64,000 nt of DNA from a bacterium (GTDB lineage Bacteria > UBA8248). Both the position numbers and the translations under genes were made by a program. The DNA lies in contig OY843592.1 in assembly GCA_963692865.2 (NCBI GenBank), forward strand, positions 1 to 64,000. Reading direction: 5' to 3'. Shown piece after piece: positions 1 through 64,000 of the stretch; the stretch's first letter is position 1; every line of letters starts with the position of its first letter. The notes under the pieces were generated by a model. It was not told the DNA's origin. It searched no databases and saw only the letters and a program-made list of their open reading frames with translations.

Positions 1-305
1 ACCCCATCCACTATGACGACGAGGCGGCGCGCGCAGGCGGTCTCGACGGCGTCATCGCCCACGGGATGCTCTCGATGGGCTTTCTCGGGCAATTCATCGA
101 AACCGCCTTCGGCGCGGGCAGCTACAAGAGGCTCGAAGTCCGTTTTCAGGGCATGGTGAAGCTCGGCGAGGTCATCACCTGCCGGGGCGTCGTGACCGAC
201 ATCGCGCAAGAGAGGGGCCGACAATACGCCGCCTGCGATATCGAGGCGGCAGACGCAAGCGGCCGCGTCGTCACCAGGGGTGAGGCGCAGGCCTGGCTGG
301 ACTGA
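1..305 (+). CDS. MaoC-family (hot-dog) dehydratase, 5'-truncated by window edge
   Basis: Frame from position 3 reads PIHYDDEAARAGGLDGVIAHGM, the MaoC hydratase motif. Confidence 0.85.
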   Translation, partial: PIHYDDEAARAGGLDGVIAHGMLSMGFLGQFIETAFGAGSYKRLEVRFQGMVKLGEVITCRGVVTDIAQERGRQYAACDIEAADASGRVVTRGEAQAWLD

Positions 306-329
306 AATCCAACGAAAGAGAGGAATTCC

Positions 330-1073
330 ATGAGACTCAAAAAAAAGAACGCCCTCGTCACGGGCGCGGCGCAGGGCATCGGACGCTCGGTATGCCGGCG
401 CTTCGCCGAAGAAGGCGCCAAGGTGCTCGTCGTCGACATGAACGAGGAAGGCGGCGAGGAGACGGCGCGCCTGATTAGAGACGCGGGCGGCGAGGCGCTC
501 TTCCACAAGGCCGACGTGAGCAGCCTCGCGGAAGTCGAGGGCGCGCTCGACGCGTCCGAAGCCGCGCACGGGCCGATAAACGTGATGGTGAACAACGCCG
601 GCATCGTCCGCGCGGCCATGCTCCACAAGATGAGCGAGGCGCAGTGGGATGATGTAATCGCCGTCCACCTCAAGGGCACGTGGGCGGGCATCCACGCGGC
701 GGCCAAGCGCATGATTCCCCGCAAGGAAGGCCGCATCATCAACGTCACATCGGGCGCGGGGCTTCGCGGCACCATCGGCCAGATCAACTACTCCTCCGCC
801 AAGATGGGCATCGTCGGCGCGACGCAGAGCGCGGCGCGTGAACTGGGGCGCCACAACATCACCGTGAACTGCGTCTCGCCTGCGGCCATCACCCCGATGA
901 CGGAGACGATCCGCACCGATGAGCGTTTCGAGTCGAAGTATCTTGAGCGCATCTGCCTGGGCCGGTGGGGCGAGCCCGAGGAGATGGCGGCGGGCTTCGT
1001 CTTCCTGGCGTCGGACGAAGCGAGCTACGTGACGGGCATCGTGCTCAGAATCGACGGTGGACTGGGGATGTAG
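330..1073 (+). CDS. SDR oxidoreductase, FabG-like 3-oxoacyl reductase
   Basis: TGAAQGIG, NNAG and YSSAK motifs. Confidence 0.9.
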   Translation: MRLKKKNALVTGAAQGIGRSVCRRFAEEGAKVLVVDMNEEGGEETARLIRDAGGEALFHKADVSSLAEVEGALDASEAAHGPINVMVNNAGIVRAAMLHKMSEAQWDDVIAVHLKGTWAGIHAAAKRMIPRKEGRIINVTSGAGLRGTIGQINYSSAKMGIVGATQSAARELGRHNITVNCVSPAAITPMTETIRTDERFESKYLERICLGRWGEPEEMAAGFVFLASDEASYVTGIVLRIDGGLGM

Positions 1074-1158
1074 GGGGAGGCGTCATGAACGCCCGAAGCA
1101 AGACGTTTACCCACAGGGGCGGTTCGCGAACGTGGGCCGCTTGATTTGCTCGGTTTCC

Positions 1159-1755
1159 GTAGGGACAGGTCGCGATCTGTCCCTCGTGAGAGCAAGGCGT
1201 GGAAGGCGAAGCGCTGCCACCGTGCCGTCATTCCGGCGAATGCCGGAATCCAGGTTTTTTTGAGATGAAGCAACCATGCGTATACATTCTCGCCAGCAAG
1301 CGTAACGGCACCCTCTATATCGGCGTCACCTCAGACCTCATCCGGCGAGTCTGGCAACACAAGAATGATATGGAAGAAGATTTCACGAAGCGTTACGGCG
1401 TCCACGAGTTGCTCTGGTACGAGAGTCATGAAACGATGGAGAGCGCGATTACGCGCGAGAAGAGGCTTAAAAACTGGACAAGGATGGGGAAAATCTCTTT
1501 GATTGAAGAGGGCAATCCGAGATGGCGCGATTTATATGAAGACCTCGTCGGTTCTGGATTCCGGCATTCGCCGGAATGACGTGGGGTCTTTTTATCGGAA
1601 GCGGGAAGAATTCAGGGTGTGGCCGGATGGAAAGGCCTTGAACCTGACGGAGCATTGCGAAGTTGCCGTCATTCCGGCGAATGCCGGAATCCAGGACCGA
1701 TCAATTTCTCTCTGATCCGGACATCTCGAACGGATAGAGATCAGCAACCGTAGGG
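1159..1755 (+). mobile_element. REP-bracketed GIY-YIG cassette, copy 1
   Basis: GTAG palindrome 1159-1185; CGTCATTCCGGCGAATGCCGGAATCCA at 1226-1252 (+), 1555-1581 (-) and 1667-1693 (+); colinear with 7665-8254. Confidence 0.7.
1265..1579 (+). CDS. Small stand-alone GIY-YIG nuclease (UPF0213-like)
   Basis: MKQPCVYILASKRNGTLYIGVTSDLIRRVWQH...AITREKRLKNW...LIEEGNP; the TGA stop lies inside the downstream palindrome. Confidence 0.9.
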   Translation: MKQPCVYILASKRNGTLYIGVTSDLIRRVWQHKNDMEEDFTKRYGVHELLWYESHETMESAITREKRLKNWTRMGKISLIEEGNPRWRDLYEDLVGSGFRHSPE

Positions 1756-1909
1756 GCGATTCCCTTTTCGGGACCGCCCCACCATTCGCGAACGGCCCCT
1801 ACAGACGAAAACCCTCGCTCCCCGTTCTCCCCATCTGGCATCCCCTTGGCGGGCCTGCTAGAATCGCCGCAGTATCACCCCGGTAAACAACGCAATCGGA
1901 GGAGCCGCC

Positions 1910-2938
1910 ATGAAGGCCATGATCCTGAAAGAGTTCGGCCGGCCCCTCGTCTACGAGGAGGCGCCCGAGCCCGAGATCGGCCCCCGCCAGGTGCTCGTCG
2001 AATCGAAGGCGAACGGCCTGTGCGCGACGGACCTCAAAATCGTGGACGGGAGCGTCAAGACGGCCCCCACGCCCCTGATGCTCGGCCATGAGAATTCAGG
2101 CGTCGTGCTCGAAGTCGGCGCGGAGGTCGAATCCGTCGCTCCCGGCGACCGCGTGGTCGTCGTGAGCAAACAGACCTGCGGGCGCTGCCGCATGTGCCGC
2201 GCCGGCCACGAGGAGATGTGCCTGAACTCGCCGGGACGCCTGGGAATCGAGATAGACGGCGGCTTCGGCCAGTTGGTCGCGGCCTCGGAGCGGAACCTCG
2301 TCAAAATCGGGGAGAACGTATCGCTGGCGGCGGCTTCTCTCATCGGCGGGACGCTCGGCTCCCCGCTCCACGCCATCCGCATGGCGCGTCCCGAACTCGG
2401 CGAGTGCGCCGTCATCTTCGGCGTCGGGGGCCTGGGGCTGCATGCCCTGCAGATACTCCGCCACCTGGGGGCGAACGTGATCGCCGTGGACGTGAAGGAG
2501 GAGAAGCTCGCCAAGGCGCGCGAACTCGGCGCGTTCGAGGCGGTGAACGCGATGGAGACCGACCCCGTGAAGGCCGTGATGGACATAACAGGGGGATTCG
2601 GGGCGGACATCGCGCTCGAGATCGTCGGCGGGGCCGCCGTGCCGCCCGTGCTCCAGCAGTGCATCGATCTGCTCCGGCCCGGCGGGCGCCTCGTCATCCT
2701 GGGCTATTCCTTCGGCCAGAAGGTGGAGATCGACCCCGCGCAACTCGTCTACAAGTGGATACAGATCGTCGCGTCGCACAACCATACCGTGCGCGACGTG
2801 GCCGACGCCGCGAGCCTGGTGAACGACGGCCGCGTGCGCGCGGTCATCACCGAGGAGGCCCCGATGCCGGACGCCAACGACGCGCTGGCCGCCCTTCGCG
2901 CGGGCGACCCGGTGGGCCGCATCGTGCTCACCTGGTGA
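1910..2938 (+). CDS. Zinc-binding alcohol dehydrogenase (MDR family)
   Basis: GLCATD, GHE, CGRCRMC...C structural Zn site, GVGGLG. Confidence 0.9.
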
Positions 2939-3032
2939 GGCGCGCGCAGAGGACAGTCCTCAAGAAAACAACGAGCATTCCGATGAAACCATAGACCAAC
3001 GAAACCTTTACAACGCATCAGCAGGAGGCGGC

Positions 3033-4424
3033 ATGGCGTATCGAATCGAAACGGACAGCATGGGCGAGATCGAAGTGCCCGAGGAGAAATACTACGGCGC
3101 GCAGACGGCGCGCTCGCTCGTTCACTTCAAGATCGGCGGAGACCGCTTCCCGCGCGAGATCATCCGCGCGCTGGGGATTCTGAAGAAAGCCGCCGCGGTG
3201 ACGAACGAGGAGCTGGGAATCCTGGATTCGAAGAAGGCCGCGCTCATCACCCGGGCGGCGGACGAGGTGATCGCGGGCGATCTGGACGCGCACTTCCCGC
3301 TCGTCGTCTGGCAGACCGGCAGCGGCACGCAGACGAACATGAACGCCAACGAGGTCATCGCCAACCGCGCCATCGAACTGGCGGGCGGCGAGATGGGCTC
3401 CAAGGACCCGATCCACCCCAACGACGACGTGAACAAGGCGCAGTCCTCGAACGACACCTTCCCGACGGCGATGCACGTCGCGGCGGGCGAGCAGATGACG
3501 AAGAAGCTCATCCCCGCCGTGGAGACGCTCCGGACGACGCTCGCGCAGAAGGCCGAGGCCTTCGATTCGATCATCAAGATCGGCCGTACGCACTTGATGG
3601 ACGCCGTTCCCCTCACGCTGGGCCAGGAATTCTCGGGCTACGCCCAGCAGCTGGAAAACGGCCTCGCGCGCGTCAGGATGTCGCTCGACGGAATCTACGA
3701 ACTCGCGCTCGGCGGTACGGCGGTGGGCACGGGCCTCAACACGCACCCCGACTTCGCGGAGAAGGCCGCCGCCCGGATCGCGGAGATGACGGGGCTTCCC
3801 TTCCGCAGCGCGCCCAACAAGTTCGAGGCGCTCGCCGCGCACGATGCGGTCGTCTTCGCGAGCGGGGCGGTGAAGACGCTCGCGGCGTCGCTCATGAAGA
3901 TAGCGAACGACATCCGCATGCTGGCGTCCGGCCCCCGGTGCGGCGTGGGCGAGCTTCTCATCCCCGAGAACGAACCGGGAAGCTCCATTATGCCCGGCAA
4001 GGTGAACCCCACCCAGAGCGAGGCGATGACGATGGTGTGCGCCCAGGTGATGGGCAACGACGTGGCGGTGAACGTGGGCGGCGCGACGGGGCATTTCGAA
4101 CTGAACGTCTTCAAGCCCGTGATGATATTCAACCTGCTCAATTCCGTGCGCCTGCTGGCCGATGCGTGCGATTCGTTCAACGAGCACTGCGCGACGGGAA
4201 TCGAGCCGAACCGGCCCGCGATAGAGGGCTATCTCCAGAACTCGCTCATGCTCGTGACGGCGCTGAATCCCGTCATCGGCTACGACAACGCGGCCAAAGT
4301 GGCGAAAAAGGCGTTCGCCGAAGGCGGCACCCTGCGCGACGCTGCGATTGCGCTAGAGCTCCTCACGGGCGAGGAATTCGACGCGGCCGTCAGGCCCGAG
4401 AACATGATCGGGCCGAGAGGGTGA
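3033..4424 (+). CDS. fumC: Class II fumarate hydratase
   Basis: [15 protein letters not shown] signature, QSSNDTFPT. Confidence 0.97.
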
Positions 4425-4534
4425 GGGAGGAGCCCCGCTAATTTGCCCTCCCAACCCGCAGGGACAACCCTTTCGGGTTGGCCAGCCTCCTGTGGTCGTC
4501 CCTTTTCAAGGCAGGCAATAGGGCCTTGGCCCTG

Positions 4535-5668
4535 CTATGAAACAGCCTCCTGAAGCCGCGCCCAGAGGTATTCCGCGTCCGCATCCGTGAGGGGATCGGG
4601 GGAGATGAAGATTCCCGACTCGCCGGATACGCCGAGTTGAACCCGCACCTCGCACGCCCACAGCGCGCGGGCGACCTCATCGCGCGTTTTCCCGAGCGTT
4701 TCCTCGTCGATTTCGACGACGACTTCGGGCAAATCCTGCCCCAGGGAGTTCGGGCGCCTCAGACGCGGCGAGAGCCCCTTCATTCCGGCCAGGCGCTCCA
4801 TGAAGAACTCGCACCACCGCTCGTTGTGGGCGTATTGCTCCGCCTCGCCGCCGTCGAGATAATGCTCGAGCGCGCATAGCAAACCCACGACGTCGTCGCG
4901 CCCCGCCTTCATGGGCCGGCCGACCGAATACCTGGGGCTTCCCATCATGGCGCATGCCGCGACGATCTCCTTCTTGCCCAGGATGACCCCCGTGTTCTGC
5001 GGCCCGCCGATGCTCTTCCCCCCGCTGAAGATGGCGGCGTCGGCCCCCATTTCCTCGGTGTAGCGCCAAAGATTGGCCGACGGGGGAAGCTGCGCCGCGG
5101 CGTCCACGACCACGGGCACGTTGTTGGCGTGCGCGATCTCGATGATGGTCTCGAGCTTCAGGATGTTCTCGCCCGCGTAGCGGCCCGGAAAATAAAAGAC
5201 GCCCGCCGTTTTCTCGCCGATGGCCTCTTCGAGCTCCCAGGGGTGGGTCTGGCGGTGCGAGCCGATCTCCACGAGCCGCGCGCCCGCCTGGCGGATGTTG
5301 ATGTCGTAGTGGTTTCTCTGGAAGCGGTGGATCACGATCTCGTTCTTGAGACCGTCGGTGAAGGGGAGCCTGTCCATGAGGGCCGGGTTCTTGCCCGTGA
5401 TGCAGGCCGCGGCGCACAGCACGAGGCCGGCGGCGGAGCCGCTCGTCACGTAGGCCGCCTCGTTTCGCGTCATCCCGGCGATTCGCGCGCCCGCCTTCGC
5501 GTGCAACTCGTTCATGTCCACCTGGGCGGCGTTCGCCTCCCGCATGGCGGCCCACACCTCGGGCCTCATTTTCGAGCCGCCGAAGACGGTCTGGCGCGTG
5601 CGCGCGCTGATGACGCGGCGGACGCCGAGGTCATGCAAGAATCTGGGGTCTTGCGCGGATTCGTTAAT
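4535..5668 (-). CDS. SelA-like/DgaE-family PLP-dependent enzyme; start uncertain (possibly ATT at 5668)
   Basis: LGVRRVISA..TVFGGS, VDAAAQ, FSGGKSIGGPQ, GRPMKAGR. Confidence 0.8.
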   Translation of the reverse strand: MNESAQDPRFLHDLGVRRVISARTRQTVFGGSKMRPEVWAAMREANAAQVDMNELHAKAGARIAGMTRNEAAYVTSGSAAGLVLCAAACITGKNPALMDRLPFTDGLKNEIVIHRFQRNHYDINIRQAGARLVEIGSHRQTHPWELEEAIGEKTAGVFYFPGRYAGENILKLETIIEIAHANNVPVVVDAAAQLPPSANLWRYTEEMGADAAIFSGGKSIGGPQNTGVILGKKEIVAACAMMGSPRYSVGRPMKAGRDDVVGLLCALEHYLDGGEAEQYAHNERWCEFFMERLAGMKGLSPRLRRPNSLGQDLPEVVVEIDEETLGKTRDEVARALWACEVRVQLGVSGESGIFISPDPLTDADAEYLWARLQEAVS

Positions 5669-5679
5669 CGCCTTGCTCC

Positions 5680-6426
5680 TCAGCCTGAGGTGGAATAGCG
5701 CACCGCCGCGCCTTGAAGGAGAATCCACGATGCGTCTTCGGTCTTTCCGAATAAAGATAGGGTGTGAAAACCCTCTTCATCTCGGGAGAAGCGCCTCTCG
5801 AATTCAACCTTGAAAGCCTGCGACGCTTCACGAGGCGCGATCTCCAAATCGATGGATTCGAGCGGCGCGCCGTCCAGCCCCACGCCCAGAAGCAGCGGCG
5901 AGGCGGCGTTTTCGCTCCTCACGCGGCCCTCGATAGTAAGATGCGCCTCCTCCTCTCCCCATACGAGAAAAGAGACGGCGAGGTCCGGCGATATCTCGCG
6001 CCATTCGCCCCCAGGAACCGCCGCATCCGCGCGCAGGCTTTGCCGCCACTCGACAGGCATCCGATTGTGCCGGCTCAGGATGAGCGTCCTGTGCTCGGGC
6101 CTGTCCGCCCAGTGGTAGTGTTTGGGCCTGCTCTCGTAGGGCCTTCCCATGCCGACGAGCAGGGCCGCCGCGTCGCCGCGCATCACCTCCTCGCCGTCCA
6201 AAGTCTCATGCCCGGTGGTCGAAGCGATCAGCTTCACGCGCTCGCGTCCTGCATCCCACGTCGCGTAGACGTACTGCACCGTATCGACGGGTGGCCGCGA
6301 GGCCACGTTGGGCGGAGGTTCCTGCAGAACGCGCAGCCGCCCGCCGATACGGATCTCCTCACCGCCGCGGCGCACGAGTTCGAGCTGGTGGAAGCCCCGG
6401 TATTCGAGACGGCACGGCTGGGTCAT
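5680..6426 (-). CDS. Hypothetical protein
   Basis: Long ORF with GGAGGAG RBS before ATG 6426; its stop overlaps the RBS of the next gene. Confidence 0.65.
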   Translation of the reverse strand: MTQPCRLEYRGFHQLELVRRGGEEIRIGGRLRVLQEPPPNVASRPPVDTVQYVYATWDAGRERVKLIASTTGHETLDGEEVMRGDAAALLVGMGRPYESRPKHYHWADRPEHRTLILSRHNRMPVEWRQSLRADAAVPGGEWREISPDLAVSFLVWGEEEAHLTIEGRVRSENAASPLLLGVGLDGAPLESIDLEIAPREASQAFKVEFERRFSRDEEGFHTLSLFGKTEDASWILLQGAAVRYSTSG

Positions 6427-6566
6427 GGAGGCTCCTCCATCGGAAGCGCGCTTTTCGTTGTTCGATGCGCCCATCATATCACGATGTGCGCGCGGGATGG
6501 ATCGTGTATCATGGCGCCGCGCCGCCGCCCGGCGGCGTTTTCTTTATCGACTACAGGAGTTTCGAG

Positions 6567-7610
6567 ATGCGCATTACGACCACCCTTCCGATGGACGATC
6601 TGAACAAAGCGGGTCCCGCCGCACGCGATATCGAGGCGGCGGGCTATGACGGCGCCATGACCATGGAGAACGCGCACCACCCGTTTCTGCCCCTGGCGGT
6701 GGCGGCGGTGGAGACCGGGCGCGTGGAGCTTCTGACCGCCGTGGCCATCGCCTTCCCCAGAAGCCCCATGGTGTGCGCGAACGCCGCGTGGGACCTGCAG
6801 GTCGCCTCGGGCGGGAGGTTCGTCCTGGGGCTCGGCCCGCAGATCAGGGCGCACAACGTGCGGCGCTTCAGCGTGCCCTGGAGCGCGCCCGCGGCGAGGA
6901 TGCGCGAATACGTGGAATCGCTCCGCGCGATATGGCGCGCGTGGCGGAACGGGGAAAAGCTTGATTACCAGGGCGAACACTACCAGTTCAGCCTCATGAC
7001 GCCCGCCTTCACGCCGCCCTCGGGAGGGCAGCCCATGACGCCCGTCACCATCGCGGCGGTGGGGCCGGGGATGCTCTCCGTCGCGGGACGCCGCTGCGAC
7101 GGCGTGCGTCTGCATCCGTTTTGTACGAGCAGGTATTTCGAGGAGTTCTGCCTGCCGAAGCTCACCGGGGGATTCACAGAGAACGGGATTACGCGCGAGC
7201 AGTTCGAAATAACGGGCGGGGGCTACGTCGTCACGGGGCGCGACGAGGAGGCCATCAGGCGCGGAATGGACGAGGTGAAGGTGCGCCTCGGTTTTTACGG
7301 CTCCACGCCCGATTACTGGCCCGTGCTCGAGATGCACGGCTACGGCGATCTGGGGCGTAAGCTCAGGCAGATGACGCGCGAGGGGAAATGGGACGCGCTC
7401 GCGGGCGAGATTCCGGACGACCTGGTACGCCTCTTCGCCGCCGTGGGCGTGCACGGGGAGATCAGGGGAGCGATAGAGGCGCGCTTTGCGAACGGCGTCG
7501 ACACACTCTACGCGGGCATGCTCCCCACGGCGGACAGGGACCTGCCGCCGGACCTGATTCAGGACATACAGGCGATACCGGTGGCGTTCGAGGGGTATGC
7601 GGAGCGGTAG
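6567..7610 (+). CDS. LLM-class (probably F420-dependent) oxidoreductase
   Basis: AVAIAFPRSPM, GRFVLGLGPQIRAH, FYGSTPDY; AGGAG RBS. Confidence 0.85.
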   Translation: MRITTTLPMDDLNKAGPAARDIEAAGYDGAMTMENAHHPFLPLAVAAVETGRVELLTAVAIAFPRSPMVCANAAWDLQVASGGRFVLGLGPQIRAHNVRRFSVPWSAPAARMREYVESLRAIWRAWRNGEKLDYQGEHYQFSLMTPAFTPPSGGQPMTPVTIAAVGPGMLSVAGRRCDGVRLHPFCTSRYFEEFCLPKLTGGFTENGITREQFEITGGGYVVTGRDEEAIRRGMDEVKVRLGFYGSTPDYWPVLEMHGYGDLGRKLRQMTREGKWDALAGEIPDDLVRLFAAVGVHGEIRGAIEARFANGVDTLYAGMLPTADRDLPPDLIQDIQAIPVAFEGYAER

Positions 7611-7664
7611 GGGATGGCGTGGAGACGCCTTGGGTAGTGACAGCCCCTCCTCGGGGCTGTCCCA

Positions 7665-8254
7665 CAGGTCGCGACCTGTCCCTATGAGATCAAGGCATGG
7701 AAGGCGATGCGCCGCCACCGTGCCGTCATTCCGGCGCATGCCGGAATCCAGGGTTTTCGAGATGAAGCAACCATGCGTATACATTCTTGCCAGCAAGCGT
7801 AACGGCACACTCTATATCGGCGTCACCTCAGACCTCATACGGCGGGTCTGGAGACACAAAAATGATTTGGCAGAAAGCTTCACGAAGCGTTTTACGGCAT
7901 CCATAAGCTAGTCTGGCACCAGAGCCATGAAACAATGGAGAGCGCAATTACGCATGAGAAGAGGCTCAAAAACTGGCCGCGGTCTTGGAAAATCGGGTTA
8001 ATTGAAGAGAGGAATCCTGAATGGAATGACTTGTTTGGAGACCTCATCGGCTCTGGATTCCGGCATTCGCCGGAATGACGGTGGGTTTGCTTATCGGAAG
8101 CGAGAAGAATTGGGGTGTGGCCGAATGGAAAAGCTCTTGAACCAGACGGAGCGTTGCAAAATTGTCGTCATTCCGGCGCATGCCGGAATCCAGGACAGAG
8201 CAATTATTCTCCGATTTTGGACATCTCGAATGTCAGGCATTTACGATTGTAGGG
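7665..8254 (+). mobile_element. REP-bracketed GIY-YIG cassette, copy 2
   Basis: CGTC palindromes at 7724-7750 (+), 8054-8080 (-) and 8166-8192 (+); flanks and spacers homologous to copy 1. Confidence 0.7.
7762..8078 (+). pseudogene. GIY-YIG nuclease, frameshifted paralog of 1265..1579
   Basis: Same N-terminus; 2 extra T at ~7891 (AAGCGTTTTACGGC vs AAGCGTTACGGC); the shifted frame continues YGIHKLVWHQSHETMESAITHEKRLKNWPRSWKIGLIEERNP to the TGA in the REP. Confidence 0.85.
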
Positions 8255-8305
8255 ACAGGCGCAGGGGCCTATCCCTACGAAACCACCGAAAGTCGTAAGG
8301 AGCCC

Positions 8306-11011
8306 CTAATTCTCGCCGCTCTTCAAAAGCTGCCGCAGCACGTACTGCAGGATGCCGCCGTGCTGGTAGTAGGAGACCTCGTTCGGCGTGTCGATGCGCA
8401 CGACCGCGTCGAAGACGACCGCCTCGCCGCCGCCCTCCGGCGCGGCGGTGACGCGCACCTCCCTGGCTTCGCCCTGCTCGATTCCCTCGATGTCGAAGGT
8501 CTCGCGGCCCGTCAGCCCCAGTCCTTCGGCTGAATCGCCCGGCTTGAACTGGAGCGGCAGCACGCCCATTCCCACGAGGTTCGAGCGGTGGATGCGCTCG
8601 AAGCTCTCGGCGATGACGGCGCGGATGCCGAGCAGGCTCGACCCCTTGGCGGCCCAGTCGCGCGAGGAGCCCGTGCCGTACTCCTTGCCGCCCAGCACGA
8701 CGAGCGGAATCCCCGCCTCCTGGTACTGCATCGCCGCGTCGTAGATGGGCATGACCTCGTTCGTCGGGAAATAGGTGGTGAAGCCGCCCTCGGTGCCCGG
8801 CGCCGCCCGGTTGCGCAGGCGCACGTTCGAGAAGGTGCCGCGCATCATCACCTCGTGGTTCCCCCGCCTTGAGCCGTAAGAGTTGAAATCGGCGGGCAGC
8901 ACGTCGTTCATCACCAGGAAATGTCCGCCCGGGCTGTCGCGCTTGATGGAGCCGGCCGGCGAGATGTGGTCCGTCGTCACCGAATCGCCCAGAAGCGCCA
9001 GGCAGCGCGCGCCCCGGACGTCCTCGACCGGCTCGGGTTCGGCCTTCATGCCGTCGAAATAGGGCGCTTTCCGGATGTAGGTGGACATGTCGTCCCAATC
9101 GAACAGGCCGCCCTCGGGCGTGGGGATTCCCTGCCAGCGCAGATCGCCCCGGAAGACGTCGCCGTAGCTTCTCTGGAACATATCGGCCTTCACGTGGTTC
9201 ATCACCACGTCCTGAAGCTCGCTCTGGGTGGGCCAGATGTCCCGGAGATATACCGGGTTTCCGTCCCCATCCTCGCCCAGGGGGTCTCTCGCGATGTCGA
9301 GATCCATGCGCCCGGCGATGGCGTAGGCCACTACGAGGGGCGGCGAGGCCAGGAAGTTCATGCGCACTTCCGCGTGGACGCGGCCCTCGAAGTTCCGGTT
9401 GCCCGATAGCACCGAGCAGGCGACGAGGTCGCCCTCGGCCACGGCTTGTGAGATGTGCGCGGGCAGCGGGCCCGAGTTCCCGATGCAGGTGGTGCAGCCG
9501 TAGCCCACGTTGTGAAAGCCGAGCGCCTCGAGATAGGGCGTGAGGCCCGCGCTCCTGAGATATTCCGTCACCACCATCGAACCCGGCGCGAGGGAGGTCT
9601 TGACCCAGGGCTTGGTCTTGAGGCCGCGTTCAGCGGCCTTTTTCGCCACCAGACCCGCGCCCAGCATGACGGTGGGGTTCGAGGTGTTCGTGCAGCTCGT
9701 AATCGCCGCGATGACGACCGCCCCGTGCGTTATCTCGTACGTTTTCGTCCCGTCCCGCACGGTGACGGCCGCGGGCGCGGCGACCGCGCCGCCCTCCCCG
9801 CCGCCGATTTCGGCCAGCATCTTGTCGAGTTCGCGCTCGAAGGTGGCGCCGGCGTCCGTGAGTTCGATGCGGTCCTGCGGACGTTTGGGGCCCGAGATGC
9901 TCGGGACGACGTCGCCCAGGTCCAGTTCCAGCGTGTCGGTGTAGACGGCCTCGGGGGAATCCGCCTCGCGGAACATGCCCTGCGCTCTGGCGTAGGCCTC
10001 CACGAGCGCGATCTGCTCGGCGGGCCTGCTCGTGAGCTCCATGTACTTGAGGGTTTCGCCATCGATGGGGAAGATGCCGCAGGTGGCGCCGTACTCAGGC
10101 GCCATGTTGGCGAGCGTCGCGCGGTCGGCGAGCGGCAGGTTGTCGAGACCCGGCCCGTAGAACTCCACGAACTTGCCCACGACGCCCTTTTCCCTCAGCA
10201 TCTGCACGACCACGAGCACCAGGTCGGTCGCCGTGGCGCCCTCTCTCAGGTCGCCCGAGAGCCTGAAGCCCACCACGTCGGGGATGAGCATCGAGTAGGG
10301 CTGGCCCAGCATGGCGGCTTCGGCCTCGATGCCGCCCACGCCCCAGCCCAGGACGCCGATGCCGTTGATCATCGTGGTGTGCGAATCCGTGCCCACGACG
10401 GTGTCGGGAAAGGCGCGCGTCGCGCCTCCCTTTTCGTCCGTGCCCACCACCGGGGCGAGGAACTCCAGGTTCACCTGATGGACGATGCCAGTGTCGGGCG
10501 GCACGGCGCGGAAGTTGTCAAAAGCGTTCTGCGCCCAGCGCAGGAAGGCGTAGCGCTCGGTGTTGCGGTCGTATTCGAGCTGCGCGTTCGCCTCGAGCGC
10601 CGTTTCGGCGCCGAACTCGTCCACCTGCACGGAGTGGTCGATCACCAGGTCGACGGGCTGTAAGGGATTGATGGAGTCGGGGTCGCCGCCCAACTCCTTC
10701 ATGGCGTCGCGCATGGCGGCGAGGTCGACCACCACGGGAACGCCGGTATAATCCTGCAGGAGCACGCGGCTCGGCATGAAGCCGATCTCTTTCGCCTCGT
10801 TCTTCTTCGCGTCCCAGGAGGCGAGCGCCTCGACGTCGGCGGCGCTCACGGCGCGGCCGTCCTCGTTTCTGAGCAGGTTCTCCAGCAACACCTTCATGGC
10901 GTAGGGGAGCCTGTCTATGTCGCCCTTATGTTTCAGCGCGTCGATTCGGTATATCTCATAGATTTTCCCGCCGACTTCGAGTTCTGCGCGGGCGTTGAAG
11001 CTGTTGGTCAT
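8306..11011 (-). CDS. acnA: Aconitate hydratase A
   Basis: [41 protein letters not shown]. Confidence 0.97.
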
Positions 11012-11327
11012 CTTTCACCTCTTTCCGGCCTGAGCGCCGCCTCCCCGATACGCCGCCGGGAGAACGGACTCCGCCTCGTCATGCGCTCTCTGCGTCCGAA
11101 ACCAGCCCGTCGCGGGCGATTTCGCGCAAAAGCTAACAGATTGAATCATATTGGATTACGGAAATACCGACTTCCTAACTTGCCAGATAATACCACAGAT
11201 GGGGGCCGAGGACGAGGGCGATCCGGAATTCGAGCGCAAAAAGCGCCGCTTACGGGGGTTGGGGAAAAAGCCCCTGAAAGCGATTTTGGGTTTCGCGCAT
11301 GCTTTTGAAGTTCACTCCCCCCTTGAG

Positions 11328-11520
11328 GGGGGTGTTGAAAAACCCCTCCTCGCTCGGATTGACCACCGCCGTCATTGTCGTTTCTATTGTAGGGGCCGCA
11401 TATCATGCGGCCCGGCTTTTTCGCCTTCACAATACGGGTCGCATGATATGTCGGACATATATGTCCGACCTACGGGTAAAACGTGGTTGATCCGAGAGGG
11501 ACAGGTTTTTCAACAACCCC
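11328..11520. mobile_element. MITE with TGTTGAAAAA ends carrying GTAG palindromes
   Basis: GGGGGTGTTGAAAAA...TTTTTCAACAACCCC; TTGAG duplicated at 11323-11327 and 11521-11525. Confidence 0.75.
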
Positions 11521-11796
11521 TTGAGGGTCTGGCTTCCCGAGGGGAAAGCCCAACGGTGAAGCCGAGCGTTTTTTGCGAAGGCTAAACCGGTGGGGGGAGA
11601 TTTACTCTGTGGCATGTCCCCCCACCAACTCGCCTGCGGGCTTCGCCCTTGCCTCATCGTCGGCCTTCCCGAGGAGGAAAGATGGGGTAATCGGGTTGGT
11701 CTGCGAACTACCGCGTGTGGCGGATGTTCCTCTGCCTTATGATTCGAGGCGAGGCCGGGATGGTCCGGTCTCTACGCGCCCGCAGGAGGAGCAGTC

Positions 11797-12837
11797 ATGA
11801 ACTACTTTGCAGGACTCGACGTGTCGTTGGAGTGGACGAGTGTGTGCGTGGTGGACGCGGAGGGCGGGATCGTCCGGGAGGCGAAGGTCGCGAGCGAACC
11901 CGCGGCCCTCGTGGCGTTCTTCACCGGACTGGCCTTCGGCGTAACGCGCATCTGCCTGGAGGCGGGGCCGCTGTCACAGTGGCTCCATGACGGTCTGGCC
12001 GAGGCCGGGTTCCCGGTGGTTTGCGCCGAGACGCGGCAACTGAAGGCGGTGCTCTCGGCGACGGTGAACAAGAGCGACCGCGACGACGCGCGCGGCATCG
12101 CCCAGTTGGTTCGCGCGAACCTGATTCGCCCGGTGCACGTGAAGACGGTGTCGAGCCAGGAAAAACGCATGCTCCTCGCCAACCGCAGGTTCATGCTGAA
12201 GCAGTTGTGCGACGCCGAGGCCCACATCCGGGGCACGCTGCGCAACTTCGGGCTGAAGATGGGCAAGGTCACCCGTCGCGGTTTGGAGGCGCGTGTAGGG
12301 TGTCTGGTCGCGGAGCGCCCGGAGTTGGCGCGCCTGGTGGCGCCGATGCTGCGGGCTCGCTCTGCGCTGCTGGCGGAATACGTCCGGCTGCACAGGATGA
12401 TGCTGGAGGCGGCGCGAGCCGATCCGGTCTGCCGGCGCCTGATGACGGTTCCCGGCGTGGGTCCGGTGACGGCGCTCACCTTCCGGGCGAGCGTCGACGT
12501 GCCATCGCGTTTTGCGCGCTCGCGCTCGGTGGGCGCGCACTTCGGGCTTGTGCCTCGCAAATGGCAATCCGGAGAGGTCGACCGCACGGGAAGCATCTCC
12601 AAATGCGGCGACGCGATGATGCGCGCGGCGCTCTACGAAGCCGCCAACGTCTTGCTCGGGCGCACGACGCGGTGGTCATGGCTGAAAGCCTGGGCGATGG
12701 GTGTGGCGAAGCGTCGCGGCAAGTCGCGCGCGAAGGTTGCGCTCGCCCGCCGGCTCGGCGTCATCATGCACCGCATGTGGATGGATGGCAGTGAGTTCCG
12801 CTGGAAGCGCGACGGCGCGGATGCTTCGGCTGCCTGA
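11797..12837 (+). CDS. IS110-family DEDD transposase/recombinase
   Basis: GLDVS, CLEAG, KSDRDDA and C-terminal FGLVPRKWQSG...GSISKCG. Confidence 0.95.
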   Translation: MNYFAGLDVSLEWTSVCVVDAEGGIVREAKVASEPAALVAFFTGLAFGVTRICLEAGPLSQWLHDGLAEAGFPVVCAETRQLKAVLSATVNKSDRDDARGIAQLVRANLIRPVHVKTVSSQEKRMLLANRRFMLKQLCDAEAHIRGTLRNFGLKMGKVTRRGLEARVGCLVAERPELARLVAPMLRARSALLAEYVRLHRMMLEAARADPVCRRLMTVPGVGPVTALTFRASVDVPSRFARSRSVGAHFGLVPRKWQSGEVDRTGSISKCGDAMMRAALYEAANVLLGRTTRWSWLKAWAMGVAKRRGKSRAKVALARRLGVIMHRMWMDGSEFRWKRDGADASAA

Positions 12838-12879
12838 GGTCGAGACACTGAAGAAGGAGGACCACAGACAAACCCTGTA

Positions 12880-13110
12880 GCTTCCGCCTCGGCGGGGGAT
12901 GCTCCCGTGGGGACGAGGGACGAAGTGAGTACGCTGTCGGCCTAGCCCCGCTGCGTCGGTGACGATGCGAGGGCGCAGGAAAGATTGTTCCACTTCGTTC
13001 TCCGATCCCATCCTGTTGACGGCCCCCGGCTCGGGAGTCGATCACGAAGAGAAGCGAGACCCCCATGGAGCGTCATCTGCAGCCAAAGGCGGAACAGGTC
13101 TGACAGAACC
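12880..13110 (+). ncRNA. Putative bridge/seek RNA of the IS1111 element (ends approximate)
   Basis: Stem 12917-12927/12991-13001 encloses GTCGGCCT (12936-12943) and AGGAAAGA (12977-12984), which match the two halves of the insertion target. Confidence 0.75.
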
Positions 13111-13295
13111 AGGGGAGAGGAACTTGACTTGCCCTACCCGATTAGAGAAGGCCGACCCTCAAGGGGGGAGTGAATCCCTCTCTCGGCTTTCGGGGACATA
13201 CGACAAATCTAGGAATCAGGGCTTTTTCAACAGCCCTGTCAAGGGAGGGTAAGGGGGGTTGCCTTTATACCTTCTCCTGGTTTTTCAAGAAGCCC

Positions 13296-13730
13296 TTACG
13301 CCTCTTTTATGACCATATAGGTGGCCGAGGCGAAACAGACGAGCCTTTCCGCATCGTCGAGAATCCGCATCTCCCACACCGAGGTCTTGCGCCCCAGATG
13401 CAGGGCCTTCGCCTCGCCGATGAGGGTTCCCTCCTTCACCGGACGGACGAAGTTGATCTTCATCTCCACCGTCACCACTTCCGTGCCGACCGGGTAGCTC
13501 ACGTAGCTGCCCACGCCGCCGACGGTGTCGGCCAGCGACGCCAGCGCTCCGCCGTGGATGATCCCGAAGGGCTGGTGGAGCCTCGGCTCCACGGGCATCG
13601 CGACGCGGGCGAAGCCCGCTTCCGCTTCGAGCACCTCGAAACCCAGGAGGTCGTTGAAGTTCCCCCGCCAGCGGGCCTGGAACACCCGCTCGACCTCTTC
13701 CCTCGTCCATGAGCGACCCATCGTCATCAC
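13296..13730 (-). CDS. PaaI-family thioesterase
   Basis: HQPFGIIHGGALASLAD, VEMKINFVRPV. Confidence 0.9.
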   Translation of the reverse strand: MMTMGRSWTREEVERVFQARWRGNFNDLLGFEVLEAEAGFARVAMPVEPRLHQPFGIIHGGALASLADTVGGVGSYVSYPVGTEVVTVEMKINFVRPVKEGTLIGEAKALHLGRKTSVWEMRILDDAERLVCFASATYMVIKEA

Positions 13731-13854
13731 CTCGAACGCGCGCGCCCCGCGTGAGGGTCATGCGCGCGAAATGCGTCCAGGAATTCAACGGAATATCAAC
13801 GACGAAACGGAACCATCCCAGGAAGGTTAAAGAGCCTTCACGAAACGCCGCAAA

Positions 13855-14229
13855 TTACGCCGATCTTTTGAGCAGCACCGCCAGGGCTTCGGTGGATTTC
13901 CCGAGGGCTTCGTTCGATTTTTCCAAGCCCTCGTTCGTTTTATCCAGGCCTTCCAGCGTCTTATCAAAGCCCTCAAGGGTTTTATCCAGAGTCACCATTG
14001 TTTTATCCAAACCCGCCATGGTTTTATCCAAGCTCTGCATGGTTTTCTGCAGCGCTTCCCTGCCTTCTTGGCCCTGGGCGATTATCTCATCGAGCGCCTT
14101 GTCCCTCTGCCTGGTGCCGGCGCGCATGGTGTAGAGGCCATACCAGATCAAGGCGCTTTGCGCGATGCCCACGGCGAATTGCGCGATGCTTATGAGGTCT
14201 CCCGTAGTGATCGGCTGCAAATCCATCAT
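13855..14229 (-). CDS. Small membrane-anchored coiled-coil protein with heptad repeats
   Basis: N-terminal hydrophobic helix, then 8 L(D/E)K(T/S)xxx heptads; paralog-like similarity to 55760..56290. Confidence 0.7.
   Translation of the reverse strand: MMDLQPITTGDLISIAQFAVGIAQSALIWYGLYTMRAGTRQRDKALDEIIAQGQEGREALQKTMQSLDKTMAGLDKTMVTLDKTLEGFDKTLEGLDKTNEGLEKSNEALGKSTEALAVLLKRSA
13885..14052 (-). repeat. Degenerate in-frame 21-bp tandem repeat (~8 units)
   Basis: LQKTMQS-LDKTMAG-LDKTMVT-LDKTLEG-FDKTLEG-LDKTNEG-LEKSNEA-LGKSTEA. Confidence 0.75.
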
Positions 14230-14454
14230 CTTTCCACACCCTCTCTCTTTCCGGGTCCTCATTCAGGTTGTCTCAAGGTATTCTCGTGAACATTATAGAA
14301 CCAAAACGCGGGGTGAGCGCAAACGCGCGGCTCCCTCATTATGAAACCACACAACCAGATGAACTCTCAAACAGGCCTACGGCCCTGTCCCCACCGTCGT
14401 ATGCCCCGCGGCTATCCACGCGATACGGGCGAGAACGATGCTCTTGAGTGCCGA

Positions 14455-14769
14455 TCAGCCGAAGATCTGCGTCGGCACGCGGCCCCATTCGGCGGGGTCG
14501 GTCACGATGTCGCCGCCCTCGCCCTCGTAGGAGAAGAAGAGGAGTTCGGTCTCGGTCTTTTTGCCCTTCTTTTCCAGACGCCGCACGGTGATGGTCGGCA
14601 CGTGGACGCCGAGTTCGAAGTTCTTGGCGTGGCTCACCGATATGCTCGCGCCGAACTTGGCGGCGCAGCTCTCCAGTTGCTCCCTCGTCGTCTTCACCCG
14701 GCCGTCGGCGAGGATTTCCCCGCCGAAATTCTCCGTGAGGTCGACCACAAAAATTTCAGGCTCCAGCAT
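14455..14769 (-). CDS. Hypothetical protein (104 aa)
   Basis: AAGGGAG RBS, host-like codon usage. Confidence 0.7.
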   Translation of the reverse strand: MLEPEIFVVDLTENFGGEILADGRVKTTREQLESCAAKFGASISVSHAKNFELGVHVPTITVRRLEKKGKKTETELLFFSYEGEGGDIVTDPAEWGRVPTQIFG

Positions 14770-15042
14770 GATGGCGCATTCTCCCTTGATGCGTGATGAA
14801 AGAAACCCCTGTTCGGGGCCTGCGAAAGCGCGGAGTCTAGCAGAAAGGGGTGAGGTGAGAAAGGGGGCTGGGTTCGCCCAATAAAAACAAAATCCGCATA
14901 TCGTCATTCGGGAATGAAACGTTTGGATCGTCTCTTCTTCAGGTCTAAGGCATTGGCGAATAACGCCCACAAAGGACGTTAGGCGCAAGTCCGAATTTTT
15001 CAAATGCAACGCAAGACACGAGGAAGAAACGGGAGTGGGCGT

Positions 15043-15627
15043 CTACTCATCCGCCTCTCTCAAAAAATCCCTGACCCGCTGGCTCGCTTCTGCAACCGTC
15101 TTGATCTGTGTTTCCCCGGCCGTCCAAGGCCTTCCGGGATGAAGGGTATCCCACCAACTTCGTTCCGTCGTCCCGCGCCTCCTACCTTGATCGTGTTTTC
15201 CGAAACCGTCCAGGCAACTGTTCCAGACGGGCCTGTAGCGCTTAATAAGCGCCTGTTCGGCGAACACGATCCAGACGGGAACAATCGCCAATACCCGACA
15301 CGAGAAATCTTCGAGCGAGAGATTCTCCACTTGATCGATGGAGCGCGCATGTTGTCTGATTCTATCCCGCAAAGCCGGATGCTCGACATCCAGTTCACCA
15401 CCCGTTCTCGAACCTTTGGGAACCGCCTTGCCGGCGTAGATGGGTCTCGTCCCATCCGCAATAGGCCGATACTCAGCCATTGCCCCTTCATAGTAGAGCG
15501 CGTAGATTCCCGGCCCCTGGACTCCTGCGATACTGTCCAGCGGTATCCGTTCCTGCTTCTCGAAGTGCGCGACGGTGCCTGCCATAAGATTGTCGTAGGT
15601 AAGCGGATCCCAAAGCTCCGGCATCAT
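15043..15627 (-). CDS. Eco29kI-family GIY-YIG type II restriction endonuclease
   Basis: GPGIYALYY, PIYAGKAVP, WNSCLDGFGKHDQG, SWWDTLHPGRPW; ATGA overlap with the MTase stop. Confidence 0.88.
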   Translation of the reverse strand: MMPELWDPLTYDNLMAGTVAHFEKQERIPLDSIAGVQGPGIYALYYEGAMAEYRPIADGTRPIYAGKAVPKGSRTGGELDVEHPALRDRIRQHARSIDQVENLSLEDFSCRVLAIVPVWIVFAEQALIKRYRPVWNSCLDGFGKHDQGRRRGTTERSWWDTLHPGRPWTAGETQIKTVAEASQRVRDFLREADE

Positions 15628-16943
15628 GTGCGCCTCAACTCCACAATGGACTCGTAAAGCGCGCGGCCGTTCGCCTTCCCCGCGCGGACGCTCGAGTTGA
15701 TGATGCTGTTGCCGACCCGCGCTTGCCGGGGAACGTGGATGTCCGCAACCTCGAAGCCGCGCGATTCCGCGATTCTGGCGAGGAATCGGTCCGTCGGTAT
15801 CGGAACGCCCTGCAGGATGGAATTGCCGATGACCACCAAGGCGGTCGCACCGCTCCGCAGGCACCATGCGGCCCCAGCGGCGAAACGCGCGCAGTCGTTG
15901 AAATAACGCGCCGCGTAATTTGCCCAACCGCTTCCTCCATAAATCCCCTTCTCGGGATTCCGGCCCCGCACTTCGGTGAGCGCTTGCCGAATTTCTTCAT
16001 CCTCGATGGACGGATCGAGCGCGACATGCTCTCTATCGCGCGCGTTCTGCCAGTAGGTACCGAAGTTGAGTTCCTCCAGATGCTTCATGCCGTGCGGGGA
16101 AGCGCAAAAACCCAGCCAGTACAGATGCGGACGGGTGTTCCGGTTATAGTGGTAATTATTCAGATACGGCGGGGAGGTGATGAGGATGTCGGCGCTTCCC
16201 GCTTCGAGACTCGAATAACCGTCGAAGAACGACTGCTCGAAAATCCGCCCGTCCTCGCGTTCTCGCGGATCACGGGCCTCTCGATACCAAATGGCGTCTT
16301 CCACCATTTGGAGCACCTTGTCTCCCATCGCCCCGGCCACATCGTAATCTTCCACGTCGGGTCTTCCGACGGCGGCCTTGCGTCCCAGGCTCGGCTCATA
16401 GGAGTAGTTCGAATAACTGACCATCGTCGCCGCAAATGCGAGTCGGTAGATATCGGCGATTTGAGCCTCCTCGCCCGCGATGAAGTCCAGGGCCGTCAAA
16501 ACCTTTTGCTCGACCTTGGGGCTGTAAAAAGGCGCGCGCGTGCGGAAAGCTGCCGGAGGGTTCGTCCGCGGCTTCCTCCCGCTTTGCATGCACTCCTCCA
16601 TGAACGTCATGAAGCGACTGATAGTGCTTCGGAGGTAATGCGGATCAAGCCGGTGGGCCTTCAACTTCGCTTGCGCCGCGAATGCGGCATAGGGATTTAT
16701 CTCGAAGCCGACGGCTTCATGCCCCGCCAGATCGGCCTCGACGAGGGTCGTCCCGACTCCGGCAAACGGATCGAGGACAACGCCGGGGCCCGAGGTGTAG
16801 CGCGCGAGCGCATCCTCGACGAAGTGCTTGGAGTATCCCGCGATCCAGGGAACCCAGCGGTGGATCGGAGCATCCCGGTTCGCCATGAACGCCGGGTCCC
16901 GGAAAGCGGTTCCATTGCGGGTTTTAACATCCAACGTCGTCAC
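15624..16943 (-). CDS. Amino-DNA methyltransferase (probably N4-cytosine) of a type II R-M system
   Basis: Motif I DPFAGVGTT precedes motif IV TSPPY; N-terminal HRWVPWIAGYS. Confidence 0.88.
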   Translation of the reverse strand: MTTLDVKTRNGTAFRDPAFMANRDAPIHRWVPWIAGYSKHFVEDALARYTSGPGVVLDPFAGVGTTLVEADLAGHEAVGFEINPYAAFAAQAKLKAHRLDPHYLRSTISRFMTFMEECMQSGRKPRTNPPAAFRTRAPFYSPKVEQKVLTALDFIAGEEAQIADIYRLAFAATMVSYSNYSYEPSLGRKAAVGRPDVEDYDVAGAMGDKVLQMVEDAIWYREARDPREREDGRIFEQSFFDGYSSLEAGSADILITSPPYLNNYHYNRNTRPHLYWLGFCASPHGMKHLEELNFGTYWQNARDREHVALDPSIEDEEIRQALTEVRGRNPEKGIYGGSGWANYAARYFNDCARFAAGAAWCLRSGATALVVIGNSILQGVPIPTDRFLARIAESRGFEVADIHVPRQARVGNSIINSSVRAGKANGRALYESIVELRRT

Positions 16944-17247
16944 TAGATTACCAGATTCCTGTATCCGGGCTTTTGACGGACATATTGAGCGCGATTCTCG
17001 TCAACAGGGTCGGCGCGTCCATCGAACCCTCTCCATGGCGGGTCGAGAAATCCACTGCATATCCGTTCGGATGTTTTCCGCACAACCACAACGATACAAG
17101 CGTTCGAGAAGAGGCTGAACCGATTCGTCTGCGCCCGAATGGGGTCTCGGGCATTCACGCCGTGCGTCCAGGCGGACAGCGTCGATTCAGCGGGCGGGTC
17201 CCCAGCGAGTTATATGCCATCAGTATATACGATTGACATTCCCGCCG

Positions 17248-17312
17248 CAAAAGGAGGGCGAAAAACCCGCCGCTCCCCCTACCAGTCCCAGAACAGGGTA
17301 TACGCCCTGCCG
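17248..17312. repeat. Direct repeat of 18184-18247 (3' end of the 18214..18984 gene plus downstream bases)
   Basis: CAAAAGGAGGGCGAAAA..CCCCTACCAGTCCCAGAACAGGGTATA.GCCCTGCCG at both sites. Confidence 0.85.
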
Positions 17313-17495
17313 TTAAATTGCAGCGTGAATGCCCGCGGGAGGTTATCGGGGGACAAGAAATAAAATCCGTTATATCGCTATCCGGGAATGAAACGTTTGG
17401 GGCGTTTCACCTGCAACCGCTTGGTTTCTCCGTTTCCGCAAGGATAAATCCAGCCCTCGTCCCTACGGGTCACACTCGTCATTTCGCCGGGCGCC

Positions 17496-18020
17496 TCAGC
17501 CTCTCACCCGATTGTCCGGGTTCTCCCCATCGGACGCCCACCGCGCCGGATTCTCCCGAATGTATTCCCGGATACGGTTCAGGTCTTCATCGTCGCGGAT
17601 AACGTGATCGTGAAAGGAACGCTGCCATTGGAAGAAGGCGAGGCCGCCTTCGCGTATTCGTTTCGATGACGTGGTTTTGAACGCGCCGATCAATTCCGAC
17701 AACGATTTGGTTTTCGCCTCATCCGTAGGGACAGGTCGCGACCTGTCCGCGCCACCGGGCCGGATTACCAAGATACCGTGCAGATGATCCGGCATAACGA
17801 TGTATTCATCCAATTCGACGTACTCATACCGCTCGGCCAACCATCCCCACCGCTCGTTCACGATTTCTCCCGCCCCGTTCAAATTCATCTCTCCGTTCTC
17901 TACACGCCCGAAATGATTGATGCGATCTTGCGCGCAAATCGTCACGAAATAATGCCTCGCCCGGGAATAATCGTATCCCTTCAATCGATTCGGTTTTCGG
18001 TTTCTTTCGCTCAAGCCCAT
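17496..18020 (-). CDS. REP-associated tyrosine transposase (RAYT, HUH Y1)
   Basis: RLKGYDYS, YFVTIC, MPDHLHGIL (HUH), WQRSFHDHVIR, YIRENP; GTAG palindromes at 18040-18063 and inside the gene at 17725-17748. Confidence 0.92.
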   Translation of the reverse strand: MGLSERNRKPNRLKGYDYSRARHYFVTICAQDRINHFGRVENGEMNLNGAGEIVNERWGWLAERYEYVELDEYIVMPDHLHGILVIRPGGADRSRPVPTDEAKTKSLSELIGAFKTTSSKRIREGGLAFFQWQRSFHDHVIRDDEDLNRIREYIRENPARWASDGENPDNRVRG

Positions 18021-18081
18021 ATTTTCGCCGCATCAGCAAGGACAGGTCGCGACCTGTCCCTACCAAAAGTCAAATTCTCAC

Positions 18082-18179
18082 TCACCACCCATTCTCGACC
18101 CTTTGGGAACTGCCTTGCCGGCGCAGATGCCGCGCCCCGTCCGCGATGGACTCGTAAAGCGCACGGCCATTCACCTTCC
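18082..18179 (-). pseudogene. Relic of the R-M genes (REase fragment fused to MTase 3' fragment)
   Basis: 18082-18147 resembles 15395-15462; 18146-18179 resembles 15646-15679. Confidence 0.75.
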
Positions 18180-18213
18180 AACCCAAAAGGAGGGCGAAAA
18201 CCCGCCGCTACCC

Positions 18214-18984
18214 CTACCAGTCCCAGAACAGGGTATAGGCCCTGCCGGTGACGGGGCCGGTTTCGCGCCACTCCAGGCGGGTCTGGCCGGTCTCGTTCAG
18301 AAGGCGGGGATAGACGCGGCGCTTGTTGAAGCTGTTCGACGCCCCCTGGGACTCCTCGCGCCGCGCGCCCGCGAGCTTGCGGCCGGGGGGAATGAGCACT
18401 TCGAGGTGAAACTCGTCCGTGGGGTACTCGACCACGAGGGTGACCCATTCGTTTCGCGAGGTGAACGAATCGCGCAGGCGCAGTTCGTGGCGAAGCTCGA
18501 AGAGCGCGCCCTCGGGAATCGGCTCGGCGAGCGGCAGGTGCGCGGAATAATCCTCCCCCGTCTCGCCCTCGATGCGGTATTCCAGGGGCGTCCAGGGGGG
18601 GTCGGCCTCCCCTTCTTCCACGAGGCGGTAGGAATAGGCCGCCTCCCGCTCCCCGCTGCCCGTGTGGTAGCGCGTGCGGATGCGCGGCATCTCCCGCCGG
18701 GCCAGGCATCGCCGGACGCTCTCCATGCGCGCGCTCCGGCCCTCGGCGTCCTCAATCTTGTAGGCGCGGGCGTGGCGCAGGACGCGGTAGTCGTACCCGT
18801 CGTCCCCCGTCCTCTCCGCCGGGGGAGCGGAGCCGGCGAGGCCGGCTTCTTCCTCGAGACGCCGCAAGCGCGCGTCGAGCGCCTTGAGCTCCCCGGCGAA
18901 CTCCTGCTGGCGTTTCAGGATCGAAGAAATGTCGCCGAAGAGCTCTTTGAGCAGATCCCGCGTTTCCGGATTTTCGTCCGTCAT
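18214..18984 (-). CDS. Hypothetical protein: N-terminal coiled coil plus beta-rich C-terminal domain
   Basis: Heptad pattern in residues ~10-46; ends GRAYTLFWDW. Confidence 0.75.
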   Translation of the reverse strand: MTDENPETRDLLKELFGDISSILKRQQEFAGELKALDARLRRLEEEAGLAGSAPPAERTGDDGYDYRVLRHARAYKIEDAEGRSARMESVRRCLARREMPRIRTRYHTGSGEREAAYSYRLVEEGEADPPWTPLEYRIEGETGEDYSAHLPLAEPIPEGALFELRHELRLRDSFTSRNEWVTLVVEYPTDEFHLEVLIPPGRKLAGARREESQGASNSFNKRRVYPRLLNETGQTRLEWRETGPVTGRAYTLFWDW

Positions 18985-19332
18985 GTCCGCTCATCCCCCG
19001 CGCTTCGCCGCGGCCCCTCACGGCGCATTCGCCCGCATTTGCCGCGACGCCGCGACGTAAAGAACAAGGTATATCAACACAGCGGGCGCGCGGGCAAGGA
19101 GCGGCATCCGTCCTCCCGCCGGGTTTGCTCCTCACCCCAGCCGAAGGAGGCCGCCGACGTTGCGCGGCGCAATCGGCATGGGCCGATGCATTATCGAACG
19201 ACACCAGCCTCATGAGCGAAAAATCGCCCGGCGCGCATCCCGTTTCCCGACCGGGCAAAACCGAAAAATTGGATAAATATGTATAAATTCACGACGTTTT
19301 TCGATAAACAACTGAAAGTTTATAATATTGAT

Positions 19333-20520
19333 TTATATGGGGTTAAGCTGTTTCAGGGGGCTTTCGGCGGCCAGGCGGCGGGGGTCGGCCAACTGTCCGC
19401 ACGCCGCCAGGATGTCCCTCCCCCTGGCAGTGCGCGTGGTGGCCACCACGCCCGCCGCCAGGAGGATGCGGCGGAACGCCTCGACGCGCTCATCTTCGGG
19501 CCGCTCGAAGGCGACGCCCGGAAACGGATTCCAGGGGATGAGGTTCACCTTGCACTTGAGCCCCTCCAGAAGCCGAGAGAGCGCCTTCGCGTCCCGCCCG
19601 GAGTCGTTCACCCCCCGCAGCATGACGTATTCAAAGGTGATGCGGCGGCGCTCGCCGACCGGCAACTCCCGGCATTCATCGAGCAGCGCCCCGAGATTCC
19701 ACTTGCGGTTCACGGGCACGAGCTCCCCCCTGGTCGCATCGTCCGCCGCATGGAGCGATACCGCCAGACCCACGCCCGGAACGGCGGAGACGAAATCCTT
19801 CAACCTCGAAACGACCCCGACGGTCGATACGGTCAGCCTCCTCGCGCTGACGCAGTTCGCCCGCGGGTGCGTGAGGATTCTCACGGCCTTCACGGTGGCG
19901 TCGAAATTATCGAGCGGCTCCCCCATTCCCATGAACACGACGTTGTGAAAGCGCTCTCCAGAGGCGAGGAGGCTTCTCGCGGCGAGAAACTGGCCGACGA
20001 TTTCACCCGCCGTCAACTGCCTGAGGAAACCCATCTTCGCCGTGAGGCAAAACGCGCATCCCATGGCGCATCCCACCTGCGTGGAGACGCAAAGAGACCA
20101 CCGCATGACGCCGTTTACGTTTCTCATGGGTATCCGGACGCTCTCCACGCGCGCGCCGTCGTGAAGCCGCCACACGTATTTCTCCGTTCCGTCCGCGCTT
20201 CTGCTCTCCTGATCGAGCTGCAAGACCACCAGGCGGGCCGTTTCCGCCAGCTTCGCCCTGAAACCCTTGGGCGTATTGGTCATTCGGGAGAATTCGCTCA
20301 CGCCGTGGGCGTAGAGCCAGGAGAAAATCTGCCGGCCCCTGTAGGGGGGCTCCCCCATCTCCCCGCACATCGTAACGAGTTCCTCCTCATCCATGCCGAG
20401 AAGGTCGAGGGGCTCGGAGTTCGGCGTTCGACCCGCCGCGCCTGCTGCGATTTTTGATTTCTCGTCCTGTTTCATCAATGGACTCATGGTGTTATGGTTT
20501 GCCGATTTCGCTTCTCGCAT
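19333..20520 (-). CDS. rlmN: 23S rRNA/tRNA A2-methyltransferase (radical SAM); start uncertain
   Basis: CVSTQVGCAMGCAFC, VFMGMGEP, AACGQL. Confidence 0.95.
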   Translation of the reverse strand: MREAKSANHNTMSPLMKQDEKSKIAAGAAGRTPNSEPLDLLGMDEEELVTMCGEMGEPPYRGRQIFSWLYAHGVSEFSRMTNTPKGFRAKLAETARLVVLQLDQESRSADGTEKYVWRLHDGARVESVRIPMRNVNGVMRWSLCVSTQVGCAMGCAFCLTAKMGFLRQLTAGEIVGQFLAARSLLASGERFHNVVFMGMGEPLDNFDATVKAVRILTHPRANCVSARRLTVSTVGVVSRLKDFVSAVPGVGLAVSLHAADDATRGELVPVNRKWNLGALLDECRELPVGERRRITFEYVMLRGVNDSGRDAKALSRLLEGLKCKVNLIPWNPFPGVAFERPEDERVEAFRRILLAAGVVATTRTARGRDILAACGQLADPRRLAAESPLKQLNPI

Positions 20521-20563
20521 GAATCATATCATGGTTGTCCATGCCCCGGATGGAGATGCCCAC

Positions 20564-21199
20564 ATGGCCATACGCGCGCTTCTCTTGGACCACGACGGCA
20601 CGCTCGTCGACAGCTACGAGGGCATCGCCAAGTGCATGCGACTCATGTGCCGCGACCTGGGCGTGCCCGAAATGACGGACGAAGAGATTCTCGCGTCCAT
20701 CGGCCCCACGCTCGAAGAAAGATTCACCCAGCTGTGGGGGGAAGAGGCGGCCAACGAAGCGGTGCGCATCTACCGCTCCCATTACAAGGCGCATAACGCC
20801 GCGGGCACTCACATCATCCCCGGGGTGAAAAAAACGCTCGACACCCTCGCCCGCCGAGGGGTTCGGATGGCTTGCGTCTCGAACAAGGCATGGTTTTTCT
20901 GCAAGGAGCAACTGGAGCACGTCGGGCTTCTGCCCTACATTCAAGCGGTTTTCGGACACCGCCAGGGATACGCGCCGAAGCCGGACCCTGAAATGCTGTT
21001 CGCCGCCATCGAATCGCTTGGAGTCAACCCGGAGGAAGTCGTGATGGTCGGGGATACGACGACGGACCTGCAAGCCGCCAGAAACGCGTCCATCCCGGCA
21101 TGGATCATCAAGGGGAAATACTCCCGGCATGATGAGATTATGAAGTTAAACCCGGATAGATATTTAGGAAAAATAGAAGACATCCTGGACTTGTTGTGA
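20564..21199 (+). CDS. HAD-superfamily hydrolase (phosphoglycolate phosphatase-like)
   Basis: DHDGTLVDS, KPDP, MVGDT. Confidence 0.88.
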   Translation: MAIRALLLDHDGTLVDSYEGIAKCMRLMCRDLGVPEMTDEEILASIGPTLEERFTQLWGEEAANEAVRIYRSHYKAHNAAGTHIIPGVKKTLDTLARRGVRMACVSNKAWFFCKEQLEHVGLLPYIQAVFGHRQGYAPKPDPEMLFAAIESLGVNPEEVVMVGDTTTDLQAARNASIPAWIIKGKYSRHDEIMKLNPDRYLGKIEDILDLL

Positions 21200-21385
21200 T
21201 TTTTTCATCTTACCTCTTTCGCACCTCATGCCGGCCGCCCGTCTGGTGCAGGAGGTTCGCGGCGAATGGCGATGATGCATCGTTCTGAAATCACATTGCC
21301 AAACCGGAGGTGATTTCTATATTTTAACGAACAAAGAAGCGCCTCGACCGCGATACGCTGGAAACCAAACCAGACCGGAAATGGA

Positions 21386-22126
21386 ATGCCGACGAGAACT
21401 GCCTCACCTGCGACCCTGAAGCGGAAAGTCCTGAAACTGGCGGACAGGTTATCGTCCCGCTTCGGCAATCCAAAACGCAAAAAGCGAAGCAACCTCCTGG
21501 ACGCGCTTGTTGAAACCCTGCTCTCGCAGAGCACGACCGATCACAACCGCGACATGGCGTTCGATTCCCTGAAAAAAACGTTCGCCGGCTGGGATGAAGT
21601 CGCCGACGCTCCTCAAGAATCTCTCGCCCGCGCAATCCGTTCGGCTGGATTGGGGAATCAAAAAGCCGGGAGAATCCGCGATTTTCTCAGATGGCTTCGC
21701 GAGGACCGTGGTGAACTATGCCTGGAGTTCCTGCATGGTGAAGCGGATGATTTCGCCGTGCGGTATCTTACCCAGCACAAAGGCATCGGCATTAAAACCG
21801 CTTATGTCACCTTGATGCTGGCCTCCAATCGGGATTTGTTCCCCATCGACGTCCACATTCACCGGATCATGATTCGGCTGGGCATCATCTCGGAGAAAAC
21901 CACGCCTGAAAAATCTCACCCGGTGCTTGCGCCACTCATTCCAAAAGGCCGTGCGCACGAATTACACATGAACATGCTGAATTTCGGTCGAACCATTTGC
22001 ACCGCCCGCAATCCCAAATGCAACGCTTGTGACATGAGGCGAATGTGCCCCTATTATAAAGACAAGAACCCGGGAAAACCCAAAGGCGGAGAAATTCATC
22101 TTTCGCAAAAGCAAGTCAGCCCATGA
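21386..22126 (+). CDS. nth: Endonuclease III-family HhH-GPD DNA glycosylase
   Basis: LLSQSTTD, GIGIKTA, PIDVHIHR, CTARNPKCNACDMRRMC. Confidence 0.85.
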   Translation: MPTRTASPATLKRKVLKLADRLSSRFGNPKRKKRSNLLDALVETLLSQSTTDHNRDMAFDSLKKTFAGWDEVADAPQESLARAIRSAGLGNQKAGRIRDFLRWLREDRGELCLEFLHGEADDFAVRYLTQHKGIGIKTAYVTLMLASNRDLFPIDVHIHRIMIRLGIISEKTTPEKSHPVLAPLIPKGRAHELHMNMLNFGRTICTARNPKCNACDMRRMCPYYKDKNPGKPKGGEIHLSQKQVSP

Positions 22127-23019
22127 AATGGATCCAATGGATTGGGCCGGGCGAACTGCTGGCCATCGCATCTTCCATCACATTCTCCGTAGCGCAGACT
22201 TTTCTCAGACAGGGAATGCGAAGCGTATCGCCGCTGGCCACCGCTTTGATAGTCAATGGAATCGTAAGCCTGGGCGGCCTCACGATATCCCTGCTGAACG
22301 GCGCGCTCCTCGCATCCAAGGCGGAAGCGATCTTCTGGTACGCCGCCGTGGGCGTCGCGGGTCCCACCATTGGAAGATACTGCTACCTGGTGGGCGTCTC
22401 CCGTATCGGGCTCAGCCGCACCGTGCCCATTTCATCAGCGGCCCCTATCTGGGGAACTCTTTTCGCAATCCTGCTTTTGGGAGAAAGGCCGACAACCATG
22501 GTCTTACTCGGCACCCTGGGTATCGTCATCGGGGTATCCATTCTCGGGATACAGGACGATAAATCGCAATCTTTCAAAAGCTGGTTTCGAGGAGCGCTCA
22601 TATTCCCGCTCGCCGCATCACTGGCGTACGCCATAGCGCCCATCTTCGCCAAGCTCGCATATACACACCAGATGACGCCGAGCGTCGGCATGGCCGTCTC
22701 TTTCGCCACGGCCAATTGCATTCTTCTCGTCACCAAGCCCATTCTGCCCGGCCAAAGCGACATCCGTGGGGACAGGAGAGGACTCATATGGGTGGGAGGC
22801 GCAGGCGCCATCGGCATTTGCAGTTCATTCATGCTCTGGACGGCCTTCACGATGGCGAGCGTTTCCACCGCTCTGCCCCTGAGCCGGATCGCGCCGATTT
22901 GGGTGTTGATACTGAGCTATTTCTTCCTGGGGAAACTCGAAACGATCAACAGCAAAACCGTTCTGGCCACGATTTGCGTCGTCGCAGGCGGCGTGCTGAT
23001 CACCGCCTTCAGGAACTGA
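22123..23019 (+). CDS. EamA/DMT-family transporter
   Basis: ~10 hydrophobic helices in two repeats, LLGER motif. Confidence 0.85.
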   Translation: MKWIQWIGPGELLAIASSITFSVAQTFLRQGMRSVSPLATALIVNGIVSLGGLTISLLNGALLASKAEAIFWYAAVGVAGPTIGRYCYLVGVSRIGLSRTVPISSAAPIWGTLFAILLLGERPTTMVLLGTLGIVIGVSILGIQDDKSQSFKSWFRGALIFPLAASLAYAIAPIFAKLAYTHQMTPSVGMAVSFATANCILLVTKPILPGQSDIRGDRRGLIWVGGAGAIGICSSFMLWTAFTMASVSTALPLSRIAPIWVLILSYFFLGKLETINSKTVLATICVVAGGVLITAFRN

Positions 23020-23080
23020 CCCTCAAACAGCGCGCAAAGCACCGGATCCCTCGGCCGGATTTTCCCCTTCCGGCAATACC

Positions 23081-24334
23081 CTACCTTCCCGCCGCCGCCT
23101 CGGCGACGCGGGGGGAATAAATGAGGTCATCCGCCTGGGGCGGATCTTCGAGGAAACCCGCCGCTTTCAGCGTCAAAACGTCGTTCGTGCCGTCAGAGTG
23201 CAGGAAGCTCAAGGCGTCGCGCATGAGTTTTTCGATGGGATTTTTGCGCATGTACCCCGCCGCTCCCCAAAACTCCATCGCCTCCTGGCAGACCTGTACG
23301 GCGGACTCGGACGCGAACACCTTGCTCAGCATCGCATTCTTCCGGTCCATCTCCTCGAGTTGGGTGGACCACGCCGTCCGCCACAAATAAGAACGAGAGG
23401 CCTCTATCTTCATCGCCATGCGCGCCAGTCTTATTTGCTGAAGTTGATGATCGAGCAAAGGCACGCTTCCCTGGATTCTGGCGTGCCCGTATTGCAAAGA
23501 CAGGTCATACGCGCGCTGCGCCACCCCCAGGACGGTGGCGCCCGCCTGGATGTTGCTCCCGTGCCTGATGAACAAATTGGCCAGCGCCGGCAGAGCTTGC
23601 CCCACTTCCCCGATCTGGTCTTCCGCCGGAACCTCCACGTCGTGAAACTCCAGCGTGCCGTTCTGAACGCACCGCTGGCCGAGTTTGTCCCATACTTCGG
23701 TTACCGCAAAACCCTTGGCGTCCGAGGGAACCAGAAAGGCCGTGAGGCTGTTCATCATCGGATTGCTCTTATCCGTGCGCGCGGCGATTTGGTAGACCTT
23801 GGCGAGTCCCCCATTGGAGATATAGCGCTTCGTGCCGTTCAAAACCCAGCGGTCTCCTTTTTTCTCGGCATACGTCTGTATTCCGGCGCCGGGCTGCTGG
23901 TTCGGCCAGACGTTGTCGCTGCCCGCCATGGGTTCCGTCCAGGCCGTCGCCAGAATACACTCGTCATCATCCATGATTTTGGGAAGCCACCGGCTTTTCT
24001 GCTCATCGTTCGCCATGTTGGCAATCGAGGTCATGATCTTCCACGTCTGATCGAATGCGACGGCGAGTCCCAAATCCCCGTAGGCCAGCGTCTCACCCAC
24101 GATGGCGCAGGAAAGCACGTCGGCGCCTTCGCCTCCAAATTCCTTCGGGACGGTAAGCGTCCTCAAGCCGCGCCTCGAGCCTTCCCTGATGACCTCCCAG
24201 TTAAAGGATTCTTCGGGATCCTGAATGCGGTCCGCGACCTCGGCGGCGGGAATCATGACTTCGGTGGCGAATCTTTTCGCGGTATCTCTGAGTTCCATTT
24301 GCCGGGGGGTAAGCTGGAAATCGACCATCTGCAT
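23081..24334 (-). CDS. Acyl-CoA dehydrogenase family protein
   Basis: TEPMAGSD, LNGTKRYISNG, GAAGY...IEKLMRDA...DGTND. Confidence 0.92.
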   Translation of the reverse strand: MQMVDFQLTPRQMELRDTAKRFATEVMIPAAEVADRIQDPEESFNWEVIREGSRRGLRTLTVPKEFGGEGADVLSCAIVGETLAYGDLGLAVAFDQTWKIMTSIANMANDEQKSRWLPKIMDDDECILATAWTEPMAGSDNVWPNQQPGAGIQTYAEKKGDRWVLNGTKRYISNGGLAKVYQIAARTDKSNPMMNSLTAFLVPSDAKGFAVTEVWDKLGQRCVQNGTLEFHDVEVPAEDQIGEVGQALPALANLFIRHGSNIQAGATVLGVAQRAYDLSLQYGHARIQGSVPLLDHQLQQIRLARMAMKIEASRSYLWRTAWSTQLEEMDRKNAMLSKVFASESAVQVCQEAMEFWGAAGYMRKNPIEKLMRDALSFLHSDGTNDVLTLKAAGFLEDPPQADDLIYSPRVAEAAAGR

Positions 24335-24443
24335 TATCCTCCAAGAGAAAAATCGTCATGGCGATTCAGACGCGAACCATCATGCCGAGAAAGTCCCGCC
24401 GATGCTCCTCCGCTTTTTTCAGATCGCAGGATATTCGCGCATT

Positions 24444-24842
24444 CTAATGGGCCGAGGGATTCTCGCACAACTCGATGCGTATGTTCCCCGGTCCCCTGAC
24501 GTAGGCGATCATCCGCCCCCCGATGCCGCGGCGCACGGGCTCCACCATAATCTCCGCCCCTCTCGCTCTCAGCCATTCCACCGCGGCTTCCACGTCCGGC
24601 ACGCCGAAGCCGAAATGATCCAGCCCCTGCACCAGTTCCGGCCCTACGGAATCGGGCGTCTCTTCCGGCCGGACGCCGCGCGCGAATATCATCAAGCGGC
24701 CAATCCGAATCGCCGCATTGGGCGAACCCTTGAAGTCCTCGTCGTAGCGGACGATTTCCGCGTCGAATGTATTTCGGAAATAATCGGCAAACGCCCTCAC
24801 GTCCGCACACACGTAGTGGATATGATCAAAGCCGAATTCCAT
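24444..24842 (-). CDS. VOC/glyoxalase-family protein
   Basis: FDHIHY, LDHFGFGVPD, GPGNIRIEL. Confidence 0.85.
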   Translation of the reverse strand: MEFGFDHIHYVCADVRAFADYFRNTFDAEIVRYDEDFKGSPNAAIRIGRLMIFARGVRPEETPDSVGPELVQGLDHFGFGVPDVEAAVEWLRARGAEIMVEPVRRGIGGRMIAYVRGPGNIRIELCENPSAH

Positions 24843-24862
24843 GACACTCCTCAAGTATAAGA

Positions 24863-26572
24863 TTACGGCGTAATGATGATCGGTGAGTCCTCGGGACCGG
24901 TTTCTTCCGAAACGCCCCCTTCCTCGACATCCTCTTCCCGCACCTCCCCTTCCTCGCCCTGAGATTCGCGTACCTGGCGGATAATCCTATCCAGCATGAC
25001 GCTGATGGAATACTGAACCATTTCGACGAATAGCGGCGCGGGTTCATCCGCAGCCGTTCGCACTTCATCCGCCAACGTCACGCATTCACGGGCCATCGCC
25101 TCATCGCCCGCTCGATGGAATATGTATCCATTGTCCTCCAGTTGGCCCGAAATACGCTCGCGCAACGCCGCATCCTGAAACATTTCTTTCGCGCCGTTTT
25201 CCACGATTTGCAGAAGACGCTCTTCTTTCTGCCTTTCGTCCAGCGCCACCTGACTTTCCATCGATTCCAAAAATTCCTGAAAATACGGCTCCACGCGCTC
25301 TACATCCATCAACCAACCCCAAAAAGGCCGATGGGAGAACATCGTGCGCGCTTCCATCCTGCTCTCGTCCTCTTCCAGAGGACTCACTATCGCGCGGACA
25401 GGGTGCGGCCCCTCCAGGGGATACGCGTCGGCCTCCGACAAGGGATCGAGCATGAGTTTCGAATGCGTAAAACCGCGCGGCAGCGGCGTTTCCGCCTCTT
25501 CGTTCTCGCGCTGGCCGCGCTCCAGAAGCCAGATGGCGTATCCGGCGGGCACTTCATACGAAGCCAGGGTGGAAATTTCCGAAATCCGGCGGAAAACATC
25601 GCGCACCTCCTTCGCGCTCATTTCCGCATCGGTGAACTCGACGATACCCCGGCCCCGATGCAGCCGCGCTTGCACCAGATACCTCCCCCGGGGAACCCGG
25701 GAGCGAGCGAGCCACAACAGCATCTGTCCGCGTCCATCCACGGCGCTCGCCACCGCATGAACATAATCGGGATACCCGGTCCGCTGGGCGGTGCGAACGC
25801 CCGTATCGGGCAATTTTTCAATTTCAACGCCTTTGTTCTTCAAGCGAAACAACGCTTTGCGAATTCGCGACGACGTATCTTTGTCCCTGGTGGATTCGGA
25901 GAGCTTTTGAAGCGCAACCGCGGCGTCTTGCGTAGCCGTCTCCGCCAGGAGCTGAATGAAAAATGCGGGCGGCGGCGACCCCTCCCGGGCCATCGCCTCA
26001 ACCAGGACGAGCGAGGTTTCTTCCGTACCCTCACCCATACTCTCCAGGCCGTCACGCAATACCACTTCCTGCAGAAAAGAAGGCAGGTCCTTCAACGACG
26101 ATACGATGGACTCCGCGGATTCAAGCGTGAGAAGAGCATTCCCGCTGAGTTTCTCGGAAATTTCCTGCGCCCGGCTTAAATTTTCGCCATCGAAACCCGC
26201 CGGCAATCCGACTTCCGCATCCAACGCCCGAATCGTCTCGAAGAGCGCCGTGAGCCCCGGTATCGACCAGCGCATCGTTCGAACAAGAGATACGAGCCTT
26301 TGCACGACGGATGGGTCGCCCAGTTCGCGCAGGGCGAGAAGTGTGGGAATGCGGCCCTCCGGCGTCGTGGAGGAGAGGTGGTTCAATACGCCGGCGAGCC
26401 CGACCTCCCCCATTTCCCTGATTTCGTCCATAAGAGGCGCAGGCGCCATGGCGCCCGGCGGAGCCGGTTCGGTAAACGACGCTTCCAGGCCTGCCGCTAT
26501 GGCGATGGCCCGGCTTAAATCTTCCTTGGAAAAATTTTTTTTCGAGGCTTGCGCCCTCGCTTTCTTCGCCAA
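24863..26572 (-). CDS. Hypothetical helical-repeat (HEAT-like) protein
   Basis: TTG start after AGGAG; LALRELGDPSVV and RIRKALFRLK segments. Confidence 0.7.
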   Translation of the reverse strand: MAKKARAQASKKNFSKEDLSRAIAIAAGLEASFTEPAPPGAMAPAPLMDEIREMGEVGLAGVLNHLSSTTPEGRIPTLLALRELGDPSVVQRLVSLVRTMRWSIPGLTALFETIRALDAEVGLPAGFDGENLSRAQEISEKLSGNALLTLESAESIVSSLKDLPSFLQEVVLRDGLESMGEGTEETSLVLVEAMAREGSPPPAFFIQLLAETATQDAAVALQKLSESTRDKDTSSRIRKALFRLKNKGVEIEKLPDTGVRTAQRTGYPDYVHAVASAVDGRGQMLLWLARSRVPRGRYLVQARLHRGRGIVEFTDAEMSAKEVRDVFRRISEISTLASYEVPAGYAIWLLERGQRENEEAETPLPRGFTHSKLMLDPLSEADAYPLEGPHPVRAIVSPLEEDESRMEARTMFSHRPFWGWLMDVERVEPYFQEFLESMESQVALDERQKEERLLQIVENGAKEMFQDAALRERISGQLEDNGYIFHRAGDEAMARECVTLADEVRTAADEPAPLFVEMVQYSISVMLDRIIRQVRESQGEEGEVREEDVEEGGVSEETGPEDSPIIITP

Positions 26573-26729
26573 AACGTATCTCCTGAAAAAATGTCTAAAA
26601 TACGAATCATCAGCGGGCGCAATGCTTACTGTCAAGACGAAGGAGAAAAGCGCCGTTATGTCTTTTCGCTTTTGCCAACCGCAACGCACACGTGCCACAA
26701 TCGCCGAAATTTCGACCCTGGGAGATAAT

Positions 26730-27719
26730 GTGCCCCTTCGATTCGCCCACTGCGGTGATTTCCATCTCGGCTACGACTTCGGCTACCTCCCGCCCCGCAA
26801 AGCAGCGGCGCGGCAAGCCGATATCCGGATAGCGTTTTTCCGCTCCGTTCGCGAAACGCTCAAATGGGGCGCGGAGGTCTTCCTCGTTTCGGGGGATCTG
26901 TTCGATACCCCCCATCCAAGCGCTCGTGACGTCGAAATCGTCTCGAAGAACCTCGCGCATTTATCCAAAAAAGGGGTGCGTTGTTTCGCCATACCCGGCA
27001 ACCATGACCCGATGCGTCCAAACTCCGTGTGGAATCGGCCCGAAATTCTGAACAACATTCATCTTTTTCATGGCGACCCCGCCGCCGGGCCGGCGCAAGC
27101 GAACGTCGCCGATCTCAATCTGACGATTGCCGGAATCCCCTGGGACACCAAAGACGCCTTCAAACCGCCTTTGCAGGAAATCCTCACGCGCGAGTTCCGA
27201 TTGAACGACAGGTCCATCCTGCTCCTGCACGGCTCGGAAGCCGCTCTGGCCGCCGAACACCCGGCGTTCAAGGAACATCCATTCGAGGCCGATGAATTGA
27301 AGCGTCTGCCCTTCGGGTACGTGGCCATAGGCCATTACCACAAGCCAGTGGACGTCGCCCGTTGGAGCGGCGGCGGCGCATGCTACAGCGGCTCGCCTGA
27401 AGGATTGCGCTTCAGCGATCACAATCTGGGGGAGCGCTCCATCGTTCTGGGAGAGATGGACGAGCGAGGCTCCCTGGTTCGACTCGAACGAAAACCCATC
27501 AACGCGCGCACCATGAAAACGCTTTCATATTCCGCCGGAGACGGGACCACGGCGGACGACTGGTTTCGGGCTATTGACGACATGAGAGACCCCGATACCC
27601 TGTTGCGGGTGCGCGTTCCCAAACAAAACGGCGATCAACAAAGACGGGCGGAAATTCTCCTGTCCGCGCTGGGTCCTGATTTTTTCTATCTGGACATCAT
27701 TTGGGAATCGCCCTCGTGA
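26730..27719 (+). CDS. SbcD/Mre11-like metallophosphoesterase (DNA repair exonuclease)
   Basis: GDFHLG, SGDLFD, PGNHD, LLHG, GHYH, YSGSPE. Confidence 0.88.
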   Translation: MPLRFAHCGDFHLGYDFGYLPPRKAAARQADIRIAFFRSVRETLKWGAEVFLVSGDLFDTPHPSARDVEIVSKNLAHLSKKGVRCFAIPGNHDPMRPNSVWNRPEILNNIHLFHGDPAAGPAQANVADLNLTIAGIPWDTKDAFKPPLQEILTREFRLNDRSILLLHGSEAALAAEHPAFKEHPFEADELKRLPFGYVAIGHYHKPVDVARWSGGGACYSGSPEGLRFSDHNLGERSIVLGEMDERGSLVRLERKPINARTMKTLSYSAGDGTTADDWFRAIDDMRDPDTLLRVRVPKQNGDQQRRAEILLSALGPDFFYLDIIWESPS

Positions 27720-28504
27720 GCAAGAGCACCTGGTGCGACGTCGCTTTCTCTCACCCGGAAATCCCCGCCAGGCTCAACGACGCGCATCGGGCGCGCGGAG
27801 GAGATGCGCAAAACATCTTGTGCGTCGTGATCGACATCCTGAGAGCCACGACGAACATCGCCGCCATCCTGGAGAACGGCTGTACCGAGATACATCCGTG
27901 CGCCTCTCCGGAAGCGGCGCTTGCGCTGGCGGAAAAGCTGCGGCTTCGCCATGGTCCCGAAAAAATCATCCTGGGCGGAGAGCAAGACGGCAAGCCCATT
28001 GACGGGTTTGACGGGGGAAACTCGCCGCTCGAATACACGCGCCGAAGAATCGGCGGCAAGACCCTGATACTCTCAACGAGCAACGGAACCAAAACACTCT
28101 CCGCCGCAGGGGGTTGCGGAGAAGTCTTCACCGCCGCTTTCGTGAACGTCACCGCCGCCGCCGAACGGGCCGCGTCCGTTCTCGATGCCAACCCGAACCA
28201 GTCCCTCTTGATCGCCTGCTCGGGCCGCGAAGGCGCCTATAGCGAAGAAGACGCCGTTGGGGCGGGCATGCTGCTACAAATCCTGTCCGCACATATTGAG
28301 AAGCCGGAACTATCCGACACCGCTCGCGCGGCTTTGCACGTCGCTCGAGGAGCCGAAAAAAACCTGGAGAAGATGCTTTTTCACAGTTGGTGGGGCAGAC
28401 ACCTGTCGTCTCTGGGTCTTGATGAGGACATATCGTTCTGCGCCCGGAAGGATATTATGCGCATCGTTCCCAAAGTCGATAACGGGGTCATCCGGATAAG
28501 TTAA
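27716..28504 (+). CDS. comB: 2-phosphosulfolactate phosphatase family protein
   Basis: VIDILRATT, GNSPLE, STSNGT, EDAVGAG. Confidence 0.88.
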   Translation: MSKSTWCDVAFSHPEIPARLNDAHRARGGDAQNILCVVIDILRATTNIAAILENGCTEIHPCASPEAALALAEKLRLRHGPEKIILGGEQDGKPIDGFDGGNSPLEYTRRRIGGKTLILSTSNGTKTLSAAGGCGEVFTAAFVNVTAAAERAASVLDANPNQSLLIACSGREGAYSEEDAVGAGMLLQILSAHIEKPELSDTARAALHVARGAEKNLEKMLFHSWWGRHLSSLGLDEDISFCARKDIMRIVPKVDNGVIRIS

Positions 28505-29313
28505 TTCATATCCTCCGTATCGAACACCGCTTCCACAACGTCCCGCGCATCCTGTGAACCGGCGCCGGGTTTCAAATGGAGAAAGAATTCCCGGTTCCCC
28601 TTCGCGCCCGGAATCATGCTCGAAGCGACCCCCTGGGGAGACAATCCCATCCGGTGCGTTTCCTCCCAGGTGCGGAGGAGCACTTCGCGGTGAAGCTCCG
28701 GGTCGCGAACGATCCCTCCCTTGCCGACACGTCCTTTCCCGACTTCGAATTGCGGTTTGACGAGAGCGAGCATCTCCCCGCCACCTTCGAGCAAGTCATG
28801 AACCGGCCCGAGAACCTTCACGACGGAGATGAACGAAACGTCCACGACGCATAAACCAGGCCTCTCATCCCCGGCCAATTTCTGAAATATCTCAGGCGTC
28901 AGGCGCCTGGCGTTCACACCCTCCAAAAGAGTGACCCTTGGGTCATTCCTCAGTTTCCAGTCAATCAAACCCTTGCCCACGTCCACCGACGCAACGCGGC
29001 GGGCGCCTCGGGTGAGTAGCACGTCGGTGAATCCACCGGTAGACGCGCCCACGTCCATGCAATACCTCTCCAGGGGGTCGACGCCGAAAAAATCCAGCGC
29101 GCCTGCGAGTTTCAGGCCTCCCCGGCTCACATAGGGACAAGGGTTTTCCTTGAGGGAGATGGACGCTTCTTCGGGAAATAAAGAACCCGCCTTCAAGGCG
29201 GATTCGCCGTCGACACTCACCAGACCGGCCAAAATCAGGCTGCGCGCACGCTCCCGGCTGGGAGCCAGCGCACGTTCAACGAGTAGTTTATCGAGCCTCT
29301 GTTTTTTTGCCAT
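28501..29313 (-). CDS. tlyA: TlyA rRNA 2'-O-methyltransferase
   Basis: S4 domain, YVSRGGLKL, DVGASTGGFTD, LVKPQFE. Confidence 0.95.
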   Translation of the reverse strand: MAKKQRLDKLLVERALAPSRERARSLILAGLVSVDGESALKAGSLFPEEASISLKENPCPYVSRGGLKLAGALDFFGVDPLERYCMDVGASTGGFTDVLLTRGARRVASVDVGKGLIDWKLRNDPRVTLLEGVNARRLTPEIFQKLAGDERPGLCVVDVSFISVVKVLGPVHDLLEGGGEMLALVKPQFEVGKGRVGKGGIVRDPELHREVLLRTWEETHRMGLSPQGVASSMIPGAKGNREFFLHLKPGAGSQDARDVVEAVFDTEDMN

Positions 29314-31225
29314 GCTCCGCCAGATCGGCAGAATCAGCCTCGCCTTCCATCAGATCGCGAGCCGCCTGGGTGATATCGCCCGGCGTAAGTCCGCAATCTT
29401 CGCGCTGGAGTTGAGGCGCCCCGTGTTCGATGAACCTATCGGGAATGCCCAAAACCGCGGTGGAAACGTCCCGGACGCCATGCTCCGCCAAAAGCTCCAG
29501 AACGCCGGCCCCCATCCCGCCGACGCGCGTCCCCTCCTCAATCGTTACGACGCGCCTGCACCGCCCGGCGAGTTCCAGAACTTTCTCTTCATCCATCGGC
29601 TTCACGAAGCGGAGGTTCAGGACCGACGCCTGTATCCCGAGTTCTTCCAACTGCGCGGCGGACTCCATCGAGAGACCCACCATGGGGCCCAAGGCGATGA
29701 GAGCGACATCTTCGCCGTCGCGAAGCAGTTCCGCCTCACCAACCGGAATCGTCTCGATTTCCTCATCCATCTGCACGCCCTCACCGGAACCGCGCGCAAA
29801 GCGCACGGCCGCCGGGCCGGGATGTTCAATCGCCGTCAAGACCATTTTCTGAAGTTCGTTTTCGTCCTTCGGCGACATGATCATCATGTTCGGCAAACAC
29901 CGAAGATAGGCCAGATCATAGGCCCCCTGGTGGGTGGGGCCGTCATCGCCTACGAGACCGGCCCGATCCAGCGCGAAGGTAACAGGCACGTTCGTGAGGC
30001 AAACGTCGTGGATAATCTGATCGTAGGCGCGCTGTAAGAACGTGCTGTAAATGGCGGCGACCGGCTTCATGCCTTCCAACGCGAGCCCTGCGGCGAAAGT
30101 TACCGCATGTTGTTCGCACATCCCTACGTCGAAGCAGCGATCGGGCAACACTTTTTGATAGTTCACCAGAGCCGTGCCCTCGAGCATGGCCGCCGAGATG
30201 GCGACAATCTTTTCATCCTTTTGGCTGAGTTTGACCATCGTATCGGTAAAAACTTTAGAGTATCCCGGAGGGCCGGGCGCTTTCTTGTGGAATTTGCCGG
30301 ATTCGGGGTCGAATTTCGTCACGCCGTGATAGGTGATGGGTTCCGCCTCGCTGTAGGGATACCCGTATCCCTTGCGGGTGACGACGTGAACGAGATTGGG
30401 GCCGTCCAGGTTTTTCACGTTCCTCAGAGTAGGAATCAGCAAGTCGAGCCTGTGACCATCCACCGGGCCGATGTATCGGAAACCCAGTTCCTCAAACAAA
30501 ATGCCCGGGACGATGATGTTTTTCAGAGACTCCTCCACCCTGTCCATGAGCGTGACGGCATGACTGCCCACCATGGGCAGGTGGCCGAGTATTTTCTGGA
30601 CTTCGGCGCGCACCTTGCGGACCCGGTTCGACCATTCGCCCGTCATGATTCGCGCCAGGTAGGAACACATGGCGCCCACGTTATTCGAAATTCCCATTTT
30701 ATTGTCGTTGAGAATGACGGTGAGATTTCTCTTCGCATCACCGGCGTTGTTGAGACCTTCCATCGCCATGCCCGCGGTCAGGCTGCCGTCTCCGATGATG
30801 GCGACGACCTGAAAATCCTCGCCCGAAAGATCCCGCGCCGTGGCCATGCCCAGCGCCGCCGATATGGACGTGCCTCCATGCGCCACGTTCAGGTGGTCGT
30901 ATTCACTCTCGCGCCTGTCCGGGAAACCGGCGATTCCCTCCCACTGCCTCAGCGTATGGAACCGGTCCCGGCGCCCCGTGAGGATCTTGTGCGTGTAAGC
31001 CTGATGGCCGACGTCCCAAATCAGCTTGTCCTTCGGCGTATCGTAGAGATAGTGGAGCGCCACAACGAGTTCCGCGGCGCCCAGCGATGCGCCAAGGTGC
31101 CCGCCCGTATTGGAGGTTACCTGAATCACCATGTCGCGGAGCTCATCCACGACCTGGGGAAGTTCTTCCTCCGGTAATCGCCTCAAATCCACCGGGTTGT
31201 CTATACGCTCGAGCAATTCACCCAT
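29288..31225 (-). CDS. dxs: 1-deoxy-D-xylulose-5-phosphate synthase
   Basis: GGHLGASLG, WDVGHQAY, DRAGLVGDDGPTHQG. Confidence 0.97.
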   Translation of the reverse strand: MGELLERIDNPVDLRRLPEEELPQVVDELRDMVIQVTSNTGGHLGASLGAAELVVALHYLYDTPKDKLIWDVGHQAYTHKILTGRRDRFHTLRQWEGIAGFPDRRESEYDHLNVAHGGTSISAALGMATARDLSGEDFQVVAIIGDGSLTAGMAMEGLNNAGDAKRNLTVILNDNKMGISNNVGAMCSYLARIMTGEWSNRVRKVRAEVQKILGHLPMVGSHAVTLMDRVEESLKNIIVPGILFEELGFRYIGPVDGHRLDLLIPTLRNVKNLDGPNLVHVVTRKGYGYPYSEAEPITYHGVTKFDPESGKFHKKAPGPPGYSKVFTDTMVKLSQKDEKIVAISAAMLEGTALVNYQKVLPDRCFDVGMCEQHAVTFAAGLALEGMKPVAAIYSTFLQRAYDQIIHDVCLTNVPVTFALDRAGLVGDDGPTHQGAYDLAYLRCLPNMMIMSPKDENELQKMVLTAIEHPGPAAVRFARGSGEGVQMDEEIETIPVGEAELLRDGEDVALIALGPMVGLSMESAAQLEELGIQASVLNLRFVKPMDEEKVLELAGRCRRVVTIEEGTRVGGMGAGVLELLAEHGVRDVSTAVLGIPDRFIEHGAPQLQREDCGLTPGDITQAARDLMEGEADSADLAEHGKKTEAR

Positions 31226-31342
31226 ATATCATCTCCCCCACGGGAACTCATCTTAAACCGAATCTTATTTCATCAAGGGAACGTCTCGTACGACGACATT
31301 CCACGGTCACTCAAAGATTAACTACAAAATGATAATCAATCG

Positions 31343-32269
31343 TCAGAAGCGACGCAAGATAATAAAATGCGCCAAAGATTCCAGTTCAGGCGCTTTATTC
31401 GGGAAAATTTCAAGCGCTTGCAATGCTTCCTCGCAAGTGGAGCGCGCAAGTTGTTTCGATTTCTCCATTCCATACAAGGCGGGATAAGTTGCCTTGTTCA
31501 ATCCTTCATCCGAGCCTATGGGCTTTCCCATGAGGGCCTCATCACCTTCCACGTCCAAAATGTCGTCCACGATTTGAAACGCCAGTCCAATCTTCTCGCC
31601 ATAAACATGCAGCGCTGTTATCTGCGCTTCATCACCGCCGCCGAGGAGGCCCCCCAAACAAACGGAAACCCTCAAAAGCGCACCCGTCTTTCTCCTGTGG
31701 ATTTCCTCCAGATGCGCCACGTCGCTCACCAGGCCATTGGCCCGAACGTCCAGAAGCTGTCCCCCCACCATGCCGGTAGCGCCCGCCGCATCGGCGACCA
31801 TCCGAATCGCTTTCACATGACGCTCAGGTGAAACTTTCGCACCCATTTGCTCATTCGCCATCAACTCGAAGGCCAGGGCCTGCAACCCGTCACCCGCGAG
31901 GATCGCCGCCGCCTCGCCGTATACCTTGTGGCTCGTAGGCATCCCGCGCCTCAGGTCGTCATCGTCCATGGCGGGCAGATCATCATGGATCAGAGAATAA
32001 GAATGGATGCACTCCAGGGCGCACGCGGCGGGCAGGATGAATTCGGGGTCTGCGCCTACGGCTTCACAACCGGCCAGACAAAGCACGGGGCGCAGGCGTT
32101 TCCCCCCGGCGAAAAGGCTGTAACGCATGATCTCGAAAATCTCGGGCGGCGCGGAGGATTTCGGCACGAGGCGATCGAGTTCTTCTTCCACGCGCTTCGC
32201 CCAGTTGCTCAGGTAAGCCGCTGCGTCGATACGACCGGGAAGCTCGGCCTCACTCATCATCTTCACCAT
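31343..32269 (-). CDS. ispA: Farnesyl diphosphate synthase
   Basis: GGKRLRP, LIHDDLPAMDDDDLRRG, FQIVDDILD; xseB-ispA-dxs synteny. Confidence 0.93.
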   Translation of the reverse strand: MVKMMSEAELPGRIDAAAYLSNWAKRVEEELDRLVPKSSAPPEIFEIMRYSLFAGGKRLRPVLCLAGCEAVGADPEFILPAACALECIHSYSLIHDDLPAMDDDDLRRGMPTSHKVYGEAAAILAGDGLQALAFELMANEQMGAKVSPERHVKAIRMVADAAGATGMVGGQLLDVRANGLVSDVAHLEEIHRRKTGALLRVSVCLGGLLGGGDEAQITALHVYGEKIGLAFQIVDDILDVEGDEALMGKPIGSDEGLNKATYPALYGMEKSKQLARSTCEEALQALEIFPNKAPELESLAHFIILRRF

Positions 32270-32519
32270 TTTCGAGCGGCTGCAGCGAAAACGAATCTTC
32301 CGATTCCCCGACGAGTTCCTCCACCTTCTTTTGCGCCGCGTTCAACTGCTCCCGGCTATAGCGGAAGAGCTTCACGCCCTCTTCATACAGCAAAACGGCC
32401 TTCTCCAGGGAAGGCTCGCCCCCTTCGAGTTCTTCGACGATGGCTTCCAGACGCTCCAGCGCCGCCTCGAAGTTTTTTGGTTCCGCGCTTACGTTCGCGG
32501 ATTCATTCTCATTATTCAT
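32250..32519 (-). CDS. xseB: Exodeoxyribonuclease VII small subunit
   Basis: FEAALERLEAIVEELEGGEPSLEKAVLLYEEG. Confidence 0.93.
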   Translation of the reverse strand: MNNENESANVSAEPKNFEAALERLEAIVEELEGGEPSLEKAVLLYEEGVKLFRYSREQLNAAQKKVEELVGESEDSFSLQPLENGEDDE

Positions 32520-33916
32520 GGGCCCTCTCCCTCGGGGAAGACTTCTTCTACCCGGCACATCAAGCCGCCTTGCGACAAACGAACCCGCACGGATTCCGAC
32601 GCCTTCACGTCTTCGGCCTTTTTCACCAATGCGCCGTCCGGTTCCTTGTACACCAGGCTGTATCCCCGCGCCAAAACGGCCAGCGGCGACACCAACTCGA
32701 GACGTCCGGCAACCGTCCGCAGCGCGTCCGTCCTCGTCTTCGACAACAACCCATGCGCCGCGTGCAGGCGCTTCAAATCGCCTTCGAGTCTCGATATGAA
32801 CCCGCCTATTCTTTCTCCGGGCGAGAGCATCCGCAGTCTCGGCGCTATTGCGTCCAGATACGCCCGGCTCATTCGTTGTCGTTGCCTGGTTTCTCTGCAC
32901 ATTCTCTCATAGAGCGCATCCAGGCGCTGCGCCAGGGATTCGAGCGGGGCTTCGGGCCTTCTGAATGCGGGTTCTCTAAGAAAACGGGACAACCGCTCAT
33001 CGAGAGAGACCAGAATAGTTTCCACCGCCCGGAGCGCATCATGGATCAGGTCGGCGACGTCCCGGGCGACGCCCTGCCACCCTCTTGCCACCCGCTCGGC
33101 CGCCGCCGAGGGCGTAAGCGCCGACTCATCGGCCGCCAAATCACTGAGCGAGGCATCAATCTCGTGTCCCACCGCCGAAATGAGGGGAGCCCTGCAAGCG
33201 GCGATAGCCCGAACCACCTCCTCTTCGTTGAACGCCCACAAATCCTCCCGGCTTCCTCCGCCGCGGCCCGTGATGACGAGGTCCACGGGGCGCCCCAGGT
33301 TCCCGAGGTTCTCATCCGCCCTTCGGATCGCCGCCGCGATGGAAGCCGCGGCGCGCTCTCCCTGCACCAGGGTGTGGACGACGACGAGCTCGACAATCGG
33401 GGCGCGCTCCCGGAAGACCCGCAACATGTCCTGGAGGGCGGCGCCTTCTCTGCTCGTCACCAACGCCACGCGGCGGGGACGTTCGGGTATCTCCTTTTTT
33501 CGCAAAGGGTCGAACAAGCCCTCTTTTTCCAGGCGTTCGTGCAACTGGCGGAAAGCGACCTCAAGCGCGCCTTCTCCCAAAGGCTCCATGGAAAGCGCAG
33601 AAACCTGGAAGCGTCCGTCCTTCTCGTAAAGCGTCACCCGGCAGCGGATCATCACGCGCATGCCCGCTTCCGGCTCGAAGCGCAAAAACCGCCTGCGGCC
33701 AGAGAACATCACCGCGCTTACCCTGGATGCGGCGTCTTTCAGGTCGAAATAGGAATGTCCCGACGGATAGGTGCGCCAGGAGGAGATTTCCCCCTCGACC
33801 AAGACCTCGCCGAATTCGCCTTCCAGCAATTCTCTCGCGCGCGCGTTGAGTTGCGAGACGGTGAGCACCGCAGGTGCTGCGCGAGGCGTGTCGCCGCCCA
33901 GAAGGTCTACGTTCAT
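32516..33916 (-). CDS. xseA: Exodeoxyribonuclease VII large subunit
   Basis: SGHSYFDLKD, RGGGSREDLWAFN, SAVGHEID, LARGYS. Confidence 0.95.
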   Translation of the reverse strand: MNVDLLGGDTPRAAPAVLTVSQLNARARELLEGEFGEVLVEGEISSWRTYPSGHSYFDLKDAASRVSAVMFSGRRRFLRFEPEAGMRVMIRCRVTLYEKDGRFQVSALSMEPLGEGALEVAFRQLHERLEKEGLFDPLRKKEIPERPRRVALVTSREGAALQDMLRVFRERAPIVELVVVHTLVQGERAAASIAAAIRRADENLGNLGRPVDLVITGRGGGSREDLWAFNEEEVVRAIAACRAPLISAVGHEIDASLSDLAADESALTPSAAAERVARGWQGVARDVADLIHDALRAVETILVSLDERLSRFLREPAFRRPEAPLESLAQRLDALYERMCRETRQRQRMSRAYLDAIAPRLRMLSPGERIGGFISRLEGDLKRLHAAHGLLSKTRTDALRTVAGRLELVSPLAVLARGYSLVYKEPDGALVKKAEDVKASESVRVRLSQGGLMCRVEEVFPEGEGP

Positions 33917-33935
33917 TCGAGAACCCGCATCGGCG

Positions 33936-34808
33936 CTACGCCATCGCTTCCTGCGACTTGAGAGAGTAAGCGCGCACCGTATTCGCCATCAGCATGGCGA
34001 CCGTCATGGGTCCCACGCCGCCCGGCACGGGCGTGATGGCGGAAACCTTCTCGAGCAACGGTTCGAAATCACAATCGCCGACCAACTCTCCATCCACACG
34101 GTTGATGCCGACGTCGACCACCACCGCCCCTTGGCGAACCATGTCCGCGGTCAGGAATTTCGGCCTCCCCATGGCGGCCACAACGATGTCGGCTTCTCTG
34201 GTGATGGCGGGAATATCGCGCGTCCGGGAGTGGCACACGGTAATCGTCGCGTTCTCGTGCATCATCAAAATGGCCAATGGAAGCCCGACGATCTTGCTGC
34301 GCCCGATGATGGCGGTTTTCTTGCCTTCCAGGCCGATATCGTAGAACTTCAGAATCTCGAGCACGCCTGCGGGCGTACAGGGCTTGAGCGTGCCCTGCTT
34401 GAGCGCCAGCTTTCCGAAATTCTCCGGGTGGAATACGTCGGCGTCCTTTCGGGGGGAGACCCTGCGCAACACCTCTTCTTCGTTCAGGTGTCCTGGGAGC
34501 GGCAGCTGCACCAGCATCCCGTCCACTTCGTCGTCGTGGTTCAACTCCTCGATGAGCGAGACGACGTCCTCTTGCCTCGCGTCCTCGCCGAGATGGTGAT
34601 CGAAGGTGCGGATGCCGAGCTTCTTGGCGGAACGCCCCTTGATGCGGACGTATACCTGGGAGGCCGGGTCCTCGCCCACGAGCACGACGGCGAGACCCGG
34701 CGGCCTGCCCACCTTGGGAAGCAAGGCATCGATGGAGGTCTTGAGCTCCTCCATCACCTTTTCCGCCACGGGTTTGCCTTCAAGCAGCAGGGCTTGTGCC
34801 ATCTTCAT
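33936..34808 (-). CDS. folD: Bifunctional methylenetetrahydrofolate dehydrogenase/cyclohydrolase
   Basis: LVQLPLP, PCTPAG, TPVPGGVGPMT. Confidence 0.96.
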   Translation of the reverse strand: MKMAQALLLEGKPVAEKVMEELKTSIDALLPKVGRPPGLAVVLVGEDPASQVYVRIKGRSAKKLGIRTFDHHLGEDARQEDVVSLIEELNHDDEVDGMLVQLPLPGHLNEEEVLRRVSPRKDADVFHPENFGKLALKQGTLKPCTPAGVLEILKFYDIGLEGKKTAIIGRSKIVGLPLAILMMHENATITVCHSRTRDIPAITREADIVVAAMGRPKFLTADMVRQGAVVVDVGINRVDGELVGDCDFEPLLEKVSAITPVPGGVGPMTVAMLMANTVRAYSLKSQEAMA

Positions 34809-34856
34809 CCTTCATCATCGGGCGCGGCGGTCACATACTATCATCTCGAATAAGCG

Positions 34857-35828
34857 CTACACCAGAATTTTTCCGTCCTGGATGATCATCCGTTCATCCG
34901 CCCACACGGTGGGGTTGTCGAAAATCATGTCGATGTGGAGCGGGGCTTCGACCACGCCCCCGATGCTGCCGCTGTCGCCCACCGCCATGTGGCACGTGCC
35001 CCACGTCTTTTTCGCCTCCCGCATCGTCTCGCGCGGCCTGCACGCCGGGTTCGTGCCGATGGCGAACTCCGCCACGTTCTTCGCCAAGTCGCCGTTTTCA
35101 TCCAGCAGTCTCCAGAACCGGTCCGCGGCGGCGCTTCCGGTGATGGACACCACTTTCCCGTCTTTGATTTCAAGACGCATGGGCTCGGTGACGAAACCCA
35201 AATCCTTTCGCTCGATGGAGAAGGGATTCACCATCACGCCGTTCGACGTGCCCTCCAGGGGACTCATGGCCGCTTCCCCGTCGGGACACGCCGCGAATTC
35301 ACCGGATTTTCTCGCCACGCCGATGAGGGGGAAGCAAGTCCTGCCCTCCAGCGAAAACTCCATGTCGCAACCATCCGGCGTCGTGAACCGGCCCGTTTTG
35401 GCCTCGGTGTAGATGTCGGAAATCGTTCGGGTGACCCGGGCGACCTCGTCGTAATCGGCCAGGGCGCCGCCTGCGACCATCATGTCCTCGCGCCATCCCC
35501 ACATGTCCAGGACGCGCGCGCCCTCCCTGAGCGCGTTCCTCGCCGTCTCGGTGTGGATGGTGGCGAAGCTGGTCTGGAGTATCACCACGTCTGAAGCCGC
35601 CATCGCCGCCCCCACGTGGGGCAGCGGGTCGATTCCCCCGTTCATGTGAGGGGGCATGTGCATGACGGAGAGCTTCGCGCCCGCGGCGCTCAAGGCATGC
35701 GCCAGCGCTTCGGTTACGGAGGCGGGACGATCCGAATCCGTCACGAGAAGCACCAGTTCGCCCTCCTTCACGTCGAGAACCTGCTCTACGATTCGCCTGG
35801 CGGTAGGCGCCATGTTGAATTTCACCAT
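34857..35828 (-). CDS. Thermophilic metalloprotease (M29)/aminopeptidase-like protein
   Basis: [24 protein letters not shown]. Confidence 0.8.
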
Positions 35829-36017
35829 TTCATCACCCCTGCGTATTGGAAACCAAGAATTGACAATACCTCGATTAGAATGAATCGACTCCCGGCGGAA
35901 CTGCTTTTTGAACCGCCGCATTATATGGGCCAGGGAAAGGTGGTCGCAAGAGCGCGGCCCGATGTGCGAGAATCGCTCGGCGTCCATGGCTATCTATCCT
36001 TAAAAGCGAGCGCACAG

Positions 36018-36434
36018 GTGAAAACCCCCAGAAATCCTTACCTTACGGTGGACGTCATCATAGAGTTCGAGCGCGAGAGCGGCGAGCGGGGCGTCGTGAT
36101 GATCGAACGGAAAAATCCGCCCCATGGCTGGGCGCTGCCGGGCGGATTCGTCGACTACGGGGAATCGCTTGAAACGGCCGCCGTTCGAGAAGCCAGGGAA
36201 GAAACCTCGCTCGACGTGGAGTTGATCCGCCAGTTCCACGCATACAGCGACCCCGAGCGCGACGAGAGGCAGCACAACGTCACAATCGTGTTCATTGCAA
36301 GACCCCTCGGCGGCGCGCTCAAGGCGCGGGACGATGCGAGGCGCGCAGGCGTTTTCGGCAAGAATTCCCTGCCCGCTGAAATCGCATTTGATCACGCGGA
36401 CATTCTAAGCGATTATTTTTCAAGGAAGTATTAG
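36018..36434 (+). CDS. NUDIX hydrolase
   Basis: Nudix box [24 protein letters not shown]. Confidence 0.92.
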
Positions 36435-36546
36435 CATGAACCTTCATTGCGAAAGGCGTACCGGAATACTCTGTGCTATCATGGATGCGCAACGCGGGGG
36501 GACACGTTTGTTTCCCCGGTTTTTCTTTGACTGAAGGTTACAAGCC

Positions 36547-37254
36547 ATGGGTGGACTACTCGGAAGTTTCGGGCGCGGATTCGAATCGATTCGAAAGGAC
36601 ATCGCCGCCGTCATGGAGCGCGACCCGGCCTGCAGATCGAAACTGGAGGTGATCCTTTGCTATCCGGGATTCCACGCCGTCTGCCTCCACCGGATGGCCC
36701 ACTATTTCTGGAAACGGGGATTTCTGATCCTTGCGCGGTGGCTGAGCCACTGGAACCGGTTCATCACGGGCATCGAAATCCACCCCGGCGCGCAGATCGG
36801 CGAGGGGCTTTTCATCGACCACGGGATGGGCGTCGTCATCGGTGAAACGACGCAGATCGGGAAAAACTGCACCATCTACCAGGGGGTGACGCTCGGCGGC
36901 GTGAGCCTCAAGAAGGAAAAAAGGCATCCCTCCCTGGAGGGCAACGTCGTCGTAGGCGTGGGCGCCCGGGTGTTGGGTCCGCACGTCATCGGCGCGGGCA
37001 GCCGCATCGGCGCGAGTTCGGTCGTCATCTCGGACGTTCCGCCCGGCTGCACCGTCGTCGGCGTGCCCGCGCGCATCGTCTACCGGGAGGGGCAAGGCAA
37101 AACCGACGATCTGCTCCCCGTATCTTTCGAGCACCACGAGTTGCCCGACCCGGTGGAGGCGGCCATTCAGGCGCTGAACCAGCGCATCGCGGCTTTGGAG
37201 AAAGAACTCTCCCACTTGCGAGAACCGGCACGGGAAAAACAAGAGTCCCCATGA
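36547..37254 (+). CDS. cysE: Serine O-acetyltransferase
   Basis: [26 protein letters not shown]. Confidence 0.95.
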
Positions 37255-38420
37255 AAACCATCTACATGGACCACAACGCGACCACCCCGATGCGGCCCGA
37301 GGTTCTGGCCGCGATGCAGCCCTATCTCGGCGAGAAATTCGGAAACCCGAACAGCATTCACCGATACGGGCGTGAAACCAGAATCGCGATAGAAAACGCC
37401 CGCGATCATGCGGCGGCGCTCATCGGCGCGGCGGAGGGCGATGAGATATTCTTCACCTCCGGCGGCACGGAAAGCGACAACTGGGCGCTTCGGGGCGTCG
37501 TCTCCGCCGCAGAGGGCGCGAGCCACGTCGTCACGACGGCCATCGAGCACGAAGCCGTACTCGCGACGTGCCAAGCCCTGGAAGCCGAAGGGGTGGAGGT
37601 CACCTACGTGAAGCCGAACCGCCAGGGGCGCGTCTCGGCCGAAGACGTGGCGGCGGCGATTCGGCCGGATACGAAAATCGCCTCCGTCATCTGGGGGAAC
37701 AACGAGGTCGGCACGGTTCAGCCGATCCATGAAATCGGCGCGATTTGCCGGGAGCGCGGCGTATTGTTCCACACCGACGCCGTGCAGGCGCTCGGCAAGG
37801 TGGAGATCGACGTGGAGCGCGCCGGCGTTTCCCTGCTCTCCGCCACCGGACACAAAATCAACGCTTCGAAGGGCGCGGGGTTTTTGTACGTCAAAAAGGG
37901 AACCAGTATCGACCCCTTCATCACCGGCGGCGGACAGGAGCAGAAACTGCGCTCGGGGACGGAAAACGTGGCCGGCATCGTGGCGATGGGAGAAGCCTGC
38001 CGCCTAGCGAAAACCGAAGGCCCGCAATCCGCCAAGAACATCGCCGCCCTGCGGGATCGGCTCGAAAACGAAATCTGCGAACACGTTCCCGACGTGCTGG
38101 TGAACGGCGATACGGCGCACAGGCTTCCCGGCACGTCGAACCTGGGCTTTATCGGCGCGGAAGGGGAGACGCTCCTGATCCGCCTCGATCTGGAGGGGGT
38201 CGCCGTGAGCACGGGCGCGGCGTGCAGTTCGGGCTCCCCCGAGCCCAGCCACGTTCTGCTGGCGATGGACCTGCCGAAGGAAACCGTGCAGGGATCGCTG
38301 CGGTTCAGCTTGGGCTACGGCAACTCGGATGCGGATATCGACAGATTGCTCGAAGTGTTGCCCGAAGCCGTCGGCAAGGTGCGCGAAATGGCGCCTCGTC
38401 TGAAATCAACAAAAGCATGA
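37251..38420 (+). CDS. iscS: Cysteine desulfurase (IscS/NifS)
   Basis: [34 protein letters not shown]. Confidence 0.93.
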
Positions 38421-38429
38421 GAAGAACCC

Positions 38430-38813
38430 TTGGCGCCAAGAGACGACTACCACTATAACGAGACAGTCCTCGGCCATATCGCGGACCCGCGCAACATCGG
38501 CGTCATCGAAGACGCGGACGCCGAGGGAAGCGGAACGAACCCCGCCTGCGGCGATGAGGTGACGCTCTATCTCAAATTCGAAGGCGAGGCGGTCTCGGAC
38601 GCCAGGATAAGAATTCTCGGTTGCGGGGCGATTACCGCCGCCATGAGTTCTTTGACGGACATGGTGCGCGGAAAAACAGCGGAGGAGCTTTTGGAAATCA
38701 CCGCCGAGGAAATCGCGCAAAGCGTCGGCGGCCTCCCCTCCCACAAACGCCACTGCGCCACCCTCGCCCGGCGCGTGCTGCAAAACGCCCTGAAATCGAA
38801 AAGCGCAAGCTGA
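38430..38813 (+). CDS. iscU: Fe-S cluster scaffold (IscU/NifU N-terminal)
   Basis: NPACGD, GCG, KRHCA. Confidence 0.88.
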   Translation: MAPRDDYHYNETVLGHIADPRNIGVIEDADAEGSGTNPACGDEVTLYLKFEGEAVSDARIRILGCGAITAAMSSLTDMVRGKTAEELLEITAEEIAQSVGGLPSHKRHCATLARRVLQNALKSKSAS

Positions 38814-38819
38814 CCCTCC

Positions 38820-39281
38820 ATGAGGACTCCGCAGCCCGTCAGAATACTCGAACTGGACGGCTTGAAGTTTTGGGCGCTTCGCACCGAGGCCGCCGCCGGC
38901 CCCGAAATCATCGGTCTCACCCAGGCGCGCCTGCTCAGGATATGCGGGAATCTCCCCACCATCGGCCCCGCCTATGGGCTCGACTATGGAGAGAAGGGAT
39001 ACGAAGCCTGCCGGCGGGCGCTCACAGACCTGCCCATGCCCGACGCGCTTCACGAGACGGACTTTCCGGGCGGCTGGCATGCGGTGGGAGCGCACACCGG
39101 GGGATACGACACGCTTGGGCTTACACTGGGCGAGATGCTTGAAAAGTGGCTGCCGCACAGCGGATTCAGGAGAAGAGAAGGCCCCGTAGTGTACCGCTAC
39201 CTGACCGACCCCCGCGATACGGCGGAGGCCGACATCAGGACCGAAATCTGCGTGCCCGTTCAGCCTGATCCGATTGAGTGA
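38820..39281 (+). CDS. GyrI-like small-molecule-binding domain protein
   Basis: HTGGYDTL, WLPHSG, YLTDP...RTEICVPV. Confidence 0.75.
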   Translation: MRTPQPVRILELDGLKFWALRTEAAAGPEIIGLTQARLLRICGNLPTIGPAYGLDYGEKGYEACRRALTDLPMPDALHETDFPGGWHAVGAHTGGYDTLGLTLGEMLEKWLPHSGFRRREGPVVYRYLTDPRDTAEADIRTEICVPVQPDPIE

Positions 39282-39343
39282 GCCAATCGGGTGGCTTCCC
39301 GTGGCTGCCCTGCCCCCGTGGCCACCCGTGATTCGCCTTTGGT

Positions 39344-39480
39344 CGTCATTCCGGCGAAAGCCGGAATCCATTTGCGGATGCGTGTGAACGAACGGCGGCG
39401 TTTCCTCCCCCGCCGATGCGCAGGAATCCTGACGAAAGGCAAAAGGCGTAAAATGGATTCCGGCTTTCACCGGAATGACG
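39344..39480. repeat. Inverted doublet of CGTC palindromes (REPIN-like)
   Basis: CGTCATTCCGGCGAAAGCCGGAATCCA, ~83-bp spacer, then the reverse complement; spacer similar to 45560-45695. Confidence 0.85.
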
Positions 39481-39496
39481 GTGAATAATCTCGATT

Positions 39497-39787
39497 GTAG
39501 GGGCCGTTCGCGAACGGCCCCTACCGGAGCAACGGGCTTCACGAAGCGCCCTACGGAATCCTTGTCAATCGGGAATCACTCCCCCCTTGAGGGAGTTGTT
39601 GAAAAAACCGGAGAGGGAAATTTGTTGGTGTGTAGGGGTCGCATATATGCGACCCTGATTTTGTCACCCACTACAAGGGCCGCATATATGCGGCCCCTAC
39701 ACCATTGTGCGGCAAAACGGAATCGCGCCGCCGGAGTGACGATACTTTTGCTCGGTCGGCAAACAAGAATGTAGGGACAGGTCGCGA
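39497..39787. repeat. Cluster of GTAG-type REPs plus partial repeat/MITE ends
   Basis: Perfect palindrome GTAGGGGCCGTTCGCGAACGGCCCCTAC 39497-39524; doublet 39632-39700; GTAGGGACAGGTCGCGA 39771-39787. Confidence 0.8.
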
Positions 39788-39813
39788 TCATACTTCCCTA
39801 TATTCCCGATCCA

Positions 39814-42765
39814 TCATGCCTTTGTGATTCGGCACAGCAGGCTCTTGAGATTCGTCTGGTCCGAGCACGGGTCGCGCTGCGCGATGTCCGTCAGGAAGTT
39901 CACCGATCGCCAGGGATGGTAGGGCTGGCGCTCCCCCCAGCCGATGGGGACGTAAACGGAGTCCTCCCTTATTCCTGAATTCACCCAGGCCATCGCCTCG
40001 ATGGCGCCGTGCGCCGTCTCCACCTTGACTTTCTCTCCGTCCTCGATACCCAATTCCCCCGCTTTTCGGGGATGAATCTGGCAATAGAGATCCGGCCACA
40101 TCTCCTGCGCCTGCCAGAAATAATGCGTCCAGCTGTGAAAATGCGGCGCGGGCGGGCGGCCCGTTATCAACGTCGTCTCGAAGCCCTGCCCGCGAAGCGC
40201 ATCGCCGGGGTTCTTCTCTTCCGGCTGAACGATTCTGGCGGCGCGGGAACCCGTGGGCGCCTTGCTGAACGGGGAGATGACTTCCAGATCGTCGTCTGCG
40301 TGTTCATATTCGAGATAGGGCAACCCCTGGAGATTCTCTTTCTCGCCGTAGAACTCGGGCAGCGCCGACAACCCTACTTGAGAGAATTTTTCCTCAAGCT
40401 CATCCGTCCAGAACTCGAGCCGCCCGCTCGGCGTGGGGAAGCGCTTGCCCTCGGGCTGCCCGGCGGCGGTCGTCCCTTCGAGATACAGGGTCTCCTGCTC
40501 GGGAGCGTCCTCGCTCGCGACGGGAAAGCGCACCCACCGCCAGGGTACCGAGTGGAGCCTTTTCTGCGTAACGCCCCGCAGGAAATCGTTGTCGATGCAC
40601 ATCTCGTCCCAGAACCTGCCCGGGTCCTTGTATTCCTCCTTCATCACGTCGCCGAAGCCCAGGCGCCTCCCGAGCTCTATCCATATCCAGCCATCGGGCT
40701 TCGCCTCTCCGGGCGGGTCGATCATCTTGTCGATCCAAACGATTCGCCTGTCGTCGTTCGTGCGGCCCAGTTCTCCTTTTTCGATCCCGCCCGCCGCGGG
40801 CAGCACGTAATCCGCAAACGCGGAAGTTTCGTTCGCGAACAACTCGATGTGGACGATGAGGTCGAGCGCCTGGAAGGCCGCGCGCGCGTCGTCCTGGCCG
40901 GGCCACTGCGCCAGCGGGTTGTTGCAAGTGATGAGTCCTTTCATCGGGTATGGCTTGCCCTCGCGCATGGCGCTCAGCCAGCCGGCTGGACTCCTGCGGA
41001 CCATAGGTTTACGAATTTCCGCCCGTCTGTCCTCCGGCGCGTTGGCGGCGATGGGCGGCCCCGCCGTCATGTTCACGTAGGCGCCGCCCTTGCGGCCCCA
41101 GTTTCCCGTAATCGCGGCGACGAACATGAACGCACGGTTCGTCTGCACTGAGTTGGTGTGCTGGTTGAGTCCCCGGCTCCCGAAGATGACGCAGCCGTCC
41201 GCCCTGGCCACGTCCCCGGCGAGCGCGCGAATCTCATCCGCTGCGATGCCCGTAACGGCCTCCGCCCAATCGGGAGAATAGCCTTTGGAGAATATGAAAT
41301 CGCGCCAGCGCTCCCAGCCGAGCACCCATTCCTCGCAGAAACGCTTATCGTGCAGACCTTCTGCGAAAATATGATGCGCCATGGCGAGGGCGAGCCCTAA
41401 GTCGGTTCCCGGTCGGATGGCGAGCCACTTGTCCGCCTTGCTCGCCGTGGCGGTGTATCTGGGGTCCACCACCACCATCTTCGTCTTGTTCCTGATGCGC
41501 CAGTCGTTCACCTTGCCGAAGTAGACCGGCCGCGTCTCCGCCTGGTTGTCCCCGACGTAGAGATACATCCCGGCGCTGCCGATGTCCTCGGGCGTGTAGC
41601 TGTTCCCGTTGCCGTTGATCCCGTGCGTCAACTCGTAGGCGACCACCTTGCCCGCCGCGCAAAAGGGGTCCGTCCCCTGAAGGTTGGGCGTGCCCCACAT
41701 CTGGCTGAACAACCGCGCGTAGCCTTTCTGGGTAATCAGGCCCGTGCGGGTGCCCACGAACATCGCCAGCGCCTCCGTGCCCCACTTTTCTCTCAAGACT
41801 TCCAGTTTCGCGGCGATCTCATCAAGCGCCTGCTCCCAGGAGATGCGCTCGAACTCGCCGTCTCCCCGGCGGCCGACGCGCTTGAGCGGATATTGCAGGC
41901 GGTGTTCGTTGTGATGGAGCTGGAGCGTGAACTGCGCCTTGGGGCAGATTTTTCCGTTCAGGACGGGGTCCTCGTCGTTCCCCGTCACGTTGATGAGCTT
42001 ATCGCCCTGGAAATGGAACTTCGCGCTGCAGCAGTTGAAGCAGAAATTGCATCCCCCCGGCACGACGCGGTCCGCCTGAAGGGTCTTTTTGTCATGCAGG
42101 TAGGGGAAGTCCGGGCCTTTCTCCTCGAAAACGTCCTTCGCCTCAGGTGAATCCACGAACCGGGGACGGCTCGGTTTTTCAGACAAACCCAAGCCATCCT
42201 TGCCGTTCACGCGGCCGTTTTCTCTCTCGATTTTCTCCAGATATATCGTCTGCGGCTTCAGGAGAAAATGATCGTGATCCCGAAGATGGCGATCCTCCTG
42301 ATGCGCTTTTTCGAGAAGGTTCTCCCGCTCCCCGAACGAGATGGCGAAGCCGGGGCAGATTTCGGCGCAGGCGGGCTCCAGCCCCTTCTCCCGCCTCTCG
42401 GGGCACAGGTCGCACTTGACCGAGTGATGCCCCTGGGCGTCATACCCCATCGCGCTGTAGGGGCACGCCATGACGCACTCCCCGCAACCCGTGCAAAGCG
42501 CCTCATGAACTTCCACAACACCGGTATCGGGGTCTTTCGTTATCGCCTTGGGATGGACGGGACAGGCCCTCAGGCATGCGGGGCGCTCGCAGTGCTGGCA
42601 GGTGAGCGTGAGGAAATCGGGCGCGCCCGTGGAGGCGTTCCCCAGCCAAACCACCTTGTTGCGGTATTGGCCGGGCCCGAGTCTGTGCTCCTGCTTGCAG
42701 GCCGCCTCGCAGCTCTTGCAGCCGAAGCACCGCTCCAGATCGATCATCAAGGCCAGCTTGCCCAA
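39814..42765 (-). CDS. DMSO-reductase-family molybdopterin oxidoreductase with fused N-terminal 4x[4Fe-4S] (DmsB-like) domain
   Basis: TTG start after GAAGGAG; CFGCKSCEAAC, CQHCERPACLRAC, CTGCGECVMAC, KCDLC...CAEIC; then CNFCFNCC...ICPK, VVVDPRYT, ADYVLPA and the C-terminal MGD domain. Confidence 0.9.
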   Translation of the reverse strand: MGKLALMIDLERCFGCKSCEAACKQEHRLGPGQYRNKVVWLGNASTGAPDFLTLTCQHCERPACLRACPVHPKAITKDPDTGVVEVHEALCTGCGECVMACPYSAMGYDAQGHHSVKCDLCPERREKGLEPACAEICPGFAISFGERENLLEKAHQEDRHLRDHDHFLLKPQTIYLEKIERENGRVNGKDGLGLSEKPSRPRFVDSPEAKDVFEEKGPDFPYLHDKKTLQADRVVPGGCNFCFNCCSAKFHFQGDKLINVTGNDEDPVLNGKICPKAQFTLQLHHNEHRLQYPLKRVGRRGDGEFERISWEQALDEIAAKLEVLREKWGTEALAMFVGTRTGLITQKGYARLFSQMWGTPNLQGTDPFCAAGKVVAYELTHGINGNGNSYTPEDIGSAGMYLYVGDNQAETRPVYFGKVNDWRIRNKTKMVVVDPRYTATASKADKWLAIRPGTDLGLALAMAHHIFAEGLHDKRFCEEWVLGWERWRDFIFSKGYSPDWAEAVTGIAADEIRALAGDVARADGCVIFGSRGLNQHTNSVQTNRAFMFVAAITGNWGRKGGAYVNMTAGPPIAANAPEDRRAEIRKPMVRRSPAGWLSAMREGKPYPMKGLITCNNPLAQWPGQDDARAAFQALDLIVHIELFANETSAFADYVLPAAGGIEKGELGRTNDDRRIVWIDKMIDPPGEAKPDGWIWIELGRRLGFGDVMKEEYKDPGRFWDEMCIDNDFLRGVTQKRLHSVPWRWVRFPVASEDAPEQETLYLEGTTAAGQPEGKRFPTPSGRLEFWTDELEEKFSQVGLSALPEFYGEKENLQGLPYLEYEHADDDLEVISPFSKAPTGSRAARIVQPEEKNPGDALRGQGFETTLITGRPPAPHFHSWTHYFWQAQEMWPDLYCQIHPRKAGELGIEDGEKVKVETAHGAIEAMAWVNSGIREDSVYVPIGWGERQPYHPWRSVNFLTDIAQRDPCSDQTNLKSLLCRITKA

Positions 42766-42880
42766 GTCTCGCTCCTTCAGGAAGGGGATGTTGAAAAGAC
42801 CCCTGAGGAAGGGATTTACAGGTGGCGGTTCCTCCCTCTTCGGTCGGAACCGACTCCTCGGGGTTGTCCCACACATATGA

Positions 42881-43104
42881 GGCTGTTGAAAAACCCCTCC
42901 TCGCTCGGAATTCACCACCGCCGTCATTCCGGCGTGAATGCCGCTGCTGTTGTAGGTCGGACATATATGTCCGACATATATGCGACCCTGATTTTTCGCG
43001 CCTCCTGCGAACGGGCCGCATATCTGTAGCGCTCCCTTCTTGGGAGCGCTACCTACAAAACCAACCTCCCCGTCCCCTCCTCAGGTAGATTTTTTCAACA
43101 ACCC
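42881..43104. mobile_element. MITE (GGCTGTTGAAAAA...TTTTTCAACAACC) with REP cargo
   Basis: Terminal IRs; first ~45 bp nearly identical to the 11328 MITE. Confidence 0.7.
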
Positions 43105-43115
43105 GGACGCGCGGG

Positions 43116-43889
43116 CTACCACTTCGTCAAATGCCACCAATATATCTCTCCCCCGCCCGAGACATAACCGGCGAAAAACGTGACGGTGACGACGTGTCCC
43201 AGAATACCGAGAATGAAGAGAAACGCCAAAACGACGTGAACGATACGCCAGTACGCCTGCGCGGTCGATACGCCGGAGCGCGCGCCCAAAATCTTGTTCT
43301 CTTCGCTGATCAGCCGGGCGTAGGCGAGCGTAAGTCCCGGTCTCGTGAACCAATGCTTGAGTCTGGGAGAGAAGACGCCCTCATCCGCTCCCGGATCGAG
43401 TCTCGAAAGCAGGGACTCTTTTTTTTCGATGAGCCGGGCCAGGCGCTCGCGGCTTTCGGAACCGGGCGGGGAGAAGGATTGCTCCCTCGTGGCGAACGTG
43501 GCCGCCATGTCTTTCGAGAGGCGAACGCGCGCCCACACGCCCAGGATCACCAGCAGCAAAAGTGCGACGAGCAACAGCGCAGGCGCATAGCGAAGAAACC
43601 CGGCCGAGTGGACCGTCACCAGCACGCCGCCCAGGGTGGCCGTAACGACATGGGCGGAGAACCAGCCGAGGGGAGAACCGCCCGCGCCCGTTCGCTTCGT
43701 GATCACGAATACCAGGGACACGCACAGGAGGAGCGTGCCCGCGACGCCGAGCAGATACAGCGTCGGGGAGCCGGGCAGGCGCCATTCGCTCGATAATTTA
43801 TTTTGAAACGCGAAGAAGGTGACCAGAACGACCGCCGCCGCGAAGACGAGGTACGCAAGCAGCCTGTCGCCGATATCGAGTCTTCGCAT
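43116..43889 (-). CDS. Integral membrane protein with His-bearing helices, probable redox partner of the molybdoenzyme
   Basis: Hydrophobic helices with WFSAHV, VTVHS, WRIVHV, LGHVV. Confidence 0.7.
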   Translation of the reverse strand: MRRLDIGDRLLAYLVFAAAVVLVTFFAFQNKLSSEWRLPGSPTLYLLGVAGTLLLCVSLVFVITKRTGAGGSPLGWFSAHVVTATLGGVLVTVHSAGFLRYAPALLLVALLLLVILGVWARVRLSKDMAATFATREQSFSPPGSESRERLARLIEKKESLLSRLDPGADEGVFSPRLKHWFTRPGLTLAYARLISEENKILGARSGVSTAQAYWRIVHVVLAFLFILGILGHVVTVTFFAGYVSGGGEIYWWHLTKW

Positions 43890-43894
43890 GAAAA

Positions 43895-44389
43895 TCAGGA
43901 AAATTCGATTTTTTCGACGTCCACGATCTCGAAATTTCTCACGCCGCCAGGCAACTGTACCGCCACCTCGTCGCCCGGCTCTTTTTGCATGAGCCCGCGC
44001 GAGAGCGGCGCGCTGAAGGAGATGATGCCGTTCGGGAGGTCGCTTTCCTCCTCGCCCAGTATCTTGTAGGTGAGCTCCTCGTTCTTGTCCAGGTCGAAGA
44101 GCGTGACCCGCGTGCCGATGGTGACCTTATCGCCGGAGATTGGGAGTTCCTCGATGACGCTCGCCTCGCGGATCTTGTCCATGATCCGGCTCACCTCGTT
44201 CTTGAGGTTGCCCTGCAATTCGATGGCCGCCTCCCACTCGGCGTTTTCGCTCAAATCACCCAGGCTCGCCGCCTTGCCGATCTCTTTCGACACCTCATGC
44301 TTCAGGCGGTATTGAATCTCTTCGACCTTTTTTCTCAGCCCATCGAGGCTCGCTTTGGTGATGTAGTACGGCATTTCTTCCTCATCCAC
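43895..44389 (-). CDS. greA: Transcription elongation factor GreA
   Basis: GDLSENAEW, ISFSAPLSRGL. Confidence 0.93.
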   Translation of the reverse strand: MDEEEMPYYITKASLDGLRKKVEEIQYRLKHEVSKEIGKAASLGDLSENAEWEAAIELQGNLKNEVSRIMDKIREASVIEELPISGDKVTIGTRVTLFDLDKNEELTYKILGEEESDLPNGIISFSAPLSRGLMQKEPGDEVAVQLPGGVRNFEIVDVEKIEFS

Positions 44390-44416
44390 CCTTTGAAATA
44401 ATCGAAAAAACGCGCA

Positions 44417-45334
44417 TCAGGCGCCTTCAGCTATTTTTTCCTTCACCTGCTCGCGAAAGTCATAGCCCGTGTCTTCGACGAACGCATCGATCAGGCGTTT
44501 CGTGACCGGCCCCGGAACCGGCGCGCTCGGCCGGAAGCTGTCGATCTCGCGCACAGGCATGGCGCATATCGCGCTCGAGGTGATGAAATACTCTTCCGCC
44601 TGCGCCAGATCGTAGGTCGTCATGTCCCTTTCCTCGACGGCGATACCCAGGCGCGCGGCCAGTTCGAACACCGCCAGACGGGTCACTCCCTGCAATATGT
44701 TCCTCTCATGCGGCGTCCAGAGCGCGCCGTCTTTCACCATGAAGAAATTGGCGACCGAGTTTTCCGCCACGTTGCCGCGCACGTCGAGCATCAAGGATAG
44801 TGAGCCGGACGCAGCGGCATCGAGTTCCGCCAGAATCTGGTTCATCTTGCTCGTCACCTTGGCTCTCGTCTCGATGCACTCGGGCGGATTGCGCCTCGTG
44901 GGCGTTATCGCGAGGCGCACGCCGTTCAGATACCGCTCCGCGAAAGACGCAACGTTCACGGGCCGCCAGAATATGAACACCGAGGCCGGCCCCGCCGCGC
45001 CCGCCGCCATGGAGGGGTCGTCGTAACCGCGGGTCACCCAGTGGCCGACGCGGTACATGGCGCCCTCTTCGAGACGGCACAGGTTCGACTCCAGGGTGGC
45101 GAGCGTGGCCTGCTTCATTTCCTCTTTGCTTAGCTCCAAGTCGATACGGACGTACTTGAGCGAGCGATAGAGGCGGTCGATATGGTCGTCGAGCCTGTAG
45201 AGCTTGCCGTCGAAACACGGGGTAACCTCGTACACCCCGTCGCCCCAGAGGAAGCCGCGATCGAAGGGCGATATCCTGGCGCTGTTTTCTTCCATGATCT
45301 CGCCGTTGAGATAGACGAATCGCTCACCGGGCAT
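44417..45334 (-). CDS. Class IV aminotransferase (branched-chain/D-amino acid-like)
   Basis: DRGFLWGDGVYE, HIDRL, ILQGVTR. Confidence 0.9.
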   Translation of the reverse strand: MPGERFVYLNGEIMEENSARISPFDRGFLWGDGVYEVTPCFDGKLYRLDDHIDRLYRSLKYVRIDLELSKEEMKQATLATLESNLCRLEEGAMYRVGHWVTRGYDDPSMAAGAAGPASVFIFWRPVNVASFAERYLNGVRLAITPTRRNPPECIETRAKVTSKMNQILAELDAAASGSLSLMLDVRGNVAENSVANFFMVKDGALWTPHERNILQGVTRLAVFELAARLGIAVEERDMTTYDLAQAEEYFITSSAICAMPVREIDSFRPSAPVPGPVTKRLIDAFVEDTGYDFREQVKEKIAEGA

Positions 45335-45520
45335 CTGACGATCCTCCCATGCGCATCAACAAAGAAAGGCCGGCCCGAAAGGACGGACACAGCCACGTGT
45401 AAGATGAAATATCATTCAACCTCATTCATCTTATAAAAGAAAAGGGCAAAGGGCAAAATCGTTCCGTGAAATTCCGCCGGCCCGCTACCACCGGCCCCGG
45501 GTCTTCCCGTTCATGCTTAC

Positions 45521-46096
45521 GGGGGTTGTTGGAGAAGCTTACCAATCGAGAGTGTTCACCGTCATTCCGGCGAAAGCCGGAATCCATTTGCGGATGCGGG
45601 TGAATGAACTGCGGCGTTTCATCCCCCGCCGATGTGTAGGAACCCTCAAGAAAGGCAAAAGGCGAAAATGGATTCCGGCTTTCGCCGGAATGACGACCAC
45701 AACCGCATTCACCCGTAGGGGCGGCCCCCCGTGGCCGCCCGTATCGGATATATCCATCCCCGTAGTTGCAATTTGCAGAAGCAGGCACAGGAACCTCGGA
45801 CAGGCACGGGGGCCTGTCCCTACAAAACCATCGCGGCCATGCACGCCGTGTTTGAAGTTCACTACCCCCTTGAGGGTTGGGCTTCCCGAGGGGAAAGCCC
45901 AACGATGAAGCCGAGCGGTTTTTGCGAAGGCTGAATCGGTGGGGGGAGCTTTTTACTGTGGCATGTCCCCCCACCGCATCGGATTTCGCCTAAAGGCTCA
46001 TCCTCTGCGACTCCCCCTCAAGGGGGGAGTGAAGTCTCCTTTCTCATCGGTCGGATCCATACTCAAAATTATGAAACCAGGTTTTTTCAACAATCC
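45521..46096. repeat. Composite repeat island: degenerate MITE ends enclosing a CGTC doublet (45560-45695), GTAG REPs (45715-45823) and a CCCTTGAGGG element (45858-46033)
   Basis: Direct comparison with copies at 11.3, 39.3 and 58.7 kb. Confidence 0.8.
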
Positions 46097-46146
46097 TTTA
46101 TGGATCGAGCTCCGAGTTAAAAATTTTCCGAAGAGGATGAACCCGC

Positions 46147-47739
46147 TCAAGCCTTCCTCCCCCAGCCGCCGCCGCCGGGGGTCTCCAGGCGTATCCTGTC
46201 CCCGCGCTTCGCTCTTAGACGGGCCTTGCCGGAGAATTGCCTCTCTTCACCCCCGCTCACGAGCAGATTCCGGCCCTTCGTGCCCGGTTCTCCGCCGCTC
46301 AGGGGCCAGGGAGGCTTTTCCCGCCTCTCCGTCATGAACGAGACGGTGGCGTCGCCGAGGAGTTCGATCTCGCGGACGATGCCGTCGCCGCCGCGGTGTT
46401 TTCCCCCGCCGCCGCTGCCGCGGCGGACGGTGTAGCGGCTCACCCGGAAGGGATAGGCGTGTTCGAGCGCTTCTATCGGGGTGTTCAGGGTGTTGGTGAG
46501 ATGGGTGTGGATGGCGTCTTCGCCTGCGCCCCACGGTCCCCCGCCCATGCCGCCGCCCGTGGTCTCATAATAGGCGTAGGGACGGCCCTGCCGGGGGCCT
46601 GCGCGGTGATCCATGCCCCCCACCGTGAGGTTGTTCATCGTGCCGCAGGAGGCGGCGGGAATCTTGCCGGGACAGGCTTTTGCCAGCGCGCCGAGTATCA
46701 CGTCCACCATTCTCTGGCTCGTCTCCACGTTCCCACCGGCGACGGCGGCGGGAAACTCGGCGTTCACCACCGTGCCCGAGGGCGCAACCACCTCGATGGG
46801 ATCCATGCAGCCCGAATTGTTCGGTATGTCGTAGGGCACCAGGCAGCGCAGGGCGTAGTAGGCCGCCGTGCGGGCGATGGACTCCACGGCGTTCACGCTG
46901 CCTTGGGTCTGCGGGGCCGAGCCGGTGTAGTCCACGCGCATCTTCGATCCGCGCACCGTGATCTCCACCCGTATCGGCACGAAGCCGCTGCCGAAACCGT
47001 CGTCGTCCATGTAATCCTCGAAGCGGTACCGACCATCGGGTATGTCGCGAATCACGGCCTTGGTCAGGCGCTCGGAATACTTTTGAAGCTCGGCCGTGTA
47101 GCGCAGCGTCTCGGCCAGTCCGTGACGCTCGATGATCTCCAGAATCCGCCGCTCGCCCACGCGGTTCGCCGCGATTTGCGCCGCGATGTCTCCCCGGCGC
47201 TCCTCGGCGGTGCGCACGTTCGCCAGGATGAGCGCGAAGACGTCTTCCTGCATCTCGCCTCCGCGCACGAGCTTGACCGGCGGTATGACCACGCCGTCCT
47301 GGAAAATCTCGGTCGTGATGCTCATCGAGCCGGGCGCGATGCCGCCCACGTCCGCATGGTGCGCCCGGTTGGCGACGTAGTAGATGAGTTTTTCCCTGCC
47401 CCTCTCCTGGCCGTATACGGGCGAGATCATCGTGATGTCCGGCAGGTGGTTTCCTCCGCGAAAAGGGTCGTTCAGCACGACCACGTCGCCCGGTTCGAGC
47501 GTCATGCGCTCGATGACGTATTCCACCGACATCGGCATGGAGCCCAGATGGGCGGGCAAGTGCGCCGCCTGCGCCGCCATCCGGCCCTCCGCGTCGAAGA
47601 CGGCGCACGAATAATCCTTGCGCTCCTTGATGTTGGGGGAGAACGAGGAGCGGCAGAGCGCCACGCCCATCTCTTCGGAGGCCGCGAACAACAGGTTGCG
47701 GAAGACTTCCAGGAGTATCGGATCGTACGTGTTCGCCAT
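46147..47739 (-). CDS. Hydantoinase B/5-oxoprolinase family subunit
   Basis: SPNIKERKDYSC, NDPFRGGNHLPD, HHADVGG, ETPGGGGWG. Confidence 0.93.
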   Translation of the reverse strand: MANTYDPILLEVFRNLLFAASEEMGVALCRSSFSPNIKERKDYSCAVFDAEGRMAAQAAHLPAHLGSMPMSVEYVIERMTLEPGDVVVLNDPFRGGNHLPDITMISPVYGQERGREKLIYYVANRAHHADVGGIAPGSMSITTEIFQDGVVIPPVKLVRGGEMQEDVFALILANVRTAEERRGDIAAQIAANRVGERRILEIIERHGLAETLRYTAELQKYSERLTKAVIRDIPDGRYRFEDYMDDDGFGSGFVPIRVEITVRGSKMRVDYTGSAPQTQGSVNAVESIARTAAYYALRCLVPYDIPNNSGCMDPIEVVAPSGTVVNAEFPAAVAGGNVETSQRMVDVILGALAKACPGKIPAASCGTMNNLTVGGMDHRAGPRQGRPYAYYETTGGGMGGGPWGAGEDAIHTHLTNTLNTPIEALEHAYPFRVSRYTVRRGSGGGGKHRGGDGIVREIELLGDATVSFMTERREKPPWPLSGGEPGTKGRNLLVSGGEERQFSGKARLRAKRGDRIRLETPGGGGWGRKA

Positions 47740-47748
47740 CGCGCCCTC

Positions 47749-49764
47749 TCAGCCTAAATTTTTCAACACGAGATTGCCCCACTCGTCCACCCGGCATTCC
47801 CAGCCCGGCGGGACGACCGTCGTCGCGCTGAACTCGCACACCAGCGCGGGGCCCTCGAAGCGATTCCCGCGAGAAAATTTATCCCGCATATAAACCGAAC
47901 CCTCGATTTGCTTACCCGCAAATACCATCTTCCGGCTCCCCATGAGCGCACCGGATACGTCTCTGCGCGCCTTGGGAAGCCGTCTCGCGGGCGGACGCTC
48001 CACTTCGCCTACGCCCCGGACTCTCAACGTCACGATCTCGACCGGACTCTCCGGGCTGGACGTGCCGAAGCGCTCGTCGTGCAGCGCATCGAACGAAGTC
48101 CTGAGGCTCTTGCGGAGGTCCACGCCCTTCTGGGGCAGGTAAGGGAGCGTCAACTCATAGGATTGCCCGAGATAGCGCATGTCGATGAAGAGCGAAAAGG
48201 CGGGCCTTGCGAAACCCTCGAATTTCAGGTCCTCCCGCCCTTTTTGCAGCAAGGGGGAAAAGTGGCCCGCGAGCGTTCTCTTGCTCAATCCCTCAAGCGG
48301 CAGGAGCACCGTCCGGGCGTAGTCCTTCACCACGTCGGCGGTCAACATGCCCCGCGCGGAAAGAATCCCCGGGTCATTGGGCACGACGACGTGCGGGATG
48401 CCCAATATCTCCGCCAGGGAACAGGCGTGCATCGCCCCCGCGCCGCCGAAGGAGATGAGGGCGAACGTGCGCGGATCGTGGCCCCGCTCCACGCTGATGA
48501 GGCGAATCGCGCGCGCCATGTGCTGGTTGGCGACGCGGATAACGCCCTCGGCCGCCTGGCGGTCGCCCAGGCGCAGGGACTTCGCCAGACGCGCGATACC
48601 GATCTTTACCGGCTCGATATCGAGCGCCATCCTGCCGCCCAGGAACTGTTCGGGGTCGAGACGGCCTAGGAAGAGGTTCGCATCCGTAACGGTCACCTGA
48701 TCCCCCTTGCCGTAGCATATCGGCCCCGGAGCGGCGCCCGCGCTCTGCGGACCCACGGCCAGAGCGCCCCCCGGATCGACCCGGGCGATGGAGCCGCCGC
48801 CCGCGCCGACCGTGTGGATGTCAATGAGGGGGACCCGGATCGGGCAGCCGGCCACCTCGGTCTCCGCCGTGAAGCCGACCCCGCCGTGCAGCAGGGACAC
48901 GTCCGTACTCGTGCCGCCCATATCGAACGCGATAGCGTTCTCGAACCCCGCTCGTTTCGCCACCTCATAGGCGCCCACGACGCCGCCGGCCGGGCCGGAA
49001 AGAATGGTCCGTATGGCCTCCTCGCCCGCCATCGCGCTCGATATGACGCCGCCGTTGCTCTGCATGACCCGCAAACGGCCCGAACCCAGTCGCGATTCCA
49101 GGTCCTTGAGATATCGGTTCATCATGGGAGAGACGTAGGCGTTCACGCACGTGGTGCTCATCCGCTCGTACTCCCGGAACTCAGGCAGCACCTGGCTGGA
49201 GGTCGACACGTGGATGCCGCTCCGGCGTATGGCGTCGGCCACTTTCTCCTCGTGCGCAGGATTCGCATAAGAGTGCAGCAGGCAGATGGCGACGGATTCG
49301 ACGCCCGCTCGCTTGAGCTTGCGGTTCAGCGCCCTCAAGTCCGACGCCTTGACCCGCAGGAGTTCGCCGCCTTTCTCGTCCAGACGCTCCGCCACGCCCA
49401 ATCTCAAGTCTCTCGGCACCAGCGCAGGCGGCTTGCGGTACGCGAGATTGTAGAGTTCCTTCCGGTTCTGGCGGCCGATCTCGATCAGGTCTTCGAAACC
49501 GGCAGTCGTCACGAGGGCGGTCCTGGCGCCGCCCCGGGTGAGGAGGGCGTTCGTCGCCACGGTGGAGCCGTGCGTGATGTCGAGAGCCACGCCTCGGCCT
49601 TCGAGTATTTCATCCAGCCCCTGCAGGATGGCGCGCTCGGGCGCATCGGGCGTGGAGGGCACCTTGTGGACGCGCACACGGGCGCCGTCGAAGGAGATGA
49701 AATCCGTAAAGGTGCCGCCTGTGTCGACGCCGATCCTGAGCGTCTTCGCCTTGTGCGCGGGCAT
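47749..49764 (-). CDS. Hydantoinase A/5-oxoprolinase family ATP-binding subunit
   Basis: VDTGGTFTD, SGPAGG, DMGGTSTD, GAGGGSIA. Confidence 0.93.
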   Translation of the reverse strand: MPAHKAKTLRIGVDTGGTFTDFISFDGARVRVHKVPSTPDAPERAILQGLDEILEGRGVALDITHGSTVATNALLTRGGARTALVTTAGFEDLIEIGRQNRKELYNLAYRKPPALVPRDLRLGVAERLDEKGGELLRVKASDLRALNRKLKRAGVESVAICLLHSYANPAHEEKVADAIRRSGIHVSTSSQVLPEFREYERMSTTCVNAYVSPMMNRYLKDLESRLGSGRLRVMQSNGGVISSAMAGEEAIRTILSGPAGGVVGAYEVAKRAGFENAIAFDMGGTSTDVSLLHGGVGFTAETEVAGCPIRVPLIDIHTVGAGGGSIARVDPGGALAVGPQSAGAAPGPICYGKGDQVTVTDANLFLGRLDPEQFLGGRMALDIEPVKIGIARLAKSLRLGDRQAAEGVIRVANQHMARAIRLISVERGHDPRTFALISFGGAGAMHACSLAEILGIPHVVVPNDPGILSARGMLTADVVKDYARTVLLPLEGLSKRTLAGHFSPLLQKGREDLKFEGFARPAFSLFIDMRYLGQSYELTLPYLPQKGVDLRKSLRTSFDALHDERFGTSSPESPVEIVTLRVRGVGEVERPPARRLPKARRDVSGALMGSRKMVFAGKQIEGSVYMRDKFSRGNRFEGPALVCEFSATTVVPPGWECRVDEWGNLVLKNLG

Positions 49765-50774
49765 CAGCGCCTCCTGTTCGGCCAGGCTTCGGGGTTCAGC
49801 AGATCAGGAGGGCGCCTGCCGAGCAGATAGGCCTTTACGTTCCTCTCCACGCGATCAGATACCGCGTCCCGGCCCAAGTCGGTGTTCGTTCCCAGGTGCG
49901 GCATCATGACGACGTTCTTCATCCGCAGGAGCCTCGGGTGCGGCTCGGGTTCATTCTCGAACACGTCCAGTCCGGCTCCGCCCAAGCGGCCCGAGCGGAG
50001 CGCTTCGACCAGGGCTTTCTCGTCCAGAATGGGGCCCCGGGCGGTGTTGATGATCACGGCACCCTGTTTCATCCGGGCGAACTCCGCCGCGCCGATGAGG
50101 TGGCGCGTCTCATCGTTCAGGGCCAGGTGCACGCTCAGGAAATCGGATTCGCGCAACAGCCTGCCGAATGCGCGGTAGGAGACGCCCGTCTGCTTCTCCA
50201 TTTCGGGGCTTTTCCTGTTCCGGCTCCAGTAGCGGACCTTCATGCCGAACGCGTTCGCCATGCGCGCCACGGCGCAGCCGATGCGCCCCAGACCGATGAC
50301 CCCGAGCACCCGGCCGTTCAGCCCCCGGCCTTCCAGCAGCGTGGGCGTCCAACCCTTCCATCGCCCCGTTCTGATATACGAATCCGCTTCCGCCACCCGC
50401 CTGTTCACCCCGAGCAGGAGCGCCATGGCGCATTCCGCCGTCGGCTCCGTGACGACGCCGGGCGTGTTCGTGGCCAGAATTCCCCGCCCGGTGATCTCCT
50501 CCAGGTCGAGATTGTTGAAGCCGACCCCGCAGTTGGCGACCAGTTTGAGGCGCGGCGCGGCATCGAGGAATCCGGCGTCTATCTCGTCTCCCACCATCGA
50601 GATGAGCACGTCCGCGCGGCGCACGGCGCGCCTGTACGCGGCGGGACTCGGCCGCACGTCTTTCGCGTGCATGGCGAACTCGGAGATTCGCTTGAGTTCT
50701 TCGAAATGACGGGCAGGAAACTTTCGGGAGAGGAATACGCGCGGGAGACCTCCAGGGGGCGCCTTATCAGCCAT
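49764..50774 (-). CDS. D-2-hydroxyacid dehydrogenase (glyoxylate reductase-like)
   Basis: GLGRIG, INTARG, LDVFENEP, PHLG. Confidence 0.92.
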   Translation of the reverse strand: MADKAPPGGLPRVFLSRKFPARHFEELKRISEFAMHAKDVRPSPAAYRRAVRRADVLISMVGDEIDAGFLDAAPRLKLVANCGVGFNNLDLEEITGRGILATNTPGVVTEPTAECAMALLLGVNRRVAEADSYIRTGRWKGWTPTLLEGRGLNGRVLGVIGLGRIGCAVARMANAFGMKVRYWSRNRKSPEMEKQTGVSYRAFGRLLRESDFLSVHLALNDETRHLIGAAEFARMKQGAVIINTARGPILDEKALVEALRSGRLGGAGLDVFENEPEPHPRLLRMKNVVMMPHLGTNTDLGRDAVSDRVERNVKAYLLGRRPPDLLNPEAWPNRRR

Positions 50775-50776
50775 CT

Positions 50777-51940
50777 TCACAACCGCTTCACGGCGTCCGC
50801 GATCCGGTCCACGGCCCGCTCCAGATTCTCCACGCTGTTGGCGAAGCACATTCTCAGGTGATTGTCCGCGTGAACGCCGAAGGCCGAGCCGGGCAGAGTC
50901 GCCACCCCCACCTCGTCGAGCAGATAGTCGGCGAAATCATCCGCGCTCATGGGGATTCGGCTCACGTTGGGAAAAGCGTAGAAAGCGCCGTCGGGGTATT
51001 GGCAGGATATGCCTTCCACCTCGTTCAGGCCCGAGATGAAGATGTCGCGCCTGCGCCTGAAATCATCCATCATGGCGCGGCTCTCGGACTGATCCTCCAG
51101 AAGCCCCTTCGCGCCCGCCAGTTGAATGAAGGGCGGCACGCAGCTCACCGAGTTGGTGATGAGCTGGGCGAGCGGGTCGGCGAGCGCGGTGGGCGCGGCG
51201 ATGAAGCCGAGGCGCCAGCCCGTCATGGCGTATGTCTTCGAGAACGTCTCGAGCAGGATGGTGCGCTCGCGCATCCCCGGCAGCGTGCCCAGGGAGACGT
51301 GTTCCCCCTCGAAAAGCATGTGGGCGTACACCTCATCGGACAGGACGATGATGTCGTTTTCCACGGCGATCTCCGCGATGGCTTCGAGTTCGCTCCTCGC
51401 AAGCGTCCCGCCGGTGGGGTTGTGCGGATAGTTCAGGATGAGGAGGCGGGTCCTGTCCGTGACGCGCGCGCGCAGATCGTCCGGCGTGAAGCGGAAATTG
51501 TTTTCCTCCAGTATCGGCAGCGGCACGGGCTTGGCGCCCGCGTAGAGCGCCACGGACTCATAGACCGGAAAACCCGGATCGGGATAGATCACCTCATCGC
51601 CCGGCCCCGCCGTGGCCATGATGGTGTAGTAAAGAAACGGCTTGCCCCCCGGGCCGACCACGATCTCATCCGGCGAATAATCCCCGCGCCCGTCGCGCCC
51701 GAGCCACTCACAGGCCGCTTCGCGAAGCTCCAGCACGCCGGCGGAGGGGCAGTAGTGCGTCTTGCCCGCCTTGAGCTGCGCGTACGCTTCCTCGACGATG
51801 CTCGAGGGCGTGTCGAAATCGGTATCGCCGATCTCCAGGTGGATGATGTCCCGGCCCCCCCGCTCCATTTCGCTCGCCTTGGCGAGAACCACGAACGCGC
51901 TTTCCGTTTTGAGCAGCTTCATCCGATCAGCCAGACGCAT
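50777..51940 (-). CDS. Class I/II aminotransferase (aspartate aminotransferase-like)
   Basis: NYPHNPTG, SDEVY, FSKTYAMTGWRLG. Confidence 0.93.
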   Translation of the reverse strand: MRLADRMKLLKTESAFVVLAKASEMERGGRDIIHLEIGDTDFDTPSSIVEEAYAQLKAGKTHYCPSAGVLELREAACEWLGRDGRGDYSPDEIVVGPGGKPFLYYTIMATAGPGDEVIYPDPGFPVYESVALYAGAKPVPLPILEENNFRFTPDDLRARVTDRTRLLILNYPHNPTGGTLARSELEAIAEIAVENDIIVLSDEVYAHMLFEGEHVSLGTLPGMRERTILLETFSKTYAMTGWRLGFIAAPTALADPLAQLITNSVSCVPPFIQLAGAKGLLEDQSESRAMMDDFRRRRDIFISGLNEVEGISCQYPDGAFYAFPNVSRIPMSADDFADYLLDEVGVATLPGSAFGVHADNHLRMCFANSVENLERAVDRIADAVKRL

Positions 51941-51958
51941 AATTCATCCCCGTCCCTA

Positions 51959-52564
51959 TTATATCGTCGAGTGAAGAGGCGCGTCCGTCACGACGCCGCA
52001 CCTCGTGAGGGCGTTCAACGCTTCCGCAACGGGCAGACCCACGACGTTGGTGTAGCTTCCCTCCACCCTGTCCACGAGGCTCCCGCCCAGACCCTGAATG
52101 GCGTATGCGCCCGCCTTGTCCATGGGTTCGCCGCTTTCGACGTATCGCCCGATGGTTTCCCCGTCAAGCTTCCGAAAGGACACCTTCGTCGTGACCGCCT
52201 CTTCATGGCGGGCATCCGCTTCTAAGAGAGCGAACGCGGTGATCACCTCGTGCGTCCGCCCCGAAAGCAACCCGAGCATGCGCGAGGCGTCCTCCCCGTC
52301 CGACGGCTTTCCCAGGATTTCCCCGTCCAGGACGACCACCGTATCGGCTCCGAGAACGAACGCGCCCGGGTTCATCCCCGCCACGAAACCCGCCTTCGCC
52401 AGGGCGCGGCGCATGGCCTCGGCTTCGGCCTCAAGCCCCGGCGCGATTTCCTCCTCCACGTCCGGGGGCGCCTGGACGACGTCGAACGCGAGGCCCGCAT
52501 CCTGCAGGAGCCGTTTTCTGCGCGGGGAACCCGAAGCCAGAATGAAATGCCGAATCTGTCGCAA
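51959..52564 (-). CDS. maf: Maf nucleotide pyrophosphatase; start approximate
   Basis: ILASGSPRR, GADTVV, DKAGAYAIQG. Confidence 0.92.
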   Translation of the reverse strand: MRQIRHFILASGSPRRKRLLQDAGLAFDVVQAPPDVEEEIAPGLEAEAEAMRRALAKAGFVAGMNPGAFVLGADTVVVLDGEILGKPSDGEDASRMLGLLSGRTHEVITAFALLEADARHEEAVTTKVSFRKLDGETIGRYVESGEPMDKAGAYAIQGLGGSLVDRVEGSYTNVVGLPVAEALNALTRCGVVTDAPLHSTI

Positions 52565-52583
52565 GAAACGAACCTGCGGAGGG

Positions 52584-53561
52584 CTAATTGTCCCGATCGA
52601 CAATGTAGTCGGCGACGTCGCGCAACACGTCGACATGGAACGAGTCCGGCAATATGGAGAGAGCCGCCTTGCCCGCCTCGACGTATCCCCGCGCCCTGTC
52701 CAGCGTGTAGTCCACCGCGCCGTACTTGTTCATCATTTCGAGAACGTCGTCCAAGTCTTCCGCGCGAATCTCGTCCGCGTGAACCACCAGATGATTCAAT
52801 CTCTCGAATTCCGCCTCCGTGGCCCGGGCGCAAACCCGGAGCAAAGGCAGCGTAACGTTCCCCTCGCGCAGATCCTCGCCAACGGATTTTCCGGTTTTCC
52901 GCGCATCGCCCATGTAGTCGAGGGCGTCGTCGACCAGCTGGAAGGCGTATCCGATCTGGGCGCCGAACTGATGGATCGCGTCCGCAATCGTGGGCGGACT
53001 GTCGGGGATCAGGGCGCCGACCCTGCAACTCGCGGCGATGAGGGCGGCCGTCTTGCGGTAGATGACGTCGAGATATTCCCCTTCGGTGAGCTTCAGGTTG
53101 TACATGTTCACCAGCTGGAGCACTTCCCCCTCGGAAAGCAGGGTGCAGGCCTCGCTCATGGTTTGAATGATTCGCAGATCGGCGTCCGCTGCCATGAGCG
53201 AGAAACTCTTGGCGAAGAGGAAATCACCCACCAGGACGCTCGTCTCGTTGTTCCATTTCGCGTTGGCGGACGGGTTGCCCCGCCTCATCTGCGCGTCATC
53301 CACCACGTCGTCGTGCAGGAGCGTGGCCGTGTGGATGTACTCCACCACGCAACCCATCGTCGTGGCGCGGGGACCCTCATAGCCGCACGCCTTGGCGACG
53401 AGCACCAGAAGCATCGGGCGGATCCGCTTGCCGCCGGAACCGATGAGATAATCGCTCACATCGGGTATCAGGACGACGTCCGAATGAAAATTCGCGTGAA
53501 TCGCATCTTCCACTTCCTTCATCTCGGAAGCGATTGAATCCGCAATCTCAGAAAATTTCAT
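52584..53561 (-). CDS. ispB: Long-chain polyprenyl diphosphate synthase
   Basis: GGKRIRP, LLHDDVVD, FQLVDDALDY. Confidence 0.88.
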   Translation of the reverse strand: MKFSEIADSIASEMKEVEDAIHANFHSDVVLIPDVSDYLIGSGGKRIRPMLLVLVAKACGYEGPRATTMGCVVEYIHTATLLHDDVVDDAQMRRGNPSANAKWNNETSVLVGDFLFAKSFSLMAADADLRIIQTMSEACTLLSEGEVLQLVNMYNLKLTEGEYLDVIYRKTAALIAASCRVGALIPDSPPTIADAIHQFGAQIGYAFQLVDDALDYMGDARKTGKSVGEDLREGNVTLPLLRVCARATEAEFERLNHLVVHADEIRAEDLDDVLEMMNKYGAVDYTLDRARGYVEAGKAALSILPDSFHVDVLRDVADYIVDRDN

Positions 53562-53767
53562 CCCACCTCCGAACTGCGGGCACATCTCCTAAAACGGGGG
53601 GGTCCTTCCGCAGATCATTTTCCCCGATAACCGAACACAAGAGCAACTCAATCTATTGAGGAGGCCCATGGGTGTCAAGGCGATGAAACGCCCCTTTTCC
53701 TCAAGACGAAGCTCGGCTATGTTGCCAGATACGAGGCGATTATCCAACCAACGGGAGAGTTACGGTC

Positions 53768-54145
53768 TTGCAGAGAAAAATTCGAATCACCGCCGGCAGC
53801 GCAAGCACCGAGGCGGAACTCACGGAGAGCGAGACCGCGAACGCCTTGTGGGACGCATTGCCGATTACCGGCATGGCGAACGTATGGGGCGAGGAGATAT
53901 ATTTCCAGGTTCCCGTAGAGGCGCCCCTGGAGGATTCCGCGCGCGAGGAGATGGAAGTCGGAGAGATCGCCTACTGGCCCCCCGGCAGCGCGTTCTGCAT
54001 CTTTTTCGGCAGAACCCCGGCGAGCGTGGATGACGCGCCCCGCGCGGCCGGCCCCGTGAATCCGCTGGGCAAAGTGGACGGCGACCCGAAAGATTTCCTG
54101 GGCGTGCGCTCGGGAGAAGAGGTTCTCCTGGAGAGAGCGCCGTGA
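53768..54145 (+). CDS. Cyclophilin-like fold protein (DUF369/TM1367-like)
   Basis: WGEEIYF, GEIAYWPPGSAFCIFFG. Confidence 0.8.
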   Translation: MQRKIRITAGSASTEAELTESETANALWDALPITGMANVWGEEIYFQVPVEAPLEDSAREEMEVGEIAYWPPGSAFCIFFGRTPASVDDAPRAAGPVNPLGKVDGDPKDFLGVRSGEEVLLERAP

Positions 54146-55395
54146 GTTCTCAAGGAGCCAAAGACGTCTCGGTCCTCATTCATTACGATGAGATTGGGCT
54201 CAAGGGAAAGAACCGTCCGCTTTTCATCGAGCGCCTCTCCAGGAGGATCGAGCGCGCGGCGTCCCTGTTCTGCGAGGCGAAAGTCAAAAAACGCACGGGA
54301 CGGCTGATTCTGGAAACGAACGGCCTGAAAGACCCCGACGCTCTGATCGAAGCCCTCAGAAAAGTATTCGGCGTCGCCTATTTCGCCCGCGCCCGAAGGG
54401 TTCCGCTCGACCTCGACGCGGCGGCGAGAGTCGCGCTCGAAATGATCGCCCCTCTCAAAATCAAAAGTTTCCGGGTGCGAACCCGCAAATCGTTCCCGAC
54501 CACGCCCGTCAGCGCGAGGGAGTGGGACAGGGCCATCGGCGCTGCGATTCAGGCCAGAAGACACCTGCCGGTCGATCTGGAGCATCCGGGGCTTACGGTT
54601 CACGTCGAGGTCATTCCCAGGGAAGCCTGGGTGTACGCCGAGAAAATACCGGGCCCGGGCGGCCTGCCCGTCGGCTCGCTCGGCAGGGTGGCGGCGCTCC
54701 TCTCGGGCGGCATCGACTCGCCGCTTGCCGCCTGGCGCATCATGAAGCGCGGCTGCGAGGTGGTGTTCATCCACTTTCACGGCGCGCCCTACTTGAGCCG
54801 CGCCTCCGCCGACAAGGCGAAGGATCTGGCCCAGGTGCTGAACGGCTACCAGTTGGGCAGCAGGCTCTACATGGTTCCGTTCGGGAACCTGCAAAAAGAG
54901 GTCGTTCTCGCCACGCAGCCCGAATACCGCGTCGTTCTATACCGCCGGTTCATGGCGCGCATCGGGGAGCGGATAGCCGGGCTGGAGAACGCACGCGCCC
55001 TGGTCTCCGGCGAGAGCCTGGGGCAGGTGGCGAGCCAGACGCTCCAGAACCTGGCGGCCATCGAGGACGCGGTGCGGATGCCTATCTTAAGGCCCCTGAT
55101 CGGCATGGACAAGGACGAGATCATCGAGGGGGCGAAAAAACTCGGCACGTTCGACATTTCCATCGAGCCCGACCAGGACTGCTGCTCGCTGTTCGTGCCG
55201 AAACACCCCGCCATCCGCTCCCACGCGGGGCACCTGCGCGGGATCGAGTCCCGCCTGCCCGTCCGGGACATGATCGACAAGGTGATCCACGAAACCGAGA
55301 TCATCGATTTAGGCGCAGACGGCCGGACCAGGAATTTCTCCTTCACCGAAATTCATCCCGCCGAGGTGGAGGCTGCTATCGCGCCGAATGCGTAG
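54142..55395 (+). CDS. thiI: tRNA 4-thiouridine synthase
   Basis: EIGLKGKNR, THUMP domain, LLSGGIDSP, GESLGQVASQT, DCC. Confidence 0.94.
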   Translation: MSSQGAKDVSVLIHYDEIGLKGKNRPLFIERLSRRIERAASLFCEAKVKKRTGRLILETNGLKDPDALIEALRKVFGVAYFARARRVPLDLDAAARVALEMIAPLKIKSFRVRTRKSFPTTPVSAREWDRAIGAAIQARRHLPVDLEHPGLTVHVEVIPREAWVYAEKIPGPGGLPVGSLGRVAALLSGGIDSPLAAWRIMKRGCEVVFIHFHGAPYLSRASADKAKDLAQVLNGYQLGSRLYMVPFGNLQKEVVLATQPEYRVVLYRRFMARIGERIAGLENARALVSGESLGQVASQTLQNLAAIEDAVRMPILRPLIGMDKDEIIEGAKKLGTFDISIEPDQDCCSLFVPKHPAIRSHAGHLRGIESRLPVRDMIDKVIHETEIIDLGADGRTRNFSFTEIHPAEVEAAIAPNA

Positions 55396-55415
55396 GGGCA
55401 TGGACAGGCGCGGGG

Positions 55416-55640
55416 GTAGGGACAGGTCGCGACCTGTCCGATTTGGTTTGGATCGTCATTCCGGCGAATGCCGGAACCCAGGGGTTTCGCCTTTGTCTTT
55501 TACTTCTGTCGGATTCCTGCAGATAAGAAGGCATGAAAGGGCCGTAATGTGGCCACCTCATCCGCTCTGGATTCCGGCATTCGCCGGAATGACGGTGGTT
55601 TATCTCGGGCGATGAGGAAAAGTACAAGGACAGGTCGCGA
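55416..55640. repeat. GTAG REPs flanking an inverted CGTC doublet (55454-55594)
   Basis: GTAGGGACAGGTCGCGACCTGTCC 55416-55439; CGTC palindromes at both ends of the doublet; partial REP near 55628. Confidence 0.85.
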
Positions 55641-55759
55641 CCCCGGACAGGCCCTCACGCCTGTCCGGTTACAAAAACGGCACGTACCGAAACAAACCTG
55701 CAGCAGGGCGGCTTCCGTGGCCGCCCTGCCTCGAGAAGCGTCCGATTCTCGCGCGAATT

Positions 55760-56290
55760 CTACCGGGCGGGGGGCGCCGAGGTGCGCCGGATGAGCTCCC
55801 TGAGCGCTTCGCTCTGGTCTGAGAGCGCCTTTATGGATTCGCGATGCTGTTCGCTTTGCGTCTCGCGCTGAGCGGTCAACTCCTCCATGGATTCGCGGTG
55901 TCGGCCTTTTTCCGCCTCGCGCTCTTCGGCCAGCGCCGCCATGGATTCGCGGTGTCGGTCTTTTTCCGCTTCGCGCTCTTCGGCCAGCACCGCCATGGAT
56001 TCGCGGTGTCGGTCTTTTTCCGCTTCGCGCTCTTCGGCCAGCACCGCCATGTGTTCGCGGTGCCTGCTGTCGATCGCCGCCATGGATTCGCGATGTCGGC
56101 GATCCATCGCCTCCATGGTTTCGCGGTGCTGGGAGTCTCGGTGACGCGCGGCCTGGCGCATGAAGTAGAGGCCGTACGCGATCAGGGTGCATTGCGCGGC
56201 CCCGACGATGGCGGCAACCCACACGGAGGCCTGCTGCGCCGCGAGAGAGGCTTGCTGGATGGCGAGGGTTGCCGTTTCGAATTCCGTCAT
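55760..56290 (-). CDS. Membrane-anchored coiled-coil repeat protein
   Basis: TM segment WVAAIVGAAQCTLIAYGLYFMR followed by HRE(S/T)M repeats. Confidence 0.75.
   Translation of the reverse strand: MTEFETATLAIQQASLAAQQASVWVAAIVGAAQCTLIAYGLYFMRQAARHRDSQHRETMEAMDRRHRESMAAIDSRHREHMAVLAEEREAEKDRHRESMAVLAEEREAEKDRHRESMAALAEEREAEKGRHRESMEELTAQRETQSEQHRESIKALSDQSEALRELIRRTSAPPAR
55885..56145 (-). repeat. In-frame tandem repeats: three 54-bp units plus ~three 33-bp units
   Basis: CCATG(G) recurs at 55885, 55939, 55993, 56047, 56080 and 56113. Confidence 0.88.
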
Positions 56291-56391
56291 TCGTTTTTCT
56301 CCCACCAAAGTGAAGTGGGTCCTCAGACGTATTCATTGACTCTAGCGAGGCGCCTCGCCCTCCGTCAAGCGCGGTCAAATATTAGCCAATC

Positions 56392-56469
56392 GGGCGGACA
56401 CATAGGTCCGCCCCTACGGAAACCTCGCGTATCGAAACGACCCGTAGGGGCGGCCACAGGGGGCCGCCC
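56392..56469. repeat. Pair of GTAG-type REPs
   Basis: GGGCGGACACATAGGTCCGCCCCTAC and GTAGGGGCGGCCACAGGGGGCCGCCC. Confidence 0.7.
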
Positions 56470-56520
56470 ATGATTCAGGGGGCCTCGGACAGGCCTCTGC
56501 GCCGGTCCAGCTACGCATCC

Positions 56521-56922
56521 CTACCCCGCCTGCTCCCTCTCCATGTCCGCCGCGAGGTCTCTCTGATCGACGAAATGCGTGTCCTCGTGCAGGTAGCCGG
56601 CGAAATTGTCCAGCCGTATGGGGCCTGCGGCCTCGAAGGCCACCGTGTCCTCGAGATAGTCCGCCTGGTGCTCGGTATGCGGCGGCACGTACCAGACGTC
56701 GCCCGGCTTCAAGACCGCCACCGGATCGCCGCCCGCCTGTACGCGGGCGGAGCCGCTGATGAGGCAGAAAATCTGCTCCGCCTCATGGTGGTGTCTGCGC
56801 GTGGAATTCCCGCCTTTCGCGTGGATGTAGCTGATCATGCAGTGTTTTCCGCTTACGAGGCCCACTTCCACCCCCGGAAACGGCGCCTTCACCGGCAGTT
56901 CGTCCCAATTCGTCACTGGCAT
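56521..56922 (-). CDS. Cupin domain protein
   Basis: HHHEAEQ, LKPGDVWYVPPHTEH. Confidence 0.88.
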   Translation of the reverse strand: MPVTNWDELPVKAPFPGVEVGLVSGKHCMISYIHAKGGNSTRRHHHEAEQIFCLISGSARVQAGGDPVAVLKPGDVWYVPPHTEHQADYLEDTVAFEAAGPIRLDNFAGYLHEDTHFVDQRDLAADMEREQAG

Positions 56923-57041
56923 TTTCGTCTCCTTGCGTTTCGCGACCGCCGCGCGCCCGACCGAGGGCGAAGGGCGTTGCGCGAATAAAGAAATTACGGC
57001 GTCTCTATCGTCATGGAGCTGTTTGTGTGTAGGGGCCGCAT

Positions 57042-57340
57042 GGGGCTGTTGAAAAAGCTATCCCTCTCGCATCAACCACGTTTTACCCGTAGGGGCCGTT
57101 CGCGAACGTGGGGCGTTCATCAACGCCCCACCCCGGAGAAGAAACGGGCGCTTCCCGAAGCGCCCCTACGGTCGCCATTCAGAGTCGGTGTAGGGGTCGC
57201 ATATCATGCGACCCTGATTTTCGCCTCCACAAGGCGGGCCGCATAATATGTCAGACATATATGTCTGACCTACAAAAACCGCTCCTCCATGGTCGGTTAA
57301 ATACGCCGAATCGCTAAATCAGGTCTTTCCCGACAACCCC
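57042..57340. mobile_element. MITE-like element with GTAG REP cargo; right end degenerate
   Basis: GGGGCTGTTGAAAAAG left end; internal segments shared with the 11328 MITE and with 58540-58715. Confidence 0.6.
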
Positions 57341-57351
57341 TCTTACGCGCC

Positions 57352-58260
57352 CTAGACCTCCTCGAGCCTCCTGACGGCCTCTGCGGGCAGGGATTCGCCG
57401 CATGCGGCGTTCTGCTGGGACTGCTCGGGCGTCCTGATGCCCGGAATCACGCAGCTTACGTTCTCGTTCGAGACGCAGAAGCGGATGGCCGCCTGGGCCG
57501 CCGATATGCCGAGATTCGCCGCCACCTCGCGCGTGCGGGCGAGCTGCGCCTGGAACTTGCGGATGTTTTCGGGCGAGAGGATGCCCTTTCGCCGGTCGCC
57601 TTCGGCGAACTCGAACGCCTCGTCGATGCGCCCCGAGAGGAAGCCCCGCTTCAGGGGAACGCGGGATATCACGCCCACGTCCGCCTCCTTCGCGCGGGCG
57701 AAGGCGGGCGCCGCCTCCTGGCTGATGACGTTGTACTCCATCTGGAGGGTGGCGGGCTTGTCCTGCTCCACGGTCAGGTCGCATTCCTCGACCGTGTTCA
57801 CCGAAACGCCCCAGTGCTTGATCTTGCCGTCGTCCCTGGCCTTCTCGAGCAGGGCGTAGCTGTCCTCGGCCGCCAGGTTGTCGACGTTGGGGTTGTGGAG
57901 CTGGTAGTAGTCGATGGCGTCCACGCCCAGGCGCTTCAAGCTCCCCTCCAGGCAGCCGGCGATGTACTCGGGCGTAAAATTCCGCGCGCCCGTCGACATG
58001 TCGTTCCCGCCCTTGGTGAAGACGAGGATGTCGCCGCGGTCCGAGCGCTCGTTCAGGAACTTGCCGATGACGGTCTCGCTGTGGCCCGCGCCGTAGGCGT
58101 CGGAGGTGTCGATGAAGTTCATGCCGGCGTCGACCGCGGCGTGCAGGGCGCGGTTGCTCTCCCCGTCGTCCACGGGGCCGAACACGCCCCCGATGGTCAT
58201 GGCGCCGAAGCCGATGACCGTGACCTCCAGACCGGTGCGTCCGAGTGTTCTTTTCTCCAT
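57352..58260 (-). CDS. Aldo/keto reductase
   Basis: FIDTSDAYG, SLKRLGVDAIDYYQLH, VIPG. Confidence 0.93.
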   Translation of the reverse strand: MEKRTLGRTGLEVTVIGFGAMTIGGVFGPVDDGESNRALHAAVDAGMNFIDTSDAYGAGHSETVIGKFLNERSDRGDILVFTKGGNDMSTGARNFTPEYIAGCLEGSLKRLGVDAIDYYQLHNPNVDNLAAEDSYALLEKARDDGKIKHWGVSVNTVEECDLTVEQDKPATLQMEYNVISQEAAPAFARAKEADVGVISRVPLKRGFLSGRIDEAFEFAEGDRRKGILSPENIRKFQAQLARTREVAANLGISAAQAAIRFCVSNENVSCVIPGIRTPEQSQQNAACGESLPAEAVRRLEEV

Positions 58261-58421
58261 GTGTCGTCTCCATAAAAACGAGGAAAATTTCATAATCCCG
58301 GAGCCGGGTTCCAGGAAACCCCGAACTTCGTCCGGGAAACAGCGATTGCGTGGATGCGCTTGATGGCGGCTGCATCATAGCTTTCATCCGGCGATTTCCG
58401 CAATCGAACTCGCGCATGGAC

Positions 58422-58920
58422 GGGCTGTTGAAAGAGCCCCCTTTGGTCGGGATTGCGGTTGCAGCAGGGACAACCACGGAGGGTTCGGACAACCCCTCTT
58501 CGGGGTTATCCCTGCTACACGCCTCGTTCGGGTGTCGGCGTAGGGGCCGCATATCATGCGGCCCGTTGTCGGAGGGCGAAAAAGGCCGGGTCGCATGATA
58601 TGTCAGACATACAACACCATCTTGAATAACAACCGTAGAGGCGCTTCGTGAAGCGCCCGTTTTTTTTCCGGGGTGAGGCGTTGATGAACGCCCCACGTTC
58701 GCGAACGGCCCCTACGGGAGCATCACGTCGCCGGCCGGGCAGCGAGCAACCACTCCCCCCTTGAGGGGGAGTCAACGCGGCAAGGACAATGTCCGCAGCC
58801 GCGTTGGTGGGGGGAGATTTTTCTGTGGCATGTCCCCCCACCGGTTCAGCCTTTGCACAAAACGCTCGGCTTCACCGTCGGGCATTCCCCTCGGGATGCC
58901 CGACCCTCAAGGGGGGAGTG
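58422..58920. repeat. Composite repeat island (MITE end, GTAG REPs, CCCTTGAGGG element 58751-58920)
   Basis: Same modules as at 11.3, 45.5 and 57.0 kb. Confidence 0.75.
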
Positions 58921-59303
58921 ATTCCCGTCGCCATACAGCCTCACCCACGCATTTCCCCGCATTTCCTCTTCCCCCTCAAACCCCGCCCTGCGCTATCGTG
59001 CGCGCGACGCGGGGAAACGGTTTCTCCCGCATCGGTTGGAATGAAAAGGGTGGAGGGCTTCTCATGGATTCAGGTGCAGGGGCGAAATTGAAGACGGCGA
59101 ATCTTTTTTATGTGCTCGGAACTCTCCTGTCATCGCTCGGTCAGATTCGACTTCTTCGGCTGGAACGGATTCTCGCTCCTTGCCCGGGTTTCACCGCCGG
59201 AGGGGTAGCGCCGGCGGGTTCAGGGAAACGATTGATAATGAAAATAATGATATTTTGTATAAAATTGGGAATTATATACGAAAGTGCCGAAACGGGCCGA
59301 TCG

Positions 59304-59474
59304 CTACCGCTCCTTGGGGATTCTCACATGTTTGACGTTTACGTCTTTGGCCAAGGCCTTGACGGCTTGCTCGAACGTCGCATCCACCCGCAGGTCGGCT
59401 TCTAGTTCCGCCTTGCTCGGCTGGTAGGTTGGTTCGGCCACCTCGACGGTGGGGCGGTCGGGTTTCTTGCTCAT
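59304..59474 (-). CDS. Small passenger protein (56 aa), unknown function
   Basis: GAGGAG RBS; MSKKPDRPTVEVAEPTYQPSKAELEADL... Confidence 0.65.
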   Translation of the reverse strand: MSKKPDRPTVEVAEPTYQPSKAELEADLRVDATFEQAVKALAKDVNVKHVRIPKER

Positions 59475-59545
59475 GGCATTCTCCTCACGGGCAAAGTATA
59501 GCGCGTGTAATGAAAATTCGCCACCGCTTTCATGGCTGGCCGCCC

Positions 59546-59899
59546 CTAGTCGCATTTCCGGTCAGTGTTTTTGTGGAAAAACCACCATGTACTGTTGTCG
59601 GCAAACCGCATGTTCCTATTGCCGGTCTTCGGCACCTCCAACACCTGCCGCCAGAATACTTCTTTGCCATCCACGTACATGTGGAGGCCGCCAAACTCGA
59701 ATTTCCATTTGCCCGTCGCCTTAAGGGCGCATGTAACTTTGTTGTACAGCTTCATGCTCCGGTCTTCGTAAAGCCACAAGATGCTGTTCTTCGTAAACCA
59801 GATACCGGTTAAGTCGGCCTTGGATATGCGGGCCATATCGTAGCCGTGGGAAATGGAAACCGAACCTGCCAGCAACAGAACCGCCAAGACGTAGCGCAT
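59546..59899 (-). CDS. Secreted passenger protein (117 aa)
   Basis: GGAGGG RBS; signal-peptide-like MRYVLAVLLLAGSVSISHG; LTGIW...GKWKF beta-rich body. Confidence 0.7.
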   Translation of the reverse strand: MRYVLAVLLLAGSVSISHGYDMARISKADLTGIWFTKNSILWLYEDRSMKLYNKVTCALKATGKWKFEFGGLHMYVDGKEVFWRQVLEVPKTGNRNMRFADNSTWWFFHKNTDRKCD

Positions 59900-60059
59900 G
59901 GCCTACCCCTCCGCAAATTGAAAATGGCGGTGGGGCGTGCTACCAATGATGATGCAACTCCAAGTTGTAATGGTGGCACGCTCCACCATTGCGGGAGTCT
60001 CGGCGGCCACCGAGGCTCCCGCGCTTTTCTATCATCAATTTCCTTGGGATATGAGGAAG

Positions 60060-60228
60060 TGCCCCGACCTACCCAAAGAGGCCGGGCCTTGTCGTTACCG
60101 CACAGAGAGTGTGGGAACCCCGCTTATTCGCCTTTCGCCTGGGGAGCGACCCCGGGCCTGAATCAAGGCTGTTTTATTCGGCGAGAGACCCGACTAAGGC
60201 ATCGGGTTCTCCTGCGGTAACGACATCG
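60060..60228. ncRNA. Candidate structured RNA A inside the IS1595 element (strand unresolved)
   Basis: 13-bp perfect closing stem TGTCGTTACCGCA 60090-60102/60213-60225 enclosing several hairpins. Confidence 0.45.
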
Positions 60229-60231
60229 CAG

Positions 60232-60311
60232 ATTGTAATGGAAACAGAACGCAAAATACAACCGCTAAATCGGCGGGGGCAATTGACAGCATCATTCCGA
60301 TTTGGGATCAT
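60232..60311. promoter_or_regulatory. Candidate divergent sigma70 promoters
   Basis: Minus strand TTGTAT-18-TACAAT (60261 to 60232); plus strand TTGACA-17-GATCAT (60283-60311). Confidence 0.4.
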
Positions 60312-60326
60312 TATCGAACATTCGAA

Positions 60327-60497
60327 GTGGCCACTAGGACGCCAAGAGGCCGGGCCCCAGCCCAGCCTCTTGGTAAAACGGTGGCCCCGTAGCCAACCGT
60401 GGTAGGGACGCTACGGGAGCAGAAAAACAAGCCTCTCAACGATACGCTGCTCCCCAGCATTTTGCAAGCGTCCCTGCCCTTTACTTACGGAAGGGCC
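60327..60497 (+). ncRNA. Candidate structured RNA/leader B inside the IS1595 element
   Basis: Stems GGCCAC/GTGGCC, CCAAGAGGC/GCCTCTTGG, CCCGTAGC/GCTACGGG and GGGAGCAG/CTGCTCCC; alternative pairing GTAGGGACGCT/AGCGTCCCTGC. Confidence 0.45.
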
Positions 60498-60502
60498 GTA
60501 AA

Positions 60503-60739
60503 ATGACGCTTGCTCTTGAAGAAGTGCTCTGCCACCTACCAGAACGAGATCAAAGGAAATTCATCAACCTGCCAGAGGCGAATCGCAACGAACTGCGCGC
60601 CTACATTATGGCATCCGAACGCCTGCCGAGGTCGGCTTCCGATCTGTTTTTGGCACCCGGCACGGTATCGGGTCCAGCCGTAGGCCGAACAAGGGAAGTG
60701 GTGCGTGGAAGGGTAGAAACAACCCCGATTACGATATGA
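60503..60739 (+). CDS. Small hypothetical passenger protein (78 aa)
   Basis: GGAAGG before ATG; convergent 11-bp overlap with the transposase. Confidence 0.45.
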   Translation: MTLALEEVLCHLPERDQRKFINLPEANRNELRAYIMASERLPRSASDLFLAPGTVSGPAVGRTREVVRGRVETTPITI

Positions 60740-61685
60740 GGTCGCGGTAGCGTAGCCGCTTGCCGTTCATGCCATCGCTCATGGCGATGATCTGGTCAAG
60801 CGTATCCAGCGGGCGGATGTTATGCCGCCCCGAAAACTCCGCAACATACCTGTGCAGATGCTTCTGGCTGATCTTGTGGAAGGTGCCATGGTAGCCCCGC
60901 TTTAGTACGGCCCAAAAGCTCTCGATGCCGTTCGTATGGGCCTGCTCTTTCACGTATTCCTTGGCGGAGTGCTTTACGCTTTCGTGCTTGTATTCCCCGC
61001 CGTAGCCATAGCCCAGATGGACGTAGCCCCGGTTCTCGTCGGTAAACAGCGTGGCCCCCGGAGCAACATTCTGGCGAACGAACTGCTTGATCGTTTCGCC
61101 CTTGCCGTCCTCAAGAACCCCGGCCTTTACCCGTCCGGTTTCACGTTCCTTCGCGCCGATGACCGCCACCTTGCCCACGGGGCCGCGCCCTTCCTTCACA
61201 CGCTTGGATTTCGGCTTGTTCTTATCCAGCCCTCCAAAATAGCTTTCATCACATTCCACCGCGCCGGTAAACATACCGCCGTCCGCCTCCAACGCCTTGC
61301 GCAACCTATGGGCCATGAACCACGCGCTTTTTTGCGTGATACCGAACTCCCGGTGTAGCTTCATGCTGGATACGCTCTTGAGGCTGGTGGTGAACATATA
61401 GGTGGCAATCATCCAGTCCTGAAACCCGATCTTGGATCCTTCCATGACCGTGCCCGTCTTCGCGCTGAACCGCTTGGCGCATTCCTTCTCCCGGCACCTG
61501 TACGGCATGGTCTTGTGCTTGGCGCCCGTCTGGACGTTAAGCGACCCGCAGTGCGGGCAACAGATGCCCACGGGCCAGCGTTGCTTCACGAACCATGCTT
61601 CGGCGGTTTCATCGTCAGGGAACATGCGGAAAATCTCTTTGGTGGAAATGCCTTTTCTGTAGTGCTTGCCCGGTGCTTTACCCAT
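60729..61685 (-). CDS. IS1595-family (ISXO2-like) DDE transposase
   Basis: Zn ribbon CPHCG...YRCREKEC; ECDESYFGG, FTDE, HTNGIESFW. Confidence 0.95.
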   Translation of the reverse strand: MGKAPGKHYRKGISTKEIFRMFPDDETAEAWFVKQRWPVGICCPHCGSLNVQTGAKHKTMPYRCREKECAKRFSAKTGTVMEGSKIGFQDWMIATYMFTTSLKSVSSMKLHREFGITQKSAWFMAHRLRKALEADGGMFTGAVECDESYFGGLDKNKPKSKRVKEGRGPVGKVAVIGAKERETGRVKAGVLEDGKGETIKQFVRQNVAPGATLFTDENRGYVHLGYGYGGEYKHESVKHSAKEYVKEQAHTNGIESFWAVLKRGYHGTFHKISQKHLHRYVAEFSGRHNIRPLDTLDQIIAMSDGMNGKRLRYRDLIS

Positions 61686-61723
61686 CGTTTTCTCCCTTTG
61701 CCATCATGGGAGAATAATACTAC

Positions 61724-61762
61724 AAAGTGCCGAAAATGTAAAGCGGGTTTCGGCACTTTCGT
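61724..61762. promoter_or_regulatory. Internal inverted pair of TIR inner-half motifs upstream of the transposase
   Basis: AAAGTGCCGAAA (61724-61735), 12-bp spacer, TTTCGGCACTTTCGT (61748-61762). Confidence 0.7.
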
Positions 61763-61963
61763 GGAAAAATTTCTCAATGTGTTGCATAATCCACAACATT
61801 CTATAATTATTGCGCTAGGATATGTCTCTTGGTCGACTGAGGTGATCCGACCCTAAATTTTCACCGGAGGGACAAATCTATCTGGCGGAAATCGCGCAAT
61901 AAACAGCATTGAAGCGGAAACCAATCAGAAGTCTCAAAAGGAGAATAGATAGGAGATGAGCCG

Positions 61964-62239
61964 ATGCCCATTTTCGCTGTCGCTTTAGGAGAGCGTAACA
62001 ACGAAATAAAAAAAGCTATAGAGAAAGCATATCCCGATGAACATCATGAACTTCAAGACATGTTTTTCCTTATACAAGACCCTGCCAGCGCTAGAGACGT
62101 AGCCGTGAAAATAAGATTGCGAGGCGATAATCAAGTTGAGGATGCGAATGGCGTAGTCTTCAAAATTAACAGTGCATACGCTGGATACACATACAGCGAT
62201 TTGTGGGATTGGCTTGAAAATGCTGAGGGCAAAGAATGA
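61964..62239 (+). CDS. Low-GC passenger protein (91 aa), unknown function
   Basis: AGGAG RBS; AT-rich codons. Confidence 0.7.
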   Translation: MPIFAVALGERNNEIKKAIEKAYPDEHHELQDMFFLIQDPASARDVAVKIRLRGDNQVEDANGVVFKINSAYAGYTYSDLWDWLENAEGKE

Positions 62240-62481
62240 ATGCCAGAAATGAATTAGAAGGAAAGGTGGGTGAGCTTGATGTAGTACAACTTGAGAAGCG
62301 CTTAACGGAATTAGCAACACGCGCAGAAACTTATGCTACCGAGAAAGATATTTCTGACCTAAAGACCCTCATTGAGAATAAAACCTCAAGCTTGCAAAGA
62401 TGGGCCATCGGCGTCCTTATTACTGCGTGTATCACTACCACCATCGCCTTGATACGGCTATTTTCTATCCCTAGCAATTAA
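62236..62481 (+). CDS. Low-GC passenger protein, coiled coil plus C-terminal TM helix
   Basis: ATGA coupling to the previous gene; YATEKDISDLK...WAIGVLITACITTTIALI. Confidence 0.7.
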   Translation: MNARNELEGKVGELDVVQLEKRLTELATRAETYATEKDISDLKTLIENKTSSLQRWAIGVLITACITTTIALIRLFSIPSN

Positions 62482-62741
62482 ATGGGCTTGAATTAACCCA
62501 CTCACCTTTTCGGCACTTTCGTATATAATTCCCATAAAATTGGATAAATTCACGGGGTTTTTCGATAAATTGATGAAAAGATTACCTCCTGTAATTGATT
62601 GTAATAAAAGGAGTTATTACATAAATCTCAGCGCGCCGCACTCAGATATGGCGGTAAAAAAAGTTTTCCGGCAACCCCGCATTTCCCCGCAACAGCCCGC
62701 ATTTCCCCTCGCGCCGCATCACATCGGCAACCCCCCTCCCC

Positions 62742-62931
62742 GGGGCTGTTGAAAAAGCCTGTTCCGGGGTCGGGCGGACACACAGGTCCGCCCCTACGTT
62801 TCGTTTCGCAGAGGTTGGTAGGTCAGACATATCATGCGGCCCGCTTTGTGGAGGCGAAAATCAGGGCCGCATGATATGCGGCCCCTACGGTGAGATCCCG
62901 ACCGGCCCGCAAGGGCTTTTTCAACAGCCCC
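62742..62931. mobile_element. MITE with GTAG REP cargo
   Basis: Perfect 18-bp TIR GGGGCTGTTGAAAAAGCC; TCCCC duplicated at 62737-62741 and 62932-62936. Confidence 0.85.
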
Positions 62932-63049
62932 TCCCCACTCGCGTCGAACCCTCCCTCCCCGGTCGGGTTCGACATATACGAAACGTCTTGTCTGGGCTAT
63001 AATCGCCCCATCCAGCCATCAACATCTGAACCACCATGTGGAGGAAGAC

Positions 63050-64000
63050 ATGGACGAGCTCAAACGACACGCCGTCGACTACCTCGACGGCCAGGCGGGC
63101 GAGGCGCGCGAAATCGCCCGCGAAATCTGGAACTTCGCGGAAATCGCCTTAGAGGAATTCAAGTCCGCGGAACTGCTCGAAGACTTGCTCGAGCAAAATG
63201 GATTCGAGGTTCAGCGCGGCGTGGGAGATCTCCCCACCGCCTTCATCGCGAGATGGGGCGACAGCGGCCCCGCGGTGGGAATTCTCGGGGAATACGACGC
63301 GCTCCCCCACTGCGGCGATTCCCACGAAAAACAGGGCCACGGCTGCGGGCACAACCTCTTCGGCACGGCGAGTTCCTACGCCGCGATTGCGGCCGCTCGC
63401 GCGCTGCAAGAATCGGGGACGAAAGGCCAGGTCGTGTGCTTCGGCTGTCCTGCGGAGGAAACCCTGGAGGGCAAGGTGTACATGGCGCGAGACGGCGCGT
63501 TCGACGGACTCGACGCCGCCGTCACCTGGCATCCCGGCGAGAAGAACTTCACCCGGGGCGGCAGCACGAACGCGATGGACTCCATCGTCTTCGAGTTCTA
63601 CGGCGAGACGGCCCACTCGGCCCGAGACCCGTGGAACGGCAGAAGCGCGCTCGACGGCGTGGAAATCATGAACTACGGCGTCAACATGATGCGCGAGCAC
63701 GTCATCGAGCCGGTCAAGATCCACTACGTGATCACCGACGGCGGGGTGGCGCCCAACGTCGTGCCCTCCTATTCGCGCGTGTGGTACTACGTCCGCGCGC
63801 CAAAAAGGGCGATGGTCAACGAACTGAGCGAGCGCGTGCGAAACTGCGCGAAGGCCGGCGCGCTGGCGTCCGGCACCACGATGAAGGAAACCCTGCTCAC
63901 CGCCGTGTACGAGAATCTGCCCAACAGCGCCCTCGCCAATTGCGTGCAGCGAAACCTCGAATTCGTGGGCGCGCATACCTATACGGAAGATGCGAAGGAA
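63050..64000 (+). CDS. M20-family amidohydrolase (AbgB-like), 3'-truncated by window edge
   Basis: GGAGG RBS; MDELKRHAVDYLD...GEYDALP...GHGCGHNLFG...GCPAEE...GRSALDGVE; absent from the ORF track because it is open at the edge. Confidence 0.9.
   Translation, partial: MDELKRHAVDYLDGQAGEAREIAREIWNFAEIALEEFKSAELLEDLLEQNGFEVQRGVGDLPTAFIARWGDSGPAVGILGEYDALPHCGDSHEKQGHGCGHNLFGTASSYAAIAAARALQESGTKGQVVCFGCPAEETLEGKVYMARDGAFDGLDAAVTWHPGEKNFTRGGSTNAMDSIVFEFYGETAHSARDPWNGRSALDGVEIMNYGVNMMREHVIEPVKIHYVITDGGVAPNVVPSYSRVWYYVRAPKRAMVNELSERVRNCAKAGALASGTTMKETLLTAVYENLPNSALANCVQRNLEFVGAHTYTEDAKE

Follow-up and report, generated by a model that had tools for sequence, protein, structure and literature searches.

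Introduction

Single-domain GIY-YIG nucleases of 94 amino acids, termed Ssn (CDD cd10448), have recently been reported to bind NTS/SRM hairpins in single-stranded DNA and to cut just upstream of them, with hairpin-specific single-strand cutting described in vitro for four homologs (Chenal et al. 2025, Nat Commun, PMC11893778). According to that text, ssnA genes are typically arranged as NTS-ssnA-NTS, with 71% flanked by any SRM and 42% flanked on both sides. The N. meningitidis enzyme SsnA is described there as inactive on double-stranded DNA and as relying on the cytosine that follows the palindrome as the most crucial base for binding; mutations of Y6, Y17 and E64 abolish cutting (Fig. 3 legend), and knockout of ssnA increased transformation by NTS-bearing DNA 5-fold. 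An IS-like, RAYT-like hypothesis, in which Ssn spreads the repeats, was already raised by the authors.

The CGTC-1 tagged REPs, which include dRS3 of Neisseria and RPE-6 of Rickettsia, were surveyed by Di Nocera, De Gregorio and Rocco (2013, PMC3733652), where it was concluded that CGTC REPs have no dedicated enzyme. The terms 'Nitrospira' and 'GIY-YIG' each occur 0 times in that text, and the lineage studied here lies outside its survey. Keyword searches combining GIY-YIG with repetitive extragenic palindromic, miniature inverted-repeat or REPIN returned nothing relevant, as did a search on COG2827/UPF0213/YhbQ, and a search for work on Ssn after Chenal et al. found only the original paper.

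Herein we analyse a 64,000-nucleotide stretch of bacterial DNA (the window; positions 1 to 64,000 of contig OY843592.1, assembly GCA_963692865.2) whose genome, G000, belongs to a genus comparison set of 23 genomes, G000 included. An earlier note on this DNA had proposed that a GIY-YIG gene at 1159-1755 and the palindromes around it form a repeat-mobilising system analogous to RAYTs, and knew of no mechanism linking such an enzyme to CGTC-type palindromes. The analogy proved apt; the latter statement is outdated, as the Ssn/SRM system has been published (PMC11893778). The pairing of nuclease and SRM is thus already in print (2025), and the present locus is a further example rather than a discovery.

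Results

A GIY-YIG gene is enclosed by CGTC-headed hairpins

The region at 1159-1755 comprises the following features:

1159..1185, plus strand: GTAG-type REP hairpin, part of a separate RAYT system, forming the native site
1226..1253, plus strand: upstream SRM hairpin (palindrome and SRM motif match), CGTC head outward, CCAG tail gene-ward, 11 bp before the ATG
1265..1579, plus strand: intact ssnA-type gene for a 104-aa single-domain GIY-YIG nuclease (Pfam PF01541, E 1.3e-16)
1554..1581, minus strand: downstream SRM hairpin, head outward, encoding ...SGFRHSPE and the TGA stop
1582..1666, no strand: 85-bp spacer between the second and third SRMs, forming with both a 154-bp module
1667..1694, plus strand: third SRM hairpin (palindrome and SRM motif match), head toward the gene unit

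These features bear out the earlier description of a 104-aa GIY-YIG gene between inverted palindrome copies, with a third copy 85 bp further on. Likewise, the downstream palindrome does supply the end of the protein: its minus-strand copy holds the last 9 codons and the TGA stop of the 1265-1579 ORF, and the product consists of a 95-aa conserved core followed by a 9-aa tail encoded by the SRM, a tail that is also found in genus homologs. PF01541 spans residues 4-74 of 104, and Pfam detected no second domain in the protein. We refer to the 356-bp SRM-gene-SRM segment as the unit. The 154-bp SRM-spacer-SRM module adjoins the gene in relatives in either orientation, and window positions 1548-1701 match loci L003, L004 and L006 as a separate segment that is inverted in some of them. 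The GTAGGG heads thought to bound the structure are present at 1159 and 1750, but they belong to the separate RAYT system described below. As had been noted, transposase ORFs were absent from among the ORFs of both gene-bearing regions (1159-1755 and 7664-8230), and no direct target duplication was seen at the palindrome heads. An Rfam search of window positions 1-9000 at permissive thresholds returned two chance-level matches only and no family for the hairpin.

The palindrome is 27-28 nt in length and CGTC-headed, with the layout CGTC-ATTCCGGC-GAAT-GCCGGAAT-CCA, and in every copy an 8-bp stem closes a 4-nt loop. Matches to CGTCATTCCGGCGAATGCCGGAATCCA start at 1226(+), 1555(-), 1667(+), 7724(+), 8054(-) and 8166(+), and as pairs at 39344(+)/39454(-), 45560(+)/45669(-) and 55454(+)/55568(-); with up to 3 mismatches allowed, there are 12 matches in the window versus none in any of 100 shuffles. 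The SRM search motif of Chenal et al., HGTCWYN(0-2)YYVSBRHN(0-5)WNVSBRGN(0-2)RNCYNB, is matched by 8/8 window palindromes tested (1226, 1554, 1667, 7724, 8053, 8166, 39344 and 39453), such that the gene has SRMs both 5' and 3' of it, at 1226-1253(+), 1554-1581(-) and 1667-1694(+). Relative to the published NTS consensus, the main difference in the repeat is a compensatory C-to-G change in the stem, which reads CCGG here and CCCG in Neisseria. Genome-wide, the copy counts called for in the earlier note came to 285 palindromes in G000 at up to 3 mismatches and 302 SRMs; contig C1 holds 286 SRMs versus 34-39 in five Markov-1 simulations, or approximately 8 times chance, where the published control was a dinucleotide shuffle.

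The encoded protein probably belongs with the Ssn nucleases

Alignment A3, with 13 homologs, shows no variation at residues Y7, Y18, R28, H32 and E65. On the basis of the 94 versus 95 residue lengths and the GIY/YIG motifs, Y7, Y18 and E65 would correspond to Y6, Y17 and E64 of N. meningitidis SsnA at an offset of one, and at that inferred offset the Ssn catalytic residues are all present. The 95-aa core agrees with the single-domain, approximately 94-residue Ssn form, and the 104-aa protein has no added DNA-binding domain of the kind found in GIY-YIG homing endonucleases of the I-TevI type, which cut double-stranded targets. Homologs from Dyella mobilis, Methylocucumis oryzae and Limnohabitans planktonicus (L113, L084 and L088) are 61-65% identical to the 104-aa protein, and these three species are marked 'ssnA homolog present' in Supplementary Data 4 of PMC11893778. 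Of 8000 scored database candidates, at least 7996 reached E≤1e-5; among the 120 listed, the majority have a length of 95 aa. Across 21 pairs of 7 intact genus genes (1265-1579 and six others), dN/dS ranges from 0.06 to 0.19, and by this codon-level measure the intact genus ssnA genes are under purifying selection.

Taken whole, the locus is very probably a gene for a GIY-YIG nuclease of the Ssn kind with its cognate CGTC-headed SRM hairpins on both flanks. It shares with the N. meningitidis system a single domain of approximately 94-95 residues with conserved Tyr, Tyr and Glu, SRM-motif hairpins headed by CGTC on both sides of the gene and hundreds of repeat copies per genome. It differs in that the repeat here supplies a 9-residue tail and the stop codon, in the presence of two paralogs (104 aa and 95 aa) and a pseudogene, and in the arrangement of its repeats, which are mostly heads-outward doublets with conserved interiors of approximately 83 bp rather than clusters around genes. 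The host also appears to be an uncultured environmental bacterium.

SRMs accompany homologs across many phyla

To assess generality we selected 80 homolog loci solely on protein similarity; they span many phyla. An SRM lies within 150 bp of the gene in 60/80 loci (75%) and on both sides in 31/80 (39%), rates that reproduce the published 71% and 42%, and in 21/31 loci with SRMs on both sides the heads face outward. SRM density amounts to 117 in 23,610 bp near the gene versus 58 in 382,816 bp elsewhere, a 33-fold difference (≤150 bp, 80 loci), and the coupling of nuclease and repeat posited from the window is therefore real and general. All 20/20 loci without the canonical stem have a variant CGTC- or GTC-headed hairpin when inspected by eye. 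The anticipated covariation of nuclease clade and palindrome was also found: stem variants mapped onto the protein tree need 16 changes versus 23.4 +/- 1.5 when shuffled, with 0/1000 shuffles at or below 16, although 7 loci of a single genus inflate the label clustering on that tree. Hairpin variants and nuclease clades go together. Protein identity is 60-73% across Proteobacteria, Chloroflexota, Planctomycetota, Bipolaricaulota and others, a level of similarity that points to rampant horizontal transfer.

The unit occupies four non-orthologous sites in the genus

The layout described above had been said to recur at a second site in the window, which it does at 7664-8230, a stretch 84% identical to 1165-1730; the gene there is frameshifted, however, a point missed in the earlier note. 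This second copy comprises:

7724..7751, plus strand: upstream SRM (palindrome and SRM motif match)
7762..8080, plus strand: second ssnA copy, a pseudogene owing to a 2-bp insertion and a stop after 49 codons
8053..8080, minus strand: downstream SRM (palindrome and SRM motif match)
8166..8193, plus strand: third SRM (palindrome and SRM motif match)

By synteny, this pseudogene is orthologous to intact genes in G003, G011, G013 and G014. Homology between the two copies reaches well past the hairpins (1165-1750), and their duplication was thus not bounded by SRMs.

Within the genus, the 356-bp unit occupies four non-orthologous sites. Site A is common to G000 and G005, site B to G000 (as the pseudogene), G003, G011, G013 and G014, and site C to G003 and G020, and site D is found in G007. 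Homology between sites is confined to positions equivalent to window 1217/1225-1581, ending at the hairpin heads, and on these grounds the unit behaves as mobile within the genus. Sites A, C and D are without the gene in other genus species, which agrees with the empty sites sought by the earlier note. Several repeat families are interspersed in the intergenic regions, a mosaic structure that prevented us from delimiting a target duplication, a clean filled-versus-empty junction or the exact insertion boundary at site A. In G011 and G013 site A holds nothing but the GTAG REP, and in G002, G004 and G006 it has a RAYT-like gene; the intergenic region that carries the gene unit in G007 contains a perfect hairpin, CGTC...GACG, in G000.

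Pseudogenes of ssnA are present in G000 and G005, and G000 encodes both the 104-aa and the 95-aa paralog (the latter at C1:2636428-2636716) in addition to its pseudogene. Site B is kept across 5 genomes and the site of the 95-aa paralog across 6, which looks like vertical inheritance and host retention rather than frequent jumping. The 11 genomes with the gene contain 74-349 palindromes each, and the gene is absent from all 5 genomes with 0-11 palindromes. The earlier note had held that homologs without palindrome enrichment, or repeat-rich genomes lacking the nuclease, would speak against its proposal. Homologs are enriched for SRMs, but ssnA was not detected in four repeat-rich genomes: G002 (123 palindromes), G012 (144), G016 (89) and G032 (86).

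Most repeats form gene-less doublets

Copies of the palindrome in G000 are arranged as 110 heads-outward doublets (start-to-start distance 80-200 bp), 55 singletons and 20 perfect hairpins (CGTC...GACG). Three doublets lie in the window, where the earlier note had placed them:

39344..39480, no strand: gene-less SRM doublet of the CCAT-tail subfamily, heads outward, 137 bp (palindrome matches)
45560..45695, no strand: gene-less SRM doublet of the CCAT-tail subfamily (homology with the 39344 doublet, CGTC to GACG)
55454..55594, no strand: gene-less SRM doublet of the CCAG-tail subfamily, with interior ends resembling the leader and 3' end of the ssnA unit

The doublet at 39344..39480 folds at -45.9 kcal/mol (z -6.6); it is present in G003 and G005 and absent from the same intergenic region of G011, G013 and G014. 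At the site of the 45560 doublet, G003 and G005 carry a doublet of another subfamily. A full-length interior relative exists for 99/110 doublets, with families of 37, 19 and 13. A 14-nt extension that is the reverse complement of ssnA 3' codons occurs on exactly one side in 37/110 doublets, most of which have a leader-like CCAGGG..TTTG on the opposite side; these 37 thus retain what appear to be the two subterminal ends of the gene unit, as deletion derivatives would. Another terminus, GGGGNTGTYGAAAAA (1227 copies in the genome), lies within 120 bp, mostly 20-29 bp, of 68/110 doublets, and the element behind it may carry those doublets. Together, these GGGGNTGTYGAAAAA-adjacent doublets and the repeat-rich genomes without ssnA point against strict dependence of the repeats on the nuclease.

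In a paralogous series with otherwise matching flanks, the hairpin is missing from six copies, another has a perfect hairpin and a further one a doublet. We also observed that "empty" paralogous copies mostly keep part of the hairpin or belong to a larger repeat ending in CGTCAT, and that contigs from four sequencing runs of one study, which contain the stretch, break at the repeats, with joints that come from other doublets. No RNA run is listed as containing the stretch, and the contigs bore on neither excision nor expression. We also considered a paralog-specific pairing, in which the 104-aa gene goes with CCAG tails and the 95-aa gene with CCAT tails, and dropped it since only 21 of the 294 palindromes in G011 have the exact CCAG pattern and the 95-aa paralog was not found in that genome.

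The window contains a separate RAYT-like gene

The window also encodes a candidate RAYT:

17496-18020: RAYT-like ORF (Y1_Tnp 26.2 bits; REP_Tyr_transpos 65.2 bits, below the cut-off of 80)

The GTAG REP seen at 1159 flanks this ORF and lies inside it, and SRMs do not flank it. Searching G000 by tblastn with the RAYT-like ORF of a relative recovered three copies; a whole-genome search with PF01797 at E≤0.001 gave no match, a false negative in light of those copies.

Discussion

The repeats described here have the form of the CGTC-1 REPs as these are presented in PMC3733652, with a CGTC head, an 8-bp stem starting AT, a 4-nt loop and a CCA tail; inverted dimers spaced by 20-100 bp are frequent, and GTAG REPs coexist with them. 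The difference is that the Ssn gene now offers a candidate for the dedicated enzyme, both in this genome and in the work of Chenal et al. REPIN-RAYT systems offer a second likeness: there, too, a single-copy gene encodes an enzyme that recognises the repeat on its flanks, the repeat is abundant in the form of inverted-hairpin doublets, and genomes from which the enzyme has been lost still contain repeats. The enzyme here is nevertheless a hydrolytic GIY-YIG nuclease, where RAYTs are HUH/Y1 transposases; its predicted cuts at the two ends would fall on opposite strands, and the window has its own RAYT-like gene with GTAG REPs. As in MITEs and their parent IS elements (e.g. Correia/NEMIS), there are short non-coding copies whose two ends, 12-14 subterminal bases included, are those of a longer gene unit; ends are inverted and families have conserved interiors. 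Inverted ends are all that was found of a classical IS or MITE: a transposase, be it DDE, HUH or another type, is lacking, as is a target-site duplication, and the gene unit is only 356 bp.

Extrapolating from the four homologs assayed, the enzyme would be expected to bind only one orientation of its hairpin in single-stranded DNA and to place a nick a few bases beyond the CGTC head. With such a nick just outside each head, on opposite strands, host enzymes would likely begin to copy or repair the DNA. Such a route would differ both from classical cut-and-paste and from HUH strand transfer, as a hydrolytic GIY-YIG enzyme cannot itself rejoin DNA. In this way the nuclease would mobilise the repeats, the unit would be, or would recently have been, a minimal selfish element, and the gene-less doublets would be its non-autonomous deletion derivatives; host-level cutting of incoming single-stranded DNA, as in Neisseria, may coexist. 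We therefore put forward, tentatively and as somewhat short of probable, that the 356-bp unit is an autonomous element encoding only a 95-residue hydrolytic nuclease, with 137-bp doublets as its miniatures, and that it supplies the reportedly missing mobilising enzyme of CGTC REPs through a nick-and-copy route unlike that of known transposases.

The nuclease could alternatively be solely a domesticated host enzyme that cuts single-stranded DNA at SRM sites, for instance restricting or shaping transforming DNA as in Neisseria, with repeats that spread by other means and flanking copies that are sites of action or regulation rather than transposon ends. The 5-fold transformation effect reported for the N. 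meningitidis knockout (PMC11893778) favours this account, as do the strongly purifying selection, the retention of site B in 5 species and of the 95-aa paralog site in 6 genomes, and the repeat-rich genomes without the gene; homologs of ComEC and DprA in G000 add weak support, as 10-11/14 control genomes have them too. It fits poorly with four non-orthologous sites at which homology stops at the hairpin heads, with 60-73% identity across phyla and the rampant horizontal transfer to which this points, with the gene-unit ends kept by doublets and with the pseudogenes in G000 and G005, and we regard it as a serious but rather unlikely sole explanation.

We consider it quite improbable that the association is passive, with a RAYT or the transposase behind GGGGNTGTYGAAAAA-ended elements moving hairpins and doublets and the small gene riding along or landing among them. 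A GGGGNTGTYGAAAAA end does adjoin 68/110 doublets, mostly at 20-29 bp, G000 has RAYT-like genes, and the duplication of copies 1 and 2 extends past the SRMs and abuts GTAG REPs; yet no such end lies near the other 42/110 doublets or either gene unit, the RAYT-like gene of the window is flanked by GTAG REPs and not by SRMs, in agreement with the report of Di Nocera et al. (PMC3733652) of no RAYT flanked by CGTC units, and the CGTC hairpin accompanies the gene in 60/80 loci of unrelated hosts with variants that track nuclease clades. Less probable still is a homing-type process, in which the nuclease breaks both strands at a cruciform formed by a solo or perfect hairpin, and repair templated on a filled site copies in the gene or the interior of a doublet. 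The lack of target duplications would suit it, and so would the perfect hairpin of G000 where G007 has the gene unit and the paralogous series with and without hairpins in otherwise matching flanks. The perfect hairpin, however, has no post-palindrome cytosine, the base most crucial for binding, and could equally be the collapse product of a doublet through deletion between direct half-repeats; moreover, SsnA is reported to have no activity on double-stranded DNA (PMC11893778), and the protein has no extra DNA-binding domain and scores only 19.2 bits against the NCBIfam group I intron endonuclease model TIGR01453 (cut-off 56).

The reading of the unit as an autonomous element can be confronted with that of host retention in this genus, which offers a natural comparison of intact genes, pseudogenes, two paralogs and gene-free, repeat-rich genomes, together with filled and unfilled sites and doublets resembling deletion derivatives of the gene unit. 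Whether Ssn spreads the repeats or hosts keep the nuclease for control of single-stranded DNA is thereby made directly testable. Ssn enzymes are also of practical interest as site-specific cutters of single-stranded DNA, to which G000 adds a predicted variant with CCGG-stem specificity and two paralogs with different repeat tails.

Gene units and hairpin repeats in the window

Two gene units lie in the window and a third ssnA copy lies elsewhere in the source genome (G000), on contig C1:

1265-1579: ssnA ORF of the first unit, 104 residues, Pfam GIY-YIG match E 1.3e-16
7664-8230: second gene unit, 84% identity to the first
C1:2636428-2636716: third ssnA paralog, intact, 95 residues, between a doublet (two hairpins, heads outward, with no gene between) and a perfect hairpin

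The layout described in the earlier note at 1159-1755, a GIY-YIG gene between inverted hairpins with a third hairpin further on and GTAGGG ends, was recovered in full: the minus-strand hairpin at 1554-1581 encodes the final nine codons and the TGA stop, an 85-bp spacer separates it from the third hairpin, and GTAGGG is present at 1159 and 1750. The 27-nt palindrome CGTCATTCCGGCGAATGCCGGAATCCA has 12 copies in the window (≤3 mismatches; 0 in 100 shuffles), each folding as a hairpin of 8 base pairs with a 4-nt loop, and the coordinates given in that note are exact. The architecture does recur near 7665-8254, as it had also claimed, but a 2-bp insertion that it overlooked leads to a stop after 49 codons. 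The upstream hairpin of ssnA and its T run (GGTTTTTTT, 1230-1258) score as intrinsic-terminator-like 7 bp ahead of the start codon; the T run is not kept in copy 2 or in relatives.

Probable membership in the Ssn/SRM system

CGTC-tagged REPs were defined by Di Nocera et al. 2013 (PMC3733652), who gave family 1 a stem of 8 bp that opens with AT, a loop of 4 nt and CCA as its tail, and who concluded that these repeats have no dedicated transposase. The earlier note knew of no mechanism tying a GIY-YIG enzyme to such palindromes, a claim overtaken by the Ssn/SRM system published in 2025 (Chenal et al. 2025, PMC11893778). As reported there, SsnA of N. meningitidis, a 94-residue single-domain GIY-YIG protein, recognises the hairpin CGTCATTCCCGCGMAVGCGGGAATCYRG only when the DNA is single-stranded and only in one orientation, and its cut falls a few bases upstream; three other Ssn homologs behave in the same way on their own motifs. 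An SRM occurs near 71% of homolog genes and on both sides in 42%, and 81% of genomes with >200 SRMs carry an Ssn homolog. The Discussion of that paper likens NTS-ssnA-NTS (NTS being the SRM of Neisseria) to an insertion sequence, to IS200/IS605 and to REPs, a parallel comparable to the RAYT analogy drawn from the window, which is apt.

Judged by sequence, the window gene and its hairpins very probably belong to this system. The published SRM search motif fits 8 of 8 window palindromes tested and has 302 matches in G000 (72.8 per Mb), with 286 on contig C1 versus 34-39 in five Markov-1 simulations. Y7, Y18 and E65 of the window protein are invariant across 13 aligned homologs, and we infer that they correspond, offset by one, to the Y6, Y17 and E64 mutants of meningococcal SsnA (PMC11893778). 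Three species with homologs 61-65% identical to the window protein are entered as 'ssnA homolog present' in Supplementary Data 4 of the same paper.

Homologs across phyla

The window protein belongs to a very large GIY-YIG family (E≤1e-5 for 7996 of the 8000 candidates scored); most homologs among the matches listed are 95 residues long, and in several a translated hairpin extends the N or C terminus. Of 594 candidate stretches 592 were confirmed, and the best 80 of these, 60-86% identical to the window protein, are from Beta-, Gamma- and Deltaproteobacteria, Chloroflexota, Planctomycetota, Bipolaricaulota, Rickettsiales and others. The enrichment of flanking palindromes expected by the earlier note was borne out: an SRM (published motif) lies ≤150 bp from the gene in 60 of these 80 loci and on both sides in 31 (21 heads-outward, 7 heads-inward, 3 tandem), with 4.96 SRMs per kb in the vicinity of the gene versus 0.15 per kb elsewhere. 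A narrower pattern of our own placed a hairpin nearby in 51/80 and on both sides in 29/80. Inspection by eye of the 20 loci with no canonical stem revealed variant CGTC/GTC-headed hairpins in every one, whose stems are longer, whose loops differ or which contain nested inserts. Beside ssnA homologs of other phyla (loci L059 and L090), some SRMs have a second hairpin nested in the loop.

Nuclease clade and palindrome also covary, as had been anticipated. On a protein tree of 71 rows (16 of 87 were left out for stops or short cores), the stem variant requires 16 changes, a number as low as was seen in none of 1000 label shuffles (23.4 +/- 1.5 changes). Seven rows from one genus make this comparison overstate independence.

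Sites and mobility within the genus

Of the 22 other genomes of the genus (G-numbered below), 10 yielded close ssnA homologs, and the 104-residue form occupies four sites:

Site A (SDR-ADH gap, window 1074-1909): ssnA in G000 and G005 (frameshifted)
Site B: ssnA in G000 (pseudogene), G003, G011, G013 and G014
Site C: ssnA in G003 and G020
Site D: ssnA in G007

Homology between sites is limited to window 1217/1225-1581, exactly hairpin-gene-hairpin. Sites without the gene unit were found at A in G011 and G013, which hold a GTAG REP alone, and at C and D in G000, where C has the upstream context in single copy with half a hairpin and the intergenic region of D contains a perfect hairpin. Intact ssnA copies show dN/dS of 0.06-0.19 (21 pairs). 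At site C, a direct repeat of ~60-85 bp flanks the gene-hairpin-spacer segment in G020 (L005, 1440-2010) and G003 (L147, 1930-2560); it consists of the upstream context and first SRM, and in G020 also of the first 7 gene bases.

Several observations stand against, or limit, a reading of these units as mobile. Site B and the site of the 95-residue paralog look vertically inherited, the sequence shared by copies 1 and 2 of G000 reaches well outside the hairpins, and GGGGNTGTYGAAAAA ends, treated below, accompany many doublets. Palindromes number 74-349 per genome with ssnA (11 genomes) versus 0-144 without (12 genomes). Repeat-rich genomes lacking the nuclease, which the earlier note had named as contrary evidence, do exist: G002, G012, G016 and G032 have 86-144 palindromes, and a search for ssnA in these four found none, the GIY-YIG matches there being confined to long frames of UvrC size and a small, unrelated protein that has no SRMs.

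Doublet families

G000 holds 285 palindrome copies (≤3 mismatches), arranged as 110 heads-outward doublets, 55 singletons and 20 perfect hairpins (CGTC...GACG). The doublets are true repeat families: for 99 of the 110 a relative matches the interior over its full length, with clusters of 37, 19 and 13 members; homology of two window doublets runs from CGTC to GACG and stops there. Several doublets on the small contigs C3, C5, C6 and C8 are 99-100% identical to C1 doublets; with 6.7% estimated contamination, redundancy of these contigs in the assembly is possible, and copy counts would then be slightly inflated.

Exactly one side of 37/110 doublets carries a 14-nt tail extension, the reverse complement of the last ssnA core codons, and the opposite side is in most cases CCAGGG..TTTG, resembling the ssnA leader. 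From these shared ends, we read the 37 as putative deletion derivatives of the ssnA unit; a gene that had captured a doublet end would show an identical pattern. Orthologous gaps differ across species in doublet presence, and in one of them conserved flanks enclose doublets of different subfamilies in different species. A paralogous repeat exists in three states: no hairpin (6 copies), perfect hairpin (1) and doublet (1). Evidence of excision or expression was sought in contigs of public sequencing runs and none was found; the contigs break at repeats.

Near 68 of the 110 doublets lies a GGGGNTGTYGAAAAA end, which has 1227 copies in G000 (≤2 mismatches, both strands; for example window 11317-11442) and apparently terminates a further miniature element, likewise abundant, that nests with REPs and SRMs. 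Some doublets may be carried by GGGGNTGTYGAAAAA-ended elements. The distance from GGGGNTGTYGAAAAA to SRM heads is often 20-29 bp.

A separate RAYT system

The GTAGGG REP heads that the earlier note placed at the ends of the first unit are present, but belong to a separate RAYT system with its own ORF in the window:

17496-18020, minus strand: intact RAYT-like ORF, 174 aa; Y1_Tnp (Pfam) 26.2 bits, REP_Tyr_transpos (NCBIfam) 65.2 bits, below the cut-off of 80
About 18040-18062 and 17735-17758: REPs of this ORF
C1:861542-861943 and C1:1531604-1532137: two further RAYT-like copies in G000

The GTAG-type REP GGGACAGGTCGCGACCTGTCCC flanks this ORF, and another copy lies in frame inside the coding sequence. 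In the SDR-ADH gap of G002 (L017), G006 (L021) and G004 (L022), GTAG REPs interrupt a RAYT-like gene; both the SRM and the GTAG REP system have a hot spot here.

Proposed mechanism

By analogy with the characterized nuclease (PMC11893778), the Ssn protein of the window would bind the hairpin in single-stranded DNA and nick upstream of the head. A heads-outward unit would present two cleavable orientations on opposite strands, so that nicks would fall just outside both unit ends; the predicted positions coincide with the end of inter-site homology. As a hydrolytic GIY-YIG domain is unable to rejoin DNA, any spread would depend on replication or repair by the host. The cytosine that follows the palindrome, reported as the most crucial base for Ssn binding (PMC11893778), is missing from perfect hairpins, which are probably inert products of collapse rather than targets. 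The value of the window system lies in a comparative test of whether Ssn nucleases mobilise CGTC repeats.
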